From the NCBI GenBank assembly GCA_965203325.1, contig OZ241875.1, positions 1,696,001 to 1,760,000 of the forward strand: a DNA stretch of 64,000 bases, given 5' to 3'. Positions 1-64,000 of this stretch are shown one piece after another (position 1 is the first letter of the stretch; each line of letters starts with the position of its first letter). A program made the translations under genes and the position numbers. Source of the DNA: a bacterium (GTDB taxonomy: Bacteria > UBA8248). Below the pieces are notes generated by a model. It searched no databases, was not told the origin of the DNA, and was given only the letters and a program-made list of their open reading frames with translations.

Positions 1-355
1 CGCATTTCACCGAGTGATGCCCCTGCGCGTCATAGCCCATCGCGCTGTAGGGACACGCCATGACGCATTCCCCGCAGCCCGTGCAGAGGGCTTCATGCAC
101 TTCCACCACGCCGGTATCGGGGTCTTTGGTTATCGCCTTGGGATGAACGGGGCAGGCCCTGAGACAGGCAGGGCGCTCGCAATGCTGGCAGGTCAGCGTG
201 AGGAAATCGGGCGCGCCCGTGGAGGCGTCCCCCAGCCAGACCACCTTGTTCCGGTATTGGCCGGGCCCCAGCCTGTGCTCCTGCTTGCACGCCGCCTCAC
301 AGCTCTTGCAGCCGAAGCACCGCTCCAGATCGATCATCAAGGCCAGCTTGCTCAA
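1..355 (-). CDS. 4Fe-4S dicluster protein (DmsB/NrfC-like), N-terminal part; runs off the window edge
   Basis: Not in the ORF track. Hand translation from a TTG at 355 (AAGGAG upstream) gives MSKLALMIDLERCFGCKSCEAACKQEH...CQHCERPACLRACP...CTGCGECVMACPY, with classic Fe-S cysteine motifs. Confidence 0.9.
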   Translation of the reverse strand, partial: MSKLALMIDLERCFGCKSCEAACKQEHRLGPGQYRNKVVWLGDASTGAPDFLTLTCQHCERPACLRACPVHPKAITKDPDTGVVEVHEALCTGCGECVMACPYSAMGYDAQGHHSVKC

Positions 356-428
356 GAGTCACTCCTTAAGGGAGGGGTGTCGAAAAGGTCCCACAGAGGG
401 AGCGCGTTGAATTTCACTCGCCCCTTGA

Positions 429-740
429 GGGGGCTGCTGAAAAACCCCTGCAATGACGAGATTGCCGTCATTCCGGCGAAAGCCGGAATCCATTTTCAGG
501 CAGAATGATAATACTGCGGCTTTTCATCTCCTCGTCATTGGCGCGAATCGATCAGAAAACCAAGAACAAAGGCAAAACAAATGGATTCCGGCTTTCGCCG
601 GAATGACGAACAAAACCGCACCATCTCGTAGGGACAGGCCTCCGTGCCTGTCCTAACGGCAACCATCCCGCAAAGGACAACCACAGAGGGTTGTCCCTAC
701 AACCACCATTCCTCCTTTATCAAACTTTTTCAACAACCCC
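429..740. mobile_element. Putative non-autonomous element bounded by IS1182-like ends
   Basis: 429-450 matches the left end of the IS1182 at 15247 at 19/22 nt and follows the same TTCACTC.CCCCTTGA context. A right-end-like TTTTTCAACAACCCC lies at 726-740. No transposase; target duplication not conserved. Confidence 0.45.
467..607. repeat. Palindromic repeat family A (GTCATTCCGGCGAAAGCCGGAATCCA inverted ends)
   Basis: Inverted ~26-bp terminal copies of the motif. Confidence 0.85.
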
Positions 741-788
741 GTATGCACCCCTCCGCAGGCAGATTTCCCAACACCCCGACCACGCGGG

Positions 789-1562
789 CTACCACTTCGT
801 CAGGTGCCACCAGTATATCTCGCCACCGCCCGAGACATAACCGGCGAAAAACGTGACGGTGACCACGTGCCCCAGAATACCGAGAACGAAGGCAAACGCC
901 AAAACGATGTGGACCACCCGCCAGTACGCCTGCGCGGCAGATACGCCTGCGCGGGTGCCCAGCAACCTGTTCTCCCGGCCGATCAACCGGGCGTAGGCGA
1001 ACGTGAGCGCGGGCCTTGAGAACCAATGCTTGAGTCTGGGGGAAAAGGCGCCCTCGTCCGCTCCCGGATCGAGCCTCGACAATAAAGACTCTTTCTCTTC
1101 GATGAGGCGGGCCAGCCGCTCCCGGTCTTCGGAACCGGGCGGGGAGAAGGATTGCTCCTTCGAGGCGAAGGTGGCCGACATCTGCCTGGATAAGCGGACG
1201 CGCGCCCACACGCCCAGGATCACCAGAAGCAACAAGGCGACGAGTAAAAGAGCGGGCGCATAGCGAAGAAATCCGCCTGAATGGATCGTCACCAGCACGC
1301 CGCCCAGGGTGGCCGTCACGACATGGGCGGAAAACCAGCCGAGAGGAGAGCCGCCGACGCCCGTCCGCTTCGTGATCACGAAGACCAGGGACACGCACAG
1401 GAGGAGCGTCCCCGCGACGCCGAACAGATACAGCGTCGGGGAACCCGGCAGATGCCATTCGCGCGATAATTCGTGCTGGAACGCGAAGAAGGTGACCAGA
1501 ACGACCGCCGCCGCGAAGACGAGATACGCAAGCAGCCTGTCGCCGATATCGAGTCGTCTCAT
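789..1562 (-). CDS. Multi-pass membrane protein with His-containing TM helices, function unknown
   Basis: 257 aa with several hydrophobic helices (WFSAH, VTIH, RVVH, LGH); upstream of the Fe-S gene on the same strand. Confidence 0.7.
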   Translation of the reverse strand: MRRLDIGDRLLAYLVFAAAVVLVTFFAFQHELSREWHLPGSPTLYLFGVAGTLLLCVSLVFVITKRTGVGGSPLGWFSAHVVTATLGGVLVTIHSGGFLRYAPALLLVALLLLVILGVWARVRLSRQMSATFASKEQSFSPPGSEDRERLARLIEEKESLLSRLDPGADEGAFSPRLKHWFSRPALTFAYARLIGRENRLLGTRAGVSAAQAYWRVVHIVLAFAFVLGILGHVVTVTFFAGYVSGGGEIYWWHLTKW

Positions 1563-1567
1563 GAAAA

Positions 1568-2047
1568 TCAGGGAAATTCGATTTTTTCGACGTCCACGAT
1601 CTCGAAATTTCTCACGCCGCCGGGCAACTGAACCGCCACCTCATCGCCCGGTTCTTTCTGCATGAGCCCGCGCGAGAGCGGCGCGCCGAAGGAAATGACT
1701 CCATTGGGGAGGTCGCTTTCCTCCTCACCCAGTATCTCGTAGGTAAGCTCTTCGTTCTTGTCCAGGTCGAAGAGCGTGACTTTTGTGCCAATGGTGACCT
1801 TATCACCCGAGATGGGGAGTTCCTCGATGACGCTCGCCTCGCGGATCTTGTCCATGATCCGGCTCACCTCGTTCTTGAGGTTGCCCTGCAGCTCGATGGC
1901 CGCCTCCCACTCGGCGTTCTCGCTCAGATCGCCCAGGCTCGCCGCCCTGCCGATCTCTTTCGACACCTCATGCTTCAGACGATGCTGAATCTCTTCGACC
2001 TTTTGCCTCAGCCCCTCGAGGCTCGCTTTGGTGATGTAATACGGCAT
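1568..2047 (-). CDS. greA: Transcription elongation factor GreA
   Basis: GDLSENAEW motif; C-terminal ISFGAPLSRGL and GDEVAVQLPGG. Confidence 0.92.
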   Translation of the reverse strand: MPYYITKASLEGLRQKVEEIQHRLKHEVSKEIGRAASLGDLSENAEWEAAIELQGNLKNEVSRIMDKIREASVIEELPISGDKVTIGTKVTLFDLDKNEELTYEILGEEESDLPNGVISFGAPLSRGLMQKEPGDEVAVQLPGGVRNFEIVDVEKIEFP

Positions 2048-2087
2048 TTCTTCCTCTTCCGGCGTTGAAATAATCGAAAACCGCGCC

Positions 2088-3005
2088 TCAGGCGCCTTCC
2101 GTCATCTTTTCCTTCACCTGCTCGCGAAAGTCGTACCCCGTATCCTCCACGAACGCCTCGATCAGGCGCTTCGTGACCGGCCCCGGAACCGGCGCGCTCG
2201 GCTGGAAACTGTCGATCTCGCGCACGGGCATGGCGCATATCGCGCTCGAGGTGATGAAATACTCCTCCGCCTGCGCGAGGTCGTAGGTCGTCATGTCCCT
2301 TTCCTCGACGGCGATCCCCAGGCGCGCGGCCAGTTCGAACACCGCGATGCGGGTCACCCCCTGCAGGATGTTCCTCTCATGCGGCGTCCAGAGCGCGCCG
2401 TCTTTCACCATGAAGAAATTGGCGACCGAGTTCTCCGCCACGTTCCCGCGAATGTCCAGCATCAGGGACAGGGAACCCGATGCGGCGGCGTCCAGTTCCG
2501 CCAGGATCTGGTTCATCTTGCTCGTCACCTTGGCTCTCGTCTCGATGCACTCGGGCGGATTGCGCCTCGTGGGCGTTATCGCGAGGCGCACGCCGTTCAG
2601 ATACCGCTCCGCGAAAGACGCGACGTTCACGGGCCGCCAGAATATGAACACCGAAGCCGGCCCCGCCGCGCCCGCCGCCATCGAGGGGTCGTCATATCCG
2701 CGCGTCACCCAGTGGCCGACGCGGTACATGGCGCCCGCCTCCAGGCGGCACAGATTCGACTCCAAGGTGGCCAGCGTCGCCTGCTTCATATCCGCCTGAC
2801 TTAATCCTAAATCGATGCGGACATACTTGAGCGAGCGGTAGAGGCGGTCGATATGGTCATCGAGCCGGTAGAGCTTTCCATCGAAACAGGGCGTGACCTC
2901 GTACACCCCGTCGCCCCAGAGAAAGCCGCGATCGAAGGGCGATATCCTGGCGCTTTTCTCTTCCATGATCTCACCGTTGAGATAGACGAATCGCTCACCG
3001 GGCAT
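2088..3005 (-). CDS. Aminotransferase class IV (branched-chain/D-amino acid aminotransferase-like)
   Basis: FDRGFLWGDGVYE, ENSVANFF and ILQGVTR motifs. Confidence 0.9.
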   Translation of the reverse strand: MPGERFVYLNGEIMEEKSARISPFDRGFLWGDGVYEVTPCFDGKLYRLDDHIDRLYRSLKYVRIDLGLSQADMKQATLATLESNLCRLEAGAMYRVGHWVTRGYDDPSMAAGAAGPASVFIFWRPVNVASFAERYLNGVRLAITPTRRNPPECIETRAKVTSKMNQILAELDAAASGSLSLMLDIRGNVAENSVANFFMVKDGALWTPHERNILQGVTRIAVFELAARLGIAVEERDMTTYDLAQAEEYFITSSAICAMPVREIDSFQPSAPVPGPVTKRLIEAFVEDTGYDFREQVKEKMTEGA

Positions 3006-3159
3006 CGGACGCTCCTCCCATGCGCATCAACAAAGAAAGGCCGGCCCGGAAACAGGGCACAGCCGCATAGTGAATGAAACATCATCTTTCTCAGACGCAT
3101 CTTATAAAAGAAAAGCCCAAAGGGCAAAATCGTTCCGGGAAATTCTGCGGCCCGTCTTG

Positions 3160-3450
3160 AAAGGCAACCCCCCTCTCGCATCGGGCGCTGTCGACCCGTA
3201 GGGACAGGCCCCCGTGCCTGTCCATCGTGATGATGTCCGCCTCGACACGGGCGACCACGGGGGGTCGCCCCTACGAAACCCCAAACCCTGCCCCCACCAT
3301 TCCGACATACGCCAGAATGACGAACGATGGCCACGCACGTCCGTAGGGACAGGTCGCGACCTGTCCCTACAAAGTCGATGCGAAAAACAAGAAGCACTCC
3401 CCACATGAGTGTAGGTCGGACATATATGTCCGCCACCCCTGTGGTCGCCC
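3160..3450. repeat. Cluster of GTAG-type REP-like hairpins
   Basis: GTAGGGACAGGCCCCCGTGCCTGTCC at 3198, perfect palindrome GTAGGGACAGGTCGCGACCTGTCCCTAC at 3343-3370, and related units. Confidence 0.8.
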
Positions 3451-3457
3451 ATAAAAT

Positions 3458-3775
3458 CTAACGAACCGCACGGACTTCGAGCCTGAGCCCCTCGCTTTCC
3501 TGGAGCCGGGCGATGACGTCAAAGAGGTTGCGGGCCTGGGGATTGCCATCGGGCCCGAACATGCGCATGAGGCTCTTGGGTGATTTCCCTGTGAGTGCGC
3601 CCAGGGTCTCGAAGCCGACCGTCGCGTTGATGAAATCGCGCAGGGCCGCCTTGCCGACCTCCACCTCGCCCGAGAGGAGGCATTCGACGCCTTCTTTCAA
3701 TAAATCCTCCCGGAAGGCCGGATCGCGCTGAACCCTTGCCTGAATCGTTTCCCTGAAATCCCGCGTGAGTGGCAT
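3458..3775 (-). CDS. Addiction-module antitoxin / HTH transcriptional regulator
   Basis: MPLTRDFRETIQ...LTGKSPKSLMRMFGPDGNPQARNLF; starts 2 nt after the toxin stop. Confidence 0.85.
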   Translation of the reverse strand: MPLTRDFRETIQARVQRDPAFREDLLKEGVECLLSGEVEVGKAALRDFINATVGFETLGALTGKSPKSLMRMFGPDGNPQARNLFDVIARLQESEGLRLEVRAVR

Positions 3776-3777
3776 GG

Positions 3778-4107
3778 TTAGTTCTCCTCGTGTATGCGGT
3801 ATCTGTATTCCCGCCAAAGACTGCGGGCCAATTCGATGTCGACTTGCTGGCGGCTTTTGGTTCCTCCTCCCAGGAGAATGATGAGGGTATCCCCATCTTT
3901 TCCGAAATAGATCCGGTAGCCGGGGCCGAAGTTGATTCTGTATTCGAACACGCCGCCGCCTACGCCCTTGGTGTTCGAGAGATTTCCCTGCGCCATCCGA
4001 ACAGTCGCCATTGCGACCTTGGCTGCAGCCTGGGCATTCAGCCGATTGAACCATCTCGCGTATGGGCTGCGGCCAACGGTGTCGATGTACTCTCTTACCT
4101 CGATCAT
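3778..4107 (-). CDS. Type II TA toxin, RelE/ParE superfamily (addiction module killer)
   Basis: GNLSNTKGVGGGVFEYRINFGPGYRIYFG...LLGGGTKSRQQ signature. Confidence 0.9.
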   Translation of the reverse strand: MIEVREYIDTVGRSPYARWFNRLNAQAAAKVAMATVRMAQGNLSNTKGVGGGVFEYRINFGPGYRIYFGKDGDTLIILLGGGTKSRQQVDIELARSLWREYRYRIHEEN

Positions 4108-4113
4108 TCAATA

Positions 4114-4142
4114 AAGGTAACTTAAATGTTACTATTTGTCAA
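4114..4142 (-). promoter_or_regulatory. sigma70 promoter of the TA operon with an overlapping operator
   Basis: TTGACA-17-TACCTT on the minus strand; GTAAC-N6-GTTAC palindrome at 4117-4132. Confidence 0.6.
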
Positions 4143-4401
4143 CTCATCTTATCGAGATGACCCACTGTCGTCATGCCGGCGGGGTACCACCTGAATTGTA
4201 GAGGACGGTTCCGTGTTTTGCCGATAAAAGGCAGGGCCGCATATATGCGGCCCCTACAATCAATTCCACCCGGTGAGGGAGGGACGGAGCCTTCCCCAAC
4301 ACCCCCTTGTCACGCGTCCTGTTCTCGGATTAAATACGGTGGCGACTGCAATCGACGAAAAGACTCACAAAAAAACCCTTTTGAAGCGGAAGGAGGCGGC
4401 G

Positions 4402-5280
4402 ATGCGATTCGGGCGCGGGGTATGCCCCAAGGCGGTGAAGCTGGCCGTTTTGTTTATCGGGATTGGATTTGTTTTTGCTTCGAATTCCTTTGGAACTGTG
4501 GAGCTGATTAAATGTAGTAGCAGCTACACGTTGGATAAATATAAACAGACAAAGAAAAAAATAAACGAAAAACTTTTTTATGTATACAACTTAGGCATTA
4601 TTTCCTTATGTCTTGGAAAAGAAGCGGAAGGCATGGCTCATCTCCAAAGAGCCTCTGATTCAGGTCATATTGCCGCCACGCATCTGTTGGGTCTTTATTT
4701 CATGGCGAACCGGTCTTTTAACAGGGCGGAAAGAGGTCGCATTGGTAATCCGGAAGACTATAATTCGGCTGTTCACTATTATGAAAAAGCGGCGCGGATG
4801 ATAGAGGAAACGGTTAACTACCCTGTAGGTGATCCAACGGGTATGGAGGAACTTGAGTATAATGTTTATACTAGCTATTACGTGTTCGCCACCATTCCCG
4901 AGCTTTATTTCAATGGATATAACAAGGCTTTAGAGGATATCGTGAACAGCCGGGAGAGGCTGTCCTATGTCGATACGCTCGACGTTTTGGGGAAAATGCG
5001 GCGTTCCGCCGAACGCTGTGTGCAAAGACCCTCTCTTGCCGGTTGGTATGACAAAAAAGAGACGCTTTACCAGGTTCAGCAGGTGCGGTGCCGGGCCTAT
5101 CTGGATTACGCCCGCTCGGTCTCGCCTTTGGAGGAGCGAAGAATCAAGGCGACTCAAAGTTGTACAGGACCTCTAAGCGGGTGTTCGAGCCATCGGGAAA
5201 TTTTGAATCAGATCAATCGAATCAAATCCATGATGGATGGAGCGATACACTCGATTCCTGCGAAGTACCTGGAAAGATAG
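4402..5280 (+). CDS. Secreted Sel1-like/TPR repeat protein
   Basis: AGGAGG RBS, hydrophobic N-terminus, Sel1-like YNLG...LQRASDSGHIAATHLLGLYF; visibly AT-richer than its flanks. Confidence 0.65.
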   Translation: MRFGRGVCPKAVKLAVLFIGIGFVFASNSFGTVELIKCSSSYTLDKYKQTKKKINEKLFYVYNLGIISLCLGKEAEGMAHLQRASDSGHIAATHLLGLYFMANRSFNRAERGRIGNPEDYNSAVHYYEKAARMIEETVNYPVGDPTGMEELEYNVYTSYYVFATIPELYFNGYNKALEDIVNSRERLSYVDTLDVLGKMRRSAERCVQRPSLAGWYDKKETLYQVQQVRCRAYLDYARSVSPLEERRIKATQSCTGPLSGCSSHREILNQINRIKSMMDGAIHSIPAKYLER

Positions 5281-5408
5281 AATGTTTTCGGCGATTACCG
5301 GATAAGCCGGGAACGCCGGAAAAGAACCCCTGCCTGAAAGACGGGCGGACACGCCGTCAGACATATATGTCTGACCCCTACGATCCGAAAACCGCAAACC
5401 CTGCCCCC

Positions 5409-5623
5409 GTCATTCCGGCCTTGAGCCGGAATCCATTTTATGATTTTTGCTTTCGTTTTCGCATTTGATTCCGACTCGCGGGAGGAAGCGGCGCGCCCGA
5501 ATCAGGGACGGATGAGGTGGATATATATGGCGGCGTCCGCTTCTTCCCGGCCGGGAGAGAGGACGTCCGGGCGAAAGGCCAAAGGCAAAGGCGAAAATGG
5601 ATTCCGGCTTTCGCCGGAATGAC
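5409..5623. repeat. Family A MITE-like element (~215 bp)
   Basis: Terminal inverted motif; the body is a near-copy of the reverse complement of 22437-22648. Confidence 0.85.
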
Positions 5624-5639
5624 GAACGAAACCCCACCG

Positions 5640-5748
5640 CCTCACCCTGAGTAGCGGCGAAGCCGCGTATCGAAGGGCCTGCATGATACGCCCTTTTTGA
5701 CCTTCCCATCCTTCGATACGGCGCTGACGCGCCTACTCAGGATGAGGG
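5640..5748. repeat. Long imperfect palindrome (CCTCA.CCTGAGTAG...TCGAAGG type)
   Basis: CCTCACCCTGAGTAG..GTATCGAAGG pairs with CCTTCGATAC..CTACTCAGGATGAGG. Confidence 0.7.
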
Positions 5749-5846
5749 GTGTTGGGGAACTTCACCGCTACACAGGACGAGGGAGATAAAACAAAGCCCC
5801 CTGACGAGGGAGACTTTTCCAACAACCCCGAACAGGCTGAACCCGC

Positions 5847-7439
5847 TCAATCCTTCTTGCCCCAGCCGCCGCCGCCGGGCGTTTCCAGGCGTATCCTGTC
5901 CCCGCGCTTCGCCGAGAGACGCGCCTTGCCGGGAAATTCCCGTGTTTCATCCGCCTTGATGAGCGAATTCCTGCCCTTCATGCCGGGTTCGCCGCCATTG
6001 AGCGGCCAGGGAGGCTTCTGGCGCCGCTCCGTCATGAACGAGACGGTGGCGTCGCCCAGGAGTTCGATCTCCCGGATGATGCCGTCACCGCCGCGATGCT
6101 TCCCCCCGCCGCCGCTGCCCCGGCGGACGGTGTAGCGGCTCACGCGGAACGGATAGGCGTGCTCCAAAGCTTCTATCGGGGTGTTCAGGGTGTTGGTGAG
6201 GTGGGTGTGGATGGCGTCTTCCCCGTCGCCCCAGGGGCCGCCGCCCATGCCGCCGCCCGTGGTCTCATAGTAGGCGTAGGGGCGGCCCTGCCTGGGGCCT
6301 GCGCGGTGGTCCAGCCCCCCCACCGTCAAGTTGTTCATCGTGCCGCACGAGGCGGCGGGTATCTTGCCGGGACAGGCCTTGGCGAGGGCGCCGAGTATCA
6401 CGTCCACCATTCTCTGGCTCGTCTCCACGTTCCCGCCCGCGACGGCGGCAGGGAACTCGGCATTCACCACGGTTCCAGGGGGCGCCACCACCTCGATGGG
6501 GTCCATGCAGCCCGAGTTGTTCGGTATGTCGTAGGGCACCAGACAGCGCAGGGCGTAATAGGCCGCCGTGCGCGCGATGGACTCCACCGCGTTCACGCTG
6601 CCCTGCGTCTGCGGAGCGGAGCCGGTGTAATCGACGCGCATCTTCGAGCCGCGCACCGTGATCTCCACCCGTATCGGAACAGGGCCGCTGCCGAAGCCGT
6701 CGTCGTCCATATAATCCTCGAAGCGGTAGCGCCCGTCGGGAATGTCGCGTATCACGGCCTTGGTCAGCCGCTCGGAGTATCTCTGCAGCTCGGCCGTGTA
6801 GCGCAGCGTCTCAGCGAGGCCGTGACGCTCGATGATCTCCAATATCCGCCGCTCCCCCACGCGGTTCGCCGCGATCTGCGCCGCGATGTCTCCCCTGCGC
6901 TCCTCGGCCGTACGCACGTTCGCGAGGATGAGCGCGAACACGTCTTCCTGCATCTCTCCTTCGCGCACGAGCTTCACCGGCGGAATCACCACGCCGTCCT
7001 GGAATATCTCCGTCGTGATGCTCATCGAGCCGGGCGCGATGCCGCCCACGTCCGCATGATGCGCCCGGTTGGCGACGTAGTAGATGAGTTTTTCCCGCCC
7101 CCGTTCCGTGCCGTATACGGGCGAGATCATCGTGATGTCGGGCAGGTGGTTCCCCCCGTGGAAGGGGTCGTTCAGCACGACCACGTCGCCCGGCTCCAGC
7201 GTCATGCGCTCGATGACGTACTCCACCGACATCGGCATGGAGCCTAGGTGGGCGGGCAGATGCGCCGCCTGCGCCGCCATCCGGCCCGCCGCGTCGAAGA
7301 CGGCGCACGAATAATCCTTGCGCTCCTTGATGTTCGGGGAGAACGAGGAGCGGCAAAGCGCCACGCCCATCTCTTCCGAGGCCGCGAACAACAGGTTGCG
7401 GAAAACCTCCAGGAGTATCGGATCGTACCTGTTCGCCAT
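5847..7439 (-). CDS. Hydantoinase B / oxoprolinase family protein
   Basis: SPNIKERKDYSCA, HLPAHLGSM, NDPFHGGNHLPD, HHADVGG and TPGGGGWG motifs. Confidence 0.95.
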   Translation of the reverse strand: MANRYDPILLEVFRNLLFAASEEMGVALCRSSFSPNIKERKDYSCAVFDAAGRMAAQAAHLPAHLGSMPMSVEYVIERMTLEPGDVVVLNDPFHGGNHLPDITMISPVYGTERGREKLIYYVANRAHHADVGGIAPGSMSITTEIFQDGVVIPPVKLVREGEMQEDVFALILANVRTAEERRGDIAAQIAANRVGERRILEIIERHGLAETLRYTAELQRYSERLTKAVIRDIPDGRYRFEDYMDDDGFGSGPVPIRVEITVRGSKMRVDYTGSAPQTQGSVNAVESIARTAAYYALRCLVPYDIPNNSGCMDPIEVVAPPGTVVNAEFPAAVAGGNVETSQRMVDVILGALAKACPGKIPAASCGTMNNLTVGGLDHRAGPRQGRPYAYYETTGGGMGGGPWGDGEDAIHTHLTNTLNTPIEALEHAYPFRVSRYTVRRGSGGGGKHRGGDGIIREIELLGDATVSFMTERRQKPPWPLNGGEPGMKGRNSLIKADETREFPGKARLSAKRGDRIRLETPGGGGWGKKD

Positions 7440-7448
7440 CGCGTCCTC

Positions 7449-9467
7449 TCAGCCCGAGTTTTTCAAGACGAGATTGCCCCACTCGTCCACCCGGCATTCC
7501 CAGCCCGGGGGGACGACCGTCGTGGCGCTGAACTCGCACACCAGCGCCGGGCCTTTGAAGCGGTTCCCGCGAGAAAACTTGTCCCGCGCATAGGCGGAAC
7601 CCTCGACTTGTTTTCCTTCGAACACCATTTTCCGACTCCCCATGAGCGCACCGGAAACATCCTTGCGAGATTTCGGAAGCCGCCTCGCGGGCGGACGCTC
7701 CACTTCGCCTGTGCCCCGGACCCTCAGCGTCACGACCTCGATGGCACTCTCGGGGCTTGCGGTGCCGAAGCGCTCATCGTGCAACGCATCGAACGCGGCC
7801 CGGAGGCTCTTGCGGAGGTCCACGCCCGTCTCGGGCCGGTAGGGAAGCGTCAATTCATACGACTGCCCGAGATAGCGCATGTCGATGAAAAGCGAAAAGG
7901 CAGGCTTCGCGAATCCCTCGAACTTGAGATCCTCGCGCCCTTTTTGCAGCAGAGGCGAAAAATGACTGGCGAGCGTTTTCTTGTTCAAGCCCTGGAGCGG
8001 CAGCAATACCGTCCGGGCGTAGTCCTTCACCACGTCGGCCGTCAGCATGCCGCGTGCGGAGAGAATTCCCGGGTCATTCGGGACGACGACGCCCGGAATC
8101 CCCAGAATCTCCGCCAGGGAGCAGGCGTGCATCGCACCCGCGCCGCCGAAGGAGATGAGGGCGAATTTGCGCGGGTCGTGGCCCCGCTCCACGCTGATCA
8201 GGCGGATCGCGCGCGCCATGTGCTGGTTGGCGACGCGGACCACGCCCTCGGCCGCCTGCCGGTCGTCGAGCCCCAGGGACTTCGCCAGACGCGCGACCCC
8301 GGCTTTCACCGGCGCCATGTCGAGCGCCATCCGGCCGCCCAGGAATTGTTCGGGATCGAGGCGGCCCAGGAACAGGTTCGCGTCCGTGACGGTGACCTGA
8401 TCCCCCTTGCCGTAGCATATCGGCCCCGGATCGGCGCCCGCGCTCTGCGGGCCGACGGCCAGTGCGCCCCCCGGATCCACCCGTGCGATGGAGCCGCCGC
8501 CCGCGCCCACCGTATGGATGTCGATGAGGGGAACCCGGATCGGGCAGCCGGCCACCTCGGTCTCCGCCGTGAAGCCGACCCCGCCGTGCAGCAGGGAGAC
8601 GTCCGTACTCGTGCCGCCCATGTCGAACGCGATCGCGTTATCGAACCCCGCCCGTTTCGCCACCTCATAGGCGCCCACGACGCCGCCGGCGGGGCCGGAA
8701 AGAATCGTCCGGATGGCCTCCTCGCCCGCCATGGAGCTTGAGATGACGCCGCCGTTGCTCTGCATGACCCGCAAGCGGCCCGAATCGAGCCGCGATTCCA
8801 AATCCTTCAAGTACCGATTCATCATGGGCGATACATAGGCGTTCACGCACGTGGTGCTCATCCGCTCGTACTCCCGGAACTCGGGCAGCACCTGGCTGGA
8901 CATCGACACGTGAATGCCGCTCCGCCGGACCGCGTCCGCCACCTTCTGCTCATGAGCGGGGTTCGCGTAAGCGTGCAGCAGGCAGATGGCGACGGACTCG
9001 ACGCCCGCTTCTTTAAGTTTTCCTCTCAGCGCTCTCAAGTCCGATGCCTTCAGGCGCAGGAGTTCGCCGCCTTTTTCATCGAGGCGCTCCGCCACGCCCA
9101 ATCTCAAGTCTCTCGGCACGAGCGCCGGCGGCTTGCGGTACGCGAGGTTGTAGAGTTCTTTGCGGTTCTGGCGGCCGATCTCGATCAGGTCCTCGAAACC
9201 GGCCGTCGTGACGAGGGCGGTCCTGGCGCCCCGGCGGGTGAGGAGGGCGTTCGTCGCCACGGTGGAGCCGTGGGTGATGTCCAGGGCGAGGCCGCGGCCA
9301 TCCAGTATCTCATCCAGCCCCTGCAGGATGGCGCGCTCGGGCGCATCGGGCGTGGAGGGCACCTTGTGGACGCGCACGCGGGCGCCGTCGAACGAGATGA
9401 AATCCGTAAAGGTTCCGCCCGTGTCGACGCCGATCCGGAGCGTCTTTCTCGCGCGCCCCGGCATCAC
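7449..9467 (-). CDS. Hydantoinase A / oxoprolinase family protein
   Basis: GVDTGGTFTD, SGPAGG, DMGGTSTD, GAGGGS and PQSAGADPGP motifs. Confidence 0.95.
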   Translation of the reverse strand: MMPGRARKTLRIGVDTGGTFTDFISFDGARVRVHKVPSTPDAPERAILQGLDEILDGRGLALDITHGSTVATNALLTRRGARTALVTTAGFEDLIEIGRQNRKELYNLAYRKPPALVPRDLRLGVAERLDEKGGELLRLKASDLRALRGKLKEAGVESVAICLLHAYANPAHEQKVADAVRRSGIHVSMSSQVLPEFREYERMSTTCVNAYVSPMMNRYLKDLESRLDSGRLRVMQSNGGVISSSMAGEEAIRTILSGPAGGVVGAYEVAKRAGFDNAIAFDMGGTSTDVSLLHGGVGFTAETEVAGCPIRVPLIDIHTVGAGGGSIARVDPGGALAVGPQSAGADPGPICYGKGDQVTVTDANLFLGRLDPEQFLGGRMALDMAPVKAGVARLAKSLGLDDRQAAEGVVRVANQHMARAIRLISVERGHDPRKFALISFGGAGAMHACSLAEILGIPGVVVPNDPGILSARGMLTADVVKDYARTVLLPLQGLNKKTLASHFSPLLQKGREDLKFEGFAKPAFSLFIDMRYLGQSYELTLPYRPETGVDLRKSLRAAFDALHDERFGTASPESAIEVVTLRVRGTGEVERPPARRLPKSRKDVSGALMGSRKMVFEGKQVEGSAYARDKFSRGNRFKGPALVCEFSATTVVPPGWECRVDEWGNLVLKNSG

Positions 9468-10468
9468 CGCCTCCTGTTCGGCCAGGCTTCTGGGTTCAGC
9501 AGATCGGGGGGACGCCCCCCGCGCAGGTAGGCCTTCACGTTTCTCTCCACACGCTCCGAGACCGCGTCCCGGCCCAGATCAGTATTCGTCCCCAGGTGCG
9601 GCATCATGACGACGTTCTTCATCCTGAGAAGCCCCGGGTGCGGCCTGGGTTCATCCTCGAACACGTCCAGCCCAGCACCGCCTAAGCGGCCCGAGCGGAG
9701 CGCGGCGACAAGGGCCTTCTCGTCCAGAATGGGGCCGCGGGCGGTGTTGATGACCACGGCCCCCTCTTTCATCCGGGCGAACTCCTCAGCACCCAGAAGA
9801 TGGCGGGTCTCATCGTTCAGGGCCAGGTGCACGCTCAGGAAATCGGATTCGCGCAAAAGCCCCCCGAAAGCGCGGTAGGAGACGCCCGTCTCCTGCTCCA
9901 TTTCGCGGCTTTTCCTGTTCCGGCTCCAGTAGCGGACCTTCATGCCGAACGCGTTCGCCATGCGCGCCACGGCGCAGCCGATGCGCCCGAGACCCACGAT
10001 ACCGAGCACCCGGCCGTTCAGGCCCCGGCCCTCGAGCAGTGTGGGCGTCCAGCCCTTCCACCGCCCGGTTCTGATATACGAATCCGCCTCCGCCACGCGC
10101 CTGCTCACCGCGAGCAGGAGCGCCATGGCGCATTCCGCCGTGGGTTCCGTGACGACGCCGGGCGTGTTCGTGGCCAGGATTCCCCGCCTGGTGATCTCCC
10201 CCAAATCGAGATTGTTGAAGCCGACCCCGCAGTTGGCGATTAGCTTGAGGCGGGGCGCGGCATCCAGGAACCCGGCGTCTATCTCGTCTCCCACCATCGA
10301 GATGAGGACGTCCGCACCGCGCACGGCGCGTCTGTAGCCGGCGGGAGACGGCTTCACGTCTCTCCCGTGCATGATGAATTCGGTGGAGCGTTTCAGGTCC
10401 TCGAAATGATGCGGCGGGAATCTTCGGGAGAGGAATACGCGCGGGAGCGCCTTGCCGTTCATCTTCAC
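9464..10468 (-). CDS. D-2-hydroxyacid dehydrogenase (glyoxylate/hydroxypyruvate reductase-like)
   Basis: GLGRIG, INTARG, LDVFEDEP and PHLG motifs. Start is GTG 10468 (overlapping the upstream stop) or ATG 10462. Confidence 0.9.
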   Translation of the reverse strand: MKMNGKALPRVFLSRRFPPHHFEDLKRSTEFIMHGRDVKPSPAGYRRAVRGADVLISMVGDEIDAGFLDAAPRLKLIANCGVGFNNLDLGEITRRGILATNTPGVVTEPTAECAMALLLAVSRRVAEADSYIRTGRWKGWTPTLLEGRGLNGRVLGIVGLGRIGCAVARMANAFGMKVRYWSRNRKSREMEQETGVSYRAFGGLLRESDFLSVHLALNDETRHLLGAEEFARMKEGAVVINTARGPILDEKALVAALRSGRLGGAGLDVFEDEPRPHPGLLRMKNVVMMPHLGTNTDLGRDAVSERVERNVKAYLRGGRPPDLLNPEAWPNRRR

Positions 10469-11628
10469 AACCGCTTCACGGCGTCCGCGATGCGGTCCAC
10501 GGCCCGCTCCAGATTCTCCACGCTGTTGGCGAAGCACATCCTGAGGTGATTATCCGCATGGACGCCGAACGCGGAGCCTGGCAGCGTCGCCACGCCGACC
10601 TCGTCGAGAAGATAGTCGGCGAAATCATCCGCGCTCATGGGAATCCGGCTCACGTTGGGGAACGCATAGAAAGCGCCGTCGGGATATTGACAAGAAACGC
10701 CTTCCACCTCGTTGAGACCCGAGATGAAGATGTCGCGCCTGCGCCTGAAATCATCCATCATGGCGCGGCTCTCGGATTGATCCTCCAGAAGTCCCTTCGC
10801 ACCCGCCAGTTGGATAAAAGGCGGCACGCAGCTCACCGAGTTGGTGATGAGCTGGGCGAGCGGCTCGGCGAGCGCGGCCGGTGCGGCGATGAAGCCGAGG
10901 CGCCAGCCGGTCATGGCGTAAGTCTTGGAGAACGTCTCGAGCATGATGGTGCGCTCGCGCATCCCCGGCAGCGTGGCGAGCGATACGTGTTCTCCCTCGA
11001 AGAGCATGTGGGCGTAGACCTCATCCGACAGGACGATGATGTCGTTTTCCACGGCGATCTCCGCGATGGCTTCGAGTTCGTTCCTCGTCAGCGTCCCGCC
11101 GGTGGGGTTGTGCGGGTAGTTCAGGATGAGGAGGCGGGTCTTTTCGGTGACGCGCGCGCGCAGATCGTCGGGCGTGAAGCGGAAGTTGTTCTCCTCCAGT
11201 ATCGGCAGCGGCACGGGCTTCGCGCCCGCATAGAGCGCCACGGACTCGTAGACCGGAAAGCCCGGGTCTGGGTAGATCACCTCATCGCCCGGCCCCGCCG
11301 TCGCCATGATGGTGTAGTAGAGAAACGGCTTGCCTCCCGGACCGACGACAATCTCATCCGGGGAATAATCCCCGCGCCCGTCGCGCCCGAGCCACTCGCA
11401 AGCCGCTTCGCGAAGCTCCAGCACGCCCGCGGAGGGGCAATAGTGCGTCTTGCCCGCCTTGAGTTGCGCATACGCCTCTTCGACGATGCTTGATGGCGTG
11501 TCGAAGTCGGTATCGCCAATCTCCAGGTGGATGATGTCCCGGCCCTGACGCTCCATCTCGCTCGCCTTGGCGAGGACCACGAACGCGCTTTCCGTTTTGA
11601 GCAGATTCATCCGATCAGCCAGACGCAT
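10465..11628 (-). CDS. PLP-dependent aminotransferase class I/II (aspartate aminotransferase-like)
   Basis: NYPHNPTG, SDEVY and FSKTYAMTGWRLG motifs. Confidence 0.93.
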   Translation of the reverse strand: MRLADRMNLLKTESAFVVLAKASEMERQGRDIIHLEIGDTDFDTPSSIVEEAYAQLKAGKTHYCPSAGVLELREAACEWLGRDGRGDYSPDEIVVGPGGKPFLYYTIMATAGPGDEVIYPDPGFPVYESVALYAGAKPVPLPILEENNFRFTPDDLRARVTEKTRLLILNYPHNPTGGTLTRNELEAIAEIAVENDIIVLSDEVYAHMLFEGEHVSLATLPGMRERTIMLETFSKTYAMTGWRLGFIAAPAALAEPLAQLITNSVSCVPPFIQLAGAKGLLEDQSESRAMMDDFRRRRDIFISGLNEVEGVSCQYPDGAFYAFPNVSRIPMSADDFADYLLDEVGVATLPGSAFGVHADNHLRMCFANSVENLERAVDRIADAVKRL

Positions 11629-11645
11629 AATTCATCCCCGTTTCT

Positions 11646-12251
11646 TCAAATCGCCGAGTGAAGAGGCGCGTCCGTCACGACGCCGCACCTCATGAGCATA
11701 TTCAACACTTCCGCGACGGGCAGCCCCACGACGTTGGTGTAGCTTCCCTCCACCCTGTCCACGAGGCTCCCGCCCATCCCCTGAATCGCGTACGCGCCCG
11801 CCTTGTCCATCGGCTCGCCGCTCTCGGCGTAGCGCGCGATGGCCTCCTCGTCAAGCAGCCGGAACGACACCTTGGTCGATACCGCCTCCTCGTGGTTGGA
11901 TTCCGGCCCCCGGAGCGTGAACGCGGTGATCACCTCGTGCGTCCGCCCCGAAAGCAACCCCAGCATGCGCGCGGCGTCGCACGCGCTCGAAGGCTTTCCC
12001 AGAATCTCCCCGTCGAGAACGACCACCGTATCGGCGCCGAGAACGAACGCGCCCGGATTCATCTTCGCCACGCAACCCGCCTTCGCCTGTGCGCGGCGCA
12101 TGGCCTCCTCTTCGGCCGCAAGCCCCGGCGCGACCTCCTCCTCCACGTCCGGGGGCGCTGGCGCGACGCCGAAAACAAGGCCCGCATCTTCCAGGAGCCG
12201 TTTTCTGCGCGGGGAACCCGAAGCCAGAATGAAATGCTGAAGCTGTCGCAA
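11646..12251 (-). CDS. maf: Maf family nucleoside triphosphate pyrophosphatase (start uncertain)
   Basis: ILASGSPRR, GADTVV, DKAGAYAIQG and NVVGLP motifs. Confidence 0.9.
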   Translation of the reverse strand: MRQLQHFILASGSPRRKRLLEDAGLVFGVAPAPPDVEEEVAPGLAAEEEAMRRAQAKAGCVAKMNPGAFVLGADTVVVLDGEILGKPSSACDAARMLGLLSGRTHEVITAFTLRGPESNHEEAVSTKVSFRLLDEEAIARYAESGEPMDKAGAYAIQGMGGSLVDRVEGSYTNVVGLPVAEVLNMLMRCGVVTDAPLHSAI

Positions 12252-12270
12252 GAGCCGGGCCTGCGGAGGG

Positions 12271-13248
12271 CTAATTGTCCCGATCGACAATGTAGTCGGC
12301 GACGTCGCGCAGCACGTCGACATGGAAGGAATCCGGCAGAATGGAGAGGGCCGCCTTCCCCGCCTCCACGTATCCCCGCGCCCTGTCGAGGGTGTAGTCC
12401 ACCGCGCCGTACTTGTTCATCAATTCGAGAACGTCGTCCAGGTCTTCCGCCCGGATGTCATCCGCGTGGACCACCAGGTGGTTCAACCGCTCGAACTCCG
12501 CCTCCGTGGCCCGGGCGCAGACCCGGAGCAAGGGCAGCGTCACGTTCCCCTCGCGGAGGTCCTCGCCCACGGATTTTCCCGTTATCTGTGCATCGCCCAT
12601 GTAGTCGAGGGCGTCATCGACGAGTTGAAAGGCGTAGCCGATCTGGACGCCGAACTGGTGGAGCGCGTTCGCTATCGTGGGCGGGCTGTCGGGGATCAGG
12701 GCGCCGACGCGGCAGCTCGCGGCGATGAGGGCCGCCGTCTTGCGGTAGATGACGTCGAGGTATTCCTCTTCGGTGAGCTTCAGGTTGTACATGTTGACCA
12801 GCTGGAGGACTTCTCCTTCCGAGAGCAGGGTGCAGGCCTCGCTCATGGTCTCGATGATCCGCAAGTCGGCGTCCGCGGACATGAGGGAGAAACTCTTGGC
12901 GAAGAGGAAATCGCCCACCAGCACGCTCGTCTCGTTGTTCCACTTCGCGTTGGCGGACGGGTTGCCCCGCCGCATCTGCGCGTCATCCACCACGTCGTCG
13001 TGCAGTAGCGTGGCCGTGTGGATGTACTCTACGACGCAGCCCATCGTCGTGGCGCGGCGCCCCTCGTAGCCGCACGCCTTGGCGACGAGCACCAGGAGCA
13101 TCGGGCGGATTCTCTTGCCGCCGGAGCCGATGAGGTAATCACTCACGTCGGGTATCAGGACGACGTCCGAATGGAAATTCGCGTGAATCGCTTCTTCCAC
13201 TTCCTTCATCTCGGAAGCGATTGAATCGGCAATCTCAGAAAATTTCAT
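12271..13248 (-). CDS. ispB: Polyprenyl (octaprenyl-type) diphosphate synthase
   Basis: GGKRIRP, LLHDDVVD..RRG and FQLVDDALD motifs. Confidence 0.9.
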   Translation of the reverse strand: MKFSEIADSIASEMKEVEEAIHANFHSDVVLIPDVSDYLIGSGGKRIRPMLLVLVAKACGYEGRRATTMGCVVEYIHTATLLHDDVVDDAQMRRGNPSANAKWNNETSVLVGDFLFAKSFSLMSADADLRIIETMSEACTLLSEGEVLQLVNMYNLKLTEEEYLDVIYRKTAALIAASCRVGALIPDSPPTIANALHQFGVQIGYAFQLVDDALDYMGDAQITGKSVGEDLREGNVTLPLLRVCARATEAEFERLNHLVVHADDIRAEDLDDVLELMNKYGAVDYTLDRARGYVEAGKAALSILPDSFHVDVLRDVADYIVDRDN

Positions 13249-13337
13249 TTCGCCTCCGAGCGACAAAAAACGTCTCCTGAACCGGGGCTTTGATTTCCAC
13301 GACCATTTTCCCCGATACAGGATATCAAAAGCAATTC

Positions 13338-13366
13338 AATCTATTGAGGAGGCCCACGGGTGTCAA
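13338..13366 (-). promoter_or_regulatory. sigma70 promoter for the ispB-maf operon
   Basis: TTGACA-17-TAGATT on the minus strand. Confidence 0.6.
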
Positions 13367-13455
13367 GGCGATGAAACGCCCCTTTTCCTCAAGGCGAAGC
13401 TCGGCTATGTTGCCAGAAACGAGGCGTTTGTCCAACTAACGGGAGAGTTACGGTC

Positions 13456-13833
13456 TTGCAAAGAAAAATCCGGATCACCGCCGGCAGCGTCAGGGTGGAA
13501 GCCGAACTCACGGAGAGCGAAACCGCGAACGCCTTCTGGGAGGCCTTGCCGATCACCGGCGCTGCGAACGTATGGGGCGAGGAAATCTATTTCCAGATCC
13601 CCGTAGACGCGCCGCTTGAGGATTCCGCGCGCGAGGAGATGGAGGTCGGCGAGATCGCCTACTGGCCGCCCGGCAGCGCGTTCTGCATCTTTTTCGGCCG
13701 CACGCCTGCGAGCGTGGACGATGCGCCCCGCGCGGCCAGCCCCGTGAACCCGCTGGGCAGGGTGGCGGGCGACCCGAAAGATTTTCTGAGCGTCCGCTCG
13801 GGAGAAGAGGTTCGCCTGGAGAGAGCATCGTGA
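13456..13833 (+). CDS. Cyclophilin-like fold protein (TM1367/DUF369-like)
   Basis: WGEEIYF and GEIAYWPPGSAFCIFFGRTP motifs. Confidence 0.85.
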   Translation: MQRKIRITAGSVRVEAELTESETANAFWEALPITGAANVWGEEIYFQIPVDAPLEDSAREEMEVGEIAYWPPGSAFCIFFGRTPASVDDAPRAASPVNPLGRVAGDPKDFLSVRSGEEVRLERAS

Positions 13834-15083
13834 ATCCCGGTGAGCCGAAAGACCTCTCGGTCCTGGTCCATTACGACGAGATCGGGCTCAAGGGGAAAAA
13901 CCGCCCGCTGTTCATCGAGCGCCTCGCGAAGCGGATCGAACGCGCGGCCTCGTTATTTTGCGAAGCGAAAGTCAGGAAACGCACGGGAAGGCTTGTTCTC
14001 GAAACGAGCGGCCTGGAAGACCCCGACGCTCTGGTAGAGGCCCTCAGGAAAGTATTCGGGGTGGCCTATTTCGCCCGGGCGCAAAGCGTTCCGCTCGACA
14101 TCGAGGCGGCGGCGAAAGTCGCGCTCGAAATGATCGCCCCTCTTAAAACCGAAAGTTTTCGCGTCCGCACCCGGAGATCGTTCCCGGCCACGCCCGTCAG
14201 CACGCGGGAGTGGGACAGGGCCATCGGCGCCGCGATCCAGGCCAGAAGGCACCTGCCGGTCGACCTGGATCGCCCCGGCCTCACGGTGCACGTCGAGGCC
14301 ATCCCGAGGGAAGCCTGGGTGTACGCCGAGAAAATTCCCGGCCCCGGCGGCCTGCCCACAGGCTCGCTCGGGAGGGTGGCGGCGCTCCTCTCGGGCGGCA
14401 TCGACTCCCCCCTGGCCGCCTGGCGGGTCATGAAGCGCGGCTGCGAGGTGGTGTTCATCCATTTTCACGGCGCGCCCTATCTCAGCCGCGCCTCCGCCGA
14501 GAAGGCGAAAGACCTGGCCGGCGTGCTGAACGGCTACCAGCTGGGGAGCAGGCTCTACATGGTGCCGTTCGGCAACCTGCAGAAAGAGATCGTCCTCGCC
14601 ACGCAGCCCGAGTACCGCGTCGTGCTCTACCGCCGGTTCATGGCGCGCATCGGGGAGCGGATAGCCGGGCTCGAGAACGCCCGCGCCCTGGTCACCGGAG
14701 AGAGCCTGGGACAGGTGGCGAGCCAGACGCTGCAGAACCTCGCCGCCATCGAGGACGCGGTGCAGACCCCGATCCTGAGGCCCCTGATCGGCATGGACAA
14801 GGACGAGATCATCGAGGGGGCGAAAGCACTCGGCACGTTCGAGATTTCCATCGAACCCGACCAGGACTGCTGCTCGCTGTTCGTGCCCAAACACCCCGCC
14901 ATCCGCTCGCACGCGGGCCACCTGCGCGGGCTGGAATCGCGCCTGCCCGTCGGGGAGATGATCGAGAAGGTCATCCAGGAGACCGAGATCATCGATTTCG
15001 AAGCGGACGGCCGGACCAGTAATCATTCCTTCGCCGAGATCCATCCCGCTGAAGAGGAAGCGGCCACCGCGCCGAACCCGTAG
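13830..15083 (+). CDS. thiI: tRNA 4-thiouridine synthase ThiI (no rhodanese domain)
   Basis: EIGLKGKNR, THUMP region, LLSGGIDSP PP-loop, TGESLGQVASQT and DCC motifs. Confidence 0.93.
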   Translation: MNPGEPKDLSVLVHYDEIGLKGKNRPLFIERLAKRIERAASLFCEAKVRKRTGRLVLETSGLEDPDALVEALRKVFGVAYFARAQSVPLDIEAAAKVALEMIAPLKTESFRVRTRRSFPATPVSTREWDRAIGAAIQARRHLPVDLDRPGLTVHVEAIPREAWVYAEKIPGPGGLPTGSLGRVAALLSGGIDSPLAAWRVMKRGCEVVFIHFHGAPYLSRASAEKAKDLAGVLNGYQLGSRLYMVPFGNLQKEIVLATQPEYRVVLYRRFMARIGERIAGLENARALVTGESLGQVASQTLQNLAAIEDAVQTPILRPLIGMDKDEIIEGAKALGTFEISIEPDQDCCSLFVPKHPAIRSHAGHLRGLESRLPVGEMIEKVIQETEIIDFEADGRTSNHSFAEIHPAEEEAATAPNP

Positions 15084-15246
15084 GCAATCGGGCGGACACA
15101 CCGGTCCTCGGCCAGGCGCGGCCTCGGACAGGTCACGACCTGTCCGCTACGGGGTATCGCTTCCTCGGTCGGTTCGATTGCCCCTCACTTGTTGAAAGGC
15201 AACCCCCCCTACCCCGAGGAGAATCCTAAATTCACTCCCCCCTTGA

Positions 15247-16764
15247 AGGGCCTGTTGAAAAACCCCTGGTTTTGTGATCGTATGGAGTTATCCCCCCTCG
15301 CCCGAGATGGGAGTTCCCGAGATGATGGGCAGCAGGAGGCGCGAGCAGATGGAATTGTTCGTGGCCGGTTCCATGGAGCAGTTGATTCCCGAAGATCACA
15401 TATTGCGCCAGGTGGACCTCGTGCTGGATTTGAGCTGGCTTCGCGAGGAGGTGGCGGAGTGCTATTGCGCGGACAACGGTCGACCGGGGATCGACCCCGA
15501 GGTGGTGGTTCGGTTGATGCTGGCGGGTTTTCTGCTGGGCTACGCGCAGGACCGCCGCCTGCTGCGCGAGGCGCAGGCGCATCTGGCGATCCGGTGGTTC
15601 ATCGGTTACGAGTTGCACGAGGAGTTGCCGGATCATTCGAGCCTGACGCGTATCCGCCAGCGGTGGGGGGAGGCGCGCTTCAAGGAGATATTCCGGCGCA
15701 CGGTGCGGGCGTGTCTGGACGCGAGGGTGGCGAAGGGAGAAGTGGTTCACATGGACGCTTCGTTGATACGTGCGGACGTGAGCTGGGAGAGTCTGGCGGA
15801 GCGCCACGCGGAGAAGGTGGTGCGGGAGAACGACTCGGAGGATGAGGGCGGGAAGAAGGGCGGCGGCGGGGGTTCGGGTCCTGTGAGCCGAACGGACCCC
15901 GACGCTCGCCTGGCGCGCAAGAGCGCTCGGGCGGGGTTCGAGCCGAGCTACAAGCACCACGCGGTGGTGGACGATGAGCGGGGCGTTGTCCTCGACGTTG
16001 CGGTGACGGAGGGGACGTTGAACGAGCGGGAGATGATGGAGCCGCAGTTGGATGCGGTTTGCGAGCTCACGGGTCGCGCGCCCGCGGTGGTGACGGCGGA
16101 TTCGGGCTATGCGTACTCGAAGGTGTACGGCGCATTGGAGCGTCGGGGGGTGGACGCGGTGATACCGGCGAAGAAGGAGCCTTCCCAGAGCCGGGTGCCG
16201 TTGCAGCTGTTCCGCTACGATGAGCGTCACAAGGTGGTGAAGTGTCCAGGGGGCAAGACGCTGCGCCCCCGGAAGGAGACGGAGCGGGGTCGCTACTATG
16301 TATCGAGGACGCGCGATTGCGCGGGCTGCGCGCTCAGGGCCGATTGTCTGTCGAAGTCCCGCACGAGCCGGACGGTGCTGGTTCCGCATGAGTATCCGGC
16401 GCTGTTGCGCGCGCGCCGTCGCCACGCGCGCCGTGGGGAGGAGGAGGGTCGGCTGTGGCGCCGGCACATGGGTCGCTCCGAAGGCTATCACGGCGAGGCG
16501 AAGAGTTGGCACGGACTGGGGCGGGCGGTGCGCCGGGGTCTGGACAATATGAAGATCCAGGCCTACCTGACGGCGACTGCGGTGAACCTCAAGCGGCTCG
16601 CCGCCGCTGTTGCGGCGCGTTTATTCGCTCTGTGGAGGGCCTGCGCCGCCCGGAAACGCCGAATGAGCGCCTATCGCGGCTTCACGCACCGATTGGGCTT
16701 GATCTCCCAAGCCGCCTGAGCCGCTATTCAGCCCGCACCAAAACGGGGTTTTTCAACAGGCCCC
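15247..16764 (+). mobile_element. IS1182-family insertion sequence
   Basis: 19-bp IRs GGGCCTGTTGAAAAACCCC (15248-15266) and its reverse complement (16745-16763); TTGA duplicated at 15243-46 and 16765-68. Confidence 0.88.
15322..16719 (+). CDS. IS1182-family transposase
   Basis: LIPEDHILRQVD...GRPGIDPE...LPDHSSLTRIRQR, HMDAS, TDPDAR, ADSGY and a Cys-rich insertion. Confidence 0.9.
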   Translation: MMGSRRREQMELFVAGSMEQLIPEDHILRQVDLVLDLSWLREEVAECYCADNGRPGIDPEVVVRLMLAGFLLGYAQDRRLLREAQAHLAIRWFIGYELHEELPDHSSLTRIRQRWGEARFKEIFRRTVRACLDARVAKGEVVHMDASLIRADVSWESLAERHAEKVVRENDSEDEGGKKGGGGGSGPVSRTDPDARLARKSARAGFEPSYKHHAVVDDERGVVLDVAVTEGTLNEREMMEPQLDAVCELTGRAPAVVTADSGYAYSKVYGALERRGVDAVIPAKKEPSQSRVPLQLFRYDERHKVVKCPGGKTLRPRKETERGRYYVSRTRDCAGCALRADCLSKSRTSRTVLVPHEYPALLRARRRHARRGEEEGRLWRRHMGRSEGYHGEAKSWHGLGRAVRRGLDNMKIQAYLTATAVNLKRLAAAVAARLFALWRACAARKRRMSAYRGFTHRLGLISQAA

Positions 16765-16796
16765 TTGAGGGGGGTTATTTCTCATCCGATAAAAAT

Positions 16797-16977
16797 GGAT
16801 CAACTCCCCCCTTGAGGGGGAGTCGAAGAGCTAAGGGCGAAGCCCGCAAGCGATTCGGTGGGGGGACATGCCACGGATAGAAGCTCCCCCCACCACATCG
16901 GCCTTCGCATAAACCGCTCAGCTTCTGTCGGGCTTTCCCCTCGGGAAGCCCGACCCCCTCAAGGGGGGAGTTGATTT
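16797..16977. repeat. ~180-bp MITE-like element with TCAACTCCCCCCTTGAGGGGG inverted ends
   Basis: Terminal inverted repeats; the body matches the reverse complement of the IS256-interrupted copy at ~24017-25567. Confidence 0.8.
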
Positions 16978-16989
16978 CCTCTCTCCTTG

Positions 16990-17226
16990 GGTAGGAGCCC
17001 CGGACAGGTCGCGACCTGTCCCTACAAACCGCAAAATCGCAACGAACCCGTAGGGGCGGCCCCCCGTGGCCGCCCGTATAGAAAACATCCATTCCCGTGG
17101 TTGTCCTTCGTCAGGACAGGCACGGGGGCCTGTCCCTACAGATGCGATTCGGTTTTGTTCGTCATTCCGGGGTTCGGCGGTACATCGAAGGGCCGTCATC
17201 CGCATATTAACCGGCGCAGGGATGAC
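16990..17226. repeat. REP-like hairpin cluster
   Basis: GGACAGGTCGCGACCTGTCCCTAC, GTAGGGGCGGCCCCCCGTGGCCGCCC and GGACAGGCACGGGGGCCTGTCCCTAC units. Confidence 0.8.
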
Positions 17227-17265
17227 GTCGGGGGTCGATTTCGACCGAAACGGCTTTGCTGGAGT

Positions 17266-17464
17266 CCGATAATTGTCGTTATCAGAAAATATAACACCTC
17301 TCACGGCCATGTCAAGCGCAATTCCGGCGTCTCCGGAGGGGTTTCGGGCGCCGTTTTGCGCCTATTTTCGTTTATATTTCGCTCGTTTGCGGCCCCAATG
17401 CGCCCCGAATCGGGTTTTTCGGCGGAAAACGGGGCTTCTGGGGGCCGATAACGACAATTAACGG
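17266..17464. promoter_or_regulatory. Putative invertible promoter segment between inverted recombinase-like sites
   Basis: CCGATAA-TTGTCG-TTATCAG (17266-85) and CCGATAA-CGACAA-TTAACGG (17445-64); internal minus-strand TTGACA-16-TATATT with TGn extension (17288-17315). Confidence 0.6.
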
Positions 17465-17699
17465 CGCCCAGGCCGGGAAAGGTGGGCGTATACCGCAGGA
17501 ATCCGCCTCTCGCGGAAAGACTCACTACCGGCCCGGACGATGAAAGGGTTCAAGTCCGCCGTATTTCAGGCGGCCGAAAATACGAATCACCAGTTTGTGA
17601 AGACCCGAAATGAAAGCTGACGAAAGGAGGTTAATCGGAGAAAGCCGGAAATTCACTGAAAATCCCTTTTTCTACTGTGTATTCAGGAGGACTCACTAA

Positions 17700-19568
17700 A
17701 TGACGTTCAGAGAGAAACCGATAAGCAAGCTTTACGCTTTCGCGCTGGCGGCGGTCTTCGCGCTGACGCTGGCCGGCTGCGGCGGCGGTGGCGGGACGGC
17801 TGCAGTTGAAGAGGAACCGCCCCCGATGCCGACCCCGCAAGAGATGTGCGAGTCTGACGGCGGCCGGTACAATGCGGACGGCACGTGCACCTCGGCTGAA
17901 GACCTGGCTACTGAGCGGGAAGCCAATGCCCTGGCCGCCGCCAAAGCCGCGGCGATGACGGCGTACGAAGCCGCGAAAACGGCGCTGGCCGCCGTCACGG
18001 ACGACGCGAGCCATGACATGGATTCCTACGGCAAGGCCGAAGAAGCCGTGGCCGAAGCGAAGGCGGCGAACGCCGTGGCCCAGGCGGCCACGACCTCCGC
18101 TGCGGCCGAAGACGCCCAGGCGCTCGCCGAGACGGCGCAAGCCAACGCCGAGATGTACGCCGGGATGGTGACGGCAGCGGCAACCAAGGCCGCTGCTCGG
18201 GTGGCGCAAGAGGCGGAGAACAAGGTGGCCGGGACGAAAGGAACGGCCATTGCGGCCGAAGGCACTCAGACGACCGACGCCGGTCTCGGCGGTTCAGATG
18301 CGCCAGCCCCCACAGCCGGGCAGGTTGCAGGCGAATATAACCTAGACATCAAGCATGATGGAGGTCAGGTCGTGACTATCACCATTGAAGGCGCGACCGA
18401 AGATGACAATGAAGTGATCATGGCGAACGACATGGGTATGCACGTTCGCACGCATGATGCGGATGATGACGGCAACGTGATGGAAGAGGTCGTGGTCGTC
18501 AGGACCGACATCGAAGCGCCTAAGGCGGTGGAGTTTGCGAAGTTCGAAGTTATGGCTGCAGACGGAACCGTAACGACGCCTCAAGAGCTGAACGTCAGCA
18601 CCGACACGACCAACGATACTCCTACCGCCACGAATGAAGCTCTGGGAATAGTTGGCGGTAACCTCGGAATGGTCAAGGCCAGCGCGTTCACGGCTCCCGC
18701 CGGAACCGTTGGAACTACCGTCCTTAGTTTCCAGCAGGCGGTAGCAGACGACGCTTCGACAACAGATGTGGATGAAAGCAGGGACGCCGCCGAGCTCGCG
18801 GGCACGTTCAACGGCTCGATGGGAACGTACAAGTGTAACGCTACTGCTGCATGCACAGTTACCGTCAATGCCATGGGTGTCGTAAGCGCCGTTTCGAATG
18901 ACAGTGACTGGGTTTTCATTCCCGCCACAGGCGCAACAACCGACCAGCCGGACTACGACTACTACCACTACGGCTTCTGGCTGAAGAAAACGACGGACGA
19001 AGACGGCGTGCTCACCTACAACGAGGTCGAGACCTTCGCGGGTTCAAGCGTTAACGCGAGCGGCGATGTTGCTACCGTTACGGGAAGCGCGACGTATGAA
19101 GGCGGCGCCGTGGGCGTGTACGTGAAAAACGTGTACAACTCCGACCGCACGCTCGACGTGGCCACCTCCGGCCACTTCACGGCGGACGTCAGCCTGACGG
19201 CGACCTTCGGTCAGGTAAACAATGCTGCCGGTACAGGAACCATCGCGCCGGACAAGCTCAACACCCTCACCGGCACCATCGACAACTTCGCATTGTCCGG
19301 CGGAGAGGATAACGATTGGTCGGTGGCCTTGCAGAGTGACGGTGATCCCAACGCGGCCGGCATCCAGGCCGACAGTGACGGGACCATGGCCGGCACGGCC
19401 AAGGGCGGCGATGGCGACGGCTCGTTCACCGCCATCTACCACGGGAGCCTGACGGCCGCGGCTGATGGAACGATTCCCAAGCCCGGTTCCGTGGTCGGCG
19501 AGTTCAACGCCGGCTTCACGGACGGCACCGTGGCCGGCGCGTTCGGCGCGCGGCGGGTTGACAACTAG
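17700..19568 (+). CDS. Surface lipoprotein with an Ala-rich helical region and a C-terminal TbpB/fHbp-like beta-barrel
   Basis: AGGAGG RBS; lipobox LAGC plus poly-Gly linker; GSATYEGGAVG...FTADVSLTATF...TGTIDNF...VVGEF...VAGAFGARR terminus. Confidence 0.75.
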   Translation: MTFREKPISKLYAFALAAVFALTLAGCGGGGGTAAVEEEPPPMPTPQEMCESDGGRYNADGTCTSAEDLATEREANALAAAKAAAMTAYEAAKTALAAVTDDASHDMDSYGKAEEAVAEAKAANAVAQAATTSAAAEDAQALAETAQANAEMYAGMVTAAATKAAARVAQEAENKVAGTKGTAIAAEGTQTTDAGLGGSDAPAPTAGQVAGEYNLDIKHDGGQVVTITIEGATEDDNEVIMANDMGMHVRTHDADDDGNVMEEVVVVRTDIEAPKAVEFAKFEVMAADGTVTTPQELNVSTDTTNDTPTATNEALGIVGGNLGMVKASAFTAPAGTVGTTVLSFQQAVADDASTTDVDESRDAAELAGTFNGSMGTYKCNATAACTVTVNAMGVVSAVSNDSDWVFIPATGATTDQPDYDYYHYGFWLKKTTDEDGVLTYNEVETFAGSSVNASGDVATVTGSATYEGGAVGVYVKNVYNSDRTLDVATSGHFTADVSLTATFGQVNNAAGTGTIAPDKLNTLTGTIDNFALSGGEDNDWSVALQSDGDPNAAGIQADSDGTMAGTAKGGDGDGSFTAIYHGSLTAAADGTIPKPGSVVGEFNAGFTDGTVAGAFGARRVDN

Positions 19569-19583
19569 AAGTTTGAAGCAGGA

Positions 19584-19806
19584 CGCCTATGGCTTCGGGG
19601 CTTCACGGCCCCGGGGCCCAAGGCGATATGAGGAGAGCGGAAAGGGGGTTGCCCGTTGGTTGCTTCCCTCGTGAGAGCAAACTGTACCGCTCCTGGTTGT
19701 GAGTTTGAGTCCTCGAGCCGGGAGGGGGAACAACGGGCGGCCCCTGTTTTCGCTTCATGAAAGCAGCCGACACCCCGACTCGGCCTGCACCTCGGGGATC
19801 GTGTCG
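19584..19806 (+). ncRNA. Candidate structured RNA or 3' UTR downstream of the lipoprotein gene
   Basis: Three long stems, each with G-U wobbles on the + strand, and a CTC-GTGA-GAG GNRA tetraloop. Confidence 0.4.
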
Positions 19807-19879
19807 CAGCAATTCCCATCTTCAGGGGTTTTTTCAACCCCTTTAAGCAGCCCTTTGCGGGGTGTCGGCCCTTTTTTCC

Positions 19880-20210
19880 TTGAAAGGCAAACCCTCCCTC
19901 ATCGGTCGGGTTTGACCCCCAACCCCCCCTTAACCAGGGGGGTAAAAACAAAAAACCCTCTGAAGCAGTGGGGTACGATGGTTTTGTAGGGGTCGCATAT
20001 ATGCGACCCTGGTTTTTTGCCCTCGACACGGGCCGCATATATGCGGCCCCTACAAAAGGCGTAATCGCCGTAGGGACACGGGCCCCGGACAAGCACAGGG
20101 GCCTGTCCCTACAGAATCGCAACGAACCCGTAGGGGCGCTTCGTGAAGCGCCCGTTTCTCCGGCAAGGGTCGTTCACGAATATGGGCGGTTCGCGAACCG
20201 CCCCTACAGC
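19880..20210. repeat. REP-like hairpin cluster
   Basis: Multiple GTAGGGG.../...CCCCTAC hairpins; ~19920-19990 resembles ~22280-22350. Confidence 0.8.
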
Positions 20211-20262
20211 GGGTGCGGCGTTTGATCGTCATGCCGGCGAAGGCGTCGGCGTTCGTCGAAGC

Positions 20263-22131
20263 CTATTTCGCAGCCGTATCGGACAGGGCATCCGGATCAG
20301 CCGCGTCCCCGCCCCCGCTCTCATGCACGCTCTCCCCGCGATGCAGCCGGCGGGCGATGGTCGCGGTCTGGTACCTGGCGCGCTGGGTCGGGGAATGCGC
20401 GGCGAGAAAGCGGGCCACGGCGATCAGAATGTGACAGCCTTCAGGCTCACCCGCCCACTCGCGGTACTGCTGCACGCCCGCCTCGTACATCTGGAACATG
20501 TGAAAGCTCGCGTCCTCGCGCAGGAGCGCATGGCCGAGCGTCGCGATGATACCTGCGGGGTCGTGGCCCTCGTCCAAATACCGGGCGACCAGCCGCGCCG
20601 CCGGCTGGACCTGCTGCTGGCGGTCCATCACGTCGAGCAGGCCCTGGCGGAGCGCCGCCGCGTCTTCGGGGAGCCGGGCCAGCGCCGCAGGCTCCTCCTC
20701 CGGCAGCCGGGCCGGGGGCACGTTGAGAAAGCGATTCGTGTAGACCGCCATGGCGCCGTGGTACACGCCGCGCACCACGTCGCCCTGGACCTCGGGCGGC
20801 GTCTCGCCCGCCGCGGTGATGCGCTTCAGAACCTGATGCAACGCGTTGGCGTAGGTGAAGGCGTGAAGCGCCGCGTTCCAGTCGGAAAACTCGTTCGAGG
20901 TGCCGAAGCGCGCCACGCGGATAGCCGCCGCATAAGCGAGCGAGCGGGAGAGGTCCGTCGGCCGGGCGCCGGCGGCGACCGCGGCGCCCAAGGCGGCGAT
21001 GATGGGCCCGGCCTCCTCGCCGAGGATGGCCCCGGCCAGCGCGCGGTGATCCCGCCAGACGCCCTTCGCCTCCCCCCCTTTCCTGAAAAGCTTGGGCAAC
21101 TCGGCGAAGGCCGCCTCCAGGAGGGGCACCAGATCGAGCGGGTGGCGCCAGGCGTTCGCCTCCTCCTCGCCGCGCGCCGCCACCATGGTCTTGACCACCG
21201 TGGGCAGGATGGCCTCGGCGTGTCGCCAGCCGATGGTATCGAGGCACTCCATCGCCTTGTTGATGAAATCGAGGCTGTGGCCGCGATCGGCGTAGTAGCG
21301 ATCGGTCTGTGCGGTGATCAGGAGCGCGGCGAGCTCCGCGGGCGTCGCGCCGGCGGCGATCGCGGTGAGCACGGTGCGCTCCGCGCCGTCGCGGTGGCGC
21401 ACCAGGGACCAGTGCCGGAGCCAGTCCCGCAGGGTGTCCGCAGGCGGCGCGGCCCCGGCCAGGGGCTTGCGGTCGCGGCGCGGCATCTCGCCGGCGCAGT
21501 CGCCGGCCACCTCGGAGATGCCCTTGAACAGCGCGAGATAGCGGTCGTCCTCATCGAGGGCCGGCAACACGTTCGCCAGCGCGGCCAGAATCGTCGAACC
21601 GGCGCTCCAGTCGTCGCGGTTCCGCGCGCCGAACAGGAAGGCGTCGGCGAGGATATTGGCGCTCGCAACGGATCGATCGAGCAGGCCGAGCACCGCCTTC
21701 CCGGACACCAGGTCCAGGTCGTGCGCCATGGCGTCGCCGAGCCGCGTGCGCCAATAGTCGCCCTCGTCAGGATAACTGCAATCGGCCGCGACCCAGACCG
21801 CGTCGCCCCGCACCTCGACCCTGGCCCTCGGCACGTCGTCGGCCCACAGATCAAAGGTGCAACCGCTCTCGAGATCGAAGCGGGCGTGATGCCAGTGGCA
21901 GGTGAGGATGCCGTTCTCCACCGACCCCCGGTGGAGCGGGAAGCCGAGATGGGGACAGCGGTTGTCGAGCGCGTGAAGGCGGCCCCCCTCATACACCACG
22001 AGGATGGGATGGCGCCGGCCGCTCACCACTTTCATGCGCTCCCGCTTGAGCTCATCAAGTGCGCCGACACGAATGAAATCGCCCGCCCTTATCGACTTGC
22101 GGCGGGATTCCGGCTTGCGTTCCGTCATCAT
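20263..22131 (-). CDS. Rieske [2Fe-2S] domain protein with a large helical C-terminal region
   Basis: NRCPHLG...TCHWHHARF Rieske motif in the N-terminal ~110 aa. Confidence 0.85.
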   Translation of the reverse strand: MMTERKPESRRKSIRAGDFIRVGALDELKRERMKVVSGRRHPILVVYEGGRLHALDNRCPHLGFPLHRGSVENGILTCHWHHARFDLESGCTFDLWADDVPRARVEVRGDAVWVAADCSYPDEGDYWRTRLGDAMAHDLDLVSGKAVLGLLDRSVASANILADAFLFGARNRDDWSAGSTILAALANVLPALDEDDRYLALFKGISEVAGDCAGEMPRRDRKPLAGAAPPADTLRDWLRHWSLVRHRDGAERTVLTAIAAGATPAELAALLITAQTDRYYADRGHSLDFINKAMECLDTIGWRHAEAILPTVVKTMVAARGEEEANAWRHPLDLVPLLEAAFAELPKLFRKGGEAKGVWRDHRALAGAILGEEAGPIIAALGAAVAAGARPTDLSRSLAYAAAIRVARFGTSNEFSDWNAALHAFTYANALHQVLKRITAAGETPPEVQGDVVRGVYHGAMAVYTNRFLNVPPARLPEEEPAALARLPEDAAALRQGLLDVMDRQQQVQPAARLVARYLDEGHDPAGIIATLGHALLREDASFHMFQMYEAGVQQYREWAGEPEGCHILIAVARFLAAHSPTQRARYQTATIARRLHRGESVHESGGGDAADPDALSDTAAK

Positions 22132-22436
22132 CCCTCCATTCCGCGCGGGGCGGGGAGGCTTCGCCGCCTCGTTCGTCCCCGAACGTCCGCAACACCCTAC
22201 CGGCGGAACAGCTCCCCGGCAAGAGCAAGTCCTTAGGGGATAAAGGACAGCCCCTCCTCGGGGCTGTCCTGCCCCCCCTACCCCCCCTTAACAGGGGGGT
22301 AAAAACAAAAAACCCCCTGAAACAGTGGGTGTATGATGGTTTTGTAGGGGCGGACCCGTGTGTCCGCCCAATCGCTCGGACGAGAACACGGAAAAACGGA
22401 AACCCTCCCGCCCTGATTGGAACTGGCCCCGCCGCC

Positions 22437-22648
22437 GTCATTCCGGCGAAAGCCGGAATCCATTTTCGTCTTTATCTTTGGCCTTTTGCCGGACGTCCTC
22501 TCTCCCGACCGGGGAAGATACGGACGCCGCCATATATCCGCCTCATCCGTTCCGGATTCGGACGTGGCGCTCCCTCCCGCGAGTCGGAATCAAATGCGAA
22601 AACGAAAGCAAAAATCATAAAATGGATTCCGGCTTTCGCCGGAATGAC
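22437..22648. repeat. Family A MITE-like element
   Basis: Inverted termini; homologous to 5409-5623. Confidence 0.85.
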
Positions 22649-22721
22649 GGTGGTTTATCTCGGGCAATGAGGAAAAACGCAAGGACAGGTCGCGACCCCG
22701 GACAGGCACAGGGGCCTGTCC

Positions 22722-22928
22722 CTACGTCCCGCGTATCTCGACGACCCTGCCCGCGCCCGAAACGTCCACATCCTGGACGTCCACGGAGAGGCATCCCTCG
22801 ACCGCCTCGTAGAGATTGCTCAACAACTCCTCGAACGTATCTCCCTGCGTCGCACACCCGGGGACGGCCGGGACTTCGGCCCAATATCCACCTTCTTCCG
22901 CCTCGTGAACGACTACCTTGAGTTTCAC
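22722..22928 (-). CDS. hicB: HicB-family antitoxin (short, orphan)
   Basis: KLKVVVHEAEEGGYWAEVPAVPGCATQGDTFEELLSNLYEAV; GTG start at 22928. Confidence 0.8.
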   Translation of the reverse strand: MKLKVVVHEAEEGGYWAEVPAVPGCATQGDTFEELLSNLYEAVEGCLSVDVQDVDVSGAGRVVEIRGT

Positions 22929-23144
22929 GGGTTCCCCTCCCTTCGCTCGACGTCGGGCAAATTCAGCAATTTTCACCCTCAAGGCCCGGCCTGCGAACAT
23001 TCATTCGAACTTATGCTGCGGCTCTCCACAATATCCATTCAGGAACCGACGATTCGCACCTGCGTCCGAGTGTACCACAATGACGGCCATCTGCGGTTGC
23101 GGGGTCGCAAGGACAAACGCGGAGGCCTGTCTGGAAACACCCCC

Positions 23145-23546
23145 CTACCCCGCCTGTTCCCGCTCCATGTCCGCCGCGAGGTCCCGCTGATCGACGAAAT
23201 GCGTGTCCTCGTGCAGGTAGCCCGCGAAATTATCCAAGCGGATGGGGCCTGCGGCCTCGAAGGCCACCGTGTCTTCGAGATAGTCCGCCTGGTGCTCGGT
23301 GTGCGGCGGCACGTACCAGACGTCGCCGGGCTTCAAGACCGCCACCGGGTCGTCGCCCGCCTGCACGCGGGCGGAGCCGCTGATGAGGCAGAAAATCTGC
23401 TCCGCCTCGTGGTGGTGCCTGCGGGTGGAATTCCCGCCTTTCGCGTGGATGTAGCTGATCATGCAGTGCTTCCCGCTCACGAGGCCGACTTCCACCCCCG
23501 GGAAGGGCACCTTCACAGGCAGTTCGTCCCAATTCGTCACCGGCAT
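23145..23546 (-). CDS. Cupin domain protein
   Basis: HHHEAEQ...PGDVWYVPPHTEH motifs; AAGGAG RBS. Confidence 0.88.
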   Translation of the reverse strand: MPVTNWDELPVKVPFPGVEVGLVSGKHCMISYIHAKGGNSTRRHHHEAEQIFCLISGSARVQAGDDPVAVLKPGDVWYVPPHTEHQADYLEDTVAFEAAGPIRLDNFAGYLHEDTHFVDQRDLAADMEREQAG

Positions 23547-23695
23547 TTTCGTCTCCTTTTTGTGAATCCAATCAAGCAAAGTTGACAGTATCTAAAAGTA
23601 TAAATATACATGTCAAAACTACTCTCATTTACATAATTCATACGCTCAAGAAAAGAAATGTCAGAAGCGATAAATCCTTATGGTGCTCTGGAAGG

Positions 23696-23914
23696 ATGAA
23701 AGGCATGAAAACCGGAAATCTTTCAAGGGATAATACAATCGAAAGATTGTCAGATGAAGAAGACAGATTGGCTCTTCTGGAAATGGCCAAAGAAGAAAAC
23801 AACCCGAAATTTTACAGACACATATTAAAGCTGGTCGAGGATGCTCGAAAAGGCAACCCCCCCTACCCCCCCTTAACAGGGGAGCAAGAAAAAGCAAAAC
23901 CCTCAGCCCCCTGA
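23696..23914 (+). CDS. Small hypothetical protein in an AT-rich patch, possibly a fragment
   Basis: 72-aa charged helical ORF; the C-terminus runs into a repeat. Confidence 0.3.
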   Translation: MKGMKTGNLSRDNTIERLSDEEDRLALLEMAKEENNPKFYRHILKLVEDARKGNPPYPPLTGEQEKAKPSAP

Positions 23915-24058
23915 AAAACCCCGTATGAAGCCCCTCCGCAGATCACTCTACGCGGAGTAGAATAACAAATTCACTCCCCCCTTGAGGGGGTTGTCACCTC
24001 CTGCCGAAGTGAAAGAATCAACTCCCCCCTTGAGGGGGAGTCACAGAGGCCGAGCGGT

Positions 24059-25445
24059 GAGTTACTGTCAAATGTTGTGTATGGCCGTCTTGAGTTCAGC
24101 GGCCTCCCTGCCGGTTTGTTTTTCGTTCATCCCATCGATGAACCTCACGTCGGTGATCACGTCGGCCAGCTGGCGCAAGCCGCCCAGCCGCCCCCATCGC
24201 TTCTCGGCGCTCATGGCGAGTTGGTGAATCAGGCTCAGCGCCGTCTTCTCGCTCAGGCAGTTCCTCGTCTTCGCCGTTCGCAGCCGGATCGTGGCGAAGG
24301 TCGACTCGATCGGGTTCGTCGTCCGAATGCTCCGCCAGTGCGCCGCCGGGAAGTCGTAGAAGGCGAACAACTCCTCGCGGTCCCTCGACAGGCACGCGGC
24401 GGCCTTGGGATACTTCGCCTCCCAGGTGGCGAGAAAGCGTTCGAACGCCTTCTCCGCATGCGCGCGGGTCTCCGCCCTCCACATCTCATACAGCATCGGC
24501 CTCGCTTCGACCTGAGCGCTCTTGGGCAGCTTGTCGAGAACGTTCGCCGTCTTGTGCACCCAGCAGCGCTGCGCCCGGGTCCCGGGGTACACCTCGGCCA
24601 GCGCCGACCACAACCCCAGCCCCCCGTCGCCCACGGCGAGCTTCGCCGCCTTCACGCCCCGCTCCCGCAGGCGCAACAAAACCGCCTTCCAGCTCTCCTT
24701 CGATTCACGGAACCCCGCCTCCAGGGCCAGGAAGCGCTTGCGGCCTCGCGCGTCGCAGCCCACGACCACCAGAAGGCAGCGCCGCTCCCCGCTGCGAACG
24801 TTCACGTAGATGCCGTCCGCCCACAGATACGCGAACTCCTCCCCGTGCCACGCCCGCTCGCGCCACTGCGCGTACTCGCGCTCCCAGCCCTCCTTGAGCC
24901 GCGAGACGCTCGCCGGGGACAAGCCCCCCACCGACTCGCCGAACAGCGCCGTGAGCGCCTCGCCGAAGTCGTTCGTCGATACCCCCTTCAGGTACAGCCA
25001 CGGTATCACCGCTTCCACGCGCCGCGTCTTGCGCAGATACGGCGGCAGCAACTCCGAGCGGAAACGCCGCCCCGACCCCGACCTGTCCCGCGTCCGGGGC
25101 ACCTGGACACGCACCGGACCCACTCCCGTCAACACCTCCCGCGACGGCAGATACCCGTTGCGAACCACCGCGCGGCGGCCCTGCGCGTCACGATCGCCCG
25201 CATATTCTTCGAGAAACGCCGCCAACTCCGCTTCCACCGCCTGGCGGATGATTCGTCGCGCGCCCGCGCGCAACAGTTCGCTCAACTCGTCCCGTAGGGC
25301 TGGATTCTTCATGGGAATCGTCGTATCTTCTCTCATGGTGGCGCATCTCCTTGTGCTGAATGACCGGGCTATTTGGCAAACCCTATTTCAGCAGGATGCG
25401 CCGCCTTCTTCAATTCAGCCCATACACAAGTTTTGAGCGTAACTC
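24059..25445 (-). mobile_element. IS256-family insertion sequence
   Basis: Imperfect IRs GAGTTAC..TCAAA..TTGTGTATGG at both ends; 9-bp TSD CCGAGCGGT at 24050-58 and 25446-54. Confidence 0.93.
24068..25336 (-). CDS. IS256-family (Mutator) transposase
   Basis: RNGY, LYLKGVSTNDF, YLWADG, GDGGLG, QRCWVHK and RTTNPIES motifs. Confidence 0.95.
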   Translation of the reverse strand: MREDTTIPMKNPALRDELSELLRAGARRIIRQAVEAELAAFLEEYAGDRDAQGRRAVVRNGYLPSREVLTGVGPVRVQVPRTRDRSGSGRRFRSELLPPYLRKTRRVEAVIPWLYLKGVSTNDFGEALTALFGESVGGLSPASVSRLKEGWEREYAQWRERAWHGEEFAYLWADGIYVNVRSGERRCLLVVVGCDARGRKRFLALEAGFRESKESWKAVLLRLRERGVKAAKLAVGDGGLGLWSALAEVYPGTRAQRCWVHKTANVLDKLPKSAQVEARPMLYEMWRAETRAHAEKAFERFLATWEAKYPKAAACLSRDREELFAFYDFPAAHWRSIRTTNPIESTFATIRLRTAKTRNCLSEKTALSLIHQLAMSAEKRWGRLGGLRQLADVITDVRFIDGMNEKQTGREAAELKTAIHNI

Positions 25446-25736
25446 CCGAGCGGTTTGTGCGAAGGCCGATGTGGTGGGGGGAGTTTTTTCTGTGGCATGT
25501 CCCCCCACCGAATCGCTTGCGGGCTTCGCCCTTAGCTCTTCGACTCCCCCTCAAGGGGGGAGTTGATCCTTTTTTGCGGGGGTTGCCTTTTTATACCCCC
25601 CTGACAAGGGGGGGGTTGGTTTTCAAGGTCCTCGGACAGGCACGGGGTCCCCGGACAGGTCGCGACCTCGGACAGGCTCTAGGGCCTGTCCGCTACAATT
25701 CCTCGCGCCTCAATCGCGTTTGACCACCCACCCCAC

Positions 25737-26645
25737 CTATACCTCCTGCAGCCTCCTCACGGCCTCGGCGGGCAGGGGTTCGCCGCATGCGGCGTTCTGC
25801 CGGGACTGCTCGGGCGTCCGGATGCCCGGAATCACGCAGCTCACGTTCTCGTTCGAGACGCAGAAGCGAATGGCCGCCTGGGCCGCCGAAACCCCGAGAT
25901 TCTCCGCCACCTCGCGGGTGCGGGCGAGCTGGGCCTGGAACTTGCGGATGTTCTCGGGCGAGAGGATGCCCTTTCTCCGGTCGCCTTCGGCGAACTCGAA
26001 CGCCTCGTCGATGCGGCCCGAGAGGAAGCCCCGCTTGAGCGGCACGCGGGATATGACGCCGACGTCCGCCGCGCGCGCGCGGGCGAAGGCGGGCGCCGCC
26101 TCCTGGCTGATGACGTTGTACTCCATCTGCATGGTGGCGGGCTTGTCCTGCTCCGCGGCGAGGTTGCATTCCTCCACCGTGTTGATCGAAACGCCCCAGT
26201 GTTTGATCTTCCCGTCGTCCTTCGCCTTCTCCAGCAGCGCGTAGCTGTCCTCGGCCGCCATGTTGTCGACGCCCGGGTTGTGGAGCTGGTAGTAGTCGAT
26301 AACGTCCATCCCGAGGCGCTTCAGGCTCCCCTCGAGGCAGCCCGCGATGTACTCGGGATTGAAATTGCGCTGGCCCGTCGACATGTCGTTCCCGCCCTTG
26401 GTGAAGATGAGGATATCGGCGCGGTCTGTCCGCTCGTTCAGGAACTTGCCGATGACGGTCTCGCTGTGGCCGACGCCGTAGGCGTCGGACGTATCGATGA
26501 AGTTCATGCCCGAATCGATGGCCGCGTGCAGGGCGCGGTTGGACTCGCCGTCGTCCACCGGGCCGAAGACGCCGCCGATGGTCATGGCGCCGAACCCGAT
26601 GACCGTGACCTCCAGACCCGTGCGTCCGAGTGTTCTTTTTTCCAT
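25737..26645 (-). CDS. Aldo/keto reductase
   Basis: RTLGRTGLEV..IGFG, FIDTSDAYG and SLKRL..DVIDYYQLH motifs. Confidence 0.92.
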   Translation of the reverse strand: MEKRTLGRTGLEVTVIGFGAMTIGGVFGPVDDGESNRALHAAIDSGMNFIDTSDAYGVGHSETVIGKFLNERTDRADILIFTKGGNDMSTGQRNFNPEYIAGCLEGSLKRLGMDVIDYYQLHNPGVDNMAAEDSYALLEKAKDDGKIKHWGVSINTVEECNLAAEQDKPATMQMEYNVISQEAAPAFARARAADVGVISRVPLKRGFLSGRIDEAFEFAEGDRRKGILSPENIRKFQAQLARTREVAENLGVSAAQAAIRFCVSNENVSCVIPGIRTPEQSRQNAACGEPLPAEAVRRLQEV

Positions 26646-26829
26646 TTTTTTCTCCATAAAAGAAGGCAAAATTTCAACAATCCGGCGGGCCGTTTCAGGA
26701 AAACCCTGAACCGTTACCGGAAAACAGTGATTGCGTGGATGCGCGCGAAGGCGGGGGTATCATAGCTTTCATGCCGCGGGATAAGCAATCGAACTTGCAT
26801 ATGCGGTGTGGGGGGAGGCGCGTGGGTTT

Positions 26830-27272
26830 CGGACAACCACGGGGGGGTTGTCCCTACGGAAACCGCGTGTATTGAAACGAACCCGTAGGGGCGGCCCCCC
26901 GTGGCCGCCCTGCCCCCGTGTGGTCACCCGGTTTCGGGTTTTGGCCGTCATTCCGGCGAAAGCCGGAATCCATTTTCGCCTTTGCCTTTTCGCCTTCCCG
27001 TTCGGACGTTTTCGCTCCCGGGCCAATAAAATCAGAATCGAAGCCAAAAACGAAAGGCGAATTCTCTGGATTCCCGCATCCGGACGCCGCGCATCAACAA
27101 GGTCGTGACCGCCCTGCCCGGTAAAAAGTCAAAATGGATTCCGGCTTTCGCCGGAATGACGGTGGTTTATCTCGGTCGATGAGGTAAATAACAAGGACAG
27201 GTCGCGACCTGTCCCTACAGACGCCATGTAAATCGCCAGGGACCTCGGACAGGCACAGGGGCCTGTCCCTAC
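26830..27272. repeat. REP-like cluster including a family A element (26947-27160)
   Basis: Same motifs as the other clusters; last such cluster in the window. Confidence 0.8.
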
Positions 27273-27809
27273 GGGTAGCTTATCCTCCCCTCTCGAAATC
27301 GACCCGCATTTCCCCGCAATTGCCGTCATTCCCGAAACAGCGGACTGCGCTATCGTGCGCGCGACGCGGGGAAGCGGTTTCCCCGGCGGATCGAGACGCA
27401 GGGAGAGGAGGCTTTCTCATGGGATTCGGCGACGGGGCGAGGAAGAGTGACGAGAATGGACTCAGGAACGACACGGAAATGAAAATAATCATATTTCCCG
27501 TAAAATCAGATAAATTCACGATGTTTTTCGATAAATTTCTGAAAAATACCGTTCTCGTAAATCATTGTAATCATACAGGTTATCATTCAAATCTGAGCGC
27601 CCTGCACTAAGATTCAGCGATAAAAAAAGTTTTTCGCCTCCCGCGCATTTGCCCGCAACTGCCCGCATTCGGGCCCGCTGTCGGGAGCACCCCCATCCCC
27701 CCCGCCACCGCAACCGGCTCATACTGCGGCCCCGTATACGAAACGCCTTGTCTGGGCTATAATCGCCCCATCCAACCATCGGTATCCGCATCACCATGTG
27801 GAGGAAGAC

Positions 27810-29132
27810 ATGGACGATCTCAAACGACATGCCGTCGACTACCTCGACGGGCAGGCGGGCGAGGCGCGCGAAATCGCCCGCGAAATCTGGAACTTCGCGG
27901 AAATCGCTCTCGAGGAATTCAAGTCCGCGGAACTGCTCGAAGACGTGCTCGAGCAACACGGATTCGAGGTGCAGCGCGGGGTGGGCGACCTGCCCACCGC
28001 CTTCATCGCCAGGTGGGGCGATAGCGGCCCCGCCGTGGGAATACTCGGGGAATACGACGCGCTGCCCCACTGCGGGGATTCCCACGAGAAACAGGGCCAC
28101 GGCTGCGGGCACAACCTCTTCGGCACGGCGAGTTCCTACGCGGCGATTGCAGCGGCGCGCGCCCTGCGCGAATCGGGGACGAAGGGCCAAGTCGTCTGTT
28201 ACGGCTGCCCGGCGGAGGAGACCCTGGAGGGCAAGGTATACATGGCGCGCGACGGCGCGTTCGACGGCCTCGACGCGGCCGTCACCTGGCATCCCGGGGA
28301 TAAGAGCTTCACGCGGGGCGGCAGCACCAACGCGATGGACTCCATCGTCTTCGAGTTCTATGGCGAGACCGCCCACTCGGCCCGCGACCCCTGGAACGGC
28401 AGGAGCGCGCTAGACGGCGTGGAGATCATGAACTACGGCGTCAACATGATGCGCGAGCACGTCATCGAGCCGGTCAAGATCCACTACGTCATCACCGACG
28501 GCGGCGTGGCCCCCAACGTCGTGCCCTCCTACTCGCGCGTGTGGTACTACGTGCGCGCGCCCAAACGGGCGATGGTCAACGAACTGAGCGAGCGCGTTCG
28601 AAACTGCGCGAAAGCGGGCGCGCTGGCGTCGGGCACCACGATGAAGGAAACCCTCCTCACCGCCGTGTACGAGAATCTCCCCAACAGCGCCCTGGCCCAC
28701 TGCGTGCAGCGAAACCTCGAATTCGTGGGGGCGCACAGCTATTCGGACGAGGCGAAGGAATTCGCCCGCAAACTGGGCTACGAGACGCCGCTCTCGGAAG
28801 ATGTCTCCCCCCTCGACCCGGCGGACATCCGCCCGAGCAACGAGCGCGGCAACGTGAGCTGGCTCACGCCCCTGGGCAACCTGATGACAACCTGCCACGC
28901 GCCGGGGACGCCGGGGCATTCATGGCTCGCCACCCAGCAATACGGGATGGAAATCGGGGAGAAGGGCATGATGACCGCCGCCAAGACCATGGCGGCCACC
29001 GCGCTCGAACTCATCAGCGATGAGAACGTATTGAAGCAGGTGCGGGAGGAGTTCGAAGAGAAGACCAGAGGCTTTACCTACGACCCCATCATCCCCGAGG
29101 GGCAAAAACCAAACCCCCTGGGCATGAGGTAG
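27810..29132 (+). CDS. M20 amidohydrolase (AbgB-like)
   Basis: GEYDALP, GHGCGHNLFG, GCPAEE, WHP and GRSALD motifs. Confidence 0.9.
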   Translation: MDDLKRHAVDYLDGQAGEAREIAREIWNFAEIALEEFKSAELLEDVLEQHGFEVQRGVGDLPTAFIARWGDSGPAVGILGEYDALPHCGDSHEKQGHGCGHNLFGTASSYAAIAAARALRESGTKGQVVCYGCPAEETLEGKVYMARDGAFDGLDAAVTWHPGDKSFTRGGSTNAMDSIVFEFYGETAHSARDPWNGRSALDGVEIMNYGVNMMREHVIEPVKIHYVITDGGVAPNVVPSYSRVWYYVRAPKRAMVNELSERVRNCAKAGALASGTTMKETLLTAVYENLPNSALAHCVQRNLEFVGAHSYSDEAKEFARKLGYETPLSEDVSPLDPADIRPSNERGNVSWLTPLGNLMTTCHAPGTPGHSWLATQQYGMEIGEKGMMTAAKTMAATALELISDENVLKQVREEFEEKTRGFTYDPIIPEGQKPNPLGMR

Positions 29133-29178
29133 AAATCATCGGCGAATCATTGATCAACACGAACCAGGAGAGCACACC

Positions 29179-30018
29179 ATGAAATTCGGCGTCGCGATTT
29201 TCCCGACCGATTATTCCATCGCCCCGCACCGGGTCGCCAAAGAGGCGGAAGACCGGGGCTTCGAGTCCATCTTCTTCCCGGAGCACACCCACATCCCGGC
29301 GAGCCGGAAAACACCTTGGCCCGGCGGCGCGGAACTCCCGAAGGAATACTCCCACTCGCTCGATCTTTTCGTGGCGTTAGGCGCCGCGGCGGCCGCGACG
29401 GAAAAAATCATGCTCGGCACGGGCATCTGCCTCGTCATCGAGCGCGACCCCATCACCCTCGCCAACGAGGTGGCCTCGCTCGATCACATCTCGAACGGCC
29501 GCGTGCTTTTCGGGATCGGCGGCGGCTGGAACCGCGAGGAGATGGAGAACCACGGAACGAACTACCAGAAGCGCTGGATCGTCCTGCGCGAGCGCATCGA
29601 GGCGATGAAAGCCATCTGGACGGAGGATGAGGCGAGCTATCACGGCGATTTCGTGGATTTCGAGCGCATCTGGTCCTGGCCCAAGCCGGTACGGAAACCG
29701 CACCCGCCCATACTCGTGGGCGGAAACGGGGCGAGGACGCTCGAGCGCGTGATTCGCTACGGGGATGAGTGGATGCCGCTGCCGCGCGGGGGCCTGGACC
29801 TCGCGCCAAGGATTCAGGAACTTCAGGATATGGCCGCCAAGGCGGGGCGCCCACCCGTTCCGGTCACCATATTCTTCGCGCCCCCCGACCTGGAGCAGCT
29901 GCGCGCTTACGAGGACCTGGGAGTGGGCAGATGCCTGTTCCCCCTGCCCTCGGCGGAGGAAGACGTCATTTTGCCGAAACTCGACGAGTTGGCCGGCGTC
30001 GTGGCGCAATACGGCTGA
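29179..30018 (+). CDS. LLM-class (F420-dependent-type) oxidoreductase
   Basis: FPEHTHIP, GTGICLVIERDP, SLDHISNGR and GGGWNREE motifs. Confidence 0.88.
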   Translation: MKFGVAIFPTDYSIAPHRVAKEAEDRGFESIFFPEHTHIPASRKTPWPGGAELPKEYSHSLDLFVALGAAAAATEKIMLGTGICLVIERDPITLANEVASLDHISNGRVLFGIGGGWNREEMENHGTNYQKRWIVLRERIEAMKAIWTEDEASYHGDFVDFERIWSWPKPVRKPHPPILVGGNGARTLERVIRYGDEWMPLPRGGLDLAPRIQELQDMAAKAGRPPVPVTIFFAPPDLEQLRAYEDLGVGRCLFPLPSAEEDVILPKLDELAGVVAQYG

Positions 30019-30030
30019 CCCAAAGAAAAA

Positions 30031-30064
30031 AGCCCCCGGCTGGCTTGCGACCCCGCCGGGGGCT
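30031..30064. terminator. GC-rich hairpin between convergent genes
   Basis: AGCCCCCGGC...GCCGGGGGCT preceded by an A-tract. Confidence 0.6.
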
Positions 30065-30081
30065 GATGCGAGCAGACGCGC

Positions 30082-30546
30082 CTAGTGGCAGATGATCCCG
30101 TTTTTCTCGGCATATTGCTGGTGGTAGTCCTCGCCCATCCAGAATTGCGAGGCTTGCGTAATCTCGGTCACTATCGGGCCCCAATGACGCCCTGATTCCT
30201 CCTGCTCCTCCTTGGAAGCCTGCGCCGCGGCTTCCTGGTCGGGTGAGAAGAAATAAACCGCCGAGCGGTACTGGGTGCCCACGTCGGGCCCCTGGCGGTT
30301 CAGCGTGCACGGGTCGTGAATCCGCCAGAAAAGGTCCAAAAGCTCCTGATAGGAGACTTTTTCGGGCTCAAACTCCAGATAGACGACCTCCGCATGTCCC
30401 GTGCGGCCCGTGCATACTTCCCGGTAAGTGGGCTCGTCCTTCGCGCCGCCCGAGTACCCCACAGCGGTGTACGCCACGCCTTCCACCTTGCGGAACGCCG
30501 CCTCCACTCCCCAGAAACAACCTGCGCCGAACATGGCCTTTTCCAT
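30082..30546 (-). CDS. msrA: Peptide methionine sulfoxide reductase A
   Basis: GAGCFWG, TGHAE, QGPDVGTQYRS and EDYHQQY motifs. Confidence 0.95.
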   Translation of the reverse strand: MEKAMFGAGCFWGVEAAFRKVEGVAYTAVGYSGGAKDEPTYREVCTGRTGHAEVVYLEFEPEKVSYQELLDLFWRIHDPCTLNRQGPDVGTQYRSAVYFFSPDQEAAAQASKEEQEESGRHWGPIVTEITQASQFWMGEDYHQQYAEKNGIICH

Positions 30547-30573
30547 AAACGCTCCCTCGCTGAAAGAGAAGAA

Positions 30574-31671
30574 TTACAACTCTACTTCCACGCTCCCGGC
30601 CGGGCCTTCTATCACCTCGCCGAATACGGCGGCGGAAGCCACACCCGCCCCATGCAGTTCGTCCAAAAGCGCCCCCGCCTTGTCCGCATCCACCGCGATG
30701 ATGAGTCCGCCGGAGGTCTGCGCGTCGTTGAGCAGGGCGAGCATCTCCTCATCGACGCCCGGTTTCGCCTCGACGAAGGGCTTCGTCCACAGGCGGTTGC
30801 GATCGCCACCCCCCGCCGTGCCCGCAACCGCGTGGGGGAGCAAGTCATCGAACCGGGGCACATCGGAGAAAACGACCCGCGCCCGCGCACCGCTGGCCTC
30901 CATCACGTTGTGCAGATGACCCAGGAGGCCGAAACCGGTCACGTCCGTACAGGCGTTCACGCCCACGCGCATCATGCACTCGCTCGCATTTTTGTTCAGC
31001 GTCTTCATCGAATCCACCGCCTCTTCGAACACGCCGTCTTGGAGTTTTCCGTTTTTCCCGAAAATGCCGCGCGCAGCCTTAAGCACCGGGTTCACCTGCT
31101 TCGTCACGTTGGTAACGACGCCGGTGCCGATTTTCTTCGTCAAAACGAGCTTATCACCGGGTTTCGCCCCCTGGTTCGTCACCATCTTCCTGGGGTCGAC
31201 GGTTCCCGTGACGGCGATGCCGTATTTGGGCTCCACGTCGTCCACGCTGTGGCCACCCACGATGACGCCGCCCGCCTCTCGCATCTTGTCCGCGCCCCCG
31301 GCCAGGATTCTCCCCAGCACATCCAGACCGATATGGCAGGGGAACCCCACCAGGTTCAGCCCGGTGATCGGCTGCGCGCCCATGGTAAAGCAATCGCTCA
31401 GCGCGTTGGCCGCGGCTATCTGGCCATAGGCGTAAGCGTCGTCCACGATGGGGGTGAAGAAATCCACCGTCTGGACGATGGCCAGGTCCTCCCTGAGCCG
31501 ATACACGCCCGTGTCGTCCCCGGCGTTCGTGCCGTAGAGTAGGTTCGGGTCCGAAAACGGCTCAAACTGGCTCAAAGCCTCTCGCAGGTCCTCCGGACCC
31601 AGTTTCGAACCTCACCCGCCCGCCTTGACCATCCGGGTAAGCTGTACTTTTCTCTCCGATGCCGTTGCCAT
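30574..31671 (-). CDS. selD: Selenide, water dikinase SelD (selenocysteine-containing)
   Basis: ATG 31671 gives MATASERKVQLTRMVKAGG-U(TGA 31612-14)-GSKLGP, in frame with DDTGVY, TVDFFTP, AANALSD, TDVTGFGLLGH and DAQTSGGL. Confidence 0.93.
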
Positions 31672-31803
31672 TCCCTCTCCTGAAACCCAGACGCGGCTTG
31701 GGAAAATTCCCGTCCGGGGGGATAATAATACATCTTCAGATGATTAACAAAAAACTGATTTCTATCCCCCGTTTCCAATGAATGGACCAGAAAGGACCCC
31801 TGA

Positions 31804-32772
31804 ATGAAAGTCGTGATTTCAGACGATTATCAAGACTGCATCCGACACCTCGAGTGTTTCTCCAAGATGGCGGGGCACGATGTGACCATCCACAACGACA
31901 CGCTCGACGAGGTCGACGCACTCGCAGAGCGGTTCCGGGACGCAGAAGCCATCGTCCTGATCCGGGAACGAACCCACATCACGGAAGAACTGCTCAACAG
32001 ACTCCCCCATCTCAAAATCGTGAGTCAGACGGGCGCAGGCTTCGGCGGGCACGTCGACCTGGAAGCATGCACGCGCCACAAGGTGGCCGTGGCCGCAGGC
32101 GGCACCGGTACGCATTCGACATGTGAACTCACCTGGGGCCTCATCCACTGCGCCATGCGCTCCATCCCCCAGGAGATCAGGAATTTGGCGGAGGGCGGCT
32201 GGCAAACCACACTGGGCGAGGATCTCTACGGCAACACGCTCGGTGTGTATTCCTACGGCAACATCGGCAGCCAGGTGGCCGCCGTGGGGAAAGCGTTCGG
32301 CATGAACGTCATCACCTACGGGAGAGAGGGCTCCGCCGAACGCGCCCGCGCTGACGGCGTTCCGATGGCCGACAGCAAAGAAGCGCTCTTCGCGGAGTCC
32401 GACATCGTGAGCCTCCACATCCGCCTGATCCCCCAGACGAGGGGCATCGTGACGGCGAAGGATTTGAGCCTCATGAAACCGACCGCCCTTTTAGTGAACA
32501 CCAGCCGCGCGGGGCTGATAGAAGAAGGAGCGCTCGAAGCGGCGCTCAAGGCCGGAAGACCCGGATTCGCCGCCGTGGATGTCTATGAAAAAGAGCCGGT
32601 TCGAGGGGCCGAACATCCACTCCTAGGCATGGAGAACGTGGTTTGCACACCGCATCTGGGCTACGTCACGCGCGGCACGTTCGAGAGGTATTTCGGTATC
32701 GCTTTCGATCAAATCAACGCCTTCGCCGACGGGCAACCGATAAACATCCACAACCCTGAAGTCCTGGATTGA
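31804..32772 (+). CDS. D-2-hydroxyacid dehydrogenase family protein
   Basis: LIRERT, NTSRAG, DVYEKEP and TPHLGYV motifs. Confidence 0.9.
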   Translation: MKVVISDDYQDCIRHLECFSKMAGHDVTIHNDTLDEVDALAERFRDAEAIVLIRERTHITEELLNRLPHLKIVSQTGAGFGGHVDLEACTRHKVAVAAGGTGTHSTCELTWGLIHCAMRSIPQEIRNLAEGGWQTTLGEDLYGNTLGVYSYGNIGSQVAAVGKAFGMNVITYGREGSAERARADGVPMADSKEALFAESDIVSLHIRLIPQTRGIVTAKDLSLMKPTALLVNTSRAGLIEEGALEAALKAGRPGFAAVDVYEKEPVRGAEHPLLGMENVVCTPHLGYVTRGTFERYFGIAFDQINAFADGQPINIHNPEVLD

Positions 32773-32879
32773 GGGCTTTTTTGCGCCCGATCCCGCATAC
32801 GGCTTGATTTTTCGAGCGTGGCGGTGTTCAATCGCCTTCCGGAATCAGGAAGTCCCCTTGACGATCGAGGTTCACCGGT

Positions 32880-34022
32880 TTGGATTTCGCCTTCAACGAG
32901 CGCCAGGAACTCATGCGCCGCACGCTGCATGAGCTTTTAGAACGGGTTTGCCCTACTGAATACGCAATGGATTGCGACAAGAGGGGCGAAGCCCCCGTCG
33001 ATGCGTATAAAGCCCTGGCCGATGACGGGTGGATAGGTGTGTCCACACCCGAAGAATACGGTGGCATGGGAGGCGATGCGCTGGATTTGGCCCTCGTCCT
33101 CGAAACCGCTGGGATGCACTACCTGGACCTCGCCACCATGATCTTCAGAAACGTCTGCTACGGTGTGGACGCCCTTCTCCTCAGTGGAACGAACGCCCAG
33201 AAAAAAGATTTCATCCCCGCCACTATCCAGGGGGAGAAGTATTTCGCGTTCAGCCTTACCGAGCCGGACGCTGGTTCCGACGCTGCTGCTATCATCGCCC
33301 GCGCGGACCGGGAAGAAGACCGCTTCCGCCTCACGGGCACCAAAAACTTCACCTCCGGCATGCCGACGGCCACGCATATCCTCGTCGCTGCGAGAACAGA
33401 CAACTCGGGCGCCAAGCACGAGGGCATCACGAACTTCATCATCCCCGCCGACGCCGAGGGCGTCACCTGGTCGAAGCTCGACTTGCTCGGCCACCGGGCG
33501 ATGGGCACGTGTGTGGTGCATTATGACGCCGTGGAGGCGAGCGAAGTCGATGTTCTGGGAGAAGTGGGAGACGGCTGGCAGGGTCTCATGGCCTACATCA
33601 CCACGGAGCGCCTGTGCCTCTCTGCGGCGCGCACGGGGGCGGCGGCGGCGGCGCTCGAGCTGGCTCTCAATCACGCGAAGGAGAGGAAGCAGTTCGGCCG
33701 CCCCATCGGCAAGTTCCAAGCCGTGAGCCACATGCTCACCGAAATGCACATGCTCGTCGACACGGCGAGGCTGCAGGTCTACCGGTTCGCCTGGCTGGTC
33801 TCGCAGGGAAAGGCGGGGCGAATCGAAGCGGCGACGCTCAAGCTCTATGCCGGAGAGGCGTATAAGCAGGTGGCCGACCTGGGCGTTCAGGTGATGGGCG
33901 GGTACGGCTACAGCGGAGAATACGCCATGGAGCGCCACTACCGCGACGCGCGGCTGGCCACGATCGGCGCGGGCACGAGCGAGGTGCAAAGAAACATCAT
34001 CGCCAAGGCGCTGGGGCTGTAG
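32880..34022 (+). CDS. Acyl-CoA dehydrogenase
   Basis: FSLTEPDAGSD, RKQFGRPIGKFQ and QVMGGYGY..EY.MERHYRD motifs. Confidence 0.93.
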   Translation: MDFAFNERQELMRRTLHELLERVCPTEYAMDCDKRGEAPVDAYKALADDGWIGVSTPEEYGGMGGDALDLALVLETAGMHYLDLATMIFRNVCYGVDALLLSGTNAQKKDFIPATIQGEKYFAFSLTEPDAGSDAAAIIARADREEDRFRLTGTKNFTSGMPTATHILVAARTDNSGAKHEGITNFIIPADAEGVTWSKLDLLGHRAMGTCVVHYDAVEASEVDVLGEVGDGWQGLMAYITTERLCLSAARTGAAAAALELALNHAKERKQFGRPIGKFQAVSHMLTEMHMLVDTARLQVYRFAWLVSQGKAGRIEAATLKLYAGEAYKQVADLGVQVMGGYGYSGEYAMERHYRDARLATIGAGTSEVQRNIIAKALGL

Positions 34023-34115
34023 GAATCTCGCCGAGGATACTTGATGATTCCTCCTAAAGAGCCGAAACTAAAGACTACCCGAACGATAAAGTGATTTTCA
34101 TGAGGAACTGACTTC

Positions 34116-34583
34116 ATGCCGTTGGATAAAAGCGTACTGGAGAGAACATTCCCCGAGTTCGAGTTCCGGGTCGAGCGCGGGAAAATCAGGGAATATGCCC
34201 TCGTCCTGGGGCTTACCGACCCGGTACATACGGATTTGGAAGCTGCCAAAGCCGCGGGTTTTGACGATCTACTCGCTCCGCCCACATTCGTGCGCCAGTT
34301 CTGGCACGAAAATACAGATAACGACCCCATGCCGCATCTGGGCTACGACCCCAAACGGCGCCTCCACGGGGAGCAGGAATTCGAATACCACAAGCCCCTC
34401 GTCGCCGGCATGAACTTAAAGGGAAGAAACGCCATCGTCTCCACCCGAGAGAAAGAAGGGCGCCGGGGCGGGATGATGACCTTCGTCGTCATCGAAACGA
34501 GGTTCGTGGACGAGGCGGGCGAACTGGTTCAGGTGGCGAGGCGCACCCTCATCGAAACCGCGGCACCTCCCAAAGAGGCCTGA
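34116..34583 (+). CDS. MaoC-type dehydratase N-terminal-like subunit
   Basis: VERGKIREYA, APPTF and LHGEQEFEY motifs. Confidence 0.85.
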   Translation: MPLDKSVLERTFPEFEFRVERGKIREYALVLGLTDPVHTDLEAAKAAGFDDLLAPPTFVRQFWHENTDNDPMPHLGYDPKRRLHGEQEFEYHKPLVAGMNLKGRNAIVSTREKEGRRGGMMTFVVIETRFVDEAGELVQVARRTLIETAAPPKEA

Positions 34584-34595
34584 TGGAGCGCGAAC

Positions 34596-35027
34596 ATGAC
34601 GACGACTTTAGAGTACGCAAAATGGGAAGAACTCCTCGAGGGTTCCGAGCGCGAACTGACGGTCGGACCCATCACCCGCACGGACCTCGTACGCTACGCG
34701 GGCGCAAGCGGAGATTTCAACCCCAACCACCACGATGAGATTTACGCCATCAGGGCGGGGTTCGACAAACCCTTCGCGCACGGGATGCTCCAGGGTGGAT
34801 ATCTCGCCCGCCTTCTCAGTGAATGGCTGGGGCCTGATTCTTTCAAGAACCTGAAAATTCGCTTCAGCGCGCAGGCATGGCCGGGCGACATGGTGATTTG
34901 CAAGGCCAGGATCGTGCGTCAATATGAAGAAGATGGAAAACGGTTGGTGGAAATCGAGGCAAGCGCCGAGAACCAGCGCGGCGACGTGCTCATCAAAGCG
35001 ACGGCGACGGCCGCTCCCCGAATTTAA
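34596..35027 (+). CDS. MaoC-family dehydratase
   Basis: YAGASGDFNPNHHD and AHGML motifs. Confidence 0.88.
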   Translation: MTTTLEYAKWEELLEGSERELTVGPITRTDLVRYAGASGDFNPNHHDEIYAIRAGFDKPFAHGMLQGGYLARLLSEWLGPDSFKNLKIRFSAQAWPGDMVICKARIVRQYEEDGKRLVEIEASAENQRGDVLIKATATAAPRI

Positions 35028-35043
35028 TGTAAGGATTTCTCTA

Positions 35044-36255
35044 ATGCTGGCAGGCTACCGCATCCTCGATCTCGGGCAGGTCATCGCCGGAACCATCGGC
35101 AGCATGATTCTCGCCGATATGGGGGCCGAGGTCATCAAGGTCGAATCTCCCCAGGGAGACATCGGGCGCAACCCCGCCATTGCGGGCATCGGCCCCGTTT
35201 CGAGCATCTTTCTCACCTTCAACCGGGGTAAGAAGGGTATCGTCATCGACCTGAAAAAACCCGAAGGCAAGGAAGTGTTTCTGGACCTGGTGGAGAAATC
35301 AGACGCCGTGATGGTGAATTTCCGGCCCGGCACGATGAAGCGGCTGGGTCTTGGATACGACGTCATGAAGCAGAGGAACCCCGATATCGTGTTCGTCGAC
35401 TCGAGCGGATACGGGGAACAAGGCCCCTGGCGCGATAAACCCGCTTTCGATCTGGTCGAGCAGGCCGTAAGCGGCCACATGGCCATCACAGGCGAGCCGA
35501 ACCGCCCGCCCGCCAGAAACGGATCGCCCACGGCGGATATCTCCACCGCCCTCTATACCGCCATCGCCTGCATGGCGGGCCTGTTGGCCAAGGCGAAAGG
35601 AAGAAGCGGAACGCACCTTGAAGTGCCGATGTTCGACGTTCAACTCGCCATGCTCGGCTATATCTCGACCATGTATCTCAACAACGGCGACATACCAGAG
35701 CCGCCCGGCAACGCCCATGAGTACATGGTGCCCTACCAGGCATTCCCGACGGCCACGATCTACATTGTGCTCTCTCCACGCGAGGAGCGCTTCTGGAAAA
35801 AAATGTGCGAGGTCATGGGAATGGATGAGCTGGCGGATGACCCGCGCTTTAAGACAAACGACCTGCGCTCCGAGAACAGAGACGTCCTTCTCCCCATCAT
35901 GGAAGAGATTCTGATGACTCGCCCGGGCGAGGAGTGGATTGAACTCTTCGAGGCGGCGGGGGTTCCCTCCGCACCCGTGAACCCGCTCGATCGCGCGCTT
36001 GACAACGAGCAGGTCGAGGCAAGGCGCCTCATCCGCGAATATGATTACCCCGAAGTCGGAACAGTAAAAATCGTGGGCAACCCCATCCTGAATCGCACGG
36101 CAAACGGAAACCCTGACCCGGAACCCGCTCCCCTTCACGGGGGCGATACCGAGGACATACTCCGCGATCTACTCCTTTATACGAATGAACAAATCCACGC
36201 ACTCATCGAATCGAAGGTCGTTATGGCTGCAGGCTCCGAAGTTTCCAGGAAATAG
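35044..36255 (+). CDS. CaiB/BaiF family III CoA-transferase
   Basis: LADMGAEVIKVE, NRGKK and NFRPG motifs. Confidence 0.92.
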   Translation: MLAGYRILDLGQVIAGTIGSMILADMGAEVIKVESPQGDIGRNPAIAGIGPVSSIFLTFNRGKKGIVIDLKKPEGKEVFLDLVEKSDAVMVNFRPGTMKRLGLGYDVMKQRNPDIVFVDSSGYGEQGPWRDKPAFDLVEQAVSGHMAITGEPNRPPARNGSPTADISTALYTAIACMAGLLAKAKGRSGTHLEVPMFDVQLAMLGYISTMYLNNGDIPEPPGNAHEYMVPYQAFPTATIYIVLSPREERFWKKMCEVMGMDELADDPRFKTNDLRSENRDVLLPIMEEILMTRPGEEWIELFEAAGVPSAPVNPLDRALDNEQVEARRLIREYDYPEVGTVKIVGNPILNRTANGNPDPEPAPLHGGDTEDILRDLLLYTNEQIHALIESKVVMAAGSEVSRK

Positions 36256-36455
36256 CCGCGCCCGTCATCGCCGGCGCAATTATCGAACTTAAAAACCCTC
36301 ACTTCCCCCTTCCCTATTGAAAACACTCCCGGCGGAATTCCGGAATAAATGTAGAATTTCACAAGATTTTGCCGATTCGGGGTTGATTTCGTTATATTTT
36401 CGTTATATATTTCGCTTTATCTTTGCTACTCCACGAGACAACCCGGAGAAATGCC

Positions 36456-37988
36456 ATGCTTGCCAAAACCGAAGCAGCAGCCGTACTGGGCGTAGACGCC
36501 TACCCCGTCGAAGTGGAGGTCGACCTCGCGCCGGGTCTCCCCTATTACGCCACCGTCGGCCTGCCCGACGCCGCCGTCAAGGAGAGCAAGGACAGGATTC
36601 GTGCAGCCATCCTCAACACGGGCTTCATCTACCCAATGGGGCGCATCACCGTCAGCCTCTCACCGGCGGACGTCCGTAAGGAGGGCAGCGCCTTCGACTT
36701 GCCCATTGCGCTCTCGATGCTGCGCGCGAACGGCGTATTTCACTCACGCTCTCAAATGGAGGATTCTCTCCTGTTTCTGGGTGAACTGGCGCTGGATGGT
36801 TCTTTGCGGCCCATCCGGGGAGCGCTCAACATCGCCGTTCTCGCCAAGAAGATGGGCAAGCGCGGCCTCGTACTCCCGGCGGAAAACGCGCCCGAGGCCG
36901 CCGTGGTCGATAAGCTCGAGGTCTATCCCGTACACACGCTCCCTCAGGTGGTGGGTTTCATCCGGGAGGAAATCGACATCCACCCGGCATGTTGCGAGAA
37001 GAACGGCATAGAGAAAAAAGAGGTCGAAAGAATCGATTTCTCGGACATCCGGGGACAACACCAGGCCAAACGCGCCGTGGAGGTTGCGGCAGCGGGATCG
37101 CACAACCTGCTGATGATAGGCCCGCCCGGCAGCGGAAAAAGCATGCTGGCGAAAAGATTCCCCACCATCCTGTCCCCACTGTCTCTGGACGAAGCCATCG
37201 AGACGAGTCAGGTTTGGAGCGTGCTCGGCAAGCTCACGAAACATGATTCGCTGATTGAGGAAAGGCCTTTCCGTGCTCCGCACCACACCATCAGCGACGC
37301 AGGCCTGGTGGGTGGAGGCGCGTTGCCGCTGCCCGGAGAGGCCTCGCTCGCGCACAACGGCGTGCTGTTCCTCGATGAACTACCCGAGTTTCGGAAAAAC
37401 GTGCTCGAAACCCTGCGCGGCCCGCTCGAGGACGGGAAGATCACCATCAGCAGAGCGCAGGCGAGCCTCTCGTTCCCGGCTCGGTTCATGCTCACCGCCG
37501 CGATGAACCCGTGCGTGTGCGGCCTCCAGTCGGACGGCGCATGCACCTGCACGCCCAAGCAGGTGGCCCGGTACCGCTCGCGCATCTCGGGGCCGATTCT
37601 CGATCGCATCGACATCCACATCAATGTACCGAGAGTGCCATGGAAAGAACTCGCCGAAGACCCCGAGGGTGAGAGTTCCGCGACGATCAGAGGCCGTGTT
37701 CTCGCGTCGCAGAAAATCCAGAAAGAGCGCTTCCAGGACCACCCGGGCGTATACGCCAACGCCCACATGGGCCCTGCCCTCATCAACGAGCACTGCAAGC
37801 TCGAAGCCGAGGGCAGGCGCCTGCTCAAGCTGGCGGTGGAGAAACTGGGACTATCGGCGCGCGCTTACCATCGCGTGCTGAAAGTGGCGCGGACCATCAG
37901 CGATCTGGCCGGGGAAAAAGACATCTCTCCCCAGCATGTGGCGGAGGCGGTTCAGTACCGCCAACTGGACAGACAGATGCCCGTCTGA
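36456..37988 (+). CDS. comM: ComM/YifB family AAA+ ATPase (Mg-chelatase-like)
   Basis: VGLPDAAVKES, KEGSAFDLPIA, GPPGSGKS, PFRAPHH, LAHNGVLFLDE and SGPILDRID motifs. Confidence 0.93.
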   Translation: MLAKTEAAAVLGVDAYPVEVEVDLAPGLPYYATVGLPDAAVKESKDRIRAAILNTGFIYPMGRITVSLSPADVRKEGSAFDLPIALSMLRANGVFHSRSQMEDSLLFLGELALDGSLRPIRGALNIAVLAKKMGKRGLVLPAENAPEAAVVDKLEVYPVHTLPQVVGFIREEIDIHPACCEKNGIEKKEVERIDFSDIRGQHQAKRAVEVAAAGSHNLLMIGPPGSGKSMLAKRFPTILSPLSLDEAIETSQVWSVLGKLTKHDSLIEERPFRAPHHTISDAGLVGGGALPLPGEASLAHNGVLFLDELPEFRKNVLETLRGPLEDGKITISRAQASLSFPARFMLTAAMNPCVCGLQSDGACTCTPKQVARYRSRISGPILDRIDIHINVPRVPWKELAEDPEGESSATIRGRVLASQKIQKERFQDHPGVYANAHMGPALINEHCKLEAEGRRLLKLAVEKLGLSARAYHRVLKVARTISDLAGEKDISPQHVAEAVQYRQLDRQMPV

Positions 37989-38118
37989 ACCTCGCGGCTT
38001 CTGTGTTGAGATCGACAGGCATCCACCTTGTTTGCATTTTCAAAAACAGGCGCAGCCGATACATGCTCCTCCATTTTGGGCTATACTGGGTGCATCTCTC
38101 ACCACAGAGGTTTTCGAT

Positions 38119-39234
38119 ATGGGGACAGAATACGCCTGGTTTCTCCCATCGGCCAGAGCGGGTGACGGCCACAAAATCAACACCAAGGTGCCTGAGCGTA
38201 AACCCACCATCGAATACCTCTCCCAAGTGGCGAGCGCCGCCGAGCGGGCCGGTTTCGTGAACCTTCTGGTACCCACAGGCACCCACTGCCTGGACGCCTG
38301 GCTCGTGGCCGCGGGCGTAGCGCAGCATACCGAAAGAATCAAATTTTGCGTGGCGTTCCGACCGGGTCTCACCAGCCCCGTATTCGCCGCCCAGACGGCG
38401 AGTACGCTCGATACGCTCACCGGCGGTCGCCTGACGCTCAACGTCGTCACCGGCTCGAGCCATGTGGAGCAGATGCGCTACGGCGACCATCTCGAACACG
38501 ATGAACGCTACGACAGGACAAATGAGTTTCTGGAAATCGTCACTCGCATCTGGAGCGCCGACGCTCCCATCACCTACAAGGGGAAGTATTTCGACATACG
38601 AGAAGCAGCCTTTTTCCCGATCCACGTCTCAAAACCCTGGCCGCCCATCTATCTCGGCGGAAGCTCGGAGCCCGGCCGCCGGGTGGGGGCGAAATTCTCC
38701 GACGTGCACATGATGTACGCCGTCGATGTGGAGACCATCGCCAAGGACGCGCTCGACATGAAGCGGCGCGCAGCGGAGGTCGGCCGCGAAGATCAGATAA
38801 AATTCGGCGTCCGGATGCACATCCTCTGCCGGGAGACCAAGGCGGAGGCGAAAAAAGCCGCACAAGCGCTCATCGAGGGGAGCGACATCTCGAACGTGCA
38901 GGTCTGGGCCGACTTGAAGACCAAATCAGAGAGCATAGGCCAGACGCGCGTGAACGAACTGGCGAAAGGCGAATCGCTCTGGATCACCGACACCTTGTGG
39001 ATGGGCGTGAACACGGTTCGCGCGGGCCCGGGCGCCTGCCTAGTGGGCACGCCGGACATAATCGCCAAGGCGCTCAAGGAATACGTGGACGTGGGCGTTC
39101 ACACGTTCATCCTCTCAGGTTGGCCGCACGTCGAGGAGGTGGAGATATTCGGACACGAAATAATGCCCCTGCTCGAGGATACGGAGCCCATCACCCTGGA
39201 GCCTCCCATGCCCGCCCTCGCCGAATACGATTGA
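38119..39234 (+). CDS. LLM-class flavin-dependent monooxygenase (SsuD-like), copy 1
   Basis: LVPTGTHC, GGRLTLNVVTG, IYLGGSS, LVGTP and FILSGWPH motifs. Confidence 0.88.
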   Translation: MGTEYAWFLPSARAGDGHKINTKVPERKPTIEYLSQVASAAERAGFVNLLVPTGTHCLDAWLVAAGVAQHTERIKFCVAFRPGLTSPVFAAQTASTLDTLTGGRLTLNVVTGSSHVEQMRYGDHLEHDERYDRTNEFLEIVTRIWSADAPITYKGKYFDIREAAFFPIHVSKPWPPIYLGGSSEPGRRVGAKFSDVHMMYAVDVETIAKDALDMKRRAAEVGREDQIKFGVRMHILCRETKAEAKKAAQALIEGSDISNVQVWADLKTKSESIGQTRVNELAKGESLWITDTLWMGVNTVRAGPGACLVGTPDIIAKALKEYVDVGVHTFILSGWPHVEEVEIFGHEIMPLLEDTEPITLEPPMPALAEYD

Positions 39235-39280
39235 CAATAAAACGCAACGGAAAGGCCGACGCCGGTCTTCTCGCCCTCAT

Positions 39281-39415
39281 TCGGCGCACGCCTATCGTCG
39301 CGTGCTGAAAGTAGCGCGGACCATCAGCGATCTGGCCAGGGAAAAAGACATCTCTCCCCGACACGTGGCGGAGGCGGTTCAGTACCGCCAACTCGACAGA
39401 CAGATGCCCGTCTAA
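39281..39415 (+). pseudogene. Duplicated 3' tail of comM (45 codons, no start)
   Basis: Diverged copy of 37854-37988: SAHAYRRVLKVARTISDLAREKDISPRHVAEAVQYRQLDRQMPV*. Confidence 0.85.
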
Positions 39416-39545
39416 CTTTCGCGGCCCCGGCCTTGAGATTGACGCGCTTCCGCCTTGTTTGTATTTTCAGAATCGGGCGAAGTGAATACACGCGCATTCA
39501 TTTCGCGCTATACTGATCGCATCTTTCACCTCAGAGGTTTTGCAC

Positions 39546-40661
39546 ATGGGTACGGAATACGCCTGGTTTCTCCCGTCGGCCAGGGCGGGTGACGGCCACA
39601 AAATCAACACAAGGGTGCCTGAGCGAAAACCCACCATCGAGTACCTCTCGCGCGTAGCGAGCGCCGCCGAGCAGGCCGGTTTCGTGAACCTTCTGGTGCC
39701 CACAGGCACCCACTGCATGGACGCCTGGCTCGTGGCAGCGGGCGTGGCCCAGCACACGGAAAAAATCAAATTCTGCGTGGCGTTTCGCCCCGGTCTCACC
39801 AGCCCCGTATTCGCCGCCCAGACGGCGAGCACGCTCGACGCGCTCACCGGCGGGCGACTGACGCTCAACGTCGTCACCGGTTCGAGCCACGTGGAACAGA
39901 TGCGCTACGGCGACCACCTCGTGCACGATGAGCGCTACGACAGGACAAATGAGTTTCTCGAAATCGTCACCCGCATCTGGAGCGCCGACGCTCCCATGAC
40001 CTACAAGGGGAAGTATTTCGACATACGAGAAGCCGCCTTTTTCCCGATCCACGTCTCAAAACCCTGGCCGCCCATCTATCTCGGCGGAAGCTCGGAGCCC
40101 GGCCGCCGCGTGGGGGCGAAATTTTCCGACGTGCACATGATGTACGCTGTTGACGTCGATACCATCGCCGAGGACGTGCGCGACATGAGGTGCCGAGCCG
40201 CGGAGTTCGACCGCGAGGACAAGATTCAATTCGGCGTGCGGATGCACATCCTCTGCCGGGAGACCAGGGCGGAGGCAAAAAAAGCTGCGCAAGAGCTCAT
40301 CGAGGGGAGCGACATCTCGAACGTACAGGCCTGGGCCGACATGAAGACCAAAACGGAGAGCACCGGTCAGACGCGCGTCAACGAACTGGCGAAGGGTGAG
40401 TCGCTCTGGATCACCGACACCTTGTGGATGGGCGTGAACACGGTTCGCGCGGGCGCGGGTGCTTCCCTGGTGGGCACGCCCGACATGATTGCCAAGGCAC
40501 TCAAGGAATACGTGGATGTGGGCGTCCACACGTTCATCCTCTCTGGTTGGCCGCATGTCGAAGAAGTGGAGATATTCGGACGCGAGATCATGCCGCTGCT
40601 AGAGGACACGGAGCCCATCACCCTGGAGCAGCCTTTGCCCGCACTCGCGGAATACGACTGA
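39546..40661 (+). CDS. LLM-class flavin-dependent monooxygenase (SsuD-like), copy 2
   Basis: Close paralog of 38119-39234 at an offset of 1427 bp. Confidence 0.88.
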   Translation: MGTEYAWFLPSARAGDGHKINTRVPERKPTIEYLSRVASAAEQAGFVNLLVPTGTHCMDAWLVAAGVAQHTEKIKFCVAFRPGLTSPVFAAQTASTLDALTGGRLTLNVVTGSSHVEQMRYGDHLVHDERYDRTNEFLEIVTRIWSADAPMTYKGKYFDIREAAFFPIHVSKPWPPIYLGGSSEPGRRVGAKFSDVHMMYAVDVDTIAEDVRDMRCRAAEFDREDKIQFGVRMHILCRETRAEAKKAAQELIEGSDISNVQAWADMKTKTESTGQTRVNELAKGESLWITDTLWMGVNTVRAGAGASLVGTPDMIAKALKEYVDVGVHTFILSGWPHVEEVEIFGREIMPLLEDTEPITLEQPLPALAEYD

Positions 40662-40704
40662 AGAGAGAAAAAATCGCCATAGCAACAGAAAGAGGAAACC
40701 TTTG

Positions 40705-41883
40705 ATGAACAGTTCTGCCGGCGCGCTTGGCGCTGAATCAAAAAAATGGGTCGACCTCGCCGAATCGCTGGCGCAGGAAAAATTCGCCCCGCGCGCGAAG
40801 ACGATCGACGAGGAATCGCGCTTTCCGGTCGAAAACTATCAGGACCTCGCCGACGCCGGCCTTCTCTCTCTCATGGTGCCCAAGGAATTCGGCGGCATCG
40901 GAGCGGATTCTCTCACCTACGTCACGGTGCTCTCCAAAATTGCGAAAGGCTGCGCCTCCACGGGACTTACCTTCAACATGCACAGCGCCGTCGTGGATTT
41001 TCTGGGGCAAATCGCCTCCAAGGAACAGATGGAACGCTATTTCTCCGAAGTGGTAAGCGAAGGCGCCATCTTCGCCTCCATTACGAGCGAGCCGGGCAGT
41101 TCTTTCCGCGACAAGCTGGCGGTGCGCACCTCCATCCGCGAGGACAACGGCGTATATCGCCTTCATGGCAAGAAACATTTCTGTTCTCTCTCCACCGGGG
41201 CGACGTATTACTTCACCTGGAGTTACCTCGACGGTGCGGAAACCCTGCAGGAGGGTCTTCTGAACGTGATGATTCCCTCTGCAAGAGAAAACATCGAAAT
41301 CCTGGATGACTGGCACACCATCGGCATGCGGGGAACCGCGTCGAATTCCCTGATGTTTCACGACGTAGCCGTGAAGCCAAATGAGATCATCGGGGAGCCA
41401 GGCAGTATTCTGGGCAAGGACATGAGCATGTGGTCTTTGGGATACACCGCCGTCTACATCGGCATAGCCGAAGCGGCCTATCAGTTCACGGTGGATTACG
41501 TGAAAAAGACGAAATCGGGCATGGGGGTCCCTCTAGGCGAACTGGACCGCACACAGCGCCAGATTGGCGAGATGGCCATGCTGCTCGAGAACGCGCGCCG
41601 CGCCGCCGAGAAACTGGGTGCGCTCAGAGGAAACCTCGGCAAGATGGAACTGACCTTCATCCTCAATCAGGCGAAATTCCTGGCGACCGAAGCCGCCAAG
41701 GAACTCGCCGAGCAGGGAATCCGCCTTTGCGGCGGACGCGGGCTTCACCGCTCTTTGCCGCTCGAGCGTCACTTGAGAGACGCGGTGGCCGGCATCGTCA
41801 TGCCGCCCGCCAACGACCGCTGCCTCGAAACCATCGGGCAAATCGCCCTGGGCCGCGAAGCGAAAACGCTCGATTTTCAATAG
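40705..41883 (+). CDS. Acyl-CoA dehydrogenase-fold flavoprotein (SfnB/DszC-like monooxygenase possible)
   Basis: GCASTGLTFNMH, GKKHFCS, WHTIGMRGTAS and LERHLRDA motifs. Confidence 0.82.
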   Translation: MNSSAGALGAESKKWVDLAESLAQEKFAPRAKTIDEESRFPVENYQDLADAGLLSLMVPKEFGGIGADSLTYVTVLSKIAKGCASTGLTFNMHSAVVDFLGQIASKEQMERYFSEVVSEGAIFASITSEPGSSFRDKLAVRTSIREDNGVYRLHGKKHFCSLSTGATYYFTWSYLDGAETLQEGLLNVMIPSARENIEILDDWHTIGMRGTASNSLMFHDVAVKPNEIIGEPGSILGKDMSMWSLGYTAVYIGIAEAAYQFTVDYVKKTKSGMGVPLGELDRTQRQIGEMAMLLENARRAAEKLGALRGNLGKMELTFILNQAKFLATEAAKELAEQGIRLCGGRGLHRSLPLERHLRDAVAGIVMPPANDRCLETIGQIALGREAKTLDFQ

Positions 41884-41975
41884 CACATCCCCCACGAGTT
41901 CTCTTGAACTCCTCGCTCAATGGTGGAGGTTCAACTACCCCTTTCACGCGCGCATCCACAGAGCCTTCTGTTCTC

Positions 41976-43532
41976 TTATTCCCTTGTTACCGCGCACCCC
42001 GCGCGACGAGGGTCACCAAAGGCAGTGACAAGGCCGTCATCTTCCACATACACAGCATGCACGCCACCGAAGAAGTGATGGGGGTACGCATAGGGCGAAA
42101 CTTCAAGACCGCTCTGCCGCAATGATTCTAAAACCGCCTCGTCCACAGCATCCTCAGCGTGCATGGGTCCGGTATCCAGATGCATGCGGGGGGCTTCCAC
42201 CGCTTCTTGCAGAGTCATCTTCCGGTAAAACAGATTGAGGATAACCTGGGCCACCGCCGTGGGGATGCGGTAGGAGCCGGGACTGCCGCCGCCTAAACGC
42301 AATTTCTCCCCCTCGAAGACGAGGGTGGGGGCGTAACCCGCCATGGGCCGCTTGCCCGCGCCCAAAGAATTTCCGCGCTTCGGGCGGGGGTCCATCCAGT
42401 TCGTGTGGTTGTTCAGAATGACACCCGTGCCCAGCGGCACGACGCCCGAACCCCATCCCATACCCAGGGTCTGCGTCTGGCAGACCACGTTGCCCTGCGG
42501 GTCCATAATCGTGAAATGGGTGGTGGAACCCGGCTCCATGTCGTGAACGTGAATGCCGGGGGCTCGCTTCTCGGCTATCGCGGCGGCGGCATACTCCTTG
42601 CTCGAGAGACGCTCCAAAGGCATGTCGTAATGAAAGGGATCGCCATAGACCGAGAACCTGTCTCGAAACGCCGCACCCATGGCGCGAGCGAACGCCAGAC
42701 CGCGCGCAGTCTCATCCGCTGCATCCCATTCGGGCAGGAGAACTTCTAAAAAATTCAATATCTGAATCAGGATGAGCCCGGAAGAAGGAGGCGGCGCGGT
42801 GAGGAAACGCAGGTCCCGGTAACGCGAGGCGAGCGGCGCCATCCACCGCACGCGGTAGTTTAAGAGATCAGACGCCCTCAGATAACCACCGCCGCTATTC
42901 ACCTCATCCACGATGGCCTTTGCAAGCACGCCCCCGTAAAAGGCGTCTGCGCCTTTTTCTGCTAGTTCGCGAAGCGTTCCCGCCAAATCCGACTGGCGCA
43001 GGAGCGCGCCTTCGGCAAGCGGTTCACCGGATGCCGAGTGAGTTCTCCCGAGTTCGGGATATACCGCACAAAGCTCCTTAAAGCGCGACTCCTCCTGCTG
43101 GTGGCGGTAGAACCAGCCGACCTCAAAACCCTCATCTGCGAAGTGGACGGCACTCTCGAACAAATCGCTCCAGGGCCGCCGCCCGTATTCGTGGTGAATC
43201 GCCTCCAGCCCACGCAGCAGACCCGGAACCAGGATGGAACGATGGCCCCGACTGTGCGCATCATCTTTGTGCCGTCCGGATTCATCGCACTCGAAAATGC
43301 CGGGCTCCATTCCGAGGGGGCACTCGTTGCTGAAATCGACGAACCCGGCTCTTTTCTCGTCCTCGCGCCAGATGAGCGCCACGCCTCCGCCGCCCAGCCC
43401 GGAATAGAAAGGCTCCGCCACACCCAGGGCCAGGGAAACGGCCACCACCGCATCGCAGGCGTCTCCCCCTTCTTCCATGACGCGCAAACCCGCTTCCACC
43501 ACTTTTTCATGGGCCGCCGCTACGGCGAACAT
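41976..43532 (-). CDS. ggt: Gamma-glutamyltransferase family protein
   Basis: EPFYSGLGGGG, TTHFTIMDPQGN (nucleophile Thr), GVILNN and GSPG motifs. Confidence 0.88.
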   Translation of the reverse strand: MFAVAAAHEKVVEAGLRVMEEGGDACDAVVAVSLALGVAEPFYSGLGGGGVALIWREDEKRAGFVDFSNECPLGMEPGIFECDESGRHKDDAHSRGHRSILVPGLLRGLEAIHHEYGRRPWSDLFESAVHFADEGFEVGWFYRHQQEESRFKELCAVYPELGRTHSASGEPLAEGALLRQSDLAGTLRELAEKGADAFYGGVLAKAIVDEVNSGGGYLRASDLLNYRVRWMAPLASRYRDLRFLTAPPPSSGLILIQILNFLEVLLPEWDAADETARGLAFARAMGAAFRDRFSVYGDPFHYDMPLERLSSKEYAAAAIAEKRAPGIHVHDMEPGSTTHFTIMDPQGNVVCQTQTLGMGWGSGVVPLGTGVILNNHTNWMDPRPKRGNSLGAGKRPMAGYAPTLVFEGEKLRLGGGSPGSYRIPTAVAQVILNLFYRKMTLQEAVEAPRMHLDTGPMHAEDAVDEAVLESLRQSGLEVSPYAYPHHFFGGVHAVYVEDDGLVTAFGDPRRAGCAVTRE

Positions 43533-43747
43533 GTAGACTCCTCCCCGGTTTCTTTGATCACAACTCATGAGGATTATAAGCACACCGGGGCTCCAGGACG
43601 CACGCGCAAACGCGGGTTCATCTCATCATGTCATTTTTGGCCGTCTGCAATGACAAAACCGCTTTATTTGCTGTAACTTAAGCAGGTTATCTTCAAATAT
43701 CGCGCTTCTCGACAAATCGGCGCACTCGCTCAACCACGGATTCTGCG

Positions 43748-45094
43748 ATGACGGACAAACCGCCAGATGGGGAAAATCCCTCCTTCACCGGACCCGCCGA
43801 GGAGGAGAAAAACCCGCCGTCCGCTAACAAGCAGCGCCCCCGGCAAAAGCGCTTCACCCTCTCATTCGTCAGAAAGTTCCTCCTTTTCCTGGCCCTCGGC
43901 GTGGGCCTGTTCTTCGCCACCGAAGCGGGATATTTCTGGTGGCAAAACTGGGAGCGATTCGTCTCGACGGACAACGCTTACGTCCGGAGCACGCTGACAC
44001 CTGTGAGCACCGAAATCGCGGGCGTGGTGAAAAAACTCCTGGTCAAGGACAATCAGGCGGTCCGGAAAGGGGACCTCCTCGTCGTCCTCGACAAGCGGCG
44101 GCATGAGGTGGCCCTCCAAAAAACAAAGGCCGCCGTGGCCGTTGCCCGCGCGAAGTATGAGGCGAGCAAAGAGTCCGTCACCCACTCCATGGGCCGAGCC
44201 AGCGGCCTTCAGCAGGAAGCCCGTGCGCGTCTCGAGACTCTGCGGCGCACTCTCCGCTCAGCCCGCGCTCTGCTCGTTCAAAGGAAAAACGAAACACGCG
44301 CCCGTGCGGCCACGATGAAACAGGCGCGCGAGGATTTGAACAGAAAACGGCGCCTGCATGGCCAGAAGATCATCTCGGATGAGAATTTAGCGCTCGCGCG
44401 CGCATCCCATGATGTCGCCAGGGCAAACTACGACGCTTCGCGGGCCGCACTCAACGTGGAGGAGAATAAAGTTGCGGCCATCGTCAACCAGATGGAAGAG
44501 GCGCAAGCCGCCGTGGCGCTGGCAGAAAACGAGGATCGCTCCCGGCGCGTGAAGAGCCATGACGCCGAATCCCTGAAGGCCGAACTCGAAGAAGCCTTGG
44601 CAGCGCACAAGGAAAAGGAACTTCTCCTCTCCTACACCGAGATTCGCGCGCCCGTATCCGGCTACGTGGAAAAATCCGTAGACCCGGGAACCTACGTGCA
44701 ACCCGGGCGTCCCTTGCTCCTCATCGTTCAGCTTGAGAAAGCGTATATCCGGGCGAATTTCAAGGAAATCAAACTCGAAGGCATCCATGTTGGCCAGCCA
44801 GCGGAAATCGTTCTCGACGCCTACCCGAACCGAACATTCAAGGGTCACGTCGCGAGCCTGTATTCGGGTACGGGTGAGACATTCTCCCTCCTGCCGCCCG
44901 AGAACGCCACCGGCAACTGGGTGAAAGTCACACGCCGTATTCCCGTGAAGATCCTGCTGGACGAAAAACCCCAAAAAAAATTCCCCTTCCTGGTCGGTAT
45001 GTCCGCCTATGTGACCGTGGACACCAAGATTCGGCGCGGTCCCCGCCTGTTGGCGTATCCCGTGAACAAAAAACCGCATAACCAAAAACCTTGA
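43748..45094 (+). CDS. HlyD/EmrA-type membrane fusion protein
   Basis: STDNAYV, ANFKE and FSLLPPENATGNWVKV motifs. Confidence 0.92.
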   Translation: MTDKPPDGENPSFTGPAEEEKNPPSANKQRPRQKRFTLSFVRKFLLFLALGVGLFFATEAGYFWWQNWERFVSTDNAYVRSTLTPVSTEIAGVVKKLLVKDNQAVRKGDLLVVLDKRRHEVALQKTKAAVAVARAKYEASKESVTHSMGRASGLQQEARARLETLRRTLRSARALLVQRKNETRARAATMKQAREDLNRKRRLHGQKIISDENLALARASHDVARANYDASRAALNVEENKVAAIVNQMEEAQAAVALAENEDRSRRVKSHDAESLKAELEEALAAHKEKELLLSYTEIRAPVSGYVEKSVDPGTYVQPGRPLLLIVQLEKAYIRANFKEIKLEGIHVGQPAEIVLDAYPNRTFKGHVASLYSGTGETFSLLPPENATGNWVKVTRRIPVKILLDEKPQKKFPFLVGMSAYVTVDTKIRRGPRLLAYPVNKKPHNQKP

Positions 45095-46677
45095 ACGAAG
45101 AAACGACATCATCCGCTCCCGGAAGCGGAGGGGAAGCCGCCTCGCACACAAGTTACCCCTCTCCCTTCAACCGCGCGATGATTACGCTCGCGGTCGTCTC
45201 GGCCGCGTTCATCTCCATCATGGACGCCAGCATCGTTAACGTGGTGATGCCGCATATGCGCGGTTCGTTCAACGTCGACTTGTCCACCATCACTTGGGTG
45301 GCGACCATCTACACAATCGCCCAGATCATCACGATCACGATGTCGGCCTGGTGGAGCACCCTGCTGGGACGAAAACGCTATTTTCTCATCTCCTTCGTCT
45401 TGTTCACCCTTGCGTCGATTCTCGTCGGCACCTCGCAAACCTTTACCCAGATGCTCGTCTATCGCATCCTGCAGGGACTCGGCGGCGGCGGGCTCATCCC
45501 TGTAGCGCAGGCGATATTGCGCGAAACCTATCCGGCCAACAGACAAGGCTGGGCCATGGCCATGTTCGCGGCGGGCGTGGTTCTTGCGCCCGCGATGGGT
45601 CCGGTGGTGGGCGGGTGGATCACGGAAACACTGAGCTGGCCCTGGGTTTTCTACATCAACGTGCCCGTCGCCGCCGTCGGACTCACTCTCGTTTCCATCT
45701 ATGTCTACGACCCGCCCCACATGAAGCGCGGAATCAAAAAGGTGGACTGGATGGGCATCATCCTCATCGGAGTCGGCCTCACCGCGCTCCAGGTCGTCCT
45801 GGAGCGCGGGCAGGATGAAGACTGGTTCGATTCGAACCTCATCATCGTGATGACGATACTCACCGTCATCACCCTGACGGCACTGGTCTTATGGGAACTC
45901 AGGACGGAGGAACCCATCGTCGATTTCAGGGTTCTCATGAACCTGAACCTGAGCGCCTCGTGCTTCGTGGTGCTGATCTTCGGAATCGTGATGTTCGGAA
46001 CCACCTTCATCCTGCCGCAATTTCTGCAAAACCTGCTCGATCACGGCCCGTATGAAACCGGCCTCGTCATGCTGCCAAGGGGCATCGCCCTGTTCTGCAT
46101 GATGCCCATCGTAGGTCACCTGTACAATCATGTGGATTACAGGATATTGATGTGTGGCGGCGTCGCGCTGGCCATGACGTCCCTGATTCTGATGTCGGGC
46201 CTCTCGTTGCAGACAGACTATTGGGACATGGTGTCGCGCCTCGTCATCCTGGGGTTTGGCATGCCCTTCGTCTTCGTCACCCTGACGACCGTCGCCTTCA
46301 GCACCACGCCCGTGGCCGACATCAACTCCGCCACGAGCCTCTACAACCTGGCGCGCCGCCTGGGCGGCAACCTGGGGTTCGCCGTCATGGCGATACTGCT
46401 CGAACGCCGCACCGCACTTCACCGCGTGAACATGGTGGGAAACATCACCGAATCGAACGCCACGTTCCTCTCATATAAAGAAACGCTATCGGAAATGCTC
46501 GTCCGCAAGCAAATCGACCCACACACCGCGCAAACCAAGGCGATGGGCCTCATCGAGCAGACCATCGACAAACAAGCCACCATGCTCGCCTACAACGACA
46601 TCTATTGGATCATGGGATGGAGCTTCATTTTCGTCATCCCGTTCATTCTGGTGCTGAAAGCCAACAAGCAGGCGTGA
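45091..46677 (+). CDS. DHA2/EmrB-type MFS efflux permease
   Basis: D.SIVNV, RILQGLGGG, GPVVGGWI and WVFYINVP motifs; many TM helices. Confidence 0.92.
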   Translation: MNEETTSSAPGSGGEAASHTSYPSPFNRAMITLAVVSAAFISIMDASIVNVVMPHMRGSFNVDLSTITWVATIYTIAQIITITMSAWWSTLLGRKRYFLISFVLFTLASILVGTSQTFTQMLVYRILQGLGGGGLIPVAQAILRETYPANRQGWAMAMFAAGVVLAPAMGPVVGGWITETLSWPWVFYINVPVAAVGLTLVSIYVYDPPHMKRGIKKVDWMGIILIGVGLTALQVVLERGQDEDWFDSNLIIVMTILTVITLTALVLWELRTEEPIVDFRVLMNLNLSASCFVVLIFGIVMFGTTFILPQFLQNLLDHGPYETGLVMLPRGIALFCMMPIVGHLYNHVDYRILMCGGVALAMTSLILMSGLSLQTDYWDMVSRLVILGFGMPFVFVTLTTVAFSTTPVADINSATSLYNLARRLGGNLGFAVMAILLERRTALHRVNMVGNITESNATFLSYKETLSEMLVRKQIDPHTAQTKAMGLIEQTIDKQATMLAYNDIYWIMGWSFIFVIPFILVLKANKQA

Positions 46678-46753
46678 AGTGCGGACGAAGCGGTGACCGA
46701 CCACACAGAGAAAACAAAGGGAATACTCCGGACCAATAACGGAAAAAGGAGGG

Positions 46754-46852
46754 TTATTTCTTGGGGTAAATACCAAAGGGATCCTTGAGCAGCACCTTCC
46801 AGACGAAAATGAGTACGACTACAGCCAATATGATGATCGAAAGGGTTTTCAT
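46754..46852 (-). CDS. 32-aa single-TM small protein
   Basis: MKTLSIIILAVVVLIFVWKVLLKDPFGIYPKK*, preceded by AGGAGA; just downstream of tRNA-Lys. Confidence 0.5.
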   Translation of the reverse strand: MKTLSIIILAVVVLIFVWKVLLKDPFGIYPKK

Positions 46853-46884
46853 ACGGAACCGACTCTCCTATGGATGCGTAAGAC

Positions 46885-46961
46885 TGGTGGGTCGCCGGGG
46901 AATCGAACCCCGAACCCACGGATTAAGAGTCCGTTGCTCTGCCTAGTTGAGCTAGCGACCC
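46885..46961 (-). tRNA. tRNA-Lys(CTT)
   Basis: Cloverleaf with ACGGA-CTCTTAA-TCCGT anticodon arm, GGTTCGA T-loop and CCA end. Confidence 0.95.
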
Positions 46962-47174
46962 GATATTCGAATCATCGCCGATCGGCGACCGACTAACCCG
47001 AAGTTAGCACAGCGAGTCCTCATAACAAAACCGGGAAGACTCATCAACGCCTGAGCGCTCCAGAAGCGAACTCCGCGTCGCCCCTCCGGATGGATATCCT
47101 CTCAAGAGTCATGAAAGCTGCATATTCGAGATTTCCGCGTGTCCGGCTGTTCCCGAGCCCTTTTGGGATGCAGT

Positions 47175-48497
47175 CTATCTTTCAGGAATCAGGCCGCGGG
47201 GGCTGAAGCGCAGAACCAGCAACAGGATCACTCCCATGATCATCAGGCGCATATGAGCCGCGCTCTCGATCAGATGACGACGCAAAGGACTATCCTGTGA
47301 GAGGCCTGATGTCAGCAGGTCCATGACCCATAAACCGATGGGTTCGGCCTCGACCCAGAAAAACCAGATGACAAAACCGCCCAGAACCGCGCCCCGGTTG
47401 TTCCCCGATCCGCCGACGATGGCCATCACCCAAATGATGAAAGTGAAGCGGAGCGGCTGATAGGAAGCAGGCGTGAACTGCCCGTCCAGGGTGGTGAGCA
47501 TGGCCCCGGCGACGCCGACCACCGCTGAACCCAGGATGAATACCTGCAGATGGCGCCCCGTGACGTCCTTCCCCATGGCGGAGGCCGCGAGTTCGTTGTC
47601 CCTTATGGCGCGCATCATCCGGCCCCACGGGGAATGGAGCGCCCGCTGGGAGAGCCACAACACCACGAGAAGGACGATAGCGAACAGCCCCCCGTAGCAC
47701 AATTTAACGAAAATGGAAGAGAACTCCACGGGCGATACGCCCAGCAACACAGCCCACTCCTGGAACCAGAGAGCTTGTTGAAGATCCACCTCATACGGTA
47801 CCGGGCGGGGCAGTCCGCTTACGTTCTTCACGCCTCGTGCCAGCCAGTCCTCGTTCTTCAGGACGGCGATGATGATCTCCGAAATGCCCAGTGTGGCGAT
47901 TGCCAGATAATCGGCCCTGAGGCCCAATGCGATCTTTCCGATCACCCAGGCGACGGCAGCGGCAAACAGACCGCCCGCGATCCAGGAGAGCAGGATGGGC
48001 AACCCCAAGCCGCCCAGGAACCCGGCTTTGGTCGGATCCACGGCCTCGATGGCCTCCACAGCAGGGAAAAAGAACGCCCGCACGAGAAAATAGCCGCCGA
48101 GGATGGTGCAGGCGAGGATGAGCCTTCGCGGCAAACCGGCTGGAGCGCGTCTGGCGGCGAACACCGCGGTCAGAATCGTCGCCAGGGCGACGCCCAAGGC
48201 GATGATGACACCGGTTCCGCCCGCGTCCCAAGCCGCCGGGACCGGCGCGACGGAGACGAGAACCGCCGTCACCCCACCCAGCGCTGCGAACCCCAAGATG
48301 CCGAAATTCACGAGTCCGGCGTAGCCCCACTGTATATTGACGCCCAGAGACATAACAGCCGATATGAGGCAGAGGTTCAGAATCGCCAGCGCCAGGGGCC
48401 AACTCTGGATCACACCGACCAGAGTCAGGGCCGCGAACATAGCGGCGAACATGCAGATGGTGCGTATGTTCTCTCTCCTGTGGGCCGCAGGGTTCAT
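47175..48497 (-). CDS. livM: Branched-chain amino acid ABC permease (LivM-like)
   Basis: QWGYAGLVNFG, LRADYLAIATLG, SPWGRMMRAIRDNE and VGGSGN motifs. Confidence 0.88.
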   Translation of the reverse strand: MNPAAHRRENIRTICMFAAMFAALTLVGVIQSWPLALAILNLCLISAVMSLGVNIQWGYAGLVNFGILGFAALGGVTAVLVSVAPVPAAWDAGGTGVIIALGVALATILTAVFAARRAPAGLPRRLILACTILGGYFLVRAFFFPAVEAIEAVDPTKAGFLGGLGLPILLSWIAGGLFAAAVAWVIGKIALGLRADYLAIATLGISEIIIAVLKNEDWLARGVKNVSGLPRPVPYEVDLQQALWFQEWAVLLGVSPVEFSSIFVKLCYGGLFAIVLLVVLWLSQRALHSPWGRMMRAIRDNELAASAMGKDVTGRHLQVFILGSAVVGVAGAMLTTLDGQFTPASYQPLRFTFIIWVMAIVGGSGNNRGAVLGGFVIWFFWVEAEPIGLWVMDLLTSGLSQDSPLRRHLIESAAHMRLMIMGVILLLVLRFSPRGLIPER

Positions 48498-49507
48498 GGA
48501 GATCTCCTTCCAAAGATGCCGGTAGGCCTGATCAGCAGCACCAGCACCAGAATTACGAAGGAAACCGCGAATTTGTAATCCGTGGACAACAGTTGCACCA
48601 ACCCTTGCGGCACCCATTCTCCCGGCGTGAGGTAGGCGAGGAATTTCCTGTAGGCGTAAGTGAGAGCGACCTCGGAAAAAGCGATGGTGAAGCCGCCGGC
48701 GATGGCGCCCAACGGGTTGCCCAGACCGCCGACGATGGCAGAGGCGAAGATGGGCAGCAGAAGATTGAAATAGGTGAACGGCTTGAAACTCTTGTCCAAG
48801 CCATACAGGACGCCGGCGATGGTGGCGAGCGCCGCCGCGATGATCCAGGTGGTGCGCACGACCCGTTCCGGGTCGATCCCCGAGAGCAGGGCCAGTTCCT
48901 CGTTGTCCGAGTAAGCGCGCATGGATTTGCCGATGCGCGTGCGGTTCAGAAACCAGAAAAGGGCCGCCACGACAATGACGACCGTCAGGATGGTCAGCCC
49001 CTGCGTGGTCTTGAAGGCGACGCCCTCATCAAGACCGCTCAGGCGCTTGAAGGCCGGCGCCGTGATGATGAAGCGCTCCCCGTCGACGAACCACCTATCG
49101 CCGGGACCGATGATGAAGCGCACCACGCTATTGTAGACGAACATTACTCCGACCGAGACGATCATCAACACCTCGGGCTTCGCTTTCACCCGGCGATAGA
49201 AACGATACACCCAGCGATCGATCAACAGGCAAAGGGCAACCGTGCAGAGGACGCCGAACGGCAGGGCCAGCAGGGCGGTCGGCAGCGGGGCGATTGAAAC
49301 GCCCTGGTATTGCAGCACCCAGGTGAGCAGGATGGTCGCCATGGCCCCGAAGGCCATGGTGTCTCCCTGGGCGAAATCCGAAAAGCGCAAGATGGCGTAT
49401 ATCAAAGTGACGGCGAGTGCGCCCAGCGCCAGTTGGCTGCCATACGCCATGGCGGGAACGATGACGAAATTCGACAACAGAATCAGCGCGTTCAGAATGC
49501 CGTCCAT
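48494..49507 (-). CDS. livH: Branched-chain amino acid ABC permease (LivH-like)
   Basis: FAQGD, TRIGKSMRA and IVGGLG motifs. Confidence 0.88.
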   Translation of the reverse strand: MDGILNALILLSNFVIVPAMAYGSQLALGALAVTLIYAILRFSDFAQGDTMAFGAMATILLTWVLQYQGVSIAPLPTALLALPFGVLCTVALCLLIDRWVYRFYRRVKAKPEVLMIVSVGVMFVYNSVVRFIIGPGDRWFVDGERFIITAPAFKRLSGLDEGVAFKTTQGLTILTVVIVVAALFWFLNRTRIGKSMRAYSDNEELALLSGIDPERVVRTTWIIAAALATIAGVLYGLDKSFKPFTYFNLLLPIFASAIVGGLGNPLGAIAGGFTIAFSEVALTYAYRKFLAYLTPGEWVPQGLVQLLSTDYKFAVSFVILVLVLLIRPTGIFGRRSP

Positions 49508-49511
49508 CGCC

Positions 49512-50220
49512 TCAATCGCCCAGGAACGCCCGGCGGACATCCGTGTTCATCATCAGGGCCGGGCCGGTGTCGGTATAGCGGTTTCGCCCCCCTACGAGGA
49601 CATAACCCCTGTCGGCGATGGCGAGGGCCTGGCGGGCGTTCTGCTCCACCATCACAACGGCGACGCCGTCGCCCGCGATGTAGAGTATCTGCTCGAACAA
49701 CTCGGTCATCACGATGGGCGAGACCCCCGCCGTGGGTTCATCGAGCATCAGCACCTTCGGACGGGTCATGAGCGCGCGGCCCACCGCCACCTGCTGGCGC
49801 TGGCCCCCGGAGAGTTCGCCCGCGAGCTGGCGGCGCTTCTCCTTAAGTACCGGGAAGAGGTCGAAAACTTGCTCCATGGTGTCCGCAATGTCGTCACTGC
49901 GGATGAAGGCCCCCATCTCGAGGTTTTCCTCCACCGTCATGGAAGTGAAGACGTTTCCGGTTTGCGGCACCAGGCTCATGCCCCGGGCGACGCGCTCCTG
50001 GGGTTTCAGGCCGGTGATGTCCTCGCCATCCAGGCGAACCGATCCCTCGCGCATCTCCAACATACCCAAGATTGCTCTCATTGCCGTGGATTTGCCCGAG
50101 CCGTTGGGGCCGACGATGGCCGTGATTTCTCCGGATCGGGCGCCGATGGTGCACTCGTGAATGATGTCCGGCCCGCCGTAGCCGCCGGTCATGTTCTCGC
50201 CGATGAGATAATCTTCCGAG

Positions 50221-50234
<14 letters not shown>
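49512..50234 (-). CDS. livF: ABC ATP-binding protein (LivF-like)
   Basis: GPNGSGKS, LSGGQRQ, LDEP and VEQNA motifs. Confidence 0.9.
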
Positions 50235-51012
<778 letters not shown>

Positions 51013-51085
51013 GAAACCCACAAAGAACGCCTGGCCTCATCACCCGGCCGCTTCGCATGGAGCGAACCCCCGACAAACGATCCCT

Positions 51086-52270
51086 CTAGCGGTAGCGCAC
51101 GGTGGTGATTTTCCCACCCTTCACGAGGATCTCGCGGTAGTTGCCTGCGCTCTCGCCGGGTCCTATCAACTCAACCGCCGAGGCGCCCACGTAATCGACG
51201 TCGCCGCCTTTGGCGAGGATCTTGAGCGCCTTGGCCAGTTCACCGGGATAAATCTTCTCGCCCGGGGCGTTGGCGACCATCATCACCTTGTCCTTGAGCT
51301 TCATGCTATTGCTGGAGCCGGCCGCCTGCATGGCCAGTAGAATCAAGGCCGCGGCGTCATAGGACTCGGGCACGAACGGGGTGCCCCCCTTGAAGCCCGC
51401 CTTCTTTGCCAGTGCGTCGAGTTTCGCCTTTCCCGGGCTGTCCGTGCCCGGGACGGTGCCGTAAGAACCATCGAGCGCTTTGCCGATGGCCTTCGGCAGG
51501 CTCTCGGCGATCATACCGTCGGGCAGCAAGAAGGTTTCGAACGCGCCGGTATCGACCGCCGCCCGGATGACGCCCTTGCCGCCCTGGTCCACGTAACCGG
51601 CGACGATCAGAACGTCGCCGCCCGCGGCCGAAAGGGCGCCGACTTCCGCCGTATAATCCGCCTTGCCGTCTTCGTGCGCCGCGGAAATCGTAATCTTGCC
51701 GCCGGCCTTCTCAAAGTTGGTCTTGATGCTGTCGGCCAGACCCTTGCCGTAATCGTTGTTGGTGTAGGTCAGGGCCGCCGACTTGACGCCTCTTTCCTTC
51801 AAAACGTCGGTGATGACCTGCCCCTGCCGGGCGTCGGAGGGAGCGGTGCGGAAAAAGAGGTTGTTGTCCTTGATGGTGGAAAGAGCCGGAGAAGTCGCCG
51901 AGGGAGAGATCATCACAACCCCGTTGGGCAAGGCCACGTTTTTCAGTACGGCGATGGTAACGCCCGAACAATCGCCGCCGACGATGGCGTTGACCTTATC
52001 GGACGTGACCAGACGCTCGGCCGCCGCCCTGGCGGCAGCGGAATCGATGCAGGTGCTGTCGGCGCGCACCGAAACCACCTTGGCGCCGCCCAACAAAGCG
52101 CCGCTGTCGCTGACTTCCTTGATCGCCAATTCGGCGCCCTTGGCCATCCCCGGCGTCAGGGATTCGATGGGGCCCGTATAGCCGAGCAAGACGCCCAGCT
52201 TGATGGTCTCCGCACTGACCGTCCCACTTGCAAGTAAAACCAACGCCATAGCAATGAACAGTTTTTTCAT
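51086..52270 (-). CDS. ABC substrate-binding protein (LivK/LivJ-like)
   Basis: Signal peptide; ISPSATSP, FFRTAPSD and NNDYGKG motifs. Confidence 0.9.
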   Translation of the reverse strand: MKKLFIAMALVLLASGTVSAETIKLGVLLGYTGPIESLTPGMAKGAELAIKEVSDSGALLGGAKVVSVRADSTCIDSAAARAAAERLVTSDKVNAIVGGDCSGVTIAVLKNVALPNGVVMISPSATSPALSTIKDNNLFFRTAPSDARQGQVITDVLKERGVKSAALTYTNNDYGKGLADSIKTNFEKAGGKITISAAHEDGKADYTAEVGALSAAGGDVLIVAGYVDQGGKGVIRAAVDTGAFETFLLPDGMIAESLPKAIGKALDGSYGTVPGTDSPGKAKLDALAKKAGFKGGTPFVPESYDAAALILLAMQAAGSSNSMKLKDKVMMVANAPGEKIYPGELAKALKILAKGGDVDYVGASAVELIGPGESAGNYREILVKGGKITTVRYR

Positions 52271-52687
52271 CGCTGTATCTCCCATAAGTGATGGTTGAAA
52301 ATAGAATCGAGCGAATCGGATCCTCATCGTAGATGAAACCGATTATACACGAACATAGATGTTGACGATCAATGAAATTCCCTGAAGAAATGCGAATTCA
52401 CGGGCGCACCGCGCGTGGCAGGCGTCCTGGCGCCGCACCCCGAAGACGAAAACTTCGTCTAGCGTGAAGCCATCATACGGATTGCGTTCGTCATTTTGCA
52501 AACACGAGAGCAGCCGGACCGGGGATTGTTATCCCTGTCGCGTGAGGCGCATGGAGACAATCGAGGGGTCCGTTTCAGCGCCTGTTCGTCAGAACGCAGG
52601 GCGACACCCCGGGATGGCTGGGGAACAGGAGCGGAATCCCGCAACGCCTGCATCCGGTTGAGGGGATGATGTCCCCTTGTTTTCAGG

Positions 52688-52764
52688 TGGCACGCCCGGT
52701 AGGACTCGAACCTACAACCTTCGGATCCGAAGTCCGACGCTCTATCCAATTGAGCTACGGGCGC
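52688..52764 (-). tRNA. tRNA-Arg(TCG)
   Basis: TCGGA-CTTCGGA-TCCGA anticodon arm; CCA end. Confidence 0.93.
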
Positions 52765-52822
52765 GTGATATCCGTTGGTCTTGTCCGGAACCCAGGTTCC
52801 GCTCAAGAATATGTAAACGCTT

Positions 52823-52899
52823 TGGGGTGAGTGAGGGGATTTGAACCCCCGACCTCCGGGGCCACAACCCGGCGCTCTAACCACTGAGCTACACCCACC
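52823..52899 (-). tRNA. tRNA-His(GTG)
   Basis: CCGGG-TTGTGGC-CCCGG arm; G-1 and C73; CCA end. Confidence 0.95.
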
Positions 52900-52969
52900 A
52901 TGTCTTCATTCCCCTCATCTGCGCGTGGCCTCGCATCGGAGAGAGGAGCGTCGCGATTTCCCGAAACGA

Positions 52970-53046
<77 letters not shown>

Positions 53047-53427
53047 CCGACTCGGCGACTCTTCCGTGGCGACCCATTCGCAGGCGCCGCTTTCCGCCCG
53101 AAAGGCAAGAGAAAATATCACAAATCGGGATCGTCAACAACGCCTCGATGAGGAAGCCCATCTCGGGCGAGAAGTTTCAAATCGATAAGAACGAGCTTGA
53201 CATCCGGGTGGAAGCGGGGAGAAATCCGAGGCGATGAAACGCACTGATAAATCCGACATGCACACGCAAGGGGCCTTCCGGCCCCGCCCCGCGAGCGCCC
53301 CCCTTCTCCCCAGATTTTTGCATTGAACGTTTCAGTATAAGGAAACCGCCGGAAATGTCCAGCGGCGCAGGAGAATTTGCAATTTTACCAAGCGCGCGCA
53401 CCATAAGCGGTTGGGAAAAACGGAATC

Positions 53428-54318
53428 CTACTCGCCCTCGAAGGGTTTCCTGCGTACCCTGCCCTCGCCCACCAGGGCCGCCTTCATGAGGAGAACCAAG
53501 GTGTTGGTCCTGGGAATGAGGTGGATGAAGCGATCGAGTTTTTGATCGATCACGTCGATTTCGCTCTCAGAAAGCCCCAGCGCCGCCGCCCGCTCCCTGC
53601 TCAGATCGACCGCGAAGGGAAACTCCTGCGCGGCGGCCGCCGCTGCTCCTTGCGCCTGCGTGACGGTGATCAAATATCCCGCCTTCGACATCTCCTCTTT
53701 CAGGAACGGCCAGACGCGACCCAGAAAGGCGGGATGATGCCCCAGAGCGCGCCAGACGCTGCCCAGCCCCCCGGTCGCTTCGCGGATCTCCTGAAACAGA
53801 GAACCCAGAGAATCATCCACGGCGGACGGGTCCACGAGGCTTTCGGCACGCATGGAGGCGGGCGGACCGGTGGGCAGCGCATCGGTATCCGCCTCTGAAC
53901 CGGGCCGGATACCGCCGATCTTCATGCCGTTGAGCGCGCCCTTGAGCGCCGCGACGAGGATGAGGTTCTTGGGATTCGCGTCGTTATATATGTCAAGGAC
54001 GCCATCGACCGCGTCGATATCCTCGGGTGAGTAATCGCAGTCGTCTTCCAGTTCTTCGCCCACGTCGGGCACGTCGGGCGGCATGGGCGGGGCCATGCGC
54101 ATCCTCAGGTTGTCCGCGCAGCGCTCGAAATAGGCGATCGAGGCGTTGGGCCTGAGCGCATCCCAGGCCGCGCAAAAGTAATCCTCATGCACCGCGAGGG
54201 TGCGGTAGATGAGGTTCACCTGCGTGCTGCGGAGCACCTGGCGCATATCTTCATAAACCGACGCAACCCGCCCTGTAGCGCTACTCTCGGTGATTTCATC
54301 GAAAGTCATGGGTTTCAT
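53428..54318 (-). CDS. DehI-family (group I) 2-haloacid dehalogenase-like protein
   Basis: Two repeated halves (ATGRVASVYEDMRQVLR..VNLIYRTLA...AWDALRP and LFQEIRE..VWRALGHHPAFL..VW). Confidence 0.6.
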   Translation of the reverse strand: MKPMTFDEITESSATGRVASVYEDMRQVLRSTQVNLIYRTLAVHEDYFCAAWDALRPNASIAYFERCADNLRMRMAPPMPPDVPDVGEELEDDCDYSPEDIDAVDGVLDIYNDANPKNLILVAALKGALNGMKIGGIRPGSEADTDALPTGPPASMRAESLVDPSAVDDSLGSLFQEIREATGGLGSVWRALGHHPAFLGRVWPFLKEEMSKAGYLITVTQAQGAAAAAAQEFPFAVDLSRERAAALGLSESEIDVIDQKLDRFIHLIPRTNTLVLLMKAALVGEGRVRRKPFEGE

Positions 54319-54470
54319 AATCTTCCTCTTTTAGACCCAAAAGACAAAAAGCGGAACAGCGGCCCGATGAAGCGCTGAAAAAATCATCCAGAGTATAGGG
54401 GCGGCGATGAGATGGAACAAGCCGATATCGCCCCCTGAAGCTCCTCTACTTGCAAAAAAATGAAACCCAC

Positions 54471-54515
54471 TTGACAAAAAAATTGAATACGAATATATTT
54501 GATTTAATCAAATAT
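54471..54515 (+). promoter_or_regulatory. sigma70 promoter with a palindromic operator for the MarR-permease operon
   Basis: TTGACA(54471)-17-TATATT(54494); perfect 10-1-10 palindrome ATATTTGATT-T-AATCAAATAT (54495-54515). Confidence 0.75.
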
Positions 54516-54619
54516 TGAGAAATATCATATTTGACAATCATTAGCAATAATTTGGCGCCCGGCGAAAGGGCTCAGCCAAGAAGATTCGGGAACGAGAACA
54601 ATAGAGGAGTTTCTACAGA

Positions 54620-55105
54620 ATGAACACCACGCCGCAAGCCTGTTGCGAAGGCACAGCACTCGAAACCCACGACCTCGGCGCGCGTCTCCACATGGCGCTC
54701 GACAATCTCTTTCACCAGAAAAAACCCGCCGACAGAGAGGCCGTGTGCTGCCACGACATCACCCACAACCAATGGACGCTCCTCCACATGCTCGCGGACG
54801 CGGAAGCGGAACCCCTCCCCATGGGGGTGATCGCCAGGCGGATGCGCCTCACCCCGAGCGGCGTGACGCGCTGCGCAGACCCGCTCGTCGAGCGCGGCCT
54901 GATTGAGCGCTGCATGAAAGAAGGAGACCGCCGCGTGTGCTGCCTGAGTCTGAGCGAGGCGGGCGAGGTGCTTCATGCCACCATCTCGGAAGGCTGTGCG
55001 CTCGAAGACGGCGCGCTTCTGGAAAGGTTCTCCCCCGAGGAGAAAGAAGAGATCGTCCGCGCGATAGAAAAACTCGCGCGCGCCGCTGAGGAGTTATCTT
55101 CATGA
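54620..55105 (+). CDS. Cys-rich MarR-family regulator
   Basis: wHTH (ITHNQWTLL...SGVTR..DPLVERGLIER...DRR) with three CC pairs. Confidence 0.85.
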   Translation: MNTTPQACCEGTALETHDLGARLHMALDNLFHQKKPADREAVCCHDITHNQWTLLHMLADAEAEPLPMGVIARRMRLTPSGVTRCADPLVERGLIERCMKEGDRRVCCLSLSEAGEVLHATISEGCALEDGALLERFSPEEKEEIVRAIEKLARAAEELSS

Positions 55106-56199
55106 TCACCGAGGTGAAAACAACGCCTGCCGCAGATAGGCCTGCATCGTCCGCCGAGGAGGCCTCCTGCTGCGCGCCCGAGCCGAAAACCAGGTGGACC
55201 TCCCCCTACCTGTGGGGTTTCATATCGATAGGCGCGCTTTTTGCGCTCATCCTCTGGGCGGGAGCGGGACGAGAGATTTCCGCCGAGATCATCACCGCCG
55301 AAATCAAGCGAAACCTCCTGTTCATGCTGAACAGCTTCTGGGGCATCGCGCCCTTTTTTCTCCTGAGCGTGGGGGTCTCCGCGTGGGTCACCGTGGCCGG
55401 GTACGCGGACAAGATAAAAGCGGTGTTCGACAAGCGCCAGGGCATGGCCATCGCCGGTGCATCTGCGGTGGGCGCCGTGGTTCCGTTCTGCTCCTGCGGC
55501 GTCATCCCCCTGATCGCCGCCATGTTCGCAAGCGGCGTACCGCTTGGACCCGTGATGGCCTTCTGGATCAGCTCACCGCTGATGAGTCCCGAAAAATTCG
55601 TGCTGACCGCAGGCGTTCTGGGGACGGACTACGCCGTCGCGCGGCTCGTCAGCGCCATCGTCATTGGAGCGGGCACCGGCTACGCCACCTACCTCATCGG
55701 GCGGGGCGGGAGGCTCGATGGTGAACTGAGGAGCATCGTCGCGCCTGGCGCACAAGAAAACCAGGATGAAACCCGGATGCACAGGCCGTCTTTGAGCGGC
55801 TTCACCGCCCAGGCGAGCAGCGTGGGCCTTTATCTCGCCAAATGGCTGGCGGTGGCGTTTCTCCTGGAAGCGCTGATCGTCCACTACGTCGACCCCGCGT
55901 GGATAGGCGCGATACTCGGCGGCGAAAACCCCTGGTCGATTCCGCTGGCGAGCGCGGTGGGCATCCCGCTCTACACCTCGGGCGTCGCCGCCATCCCCAT
56001 CACCAAGGGGCTCATCGCCGCGGGCATGGGCGGGGGCGCGGCCATGGCTTTTCTCATCGCGGGTCCCGTCACGTGTGTCCCAGCCATGGCCGGCGTGTGG
56101 GTGCTGGTGAAACGAAAAGTTCTTGCCATCTACCTGGCGGGCGGCATCCTGGGCTCGCTGATCGCGGGATACGCATTTCAGCTTCTCGTCCGTTCTTGA
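55102..56199 (+). CDS. DUF318/ArsP-family permease
   Basis: PFCSCGVIP, MAFWISSP, GIPLY and MAFLIAGP motifs. Confidence 0.85.
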   Translation: MITEVKTTPAADRPASSAEEASCCAPEPKTRWTSPYLWGFISIGALFALILWAGAGREISAEIITAEIKRNLLFMLNSFWGIAPFFLLSVGVSAWVTVAGYADKIKAVFDKRQGMAIAGASAVGAVVPFCSCGVIPLIAAMFASGVPLGPVMAFWISSPLMSPEKFVLTAGVLGTDYAVARLVSAIVIGAGTGYATYLIGRGGRLDGELRSIVAPGAQENQDETRMHRPSLSGFTAQASSVGLYLAKWLAVAFLLEALIVHYVDPAWIGAILGGENPWSIPLASAVGIPLYTSGVAAIPITKGLIAAGMGGGAAMAFLIAGPVTCVPAMAGVWVLVKRKVLAIYLAGGILGSLIAGYAFQLLVRS

Positions 56200-56206
56200 G
56201 GCTTCA

Positions 56207-56240
56207 GGCCCCCCCGTCCTCGGGGGGCCTTTGCATTTTC
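56207..56240 (+). terminator. Rho-independent terminator
   Basis: AGGCCCCCC...GGGGGGCCT followed by a T-rich tract. Confidence 0.65.
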
Positions 56241-56348
56241 TCCATAAACAATCCCCCTGCTCCTCTCGACAAGATGCGCTCATAGCCGTAATCTCCCGGA
56301 AAATTTCTCACCATATCCTCTTATGGCTTACTATGGAGATACTTGACC

Positions 56349-57206
56349 ATGCCGATTTCCCTTCACGCCGCCGAGTACTCTGAGCCCAGCAACATGAGCG
56401 TTGGCTACGTCATCACCACGCCCGAGGTGCGCTCGCCCCTGATGCCCGGCGTGCGCGGGAATTTCGGCGAAAACCTGGCCGTGCTCAAGGATTTGGGATA
56501 CGACACGCTCGAAGTCGCCATGCGCGACCCCGAGGACCCCGACGCACAGGGGGTTGAGGCGGAAATCGCCCACTCGGGCTTTTCGGTGACGATGATAGGC
56601 TCGGCCCCCAGCGAGCTTCAGGATGGTGTGATGATGTGTCATCCCGACGCCGATATCCGCGAGGCGGGCGCCGCCCGGCTGCGCTCGCTGATTGATGCGG
56701 GTCAGAAACTGGGCGCCCTCGGCGTGAACATCGGCCGGTTCCGCGGCACGTGCATCCCCGGCGAGATGTGGGAGACTTCGAACGGCTGGATGCGCGACGC
56801 GATGCGCGCGGGTGCGGACTACGCCGCCGCGCGGGGCATGAAGATCTACATCGAGCCCTACAACCGCTACGAGACGAACTTCATCAACACCGTGCGTCAG
56901 GGCATGGAATACGTGAAGGAAGAGAACCACACAGGCCTCGCCTTGATGATCGACAGCTGCTGGATGAACTCCGAGGACGCCTCCATTCCCGGGGCCATCT
57001 TCGCCGCGCGCGACTGGATAGAATACGTGCACGTGGCCGATTCCACGCGCGGCTACCCGGGTTCGGGCCACATCCACTTCGGCGATTTCATCCGCGCACT
57101 CAGAGAGATCGGCTACGAGGGTGCGCTCTCGGTGCAGATCGACCAGAAACCCGCCTTCCGCGTCGCGGCGGAAAGGAGCATCCGGCTGCTGAGATGTTAT
57201 TTGTGA
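56349..57206 (+). CDS. Sugar phosphate isomerase/epimerase (TIM barrel)
   Basis: IEPYNRYETNFINT, HVADSTRGYPGSGH motifs. Confidence 0.85.
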   Translation: MPISLHAAEYSEPSNMSVGYVITTPEVRSPLMPGVRGNFGENLAVLKDLGYDTLEVAMRDPEDPDAQGVEAEIAHSGFSVTMIGSAPSELQDGVMMCHPDADIREAGAARLRSLIDAGQKLGALGVNIGRFRGTCIPGEMWETSNGWMRDAMRAGADYAAARGMKIYIEPYNRYETNFINTVRQGMEYVKEENHTGLALMIDSCWMNSEDASIPGAIFAARDWIEYVHVADSTRGYPGSGHIHFGDFIRALREIGYEGALSVQIDQKPAFRVAAERSIRLLRCYL

Positions 57207-57236
57207 GGGGAGGGATTGGGACTCCGTCAGTCTCAA

Positions 57237-57560
57237 CTACACCGCATCCGGCAATGCGGCCCGAGGCGGTGGGTTCTCCCTCGTGGGCAGAAGACGGATA
57301 TCATCGCCCGATTCTTCCTCGGCGCGGACGAGTTCGAAATGCGCCTGTAAATTGAGCCAGAACTCAGGCTCGACGCCGAACCAATGCCCGAAGCGCAAGG
57401 CCGTATCGCCTGTGACTGATCTCTTGCCGTTGATGATCTGACTCACCCGGTTGGGCGGCACCTCAATTTGGCGCGCGAATTCGGTGGGCGTGACGCCGAG
57501 TTCCGCCAGTTCGTCCTTCAAAATCTCGCCGGGATGAACGGCTCGTTTCAACACCTGCAT
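57237..57560 (-). CDS. higA: HigA-family antitoxin (orphan)
   Basis: HPGEILKDEL...NRVSQIINGKRSVTGDTALR...FWLNLQ signature. Confidence 0.88.
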   Translation of the reverse strand: MQVLKRAVHPGEILKDELAELGVTPTEFARQIEVPPNRVSQIINGKRSVTGDTALRFGHWFGVEPEFWLNLQAHFELVRAEEESGDDIRLLPTRENPPPRAALPDAV

Positions 57561-57569
57561 CTCCTCCTT

Positions 57570-58034
57570 CTACTTCTCGCACTCCCCGCGCGCGAGCTTG
57601 GTGGCGATGTGGCCGGGGAAGGCGGGGAAAATCTCGATGACCCTCTTCTCCTTCACGTCGCGCACGACGACGGTGTGGGAATACCTTCTCGACAGGAAAA
57701 ACCCGGTGAGGCGGAAGCGGCCAAAAGGCTGCCAGGTGAGGACGAAGGGATAGGTGACGGATTTTTCCTTGTTGAAGGGCCGCGAGATGAGGAGTTTTCC
57801 CTCGCCCCCGATGGGGTAGGCCAGCTTCTTGAACTCGCCCTTTTTCCGCTCCACCAGCCACACGGCCAGGTCGCGCTCGCCGCTCGGCAGCGTGATGCGT
57901 ATTTTCTGCTCCACCTTGTAGCCGTTCAGGATGGTGTAGCTCACCTGACAGCGCAGTACGCCCCCCACTTTCGTCTCCGCCGCAGCGGAGACAACAGAAG
58001 CAAGCACTGCGATGACACAGACGATGCGCTTCAT
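57570..58034 (-). CDS. Hypothetical secreted basic protein
   Basis: Signal peptide MKRIVCVIAVLASVVSAAA; no recognised domain. Confidence 0.6.
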   Translation of the reverse strand: MKRIVCVIAVLASVVSAAAETKVGGVLRCQVSYTILNGYKVEQKIRITLPSGERDLAVWLVERKKGEFKKLAYPIGGEGKLLISRPFNKEKSVTYPFVLTWQPFGRFRLTGFFLSRRYSHTVVVRDVKEKRVIEIFPAFPGHIATKLARGECEK

Positions 58035-58225
58035 GCGGAAACCTCGGGAATGGAGGGGTCGCATCCTGCGGCAGCGAACGGAACCTATTATGAACGATTC
58101 GAGTGGATGATTTCCAGCAGGGCGCCAGGAGTAGTGAGGTCGAAACCCGTCTGACAGGGTGTGGAAGCCTCAAACAAAACCGCCCCGGAGCCGGCGCCCC
58201 GGGGCGATTCGTTTATTGAAATGGT

Positions 58226-58903
58226 TTATGCGTTCCTGTTCGGGTCCTGTGCGTCGGGTTCGGGATACTCTTCCGGCCAGTGATCGACCATCGTCTTGTA
58301 GTAGGTCTTGACCTTCCCGCCGTCCAGATGGAGGGATTTCTTGATCTTGTCGACCTCGCGCTGTTCTTCGAGCGGGATGCCGAGCGAATCCATGTAGCGG
58401 TTGAAGAGGTTGAAGAGTCCGCTCACCATCGTGAGTTCGACGATCTCGGCTTCGGAGAAGTACTTTCGCACCTCCTCGAACACGTCGTCTCTCGAGCGCG
58501 CCGTGTTGAGCGTTACGTGCTCCGCCCACAGGATGGCCGCCTTCTCGCGCGGGGTGAACAAGTCCGATTCCATGTAGCCGTCGGTGCCGATGATATCCAC
58601 CTGCTCGGGGCTGATGCCGGCCGCTTGACCAAGCGACGTGTTATGGGCGTATCAGTAGGCGCACCCGTTGAGATGGCTCGTCTTGATGACCACCATCTCC
58701 TTGATCTTGGTCTTGAGCAGGCTGCCCCCGCCCTCGCGCTGGAGCGTCGCCACGAAGGGCAGCATGGCCTTGGCGACGTGGGGGGTCTTGGCCAGCACCC
58801 GCATCGAATGCGGCACGCGGCCGAGCATGGCGGTCGTTGCCTCGTAGAAGCGAGCCACGTCGGCATCCGCCTCCTCGGGCTGAATCATTTCAATTCTGGA
58901 CAT
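58226..58903 (-). CDS. AhpD/carboxymuconolactone-decarboxylase family selenoprotein (CxxU)
   Basis: The two track ORFs join in frame through TGA 58652-54: TSHLNGCAY-U-YAHNTSLGQAAGI; a SECIS-like hairpin follows. Confidence 0.85.
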
Positions 58904-59012
58904 ACTTGAACTCTCCTATCGCATACAACCTGAGAAATCATGAGAAAACCTTCATCATCGGCCATGCTCACCGCTCAGCGGCCCACAACCGAATCCGCAT
59001 AAAGTCCCCCTA

Positions 59013-59615
59013 TTATGAACCATCCGCCGCCTCACGGGCCAGCCACTCCCGGAATTCCGCGAGCGCGGTTCCCCGGTGGCTGATCCGGTTTTTCACCTCA
59101 AGCGGGAGTTCCGAGACGGCGCAGCCGTGCTCCGGCAGGTACATGAGCGGGTCGTAGCCGAAACCGCCCTCCCCTTGCGGGGCGCGCAATATCCGCCCGT
59201 ACAGGGCGCCTTCGAAAAAACCGAACCACCCATCCGGCTTCAGATAAGCCAGCACGCACACATAGCGCGCGCCGCGCGCCGCATCCGCAACCTCGCGCAT
59301 CCTGTCGAGCAAGAGCGCGTTTCGCCCCGAATCGTCGAGTCCTTCGCCGCCGAAGCGCGCGGAGCGAACGCCCAACTCGCCCGGCAGCGCATCCACCTCC
59401 ACACCCGAATCATCCGCCAAGGCGGGCAGGCCGCTCGCCTCGCATGCGGCCCGCGCCTTGATGAGCGCGTTTTCCGCGTAGGTGGAGCCCGTTTCCTCGA
59501 CATCGAACCGGAATCCCGCCTCATCGGGGCTGAGCAACTCGACATCCAGCCCTTCGAGGGCGGCGCGCACCTCGCGCGCCTTGCCGGGGTTTCCGCTCGC
59601 AAGGACGATCTTCAT
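59013..59615 (-). CDS. rdgB: dITP/XTP pyrophosphatase (RdgB/HAM1)
   Basis: ASGNPGK, ADDSG, GFGYDP and KNRISHRG motifs. Confidence 0.95.
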   Translation of the reverse strand: MKIVLASGNPGKAREVRAALEGLDVELLSPDEAGFRFDVEETGSTYAENALIKARAACEASGLPALADDSGVEVDALPGELGVRSARFGGEGLDDSGRNALLLDRMREVADAARGARYVCVLAYLKPDGWFGFFEGALYGRILRAPQGEGGFGYDPLMYLPEHGCAVSELPLEVKNRISHRGTALAEFREWLAREAADGS

Positions 59616-59620
59616 TTCGC

Positions 59621-60349
59621 TCAGGCGTATTTCGCCTGAATCTCCAGGAGTTCCCCGATGCCCTTTTCCGCCAGGGCGAGGAGACGGTTCAGATCGCTTT
59701 TGCGGAACGGGGTCTGCTCGGCCGTTCCCTGAAGCTCCACGAAGCGGCCCCCGCCGGTCATCACGACGTTCATGTCCACCTCGGCATTCGAGTCTTCCGA
59801 GTAGTCCAAATCCAGCATGGGAACGCTTTCGACCACGCCGACGCTCACGGCGGCCACCGCCTCCCGGATAGGGGACTCGGCGATGCGCTCCTCAGCAAGC
59901 AGGGCGTTCACCGCGCGCGCCAGGGCCACGTAGCCCCCTGTGATGGCGGCGCACCGCGTGCCGCCGTCGGCCTGAATCACGTCGCAGTCGATGTATATCG
60001 TCAGCCCCTCTATTTTCGAGAGGTCGACGACCGAACGCATCGAACGGCCAATGAGCCTTTGAATCTCCTGGCTGCGGCCCGCGCGCGCGCGTTTTCTGTC
60101 CACCCGCCAGGGAGAACTGCCCGGCAGCATGGCGTATTCCGCCGTCACCCACCCCTCGCCCGAATCGCGCTTGTGGGGCGGCACGCGCTCCTCGACCGAG
60201 GCGGCGCACAAGACCCGCGTGCCGCCCACGGAGATGAGGCAGCTTCCCGCGCAGGTGTTCACGTAATCGGGCTCGACACGGATTTTCCGGTTCTCATCGG
60301 GCAGCCTCCCGTCCGCGCGCACCATCTCGCCCATTCCTTTTCTCGCCAT
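59621..60349 (-). CDS. rph: Ribonuclease PH
   Basis: GWVTAEYAMLP, EIQRLIGRS, DCDVIQADGGTR and DLDYSEDS motifs. Confidence 0.96.
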   Translation of the reverse strand: MARKGMGEMVRADGRLPDENRKIRVEPDYVNTCAGSCLISVGGTRVLCAASVEERVPPHKRDSGEGWVTAEYAMLPGSSPWRVDRKRARAGRSQEIQRLIGRSMRSVVDLSKIEGLTIYIDCDVIQADGGTRCAAITGGYVALARAVNALLAEERIAESPIREAVAAVSVGVVESVPMLDLDYSEDSNAEVDMNVVMTGGGRFVELQGTAEQTPFRKSDLNRLLALAEKGIGELLEIQAKYA

Positions 60350-60431
60350 GCTCTCTCCCTATCGAATGCGAATGCCTTACAGACGCAGAGGATACTACGA
60401 AGATTTCACGCCCAAAGCCAGAGAGGAGGAC

Positions 60432-63400
60432 CTATGCGGCGGGGGCGGTGTATTTCGTCTCGCGAAGGCCCACGGCGCGCCTCAAGCTCCGCACGAAATT
60501 CTGGGCCGCGAGATAGATGCACGGCACGAGGAAAAGCGTGAACAGGGTAGAGAGCGAGAGACCACTCAGCACGACCAGGCCCAAGGGCTTGAGCATCTCC
60601 GAACCCTTCCCCCAGCCACTCGCCAGGGGCGTGAGCGCGATGATGGTGGTGAACGTGGTCATGAGAATCGGGCGCAACCTCGTAGAGGCCCCCTCGATGA
60701 CGGCTTCACGTATCTCCATCCCGCGTTCTCTCAGGCGTTCGACGTAGTCGATCATGACGATGGAGTTGTTCACCACGATGCCCACCAGCAGGATGACGCC
60801 GATGAGCACCGTCGAACCGAATGGCGTGCCGGTGAGGTAGAGACCAGCGAGCGCGCCGGTGAGCGCAGGCGGCACGGCGAAGATGATGACGAAAGGGTTC
60901 ACGAGCGAGTCGTACTGAACGGCCAGCACCGTATATACCAAGAACATGGCGAGAAGCGCCAGGATGAAGAGTTCGCGGTTTGACTTCTTGAGGTTCTCCT
61001 CATCCTCTCCCGGCAGGATGAAGTAGCCCCTCGGTACGTTGACGTCTTTCAAGCGCGCGCGCACGTCCGCTCCCACGTCACCCAGCGAGCGGCCCTGGAT
61101 GTCGCCCGTGATCTGGATGAGGCGGTTCTGATCCGTACGCGGTATGACCGAACTGCCCTGCCCGTAGCGAATGTGCGCCACGTGGTGCAAGCGGGTGGAG
61201 CGTCCGTTCTGGGGAAACAGGGGCAGTTGCGCCAGATCCTGCTCGCTTTTTATCTCGGTGTCCGAGAACTTGACCCGCACCGGCACGCGCGTATCCACCC
61301 GGTTGATGAACGTGGCGATGGAGCCGTCGACCGCCGTGGCCACGGTGTCGCCCACGTCCTCGACGGAGAGGCCGAGTTCCGCCGCGCGCTCCCTGTTCAC
61401 CTGTATTCGGAACTCGGGCCGGGGCCTGTCCTCGGTCATCTGCACGTTGTGAAGCCCCTCCACCCCCTGGAGCTTCTCGACGACTTCTTCGGCGATGCGG
61501 TTGAGCGTGGACAGCTCCTCACCACGGACGCCCAGGGAGAAGCTTTTGTTGTGCCGGGTGTTGGAGGTGCGAAGGCCCCGCACCCGGCTCTTGAAGGCGT
61601 AAATCCGCGCGTCCGGATACGTCATCCGCGCGAGCCGGGGCCTCAGTTTCCCCAGATAGTCGAACACGCTCACGCCGTCTTTGAGCGTCACGTCGATTCT
61701 CCCCCGGGAGGCGGAGGGTGAGAAATTCCGCCCGAAAAGACGCCCCCCCGCCGTAGCGAACACTTTATCTACGGCGGGGTCGCGCACGAGCATGTCGTGA
61801 ATCTCGCGCGTCACCTGTTTGGTGTATTCGAGGGTGCCGCCCGGTGAGAAGCGAATGTCCACCGAGATGCGCCCGTCGTCCACCTGGGGCAGGAGTTCGT
61901 TACCCAGTTTGCCGATGAGTGTGTAGCTACTCGCGCAGACGGCGAGAGCGAGAATGATGACCACCCAGCGGAGGGTGAGAACCGGCCTCAATAGAAAACG
62001 GTACAGCCGGTTGGCGAGGCCGACCAACCAGATGAATAGGCGGAAGAGCGGAAAGCGGCTGAAGCCGCTGCTCATGGGTATTTGCAGGAGCCGGGCGGAT
62101 AGCATGGCCACAACGGTGAGGCCGACCACTAGGCTGCATATGAACGCCAGCGTAATGGTGAGTATCAACTCGCGGAACAGTAGCGCCACGTAGCCCGATA
62201 CCAGCAGAAACGGCATCACGGCGGCCACGTTCGTGAGCGTGGAGGCCACCATGGCGCTCTCCACCTCGGAGGAGCCGCTCTCCGCCGCCTCCACGGGGTC
62301 GCCCCCTCCCGCCTGATGGCGCGAGATGTTCTCGAGCATGACGATGGCGTTGTCCACGAGCATCCCCACACCGAGCGCCACGCCGCCCAGGCTGAATATG
62401 TTGAAGGTGAAGCCGAGCACCCACATGAGGAAAAACGTGAATATGGAAGCAACCGGGATCGCCAAGCCGATAATAAACGTGCGCCTGAGGCTCCCCAGGA
62501 AGCAGAGCACCACCAGTATCGCCAGCGTGCCGCCCACCAGAGCAGAGGAGAGGACGTTCCTGATCGAGGCGCGTATGAAGAAACTCTGATCCGAAATCGG
62601 AACGAGGGTGACGTCGGGCGGGACGATTCCGTAACGCGTCAGGAAGGCGAGCCTGTCGCGCAACCCGTCCACGACGGAGACCGTGTTCGCGTCGGGCTGC
62701 TTCAGGGCCACCACCTTGACGCTCTCGTCGCCGTTCAGCCACACGAATATGCGCCGCTCCTTGCCGGCGTCCTGAACCTTCGCGAAATCGCGCAGATAGA
62801 CCCGGCGACCGTCCTTCGTGGGGAAGATCAGGCGCGAAAGCTCGCCCGCGCTCTTGAGCTTGCCCGCCGTCCGGCTTGAATACTCCCGGTGCGGGGTCTT
62901 CACTCTACCGGCGGCCAGGTCCATGTTCTCGGCGCGCATCCTTCGCAGGACGGCGGGCAGGTCGAGCCCCAGACCCTGCATCCTCGGCAGGTCGACCAGT
63001 ACTTGCACTTCCTCGTCCTGGCCGCCGAACGCCTCCACCGACGCGATGCCGGGGACTGTCATGAGCTGGGGGATGAGCACCTTCCGCGCCCAGGTCTGAA
63101 GCTGCGGTCCTTTGAGGGACTTAGAAGACAACGCGTATTCGATGATGGGCACCTGCGCCGGGTCGGACTTGAAGATGCGCGTGTTCTGTAGCTGATCCTG
63201 TATCTCTTGCGGCAGGTTTCTTCTGGCGACGTTGAACTTGGTGATGGCGTCCTGAAGCGCGAGATCGATGTCGCGGTCGAAGTCGAAGAACATCCACAGG
63301 CGCGCGGCGCCCTCGCGGCTGATCGAGAAGATGCGCACCACCCCTTGCGTGGTCGCGAGTTCGCGCTCCACCACCTTGGTGACCTGCTCCTCGACCACCT

Positions 63401-63566
63401 GGGGGTCGGCCCCCTCGAAATCGATGCCGATGAATATCCGGGGATAGACGATTCTGGGCAGAAAATCGACCGGCAGGCGCGTGAGCGCGAAAAAACCGAG
63501 CACCAGCGCGCACACCACGCCCATGATGGTTCCCACGGGCCTTCGGATGCAGCCTCGGCTCAGCAT
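60432..63566 (-). CDS. RND efflux permease (AcrB/AcrD/AcrF family)
   Basis: 1044 aa; GMLVDNAIVMLENI and RLRPILMTT motifs. Confidence 0.95.
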   Translation of the reverse strand: MLSRGCIRRPVGTIMGVVCALVLGFFALTRLPVDFLPRIVYPRIFIGIDFEGADPQVVEEQVTKVVERELATTQGVVRIFSISREGAARLWMFFDFDRDIDLALQDAITKFNVARRNLPQEIQDQLQNTRIFKSDPAQVPIIEYALSSKSLKGPQLQTWARKVLIPQLMTVPGIASVEAFGGQDEEVQVLVDLPRMQGLGLDLPAVLRRMRAENMDLAAGRVKTPHREYSSRTAGKLKSAGELSRLIFPTKDGRRVYLRDFAKVQDAGKERRIFVWLNGDESVKVVALKQPDANTVSVVDGLRDRLAFLTRYGIVPPDVTLVPISDQSFFIRASIRNVLSSALVGGTLAILVVLCFLGSLRRTFIIGLAIPVASIFTFFLMWVLGFTFNIFSLGGVALGVGMLVDNAIVMLENISRHQAGGGDPVEAAESGSSEVESAMVASTLTNVAAVMPFLLVSGYVALLFRELILTITLAFICSLVVGLTVVAMLSARLLQIPMSSGFSRFPLFRLFIWLVGLANRLYRFLLRPVLTLRWVVIILALAVCASSYTLIGKLGNELLPQVDDGRISVDIRFSPGGTLEYTKQVTREIHDMLVRDPAVDKVFATAGGRLFGRNFSPSASRGRIDVTLKDGVSVFDYLGKLRPRLARMTYPDARIYAFKSRVRGLRTSNTRHNKSFSLGVRGEELSTLNRIAEEVVEKLQGVEGLHNVQMTEDRPRPEFRIQVNRERAAELGLSVEDVGDTVATAVDGSIATFINRVDTRVPVRVKFSDTEIKSEQDLAQLPLFPQNGRSTRLHHVAHIRYGQGSSVIPRTDQNRLIQITGDIQGRSLGDVGADVRARLKDVNVPRGYFILPGEDEENLKKSNRELFILALLAMFLVYTVLAVQYDSLVNPFVIIFAVPPALTGALAGLYLTGTPFGSTVLIGVILLVGIVVNNSIVMIDYVERLRERGMEIREAVIEGASTRLRPILMTTFTTIIALTPLASGWGKGSEMLKPLGLVVLSGLSLSTLFTLFLVPCIYLAAQNFVRSLRRAVGLRETKYTAPAA

Positions 63567-63584
63567 GGGGCCACCCTTTTCCTT

Positions 63585-64000
63585 CTAAGGCCCGACGACC
63601 CGAATGGGCCGCCTGTCCCTTAACTGGCTGATGGCGCTCACCACCACCCGCTCGCCCACGCGCAGACCACCTAGAATCTCGATGCGGCCGTCGATCATTT
63701 CGCCGAGGCGCACTTCACGGCGCACCGCCATGAAGCGCGGGCCGCGGCCTCCCGTGGGGCCGCGCCTCATTCCACGTCCACTCGCCTCGGCCATTCCCCT
63801 CCTTGCTTCGCCTCTCATGCCGGGGCCTCTCCGCCCGGAGCCGCCTCCCCCGCCGCTTCTCTGCAACCTCCTCACGACGAAGACGGCGCCCGTTTTCGTG
63901 CGCAAATCTCCATCCCAGAGCACGGCGTGAACCGGCAGGTTGATCGCTTGTCTGCCCAGCAGGGGATCGAACTGAACACGGGCCAGAAGACCGGGCCTCA
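63585..64000 (-). CDS. RND periplasmic adaptor subunit, C-terminal part; starts beyond the window
   Basis: RPGLLARV...LPVHAV...RREVRLG..IEILGGLRVGERVV, with a Gly/Arg-rich insert. Confidence 0.85.
   Translation of the reverse strand, partial: RPGLLARVQFDPLLGRQAINLPVHAVLWDGDLRTKTGAVFVVRRLQRSGGGGGSGRRGPGMRGEARRGMAEASGRGMRRGPTGGRGPRFMAVRREVRLGEMIDGRIEILGGLRVGERVVVSAISQLRDRRPIRVVGP

Follow-up and report, generated by a model that had tools for sequence, protein, structure and literature searches.

In gut bacteria and in pathogens, promoter-inversion phase variation is well established, and the invertible promoter (inverton) is an already known kind of switch. In fimS, which governs type 1 fimbriae of E. 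coli, a short invertible segment carries the promoter for the surface structure, the genes for FimB and FimE adjoin it, and recombinase expression is tied to orientation; FimB and FimE are proteins of about 200 amino acids that act at 9-bp repeats and need IHF/Lrp. Invertible promoters of Bacteroides are reportedly turned by local tyrosine recombinases (Tsr; Weinacht et al. 2004) or by the global serine invertase Mpi, and we know of no description of spacer-coded sites in those systems. Mycoplasma varies its Vsa, Vsp and Vpma surface-lipoprotein families through Xer-like site-specific tyrosine recombination. Cre/loxP of phage P1 resolves plasmid dimers, and heterospecific lox variants, whose centres differ, should not recombine with one another.

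We analysed a stretch of 64,000 nucleotides of bacterial DNA (the window) and found at 17259–17471 what is very probably an invertible promoter cassette served by a Cre-like recombinase, with its lipoprotein gene at present off. The system resembles Cre/loxP and Dre/rox (phage D6) in that the closest solved relative of its recombinase is Cre and the nearest phage genes are dre and cre. The sites are also built like loxP, with 34 bp, two arms of about 13–14 bp and an asymmetric centre of 6–8 bp whose direction sets the outcome. Unlike Cre/loxP, it is chromosomal, multi-copy and promoter-flipping, its recombinase gene is a neighbour of the segment rather than part of it, recombinase identity to Cre is only about 30%, and site L has one degenerate arm, which overlaps the promoter. 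With fimS it shares a short promoter-bearing invertible segment, a neighbouring tyrosine recombinase and a putative link between recombinase expression and orientation, whereas fimS is a single locus and the present family has 16 copies with locus-specific spacers. Bacteroides likewise has many invertible promoters per genome, serving outer-surface proteins in a host-associated organism and some with a neighbouring tyrosine recombinase, but phylum and habitat differ (here a sponge-associated uncultured lineage), and this genome, which is 95% complete, has no match to the serine recombinase family PF00239. The Mycoplasma systems also vary surface lipoproteins through site-specific tyrosine recombination, but there silent genes move to a fixed promoter, whereas here each gene owns a flipping one. 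Full-text literature searches returned no report of promoter-inversion phase variation in sponge symbionts and no publication on this system; in the DeepInverton survey, 'sponge' and 'Nitrospin' have 0 occurrences (PMC11602134).

Two lox-like sites around a putative promoter

The features of the locus are as follows (positions in the window).

15274–16719, + strand: IS transposase (DUF772 + DDE), inserted to the left of the switch, with palindromic repeats after it at about 16750–17160
17259–17292, no strand: site L, a lox-like recombination site of outer arm, spacer and degenerate inner arm, in register with 38 other copies
17259–17272: site L outer arm CTGGAGTCCGATAA, nearly invariant across the 16 copies of this genome
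17273–17278: site L spacer TTGTCG
17279–17292: site L inner arm TTATCAGAAAATAT, degenerate, overlapping the -10 region
17288–17315, - strand: putative sigma-70-type promoter (TTGACA 17315–17310, 16-nt spacer ending TGT, TATATT 17293–17288), reading leftward through site L
17293–17437, no strand: body of the invertible segment between the sites, about 145 bp
17346–17373, + strand: tentative terminator-like hairpin and T-run, behind the promoter on the opposite strand
17438–17471, no strand: site R, a lox-like site forming a near-perfect 14-6-14 palindrome
17438–17451: site R inner arm CTGGGGGCCGATAA
17452–17457: site R spacer CGACAA, which reverse-complements that of site L
17458–17471: site R outer arm TTAACGGCGCCCAG, of the type found in other lipoprotein modules, the flipped one included
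17472–17699, + strand: leader of about 230 nt from site R to the start codon, with Shine-Dalgarno AGGAGG at 17685–17690, common to the seven lipoprotein modules
17700–19568, + strand: cargo gene for a 622-aa lipoprotein with signal peptide and lipobox L-A-G-C (Cys27, nt 17769–17780)

A sequence-only reading of this stretch had described a perfect 14-bp inverted repeat, and its coordinates are all correct: TAATTGTCGTTATC lies at 17270–17283 and its exact reverse complement at 17447–17460. The 14-mer stands, but the inverted repeat is longer than had been described, with 25-nt arms (17259–17283 and 17447–17471) that are 84% identical and separated by 163 nt. The 7-6-7 layout proposed for each site has to be replaced, since both are 34-bp, lox-like sites, mutually inverted, in which arms of about 14 bp flank an asymmetric 6-bp spacer. 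That the two spacers are identical but inverted was read correctly. The GATAA-N6-TTATC palindrome pattern alone is not significant (2 matches vs. 0.59 expected; 10 of 100 shuffles reach 2). An inverted repeat matching at 15 or more of 16 positions, 100–400 bp apart, arose in none of 370 shuffled 1.1-kb controls, and the full feature, a unit that recurs as a whole 16 times in the genome, is far beyond chance.

The near-consensus minus-strand promoter motif that had been placed between the sites is present, matching the consensus at 11 of 12 positions together with the TG, and is directed away from the lipoprotein gene. A promoter scan returned two promoter-like sites (0.7 ± 0.7 in shuffles), and none on the + strand anywhere in 16700–19900. 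In the present orientation the hairpin might, tentatively, block rightward read-through into the lipoprotein gene; it recurs in two paralogs, and more distant species show no clear conservation of its stem. An Rfam search over 15000–21000, leader included, gave no family match and three sub-threshold miRNA chance matches only. On the left, three relatives lack the IS insertion at their syntenic loci. Other small palindromic repeats and IS elements abound in the genome.

The lipobox of the cargo protein (...ALTLAGC with Cys27) was read directly from the sequence, and the paralogs have the same N-terminus. An Ala-rich helical region is followed by an all-beta C-terminal domain common to the paralogs. 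This C-terminal part resembles TbpB_B_D/fHbp-type clusters by language-model features alone (Atlas score 0.93), and the corresponding Pfam match (PF01298) is weak, with an E-value of 0.01 in 1 of 10 paralogs. The window lipoprotein itself matched no Pfam family, a profile search against PDB sequences gave 0 matches, and AF2 models were poor (pLDDT 35 from the single sequence, 41 from a 10-paralog alignment).

A family of switches and its orientations

Scanning the genome and its relatives with the 163-bp unit between the repeats (17284–17446) recovered 16 copies in the genome itself (88–100% identical, with conserved flanks) and 27 matches in loci of relatives, 23 of them distinct; together these make 39 distinct copies, which we compared. 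The family of switches for paralogous lipoproteins that had been suspected was found in seven lipoprotein modules, and nine further modules, out of view from the window, precede large cadherin/fn3/Calx-beta proteins. Homology runs well past the repeats both ways, on the recombinase side and through the leader and gene start, the leader homology reaching query position 501 in six other copies. TTGACA is present in all 39 copies, the promoter spacer ends in TGT in 36, the -10 hexamer is TATATT in 20, and AACACCTCTCA occurs in 34. Several paralogs have a weak -10 hexamer, and the promoter scan missed the promoter in one paralog (L014).

At each copy we compared the 6 nt between TAA and TTA of the two sites. 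Left and right spacers are exact reverse complements of each other in 38 of 39 copies (15/16 own, 23/23 from relatives), with 17 different spacers represented while the arms stay conserved; dealing out the right spacers at random gave a mean of 2.9 matches and a maximum of 11 of 38. The two sites carry mismatched spacers in the own copy at genome position 3371544.

Three of the 16 own copies (genome positions 2078046, 2672553 and 3869539) are flipped, with both flanks swapped and reverse-complemented. Flipped copies also occur in relatives (L034, L035/L047 and L055), and the genome that holds L055 has an unflipped paralog (L062). Had large inversions between two modules produced the flipped copies, one module would carry a pair of like flanks, which was not seen. 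In a flipped lipoprotein copy (L019) the same promoter, again with 11 of 12 matches, is directed at the lipoprotein gene, in agreement with the earlier proposal that the window's lipoprotein is currently off. The junctions predicted for its on state are formally correct, and a flipped paralog displays that form. One orthologous lipoprotein switch differs between this genome and a sister species (G012) by inversion of a 206-nt block between colinear flanks, with junctions of the predicted form and a compensating spacer change (TTGCTG/CAGCAA vs. TTGCTA/TAGCAA); neither of the two 5-kb stretches compared holds a recombinase homolog. Another G012 copy (L025/L116) was ruled out as the ortholog of the window copy on account of missing synteny. 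At the level of the family an invertible promoter, as had been proposed, is supported by paralogs and an orthologous pair in both orientations and by covarying spacers, and we regard the family as a genuine inverton system with high confidence.

The window's own locus lies in a single orientation, 'off', in four of four assemblies (this genome, G010, G011 and G016). A single orientation throughout had been named as grounds for rejecting the switch; the family shows both orientations, while the window locus does show one. The Logan contigs compared with the locus are pieces of 90–200 nt that break across the repeats and are mixed with paralogs, and no piece spans a site. Scanning metagenomes for the predicted left on-junction of this locus gave nine matches, all of them unrelated chance sequences that share no homology with the window.

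The uniform orientation and the lack of a genuine on-junction in the metagenome scan are what would be expected if the family were real and the window copy a locked relic whose recombinase was long ago lost, leaving the lipoprotein silent or on another, unrecognised promoter. It also fits this explanation that no recombinase gene lies to the left of the window switch and that neither it nor its three syntenic orthologs retains a cis recombinase or a remnant of one, the alignments found there being chance matches of 10–25 residues with E > 1. Nevertheless, we consider a relic improbable. The three orthologs keep both sites and TTGTCG/CGACAA, so that four species have the same intact sites and spacers despite segment identity of only 77–82%; the window arms are the same as those of recombinase-linked copies; the switch inverted between the sister species likewise lacks a recombinase; and an assembly displays the majority orientation only. 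It is likely, in our judgement, that the window copy still flips.

A MITE-like element, with terminal repeats and 16 insertions in either orientation but no site-specific inversion, would also be a multi-copy, short, non-coding unit bounded by inverted repeats, in a genome as full of such small repeats as this one. It is very improbable: homology continues beyond the repeats on both sides, flipped copies retain the same two flanks in exchanged positions, the orthologous pair differs by inversion alone, and transposon ends should be conserved, whereas here the centre varies between copies and is complementary within each. Hardly credible at all is a pair of operator sites whose palindromes bind a Fur-like or other dimeric repressor of the lipoprotein, for although the arms look like the GATAAT/ATTATC words found in Fur boxes and the C-terminal domain of the cargo, with its weak TbpB_B_D-like signal, faintly resembles transferrin-binding proteins, a repressor leaves flank exchange, the left/right covariation of a copy-variable spacer and the adjacent recombinase genes unexplained, and the same sites precede nine adhesin-like genes.

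Cre-like recombinases and a proposed network

Returning to the invertible promoter, we listed the tyrosine recombinases of the genome, which has 38 PF00589 matches, none of them inside the window. Six copies of the switch have an adjacent intact one, about 70 nt from site L, and these six are mutually 77–96% identical. Their closest solved structure is Cre (E = 1.8e-14; recombinase residues 91–343 on Cre 66–338), the best PDB XerC-like chain reaching 4e-6. The segments LLRVSE, RRSKTD, GHSLRVG, GRWQS and GRYAQ, conserved in all six copies, align with the corresponding Cre motifs, and their positions correspond, by Cre residue numbering, to the Arg-Lys-His-Arg-Trp-Tyr set of Cre; the Cre-type Trp is matched where most relatives have His. 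The nearest phage relatives, at about 31% identity, are annotated dre and cre. Scores against the XerC and XerD equivalogs were 42 and 31 bits (cut-offs 335 and 330), and those against the NCBIfam 'tyrosine-type DNA invertase' models 17–19 bits (cut-offs 221–222). The Xer/dif-type recombinase of the sequence-only reading thus gives way to a Cre/Dre-like enzyme, as judged by structure, model scores and phage relatives.

A Cre-like tyrosine recombinase would bind the arms, pair the two sites and exchange strands within the spacer; exchange would need matching spacers, and its outcome would be a flip of the segment. In the assembled orientation the promoter would fire left into repeats and the IS, leaving the gene at 17700 off, and once inverted it would drive transcription across site R and the 230-nt leader into the lipoprotein gene. 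Since there is no recombinase nearby, the window copy must, if it flips, be flipped in trans, presumably by the six intact recombinases beside paralogous cassettes. Switching in trans had been anticipated, and the flipped paralog that itself has no recombinase agrees with it. The claim that the leftward promoter meets no gene holds for the window copy, but most family members, in the off orientation, aim theirs at a recombinase gene. In complete modules, one promoter may alternate, facing the recombinase gene while the segment lies one way and the gene for the surface protein while it lies the other way. The locus-specific spacers, of which there are 17 kinds, might be addresses that prevent recombination between one of the 16 cassettes and another, an address code that would not be absolute, as up to four own copies have one spacer in common. 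We infer promoter activity, the transcription start, action in trans and the address function from these patterns.

Taken further, and only tentatively, the cassettes may form a network of lox-like promoter switches, at least 16 in number and each addressable independently, all driven in trans by a small pool of Cre-like enzymes. The spacers would be natural heterospecific lox addresses that allow local flips and prevent scrambling of the chromosome, and the promoter would alternate between recombinase and surface protein. If so, enzyme supply would be coupled to how many switches are off, and lipoproteins and cadherin/fn3-type adhesins would vary combinatorially in a sponge symbiont. On this tentative reading the module would seem to have passed from one symbiont phylum to another. 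Through the switches this uncultured sponge-associated bacterium probably varies its surface. If the switches are real, the lipoproteins and eukaryote-like adhesins of bacteria living in an early-branching animal would vary stochastically, which would bear on escape from phagocytosis, host recognition or phages. Spacer-coded sites would be the natural counterpart of engineered orthogonal lox variants and could be a source of new recombinase/site pairs that exclude one another. A directly testable regulatory question also follows from the design, namely how one promoter serves a recombinase gene and a cargo gene in alternation.

A neighbouring HTH_17 gene was considered as an accessory factor and set aside as no core part; it occurs only in this genome and in G012, at 93–100% identity, and looks like a young passenger. 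Distant relatives of the recombinase in other labelled phyla accompany unrelated segments that are bounded by inverted repeats and have TTGACA at one end.

Sites and predicted promoter of the proposed switch

The window (positions 1696001-1760000 of contig C1 in its own genome, G000, and lying within one 4.39-Mb contig) carries the 14-bp inverted repeat noted by the sequence-only reading: TAATTGTCGTTATC occupies 17270-17283, and 17447-17460 holds the same 14 bases in exact reverse complement. A repeat finder extended it to 25 nt at 84% identity (17259-17283/17447-17471; 163 nt between the arms). By itself, a loose palindrome pattern did not reach significance in the window, where it matched twice vs. 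0.59 expected and 10/100 shuffles reached 2. An inverted repeat of at least 15/16, spaced 100-400 bp apart, occurred in 0/370 shuffled 1.1-kb controls, and the full repeat feature of the window is beyond chance. Alignment of all copies of the switch resolved the two sites as lox-like units of 34 bp each:

Sites of the window switch, from the copy alignment
17259-17292, site L: CTGGAGTCCGATAA / TTGTCG / TTATCAGAAAATAT
17438-17471, site R: CTGGGGGCCGATAA / CGACAA / TTAACGGCGCCCAG, a near-perfect 14-6-14 palindrome

Of the inner arm of site L, TTATC(A/G)G is all that is retained, and this arm overlaps the -10 element of a putative minus-strand promoter, which a promoter scan recovered as had been proposed (TTGACA, 16 nt, TGn-TATATT, 17315..17288; 11/12 matches); the scan returned no plus-strand promoter-like site in 16700-19900. 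When we compared 39 distinct copies (16 from the own genome, 23 from loci of relatives), TTGACA occurred in 39/39, a 16-nt spacer with TGT as its last bases followed in 36/39, and 20/39 had TATATT as the -10. Behind the promoter, on the other strand, lies a terminator-like hairpin with a T-run, the stem of which is not clearly conserved among more distant species; judged from sequence, the cassette may act as an insulated one-way promoter. Two further elements are conserved beyond promoter needs, namely the block AACACCTCTCA between -10 and -35 (17293-17303; 34/39 copies) and the near-palindrome CCGGSGTCYCCGG upstream of -35 (about 17324-17336), and these may form a site for an accessory protein.

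Copies, orientations and matched centres

The 163-bp segment (17284-17446) has 16 copies in the own genome that are 88-100% identical, with homology continuing beyond the repeats on both sides. Seven of them, including that of the window, precede lipoprotein paralogs with the common N-terminus ...LAGCGGGGG, which bears out the earlier suggestion of a family of switches before paralogous lipoproteins; the other 9 are upstream of proteins of 1000-1450 aa with Cadherin-like, fn3, and Calx-beta domains. Behind the copy at genome position 1411880 (locus L013) the lipoprotein frame is split into two ORFs (316 + 280 aa), which may be a frameshift or a pseudogene, and the copies at 1827423 (L014) and 2585550 (L018) are each followed by two tandem lipoprotein paralogs.

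The promoter faces the recombinase side in 13/16 own copies and in 14/16 recombinase-linked copies of relatives. In the remaining 3 own copies (genome 2078046, 2672553, and 3869539) the two flanks have traded places and are reverse-complemented compared with those 13, and such exchange is likewise seen at L034, L035/L047, and L055 in relatives, while L062, a paralog of L055 in the same genome, is unflipped. At the flipped lipoprotein copy L019, the same 11/12 promoter points at an 890-aa lipoprotein gene; the candidate promoter would serve either the recombinase or the cargo, depending on the state. The cleanest inversion was found at an orthologous locus behind an EamA-like gene (99% identical between the own genome and the sister species G012), where an inverted block of 206 nt lies between colinear flanks. 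The junctions in the own genome read L outer arm, spacer, and R inner arm in reverse complement, which is the junction form that the sequence-only reading had predicted. The spacers of this pair differ by compensating changes (TTGCTG/CAGCAA in the own genome; TTGCTA/TAGCAA in G012). Since neither of the two 5-kb stretches compared contains a recombinase homolog (tblastn, E ≤ 1), this inversion indicates that a lipoprotein switch of the window's type, and without a recombinase, has flipped.

The arms are conserved and the 6-bp centres vary, with 17 different centres in the 39 copies, and in 38/39 the left and right centres are exact reverse complements of each other; the sole exception (genome 3371544) differs at a single edge position. 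When the right centres were re-paired at random, the mean was 2.9 matches and the maximum 11/38. Cre, Flp, and lambda Int are established to require identical overlap regions in both partners, and matched centres are the pattern expected from a tyrosine recombinase with this requirement. The spacer TTGACG is common to four own switches (705724, 2078046, 3869539, and 4230865), two of which belong to the three flipped copies.

A Cre-like recombinase

The own genome (completeness 95%) has 38 PF00589 matches and no PF00239 match. None of the 38 falls inside the window, in keeping with the absence of a recombinase reported there. Six PF00589 genes, intact and 77-96% mutually identical, are found next to switch copies, ~70 nt away from site L and on the strand opposite to the cargo; the remaining copies have truncated recombinase remnants (at least 1995950, 2556944, and 4230865) or none. 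The nearest solved structure to the switch recombinase is Cre (7rhz_B; E 1.8e-14; query 91-343 on Cre 66-338), followed by an XerC-like chain (E 4e-6), and the catalytic motifs all align with Cre, including a Trp at the Cre-type position. In a phage collection the nearest annotated genes were dre of phage D6 and cre of P7 (~31% identity). An identity as XerC, XerD, or a FimB/E-type invertase was rejected, as all NCBIfam models score far below their cut-offs; the family is Cre-like instead of the Xer type first proposed.

Many PF00589 genes of the own genome occur as adjacent pairs (e.g., C1:972327+973516, 737617+738806, 3831553+3832740, and 2554265+2555446), possibly recombinase-in-trio type elements, and the switch copy at 2556944 has one such pair directly to its left. 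A gene encoding 239 aa, with an HTH_17/excisionase-like domain at the C-terminus (L014:2638-3357, plus strand; 11 or more further places in the own genome), is convergent with the switch recombinases, is present only in the own genome and G012, and at some copies occupies the place of the missing 3' part of the recombinase. Its copies are 93-100% identical, closer to each other than the recombinases are, and it looks like a young mobile passenger.

Interpretation, the window locus and distribution

The observation is confirmed, and the occurrence of both orientations and the spacer covariation support its reading as an invertible promoter at the level of the family. We hold with high confidence that the family constitutes a genuine inverton system, and a Cre/lox-like promoter inverton is a probable overall explanation of the window feature together with its family. 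The window copy is a candidate for one that is still active, which we consider fairly likely; that this copy itself is a locked fossil is improbable. It is syntenic with loci in the related species G010, G011, and G016, in the order polyprenyl synthase, 125-aa ORF, ThiI, repeats, switch, lipoprotein, and Rieske protein. At all four loci the promoter faces ThiI, no recombinase or remnant is found between ThiI and the switch, and both sites with the spacer TTGTCG/CGACAA are kept, though the segment is only 77-82% identical. One metagenome scan did not find the ON junction of the window locus. Peculiar to the own genome, and missing from the syntenic loci of the three relatives, is one insertion:

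15274-16719: DDE transposase (DUF772, DDE_Tnp_1_6, DDE_Tnp_1), inserted between ThiI and the switch

Small palindromic repeats are dense at ~16750-17160, where CCCCTTGAGGGGG is one of the cores and a 22-nt perfect inverted pair occurs (16799-16820/16954-16975); similar repeats are suspected further right, and repeats of these kinds also occupy the space between ThiI and the switch in the relatives.

Taking the feature for a MITE leaves unexplained both the conserved, exchanged flanks and the centres, which differ from copy to copy but agree inside any one copy. Fur-like operators would account for neither flank exchange nor spacer covariation, nor for the adjacent recombinases and adhesin modules, and an RNA stem leaves the flank exchange unexplained. 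The promoter inverton resembles fimS and the Bacteroides invertible promoters in function and Cre/lox in enzyme and site geometry; membership in the Xer, FimB/E, or serine-invertase families was rejected (NCBIfam scores, Cre match, PF00239 absence). Its copy number, its locus-specific spacers, the promoter that recombinase and cargo would share, and its host, a sponge-associated uncultured lineage, are unusual. A full-text literature search found no description of such a system, and the available part of the DeepInverton paper contains 'sponge' and 'Nitrospin' 0 times.

The window lipoprotein (622 aa; lipobox with Cys27) matched no Pfam family, and the 268 aa at its C-terminus are conserved in the paralogs. 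Evidence for a possible TbpB/fHbp-type barrel is confined to a feature score of 0.93 and a single Pfam match (E 0.01) in 1 of 10 paralogs, and structure models of the cargo were too poor for use. The lipoproteins at the window locus and at the relatives' loci L117, L118, and L119 are 35-55% identical vs. 92-97% for neighbouring genes, a divergence of the kind that diversifying pressure on a surface protein would typically produce.

Of 22 further genomes in the genus, 12 contain switch DNA (from 1 up to 17 or more copies per genome), and recombinase relatives occur in 472 stretches of genome_contigs. Among 80 of these, MAG labels were Nitrospinota (closest), Tectimicrobiota/Entotheonella, Binatia, Acidobacteriota, Latescibacterota, Poribacteria, and others. 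An inverted repeat (at least 15/16, 100-400 bp apart, ≤1 kb upstream of the recombinase) was found at 21/74 scanned loci, 19 of them with TTGACA near one repeat end; the other 53 had none at this threshold. Loci of other labelled groups (L046, L050, L079/80/82, and L091) have unrelated segments in the same layout. In a habitat check of three runs, X3 was a sponge metagenome, and X1 and X2 were from coded organism A.
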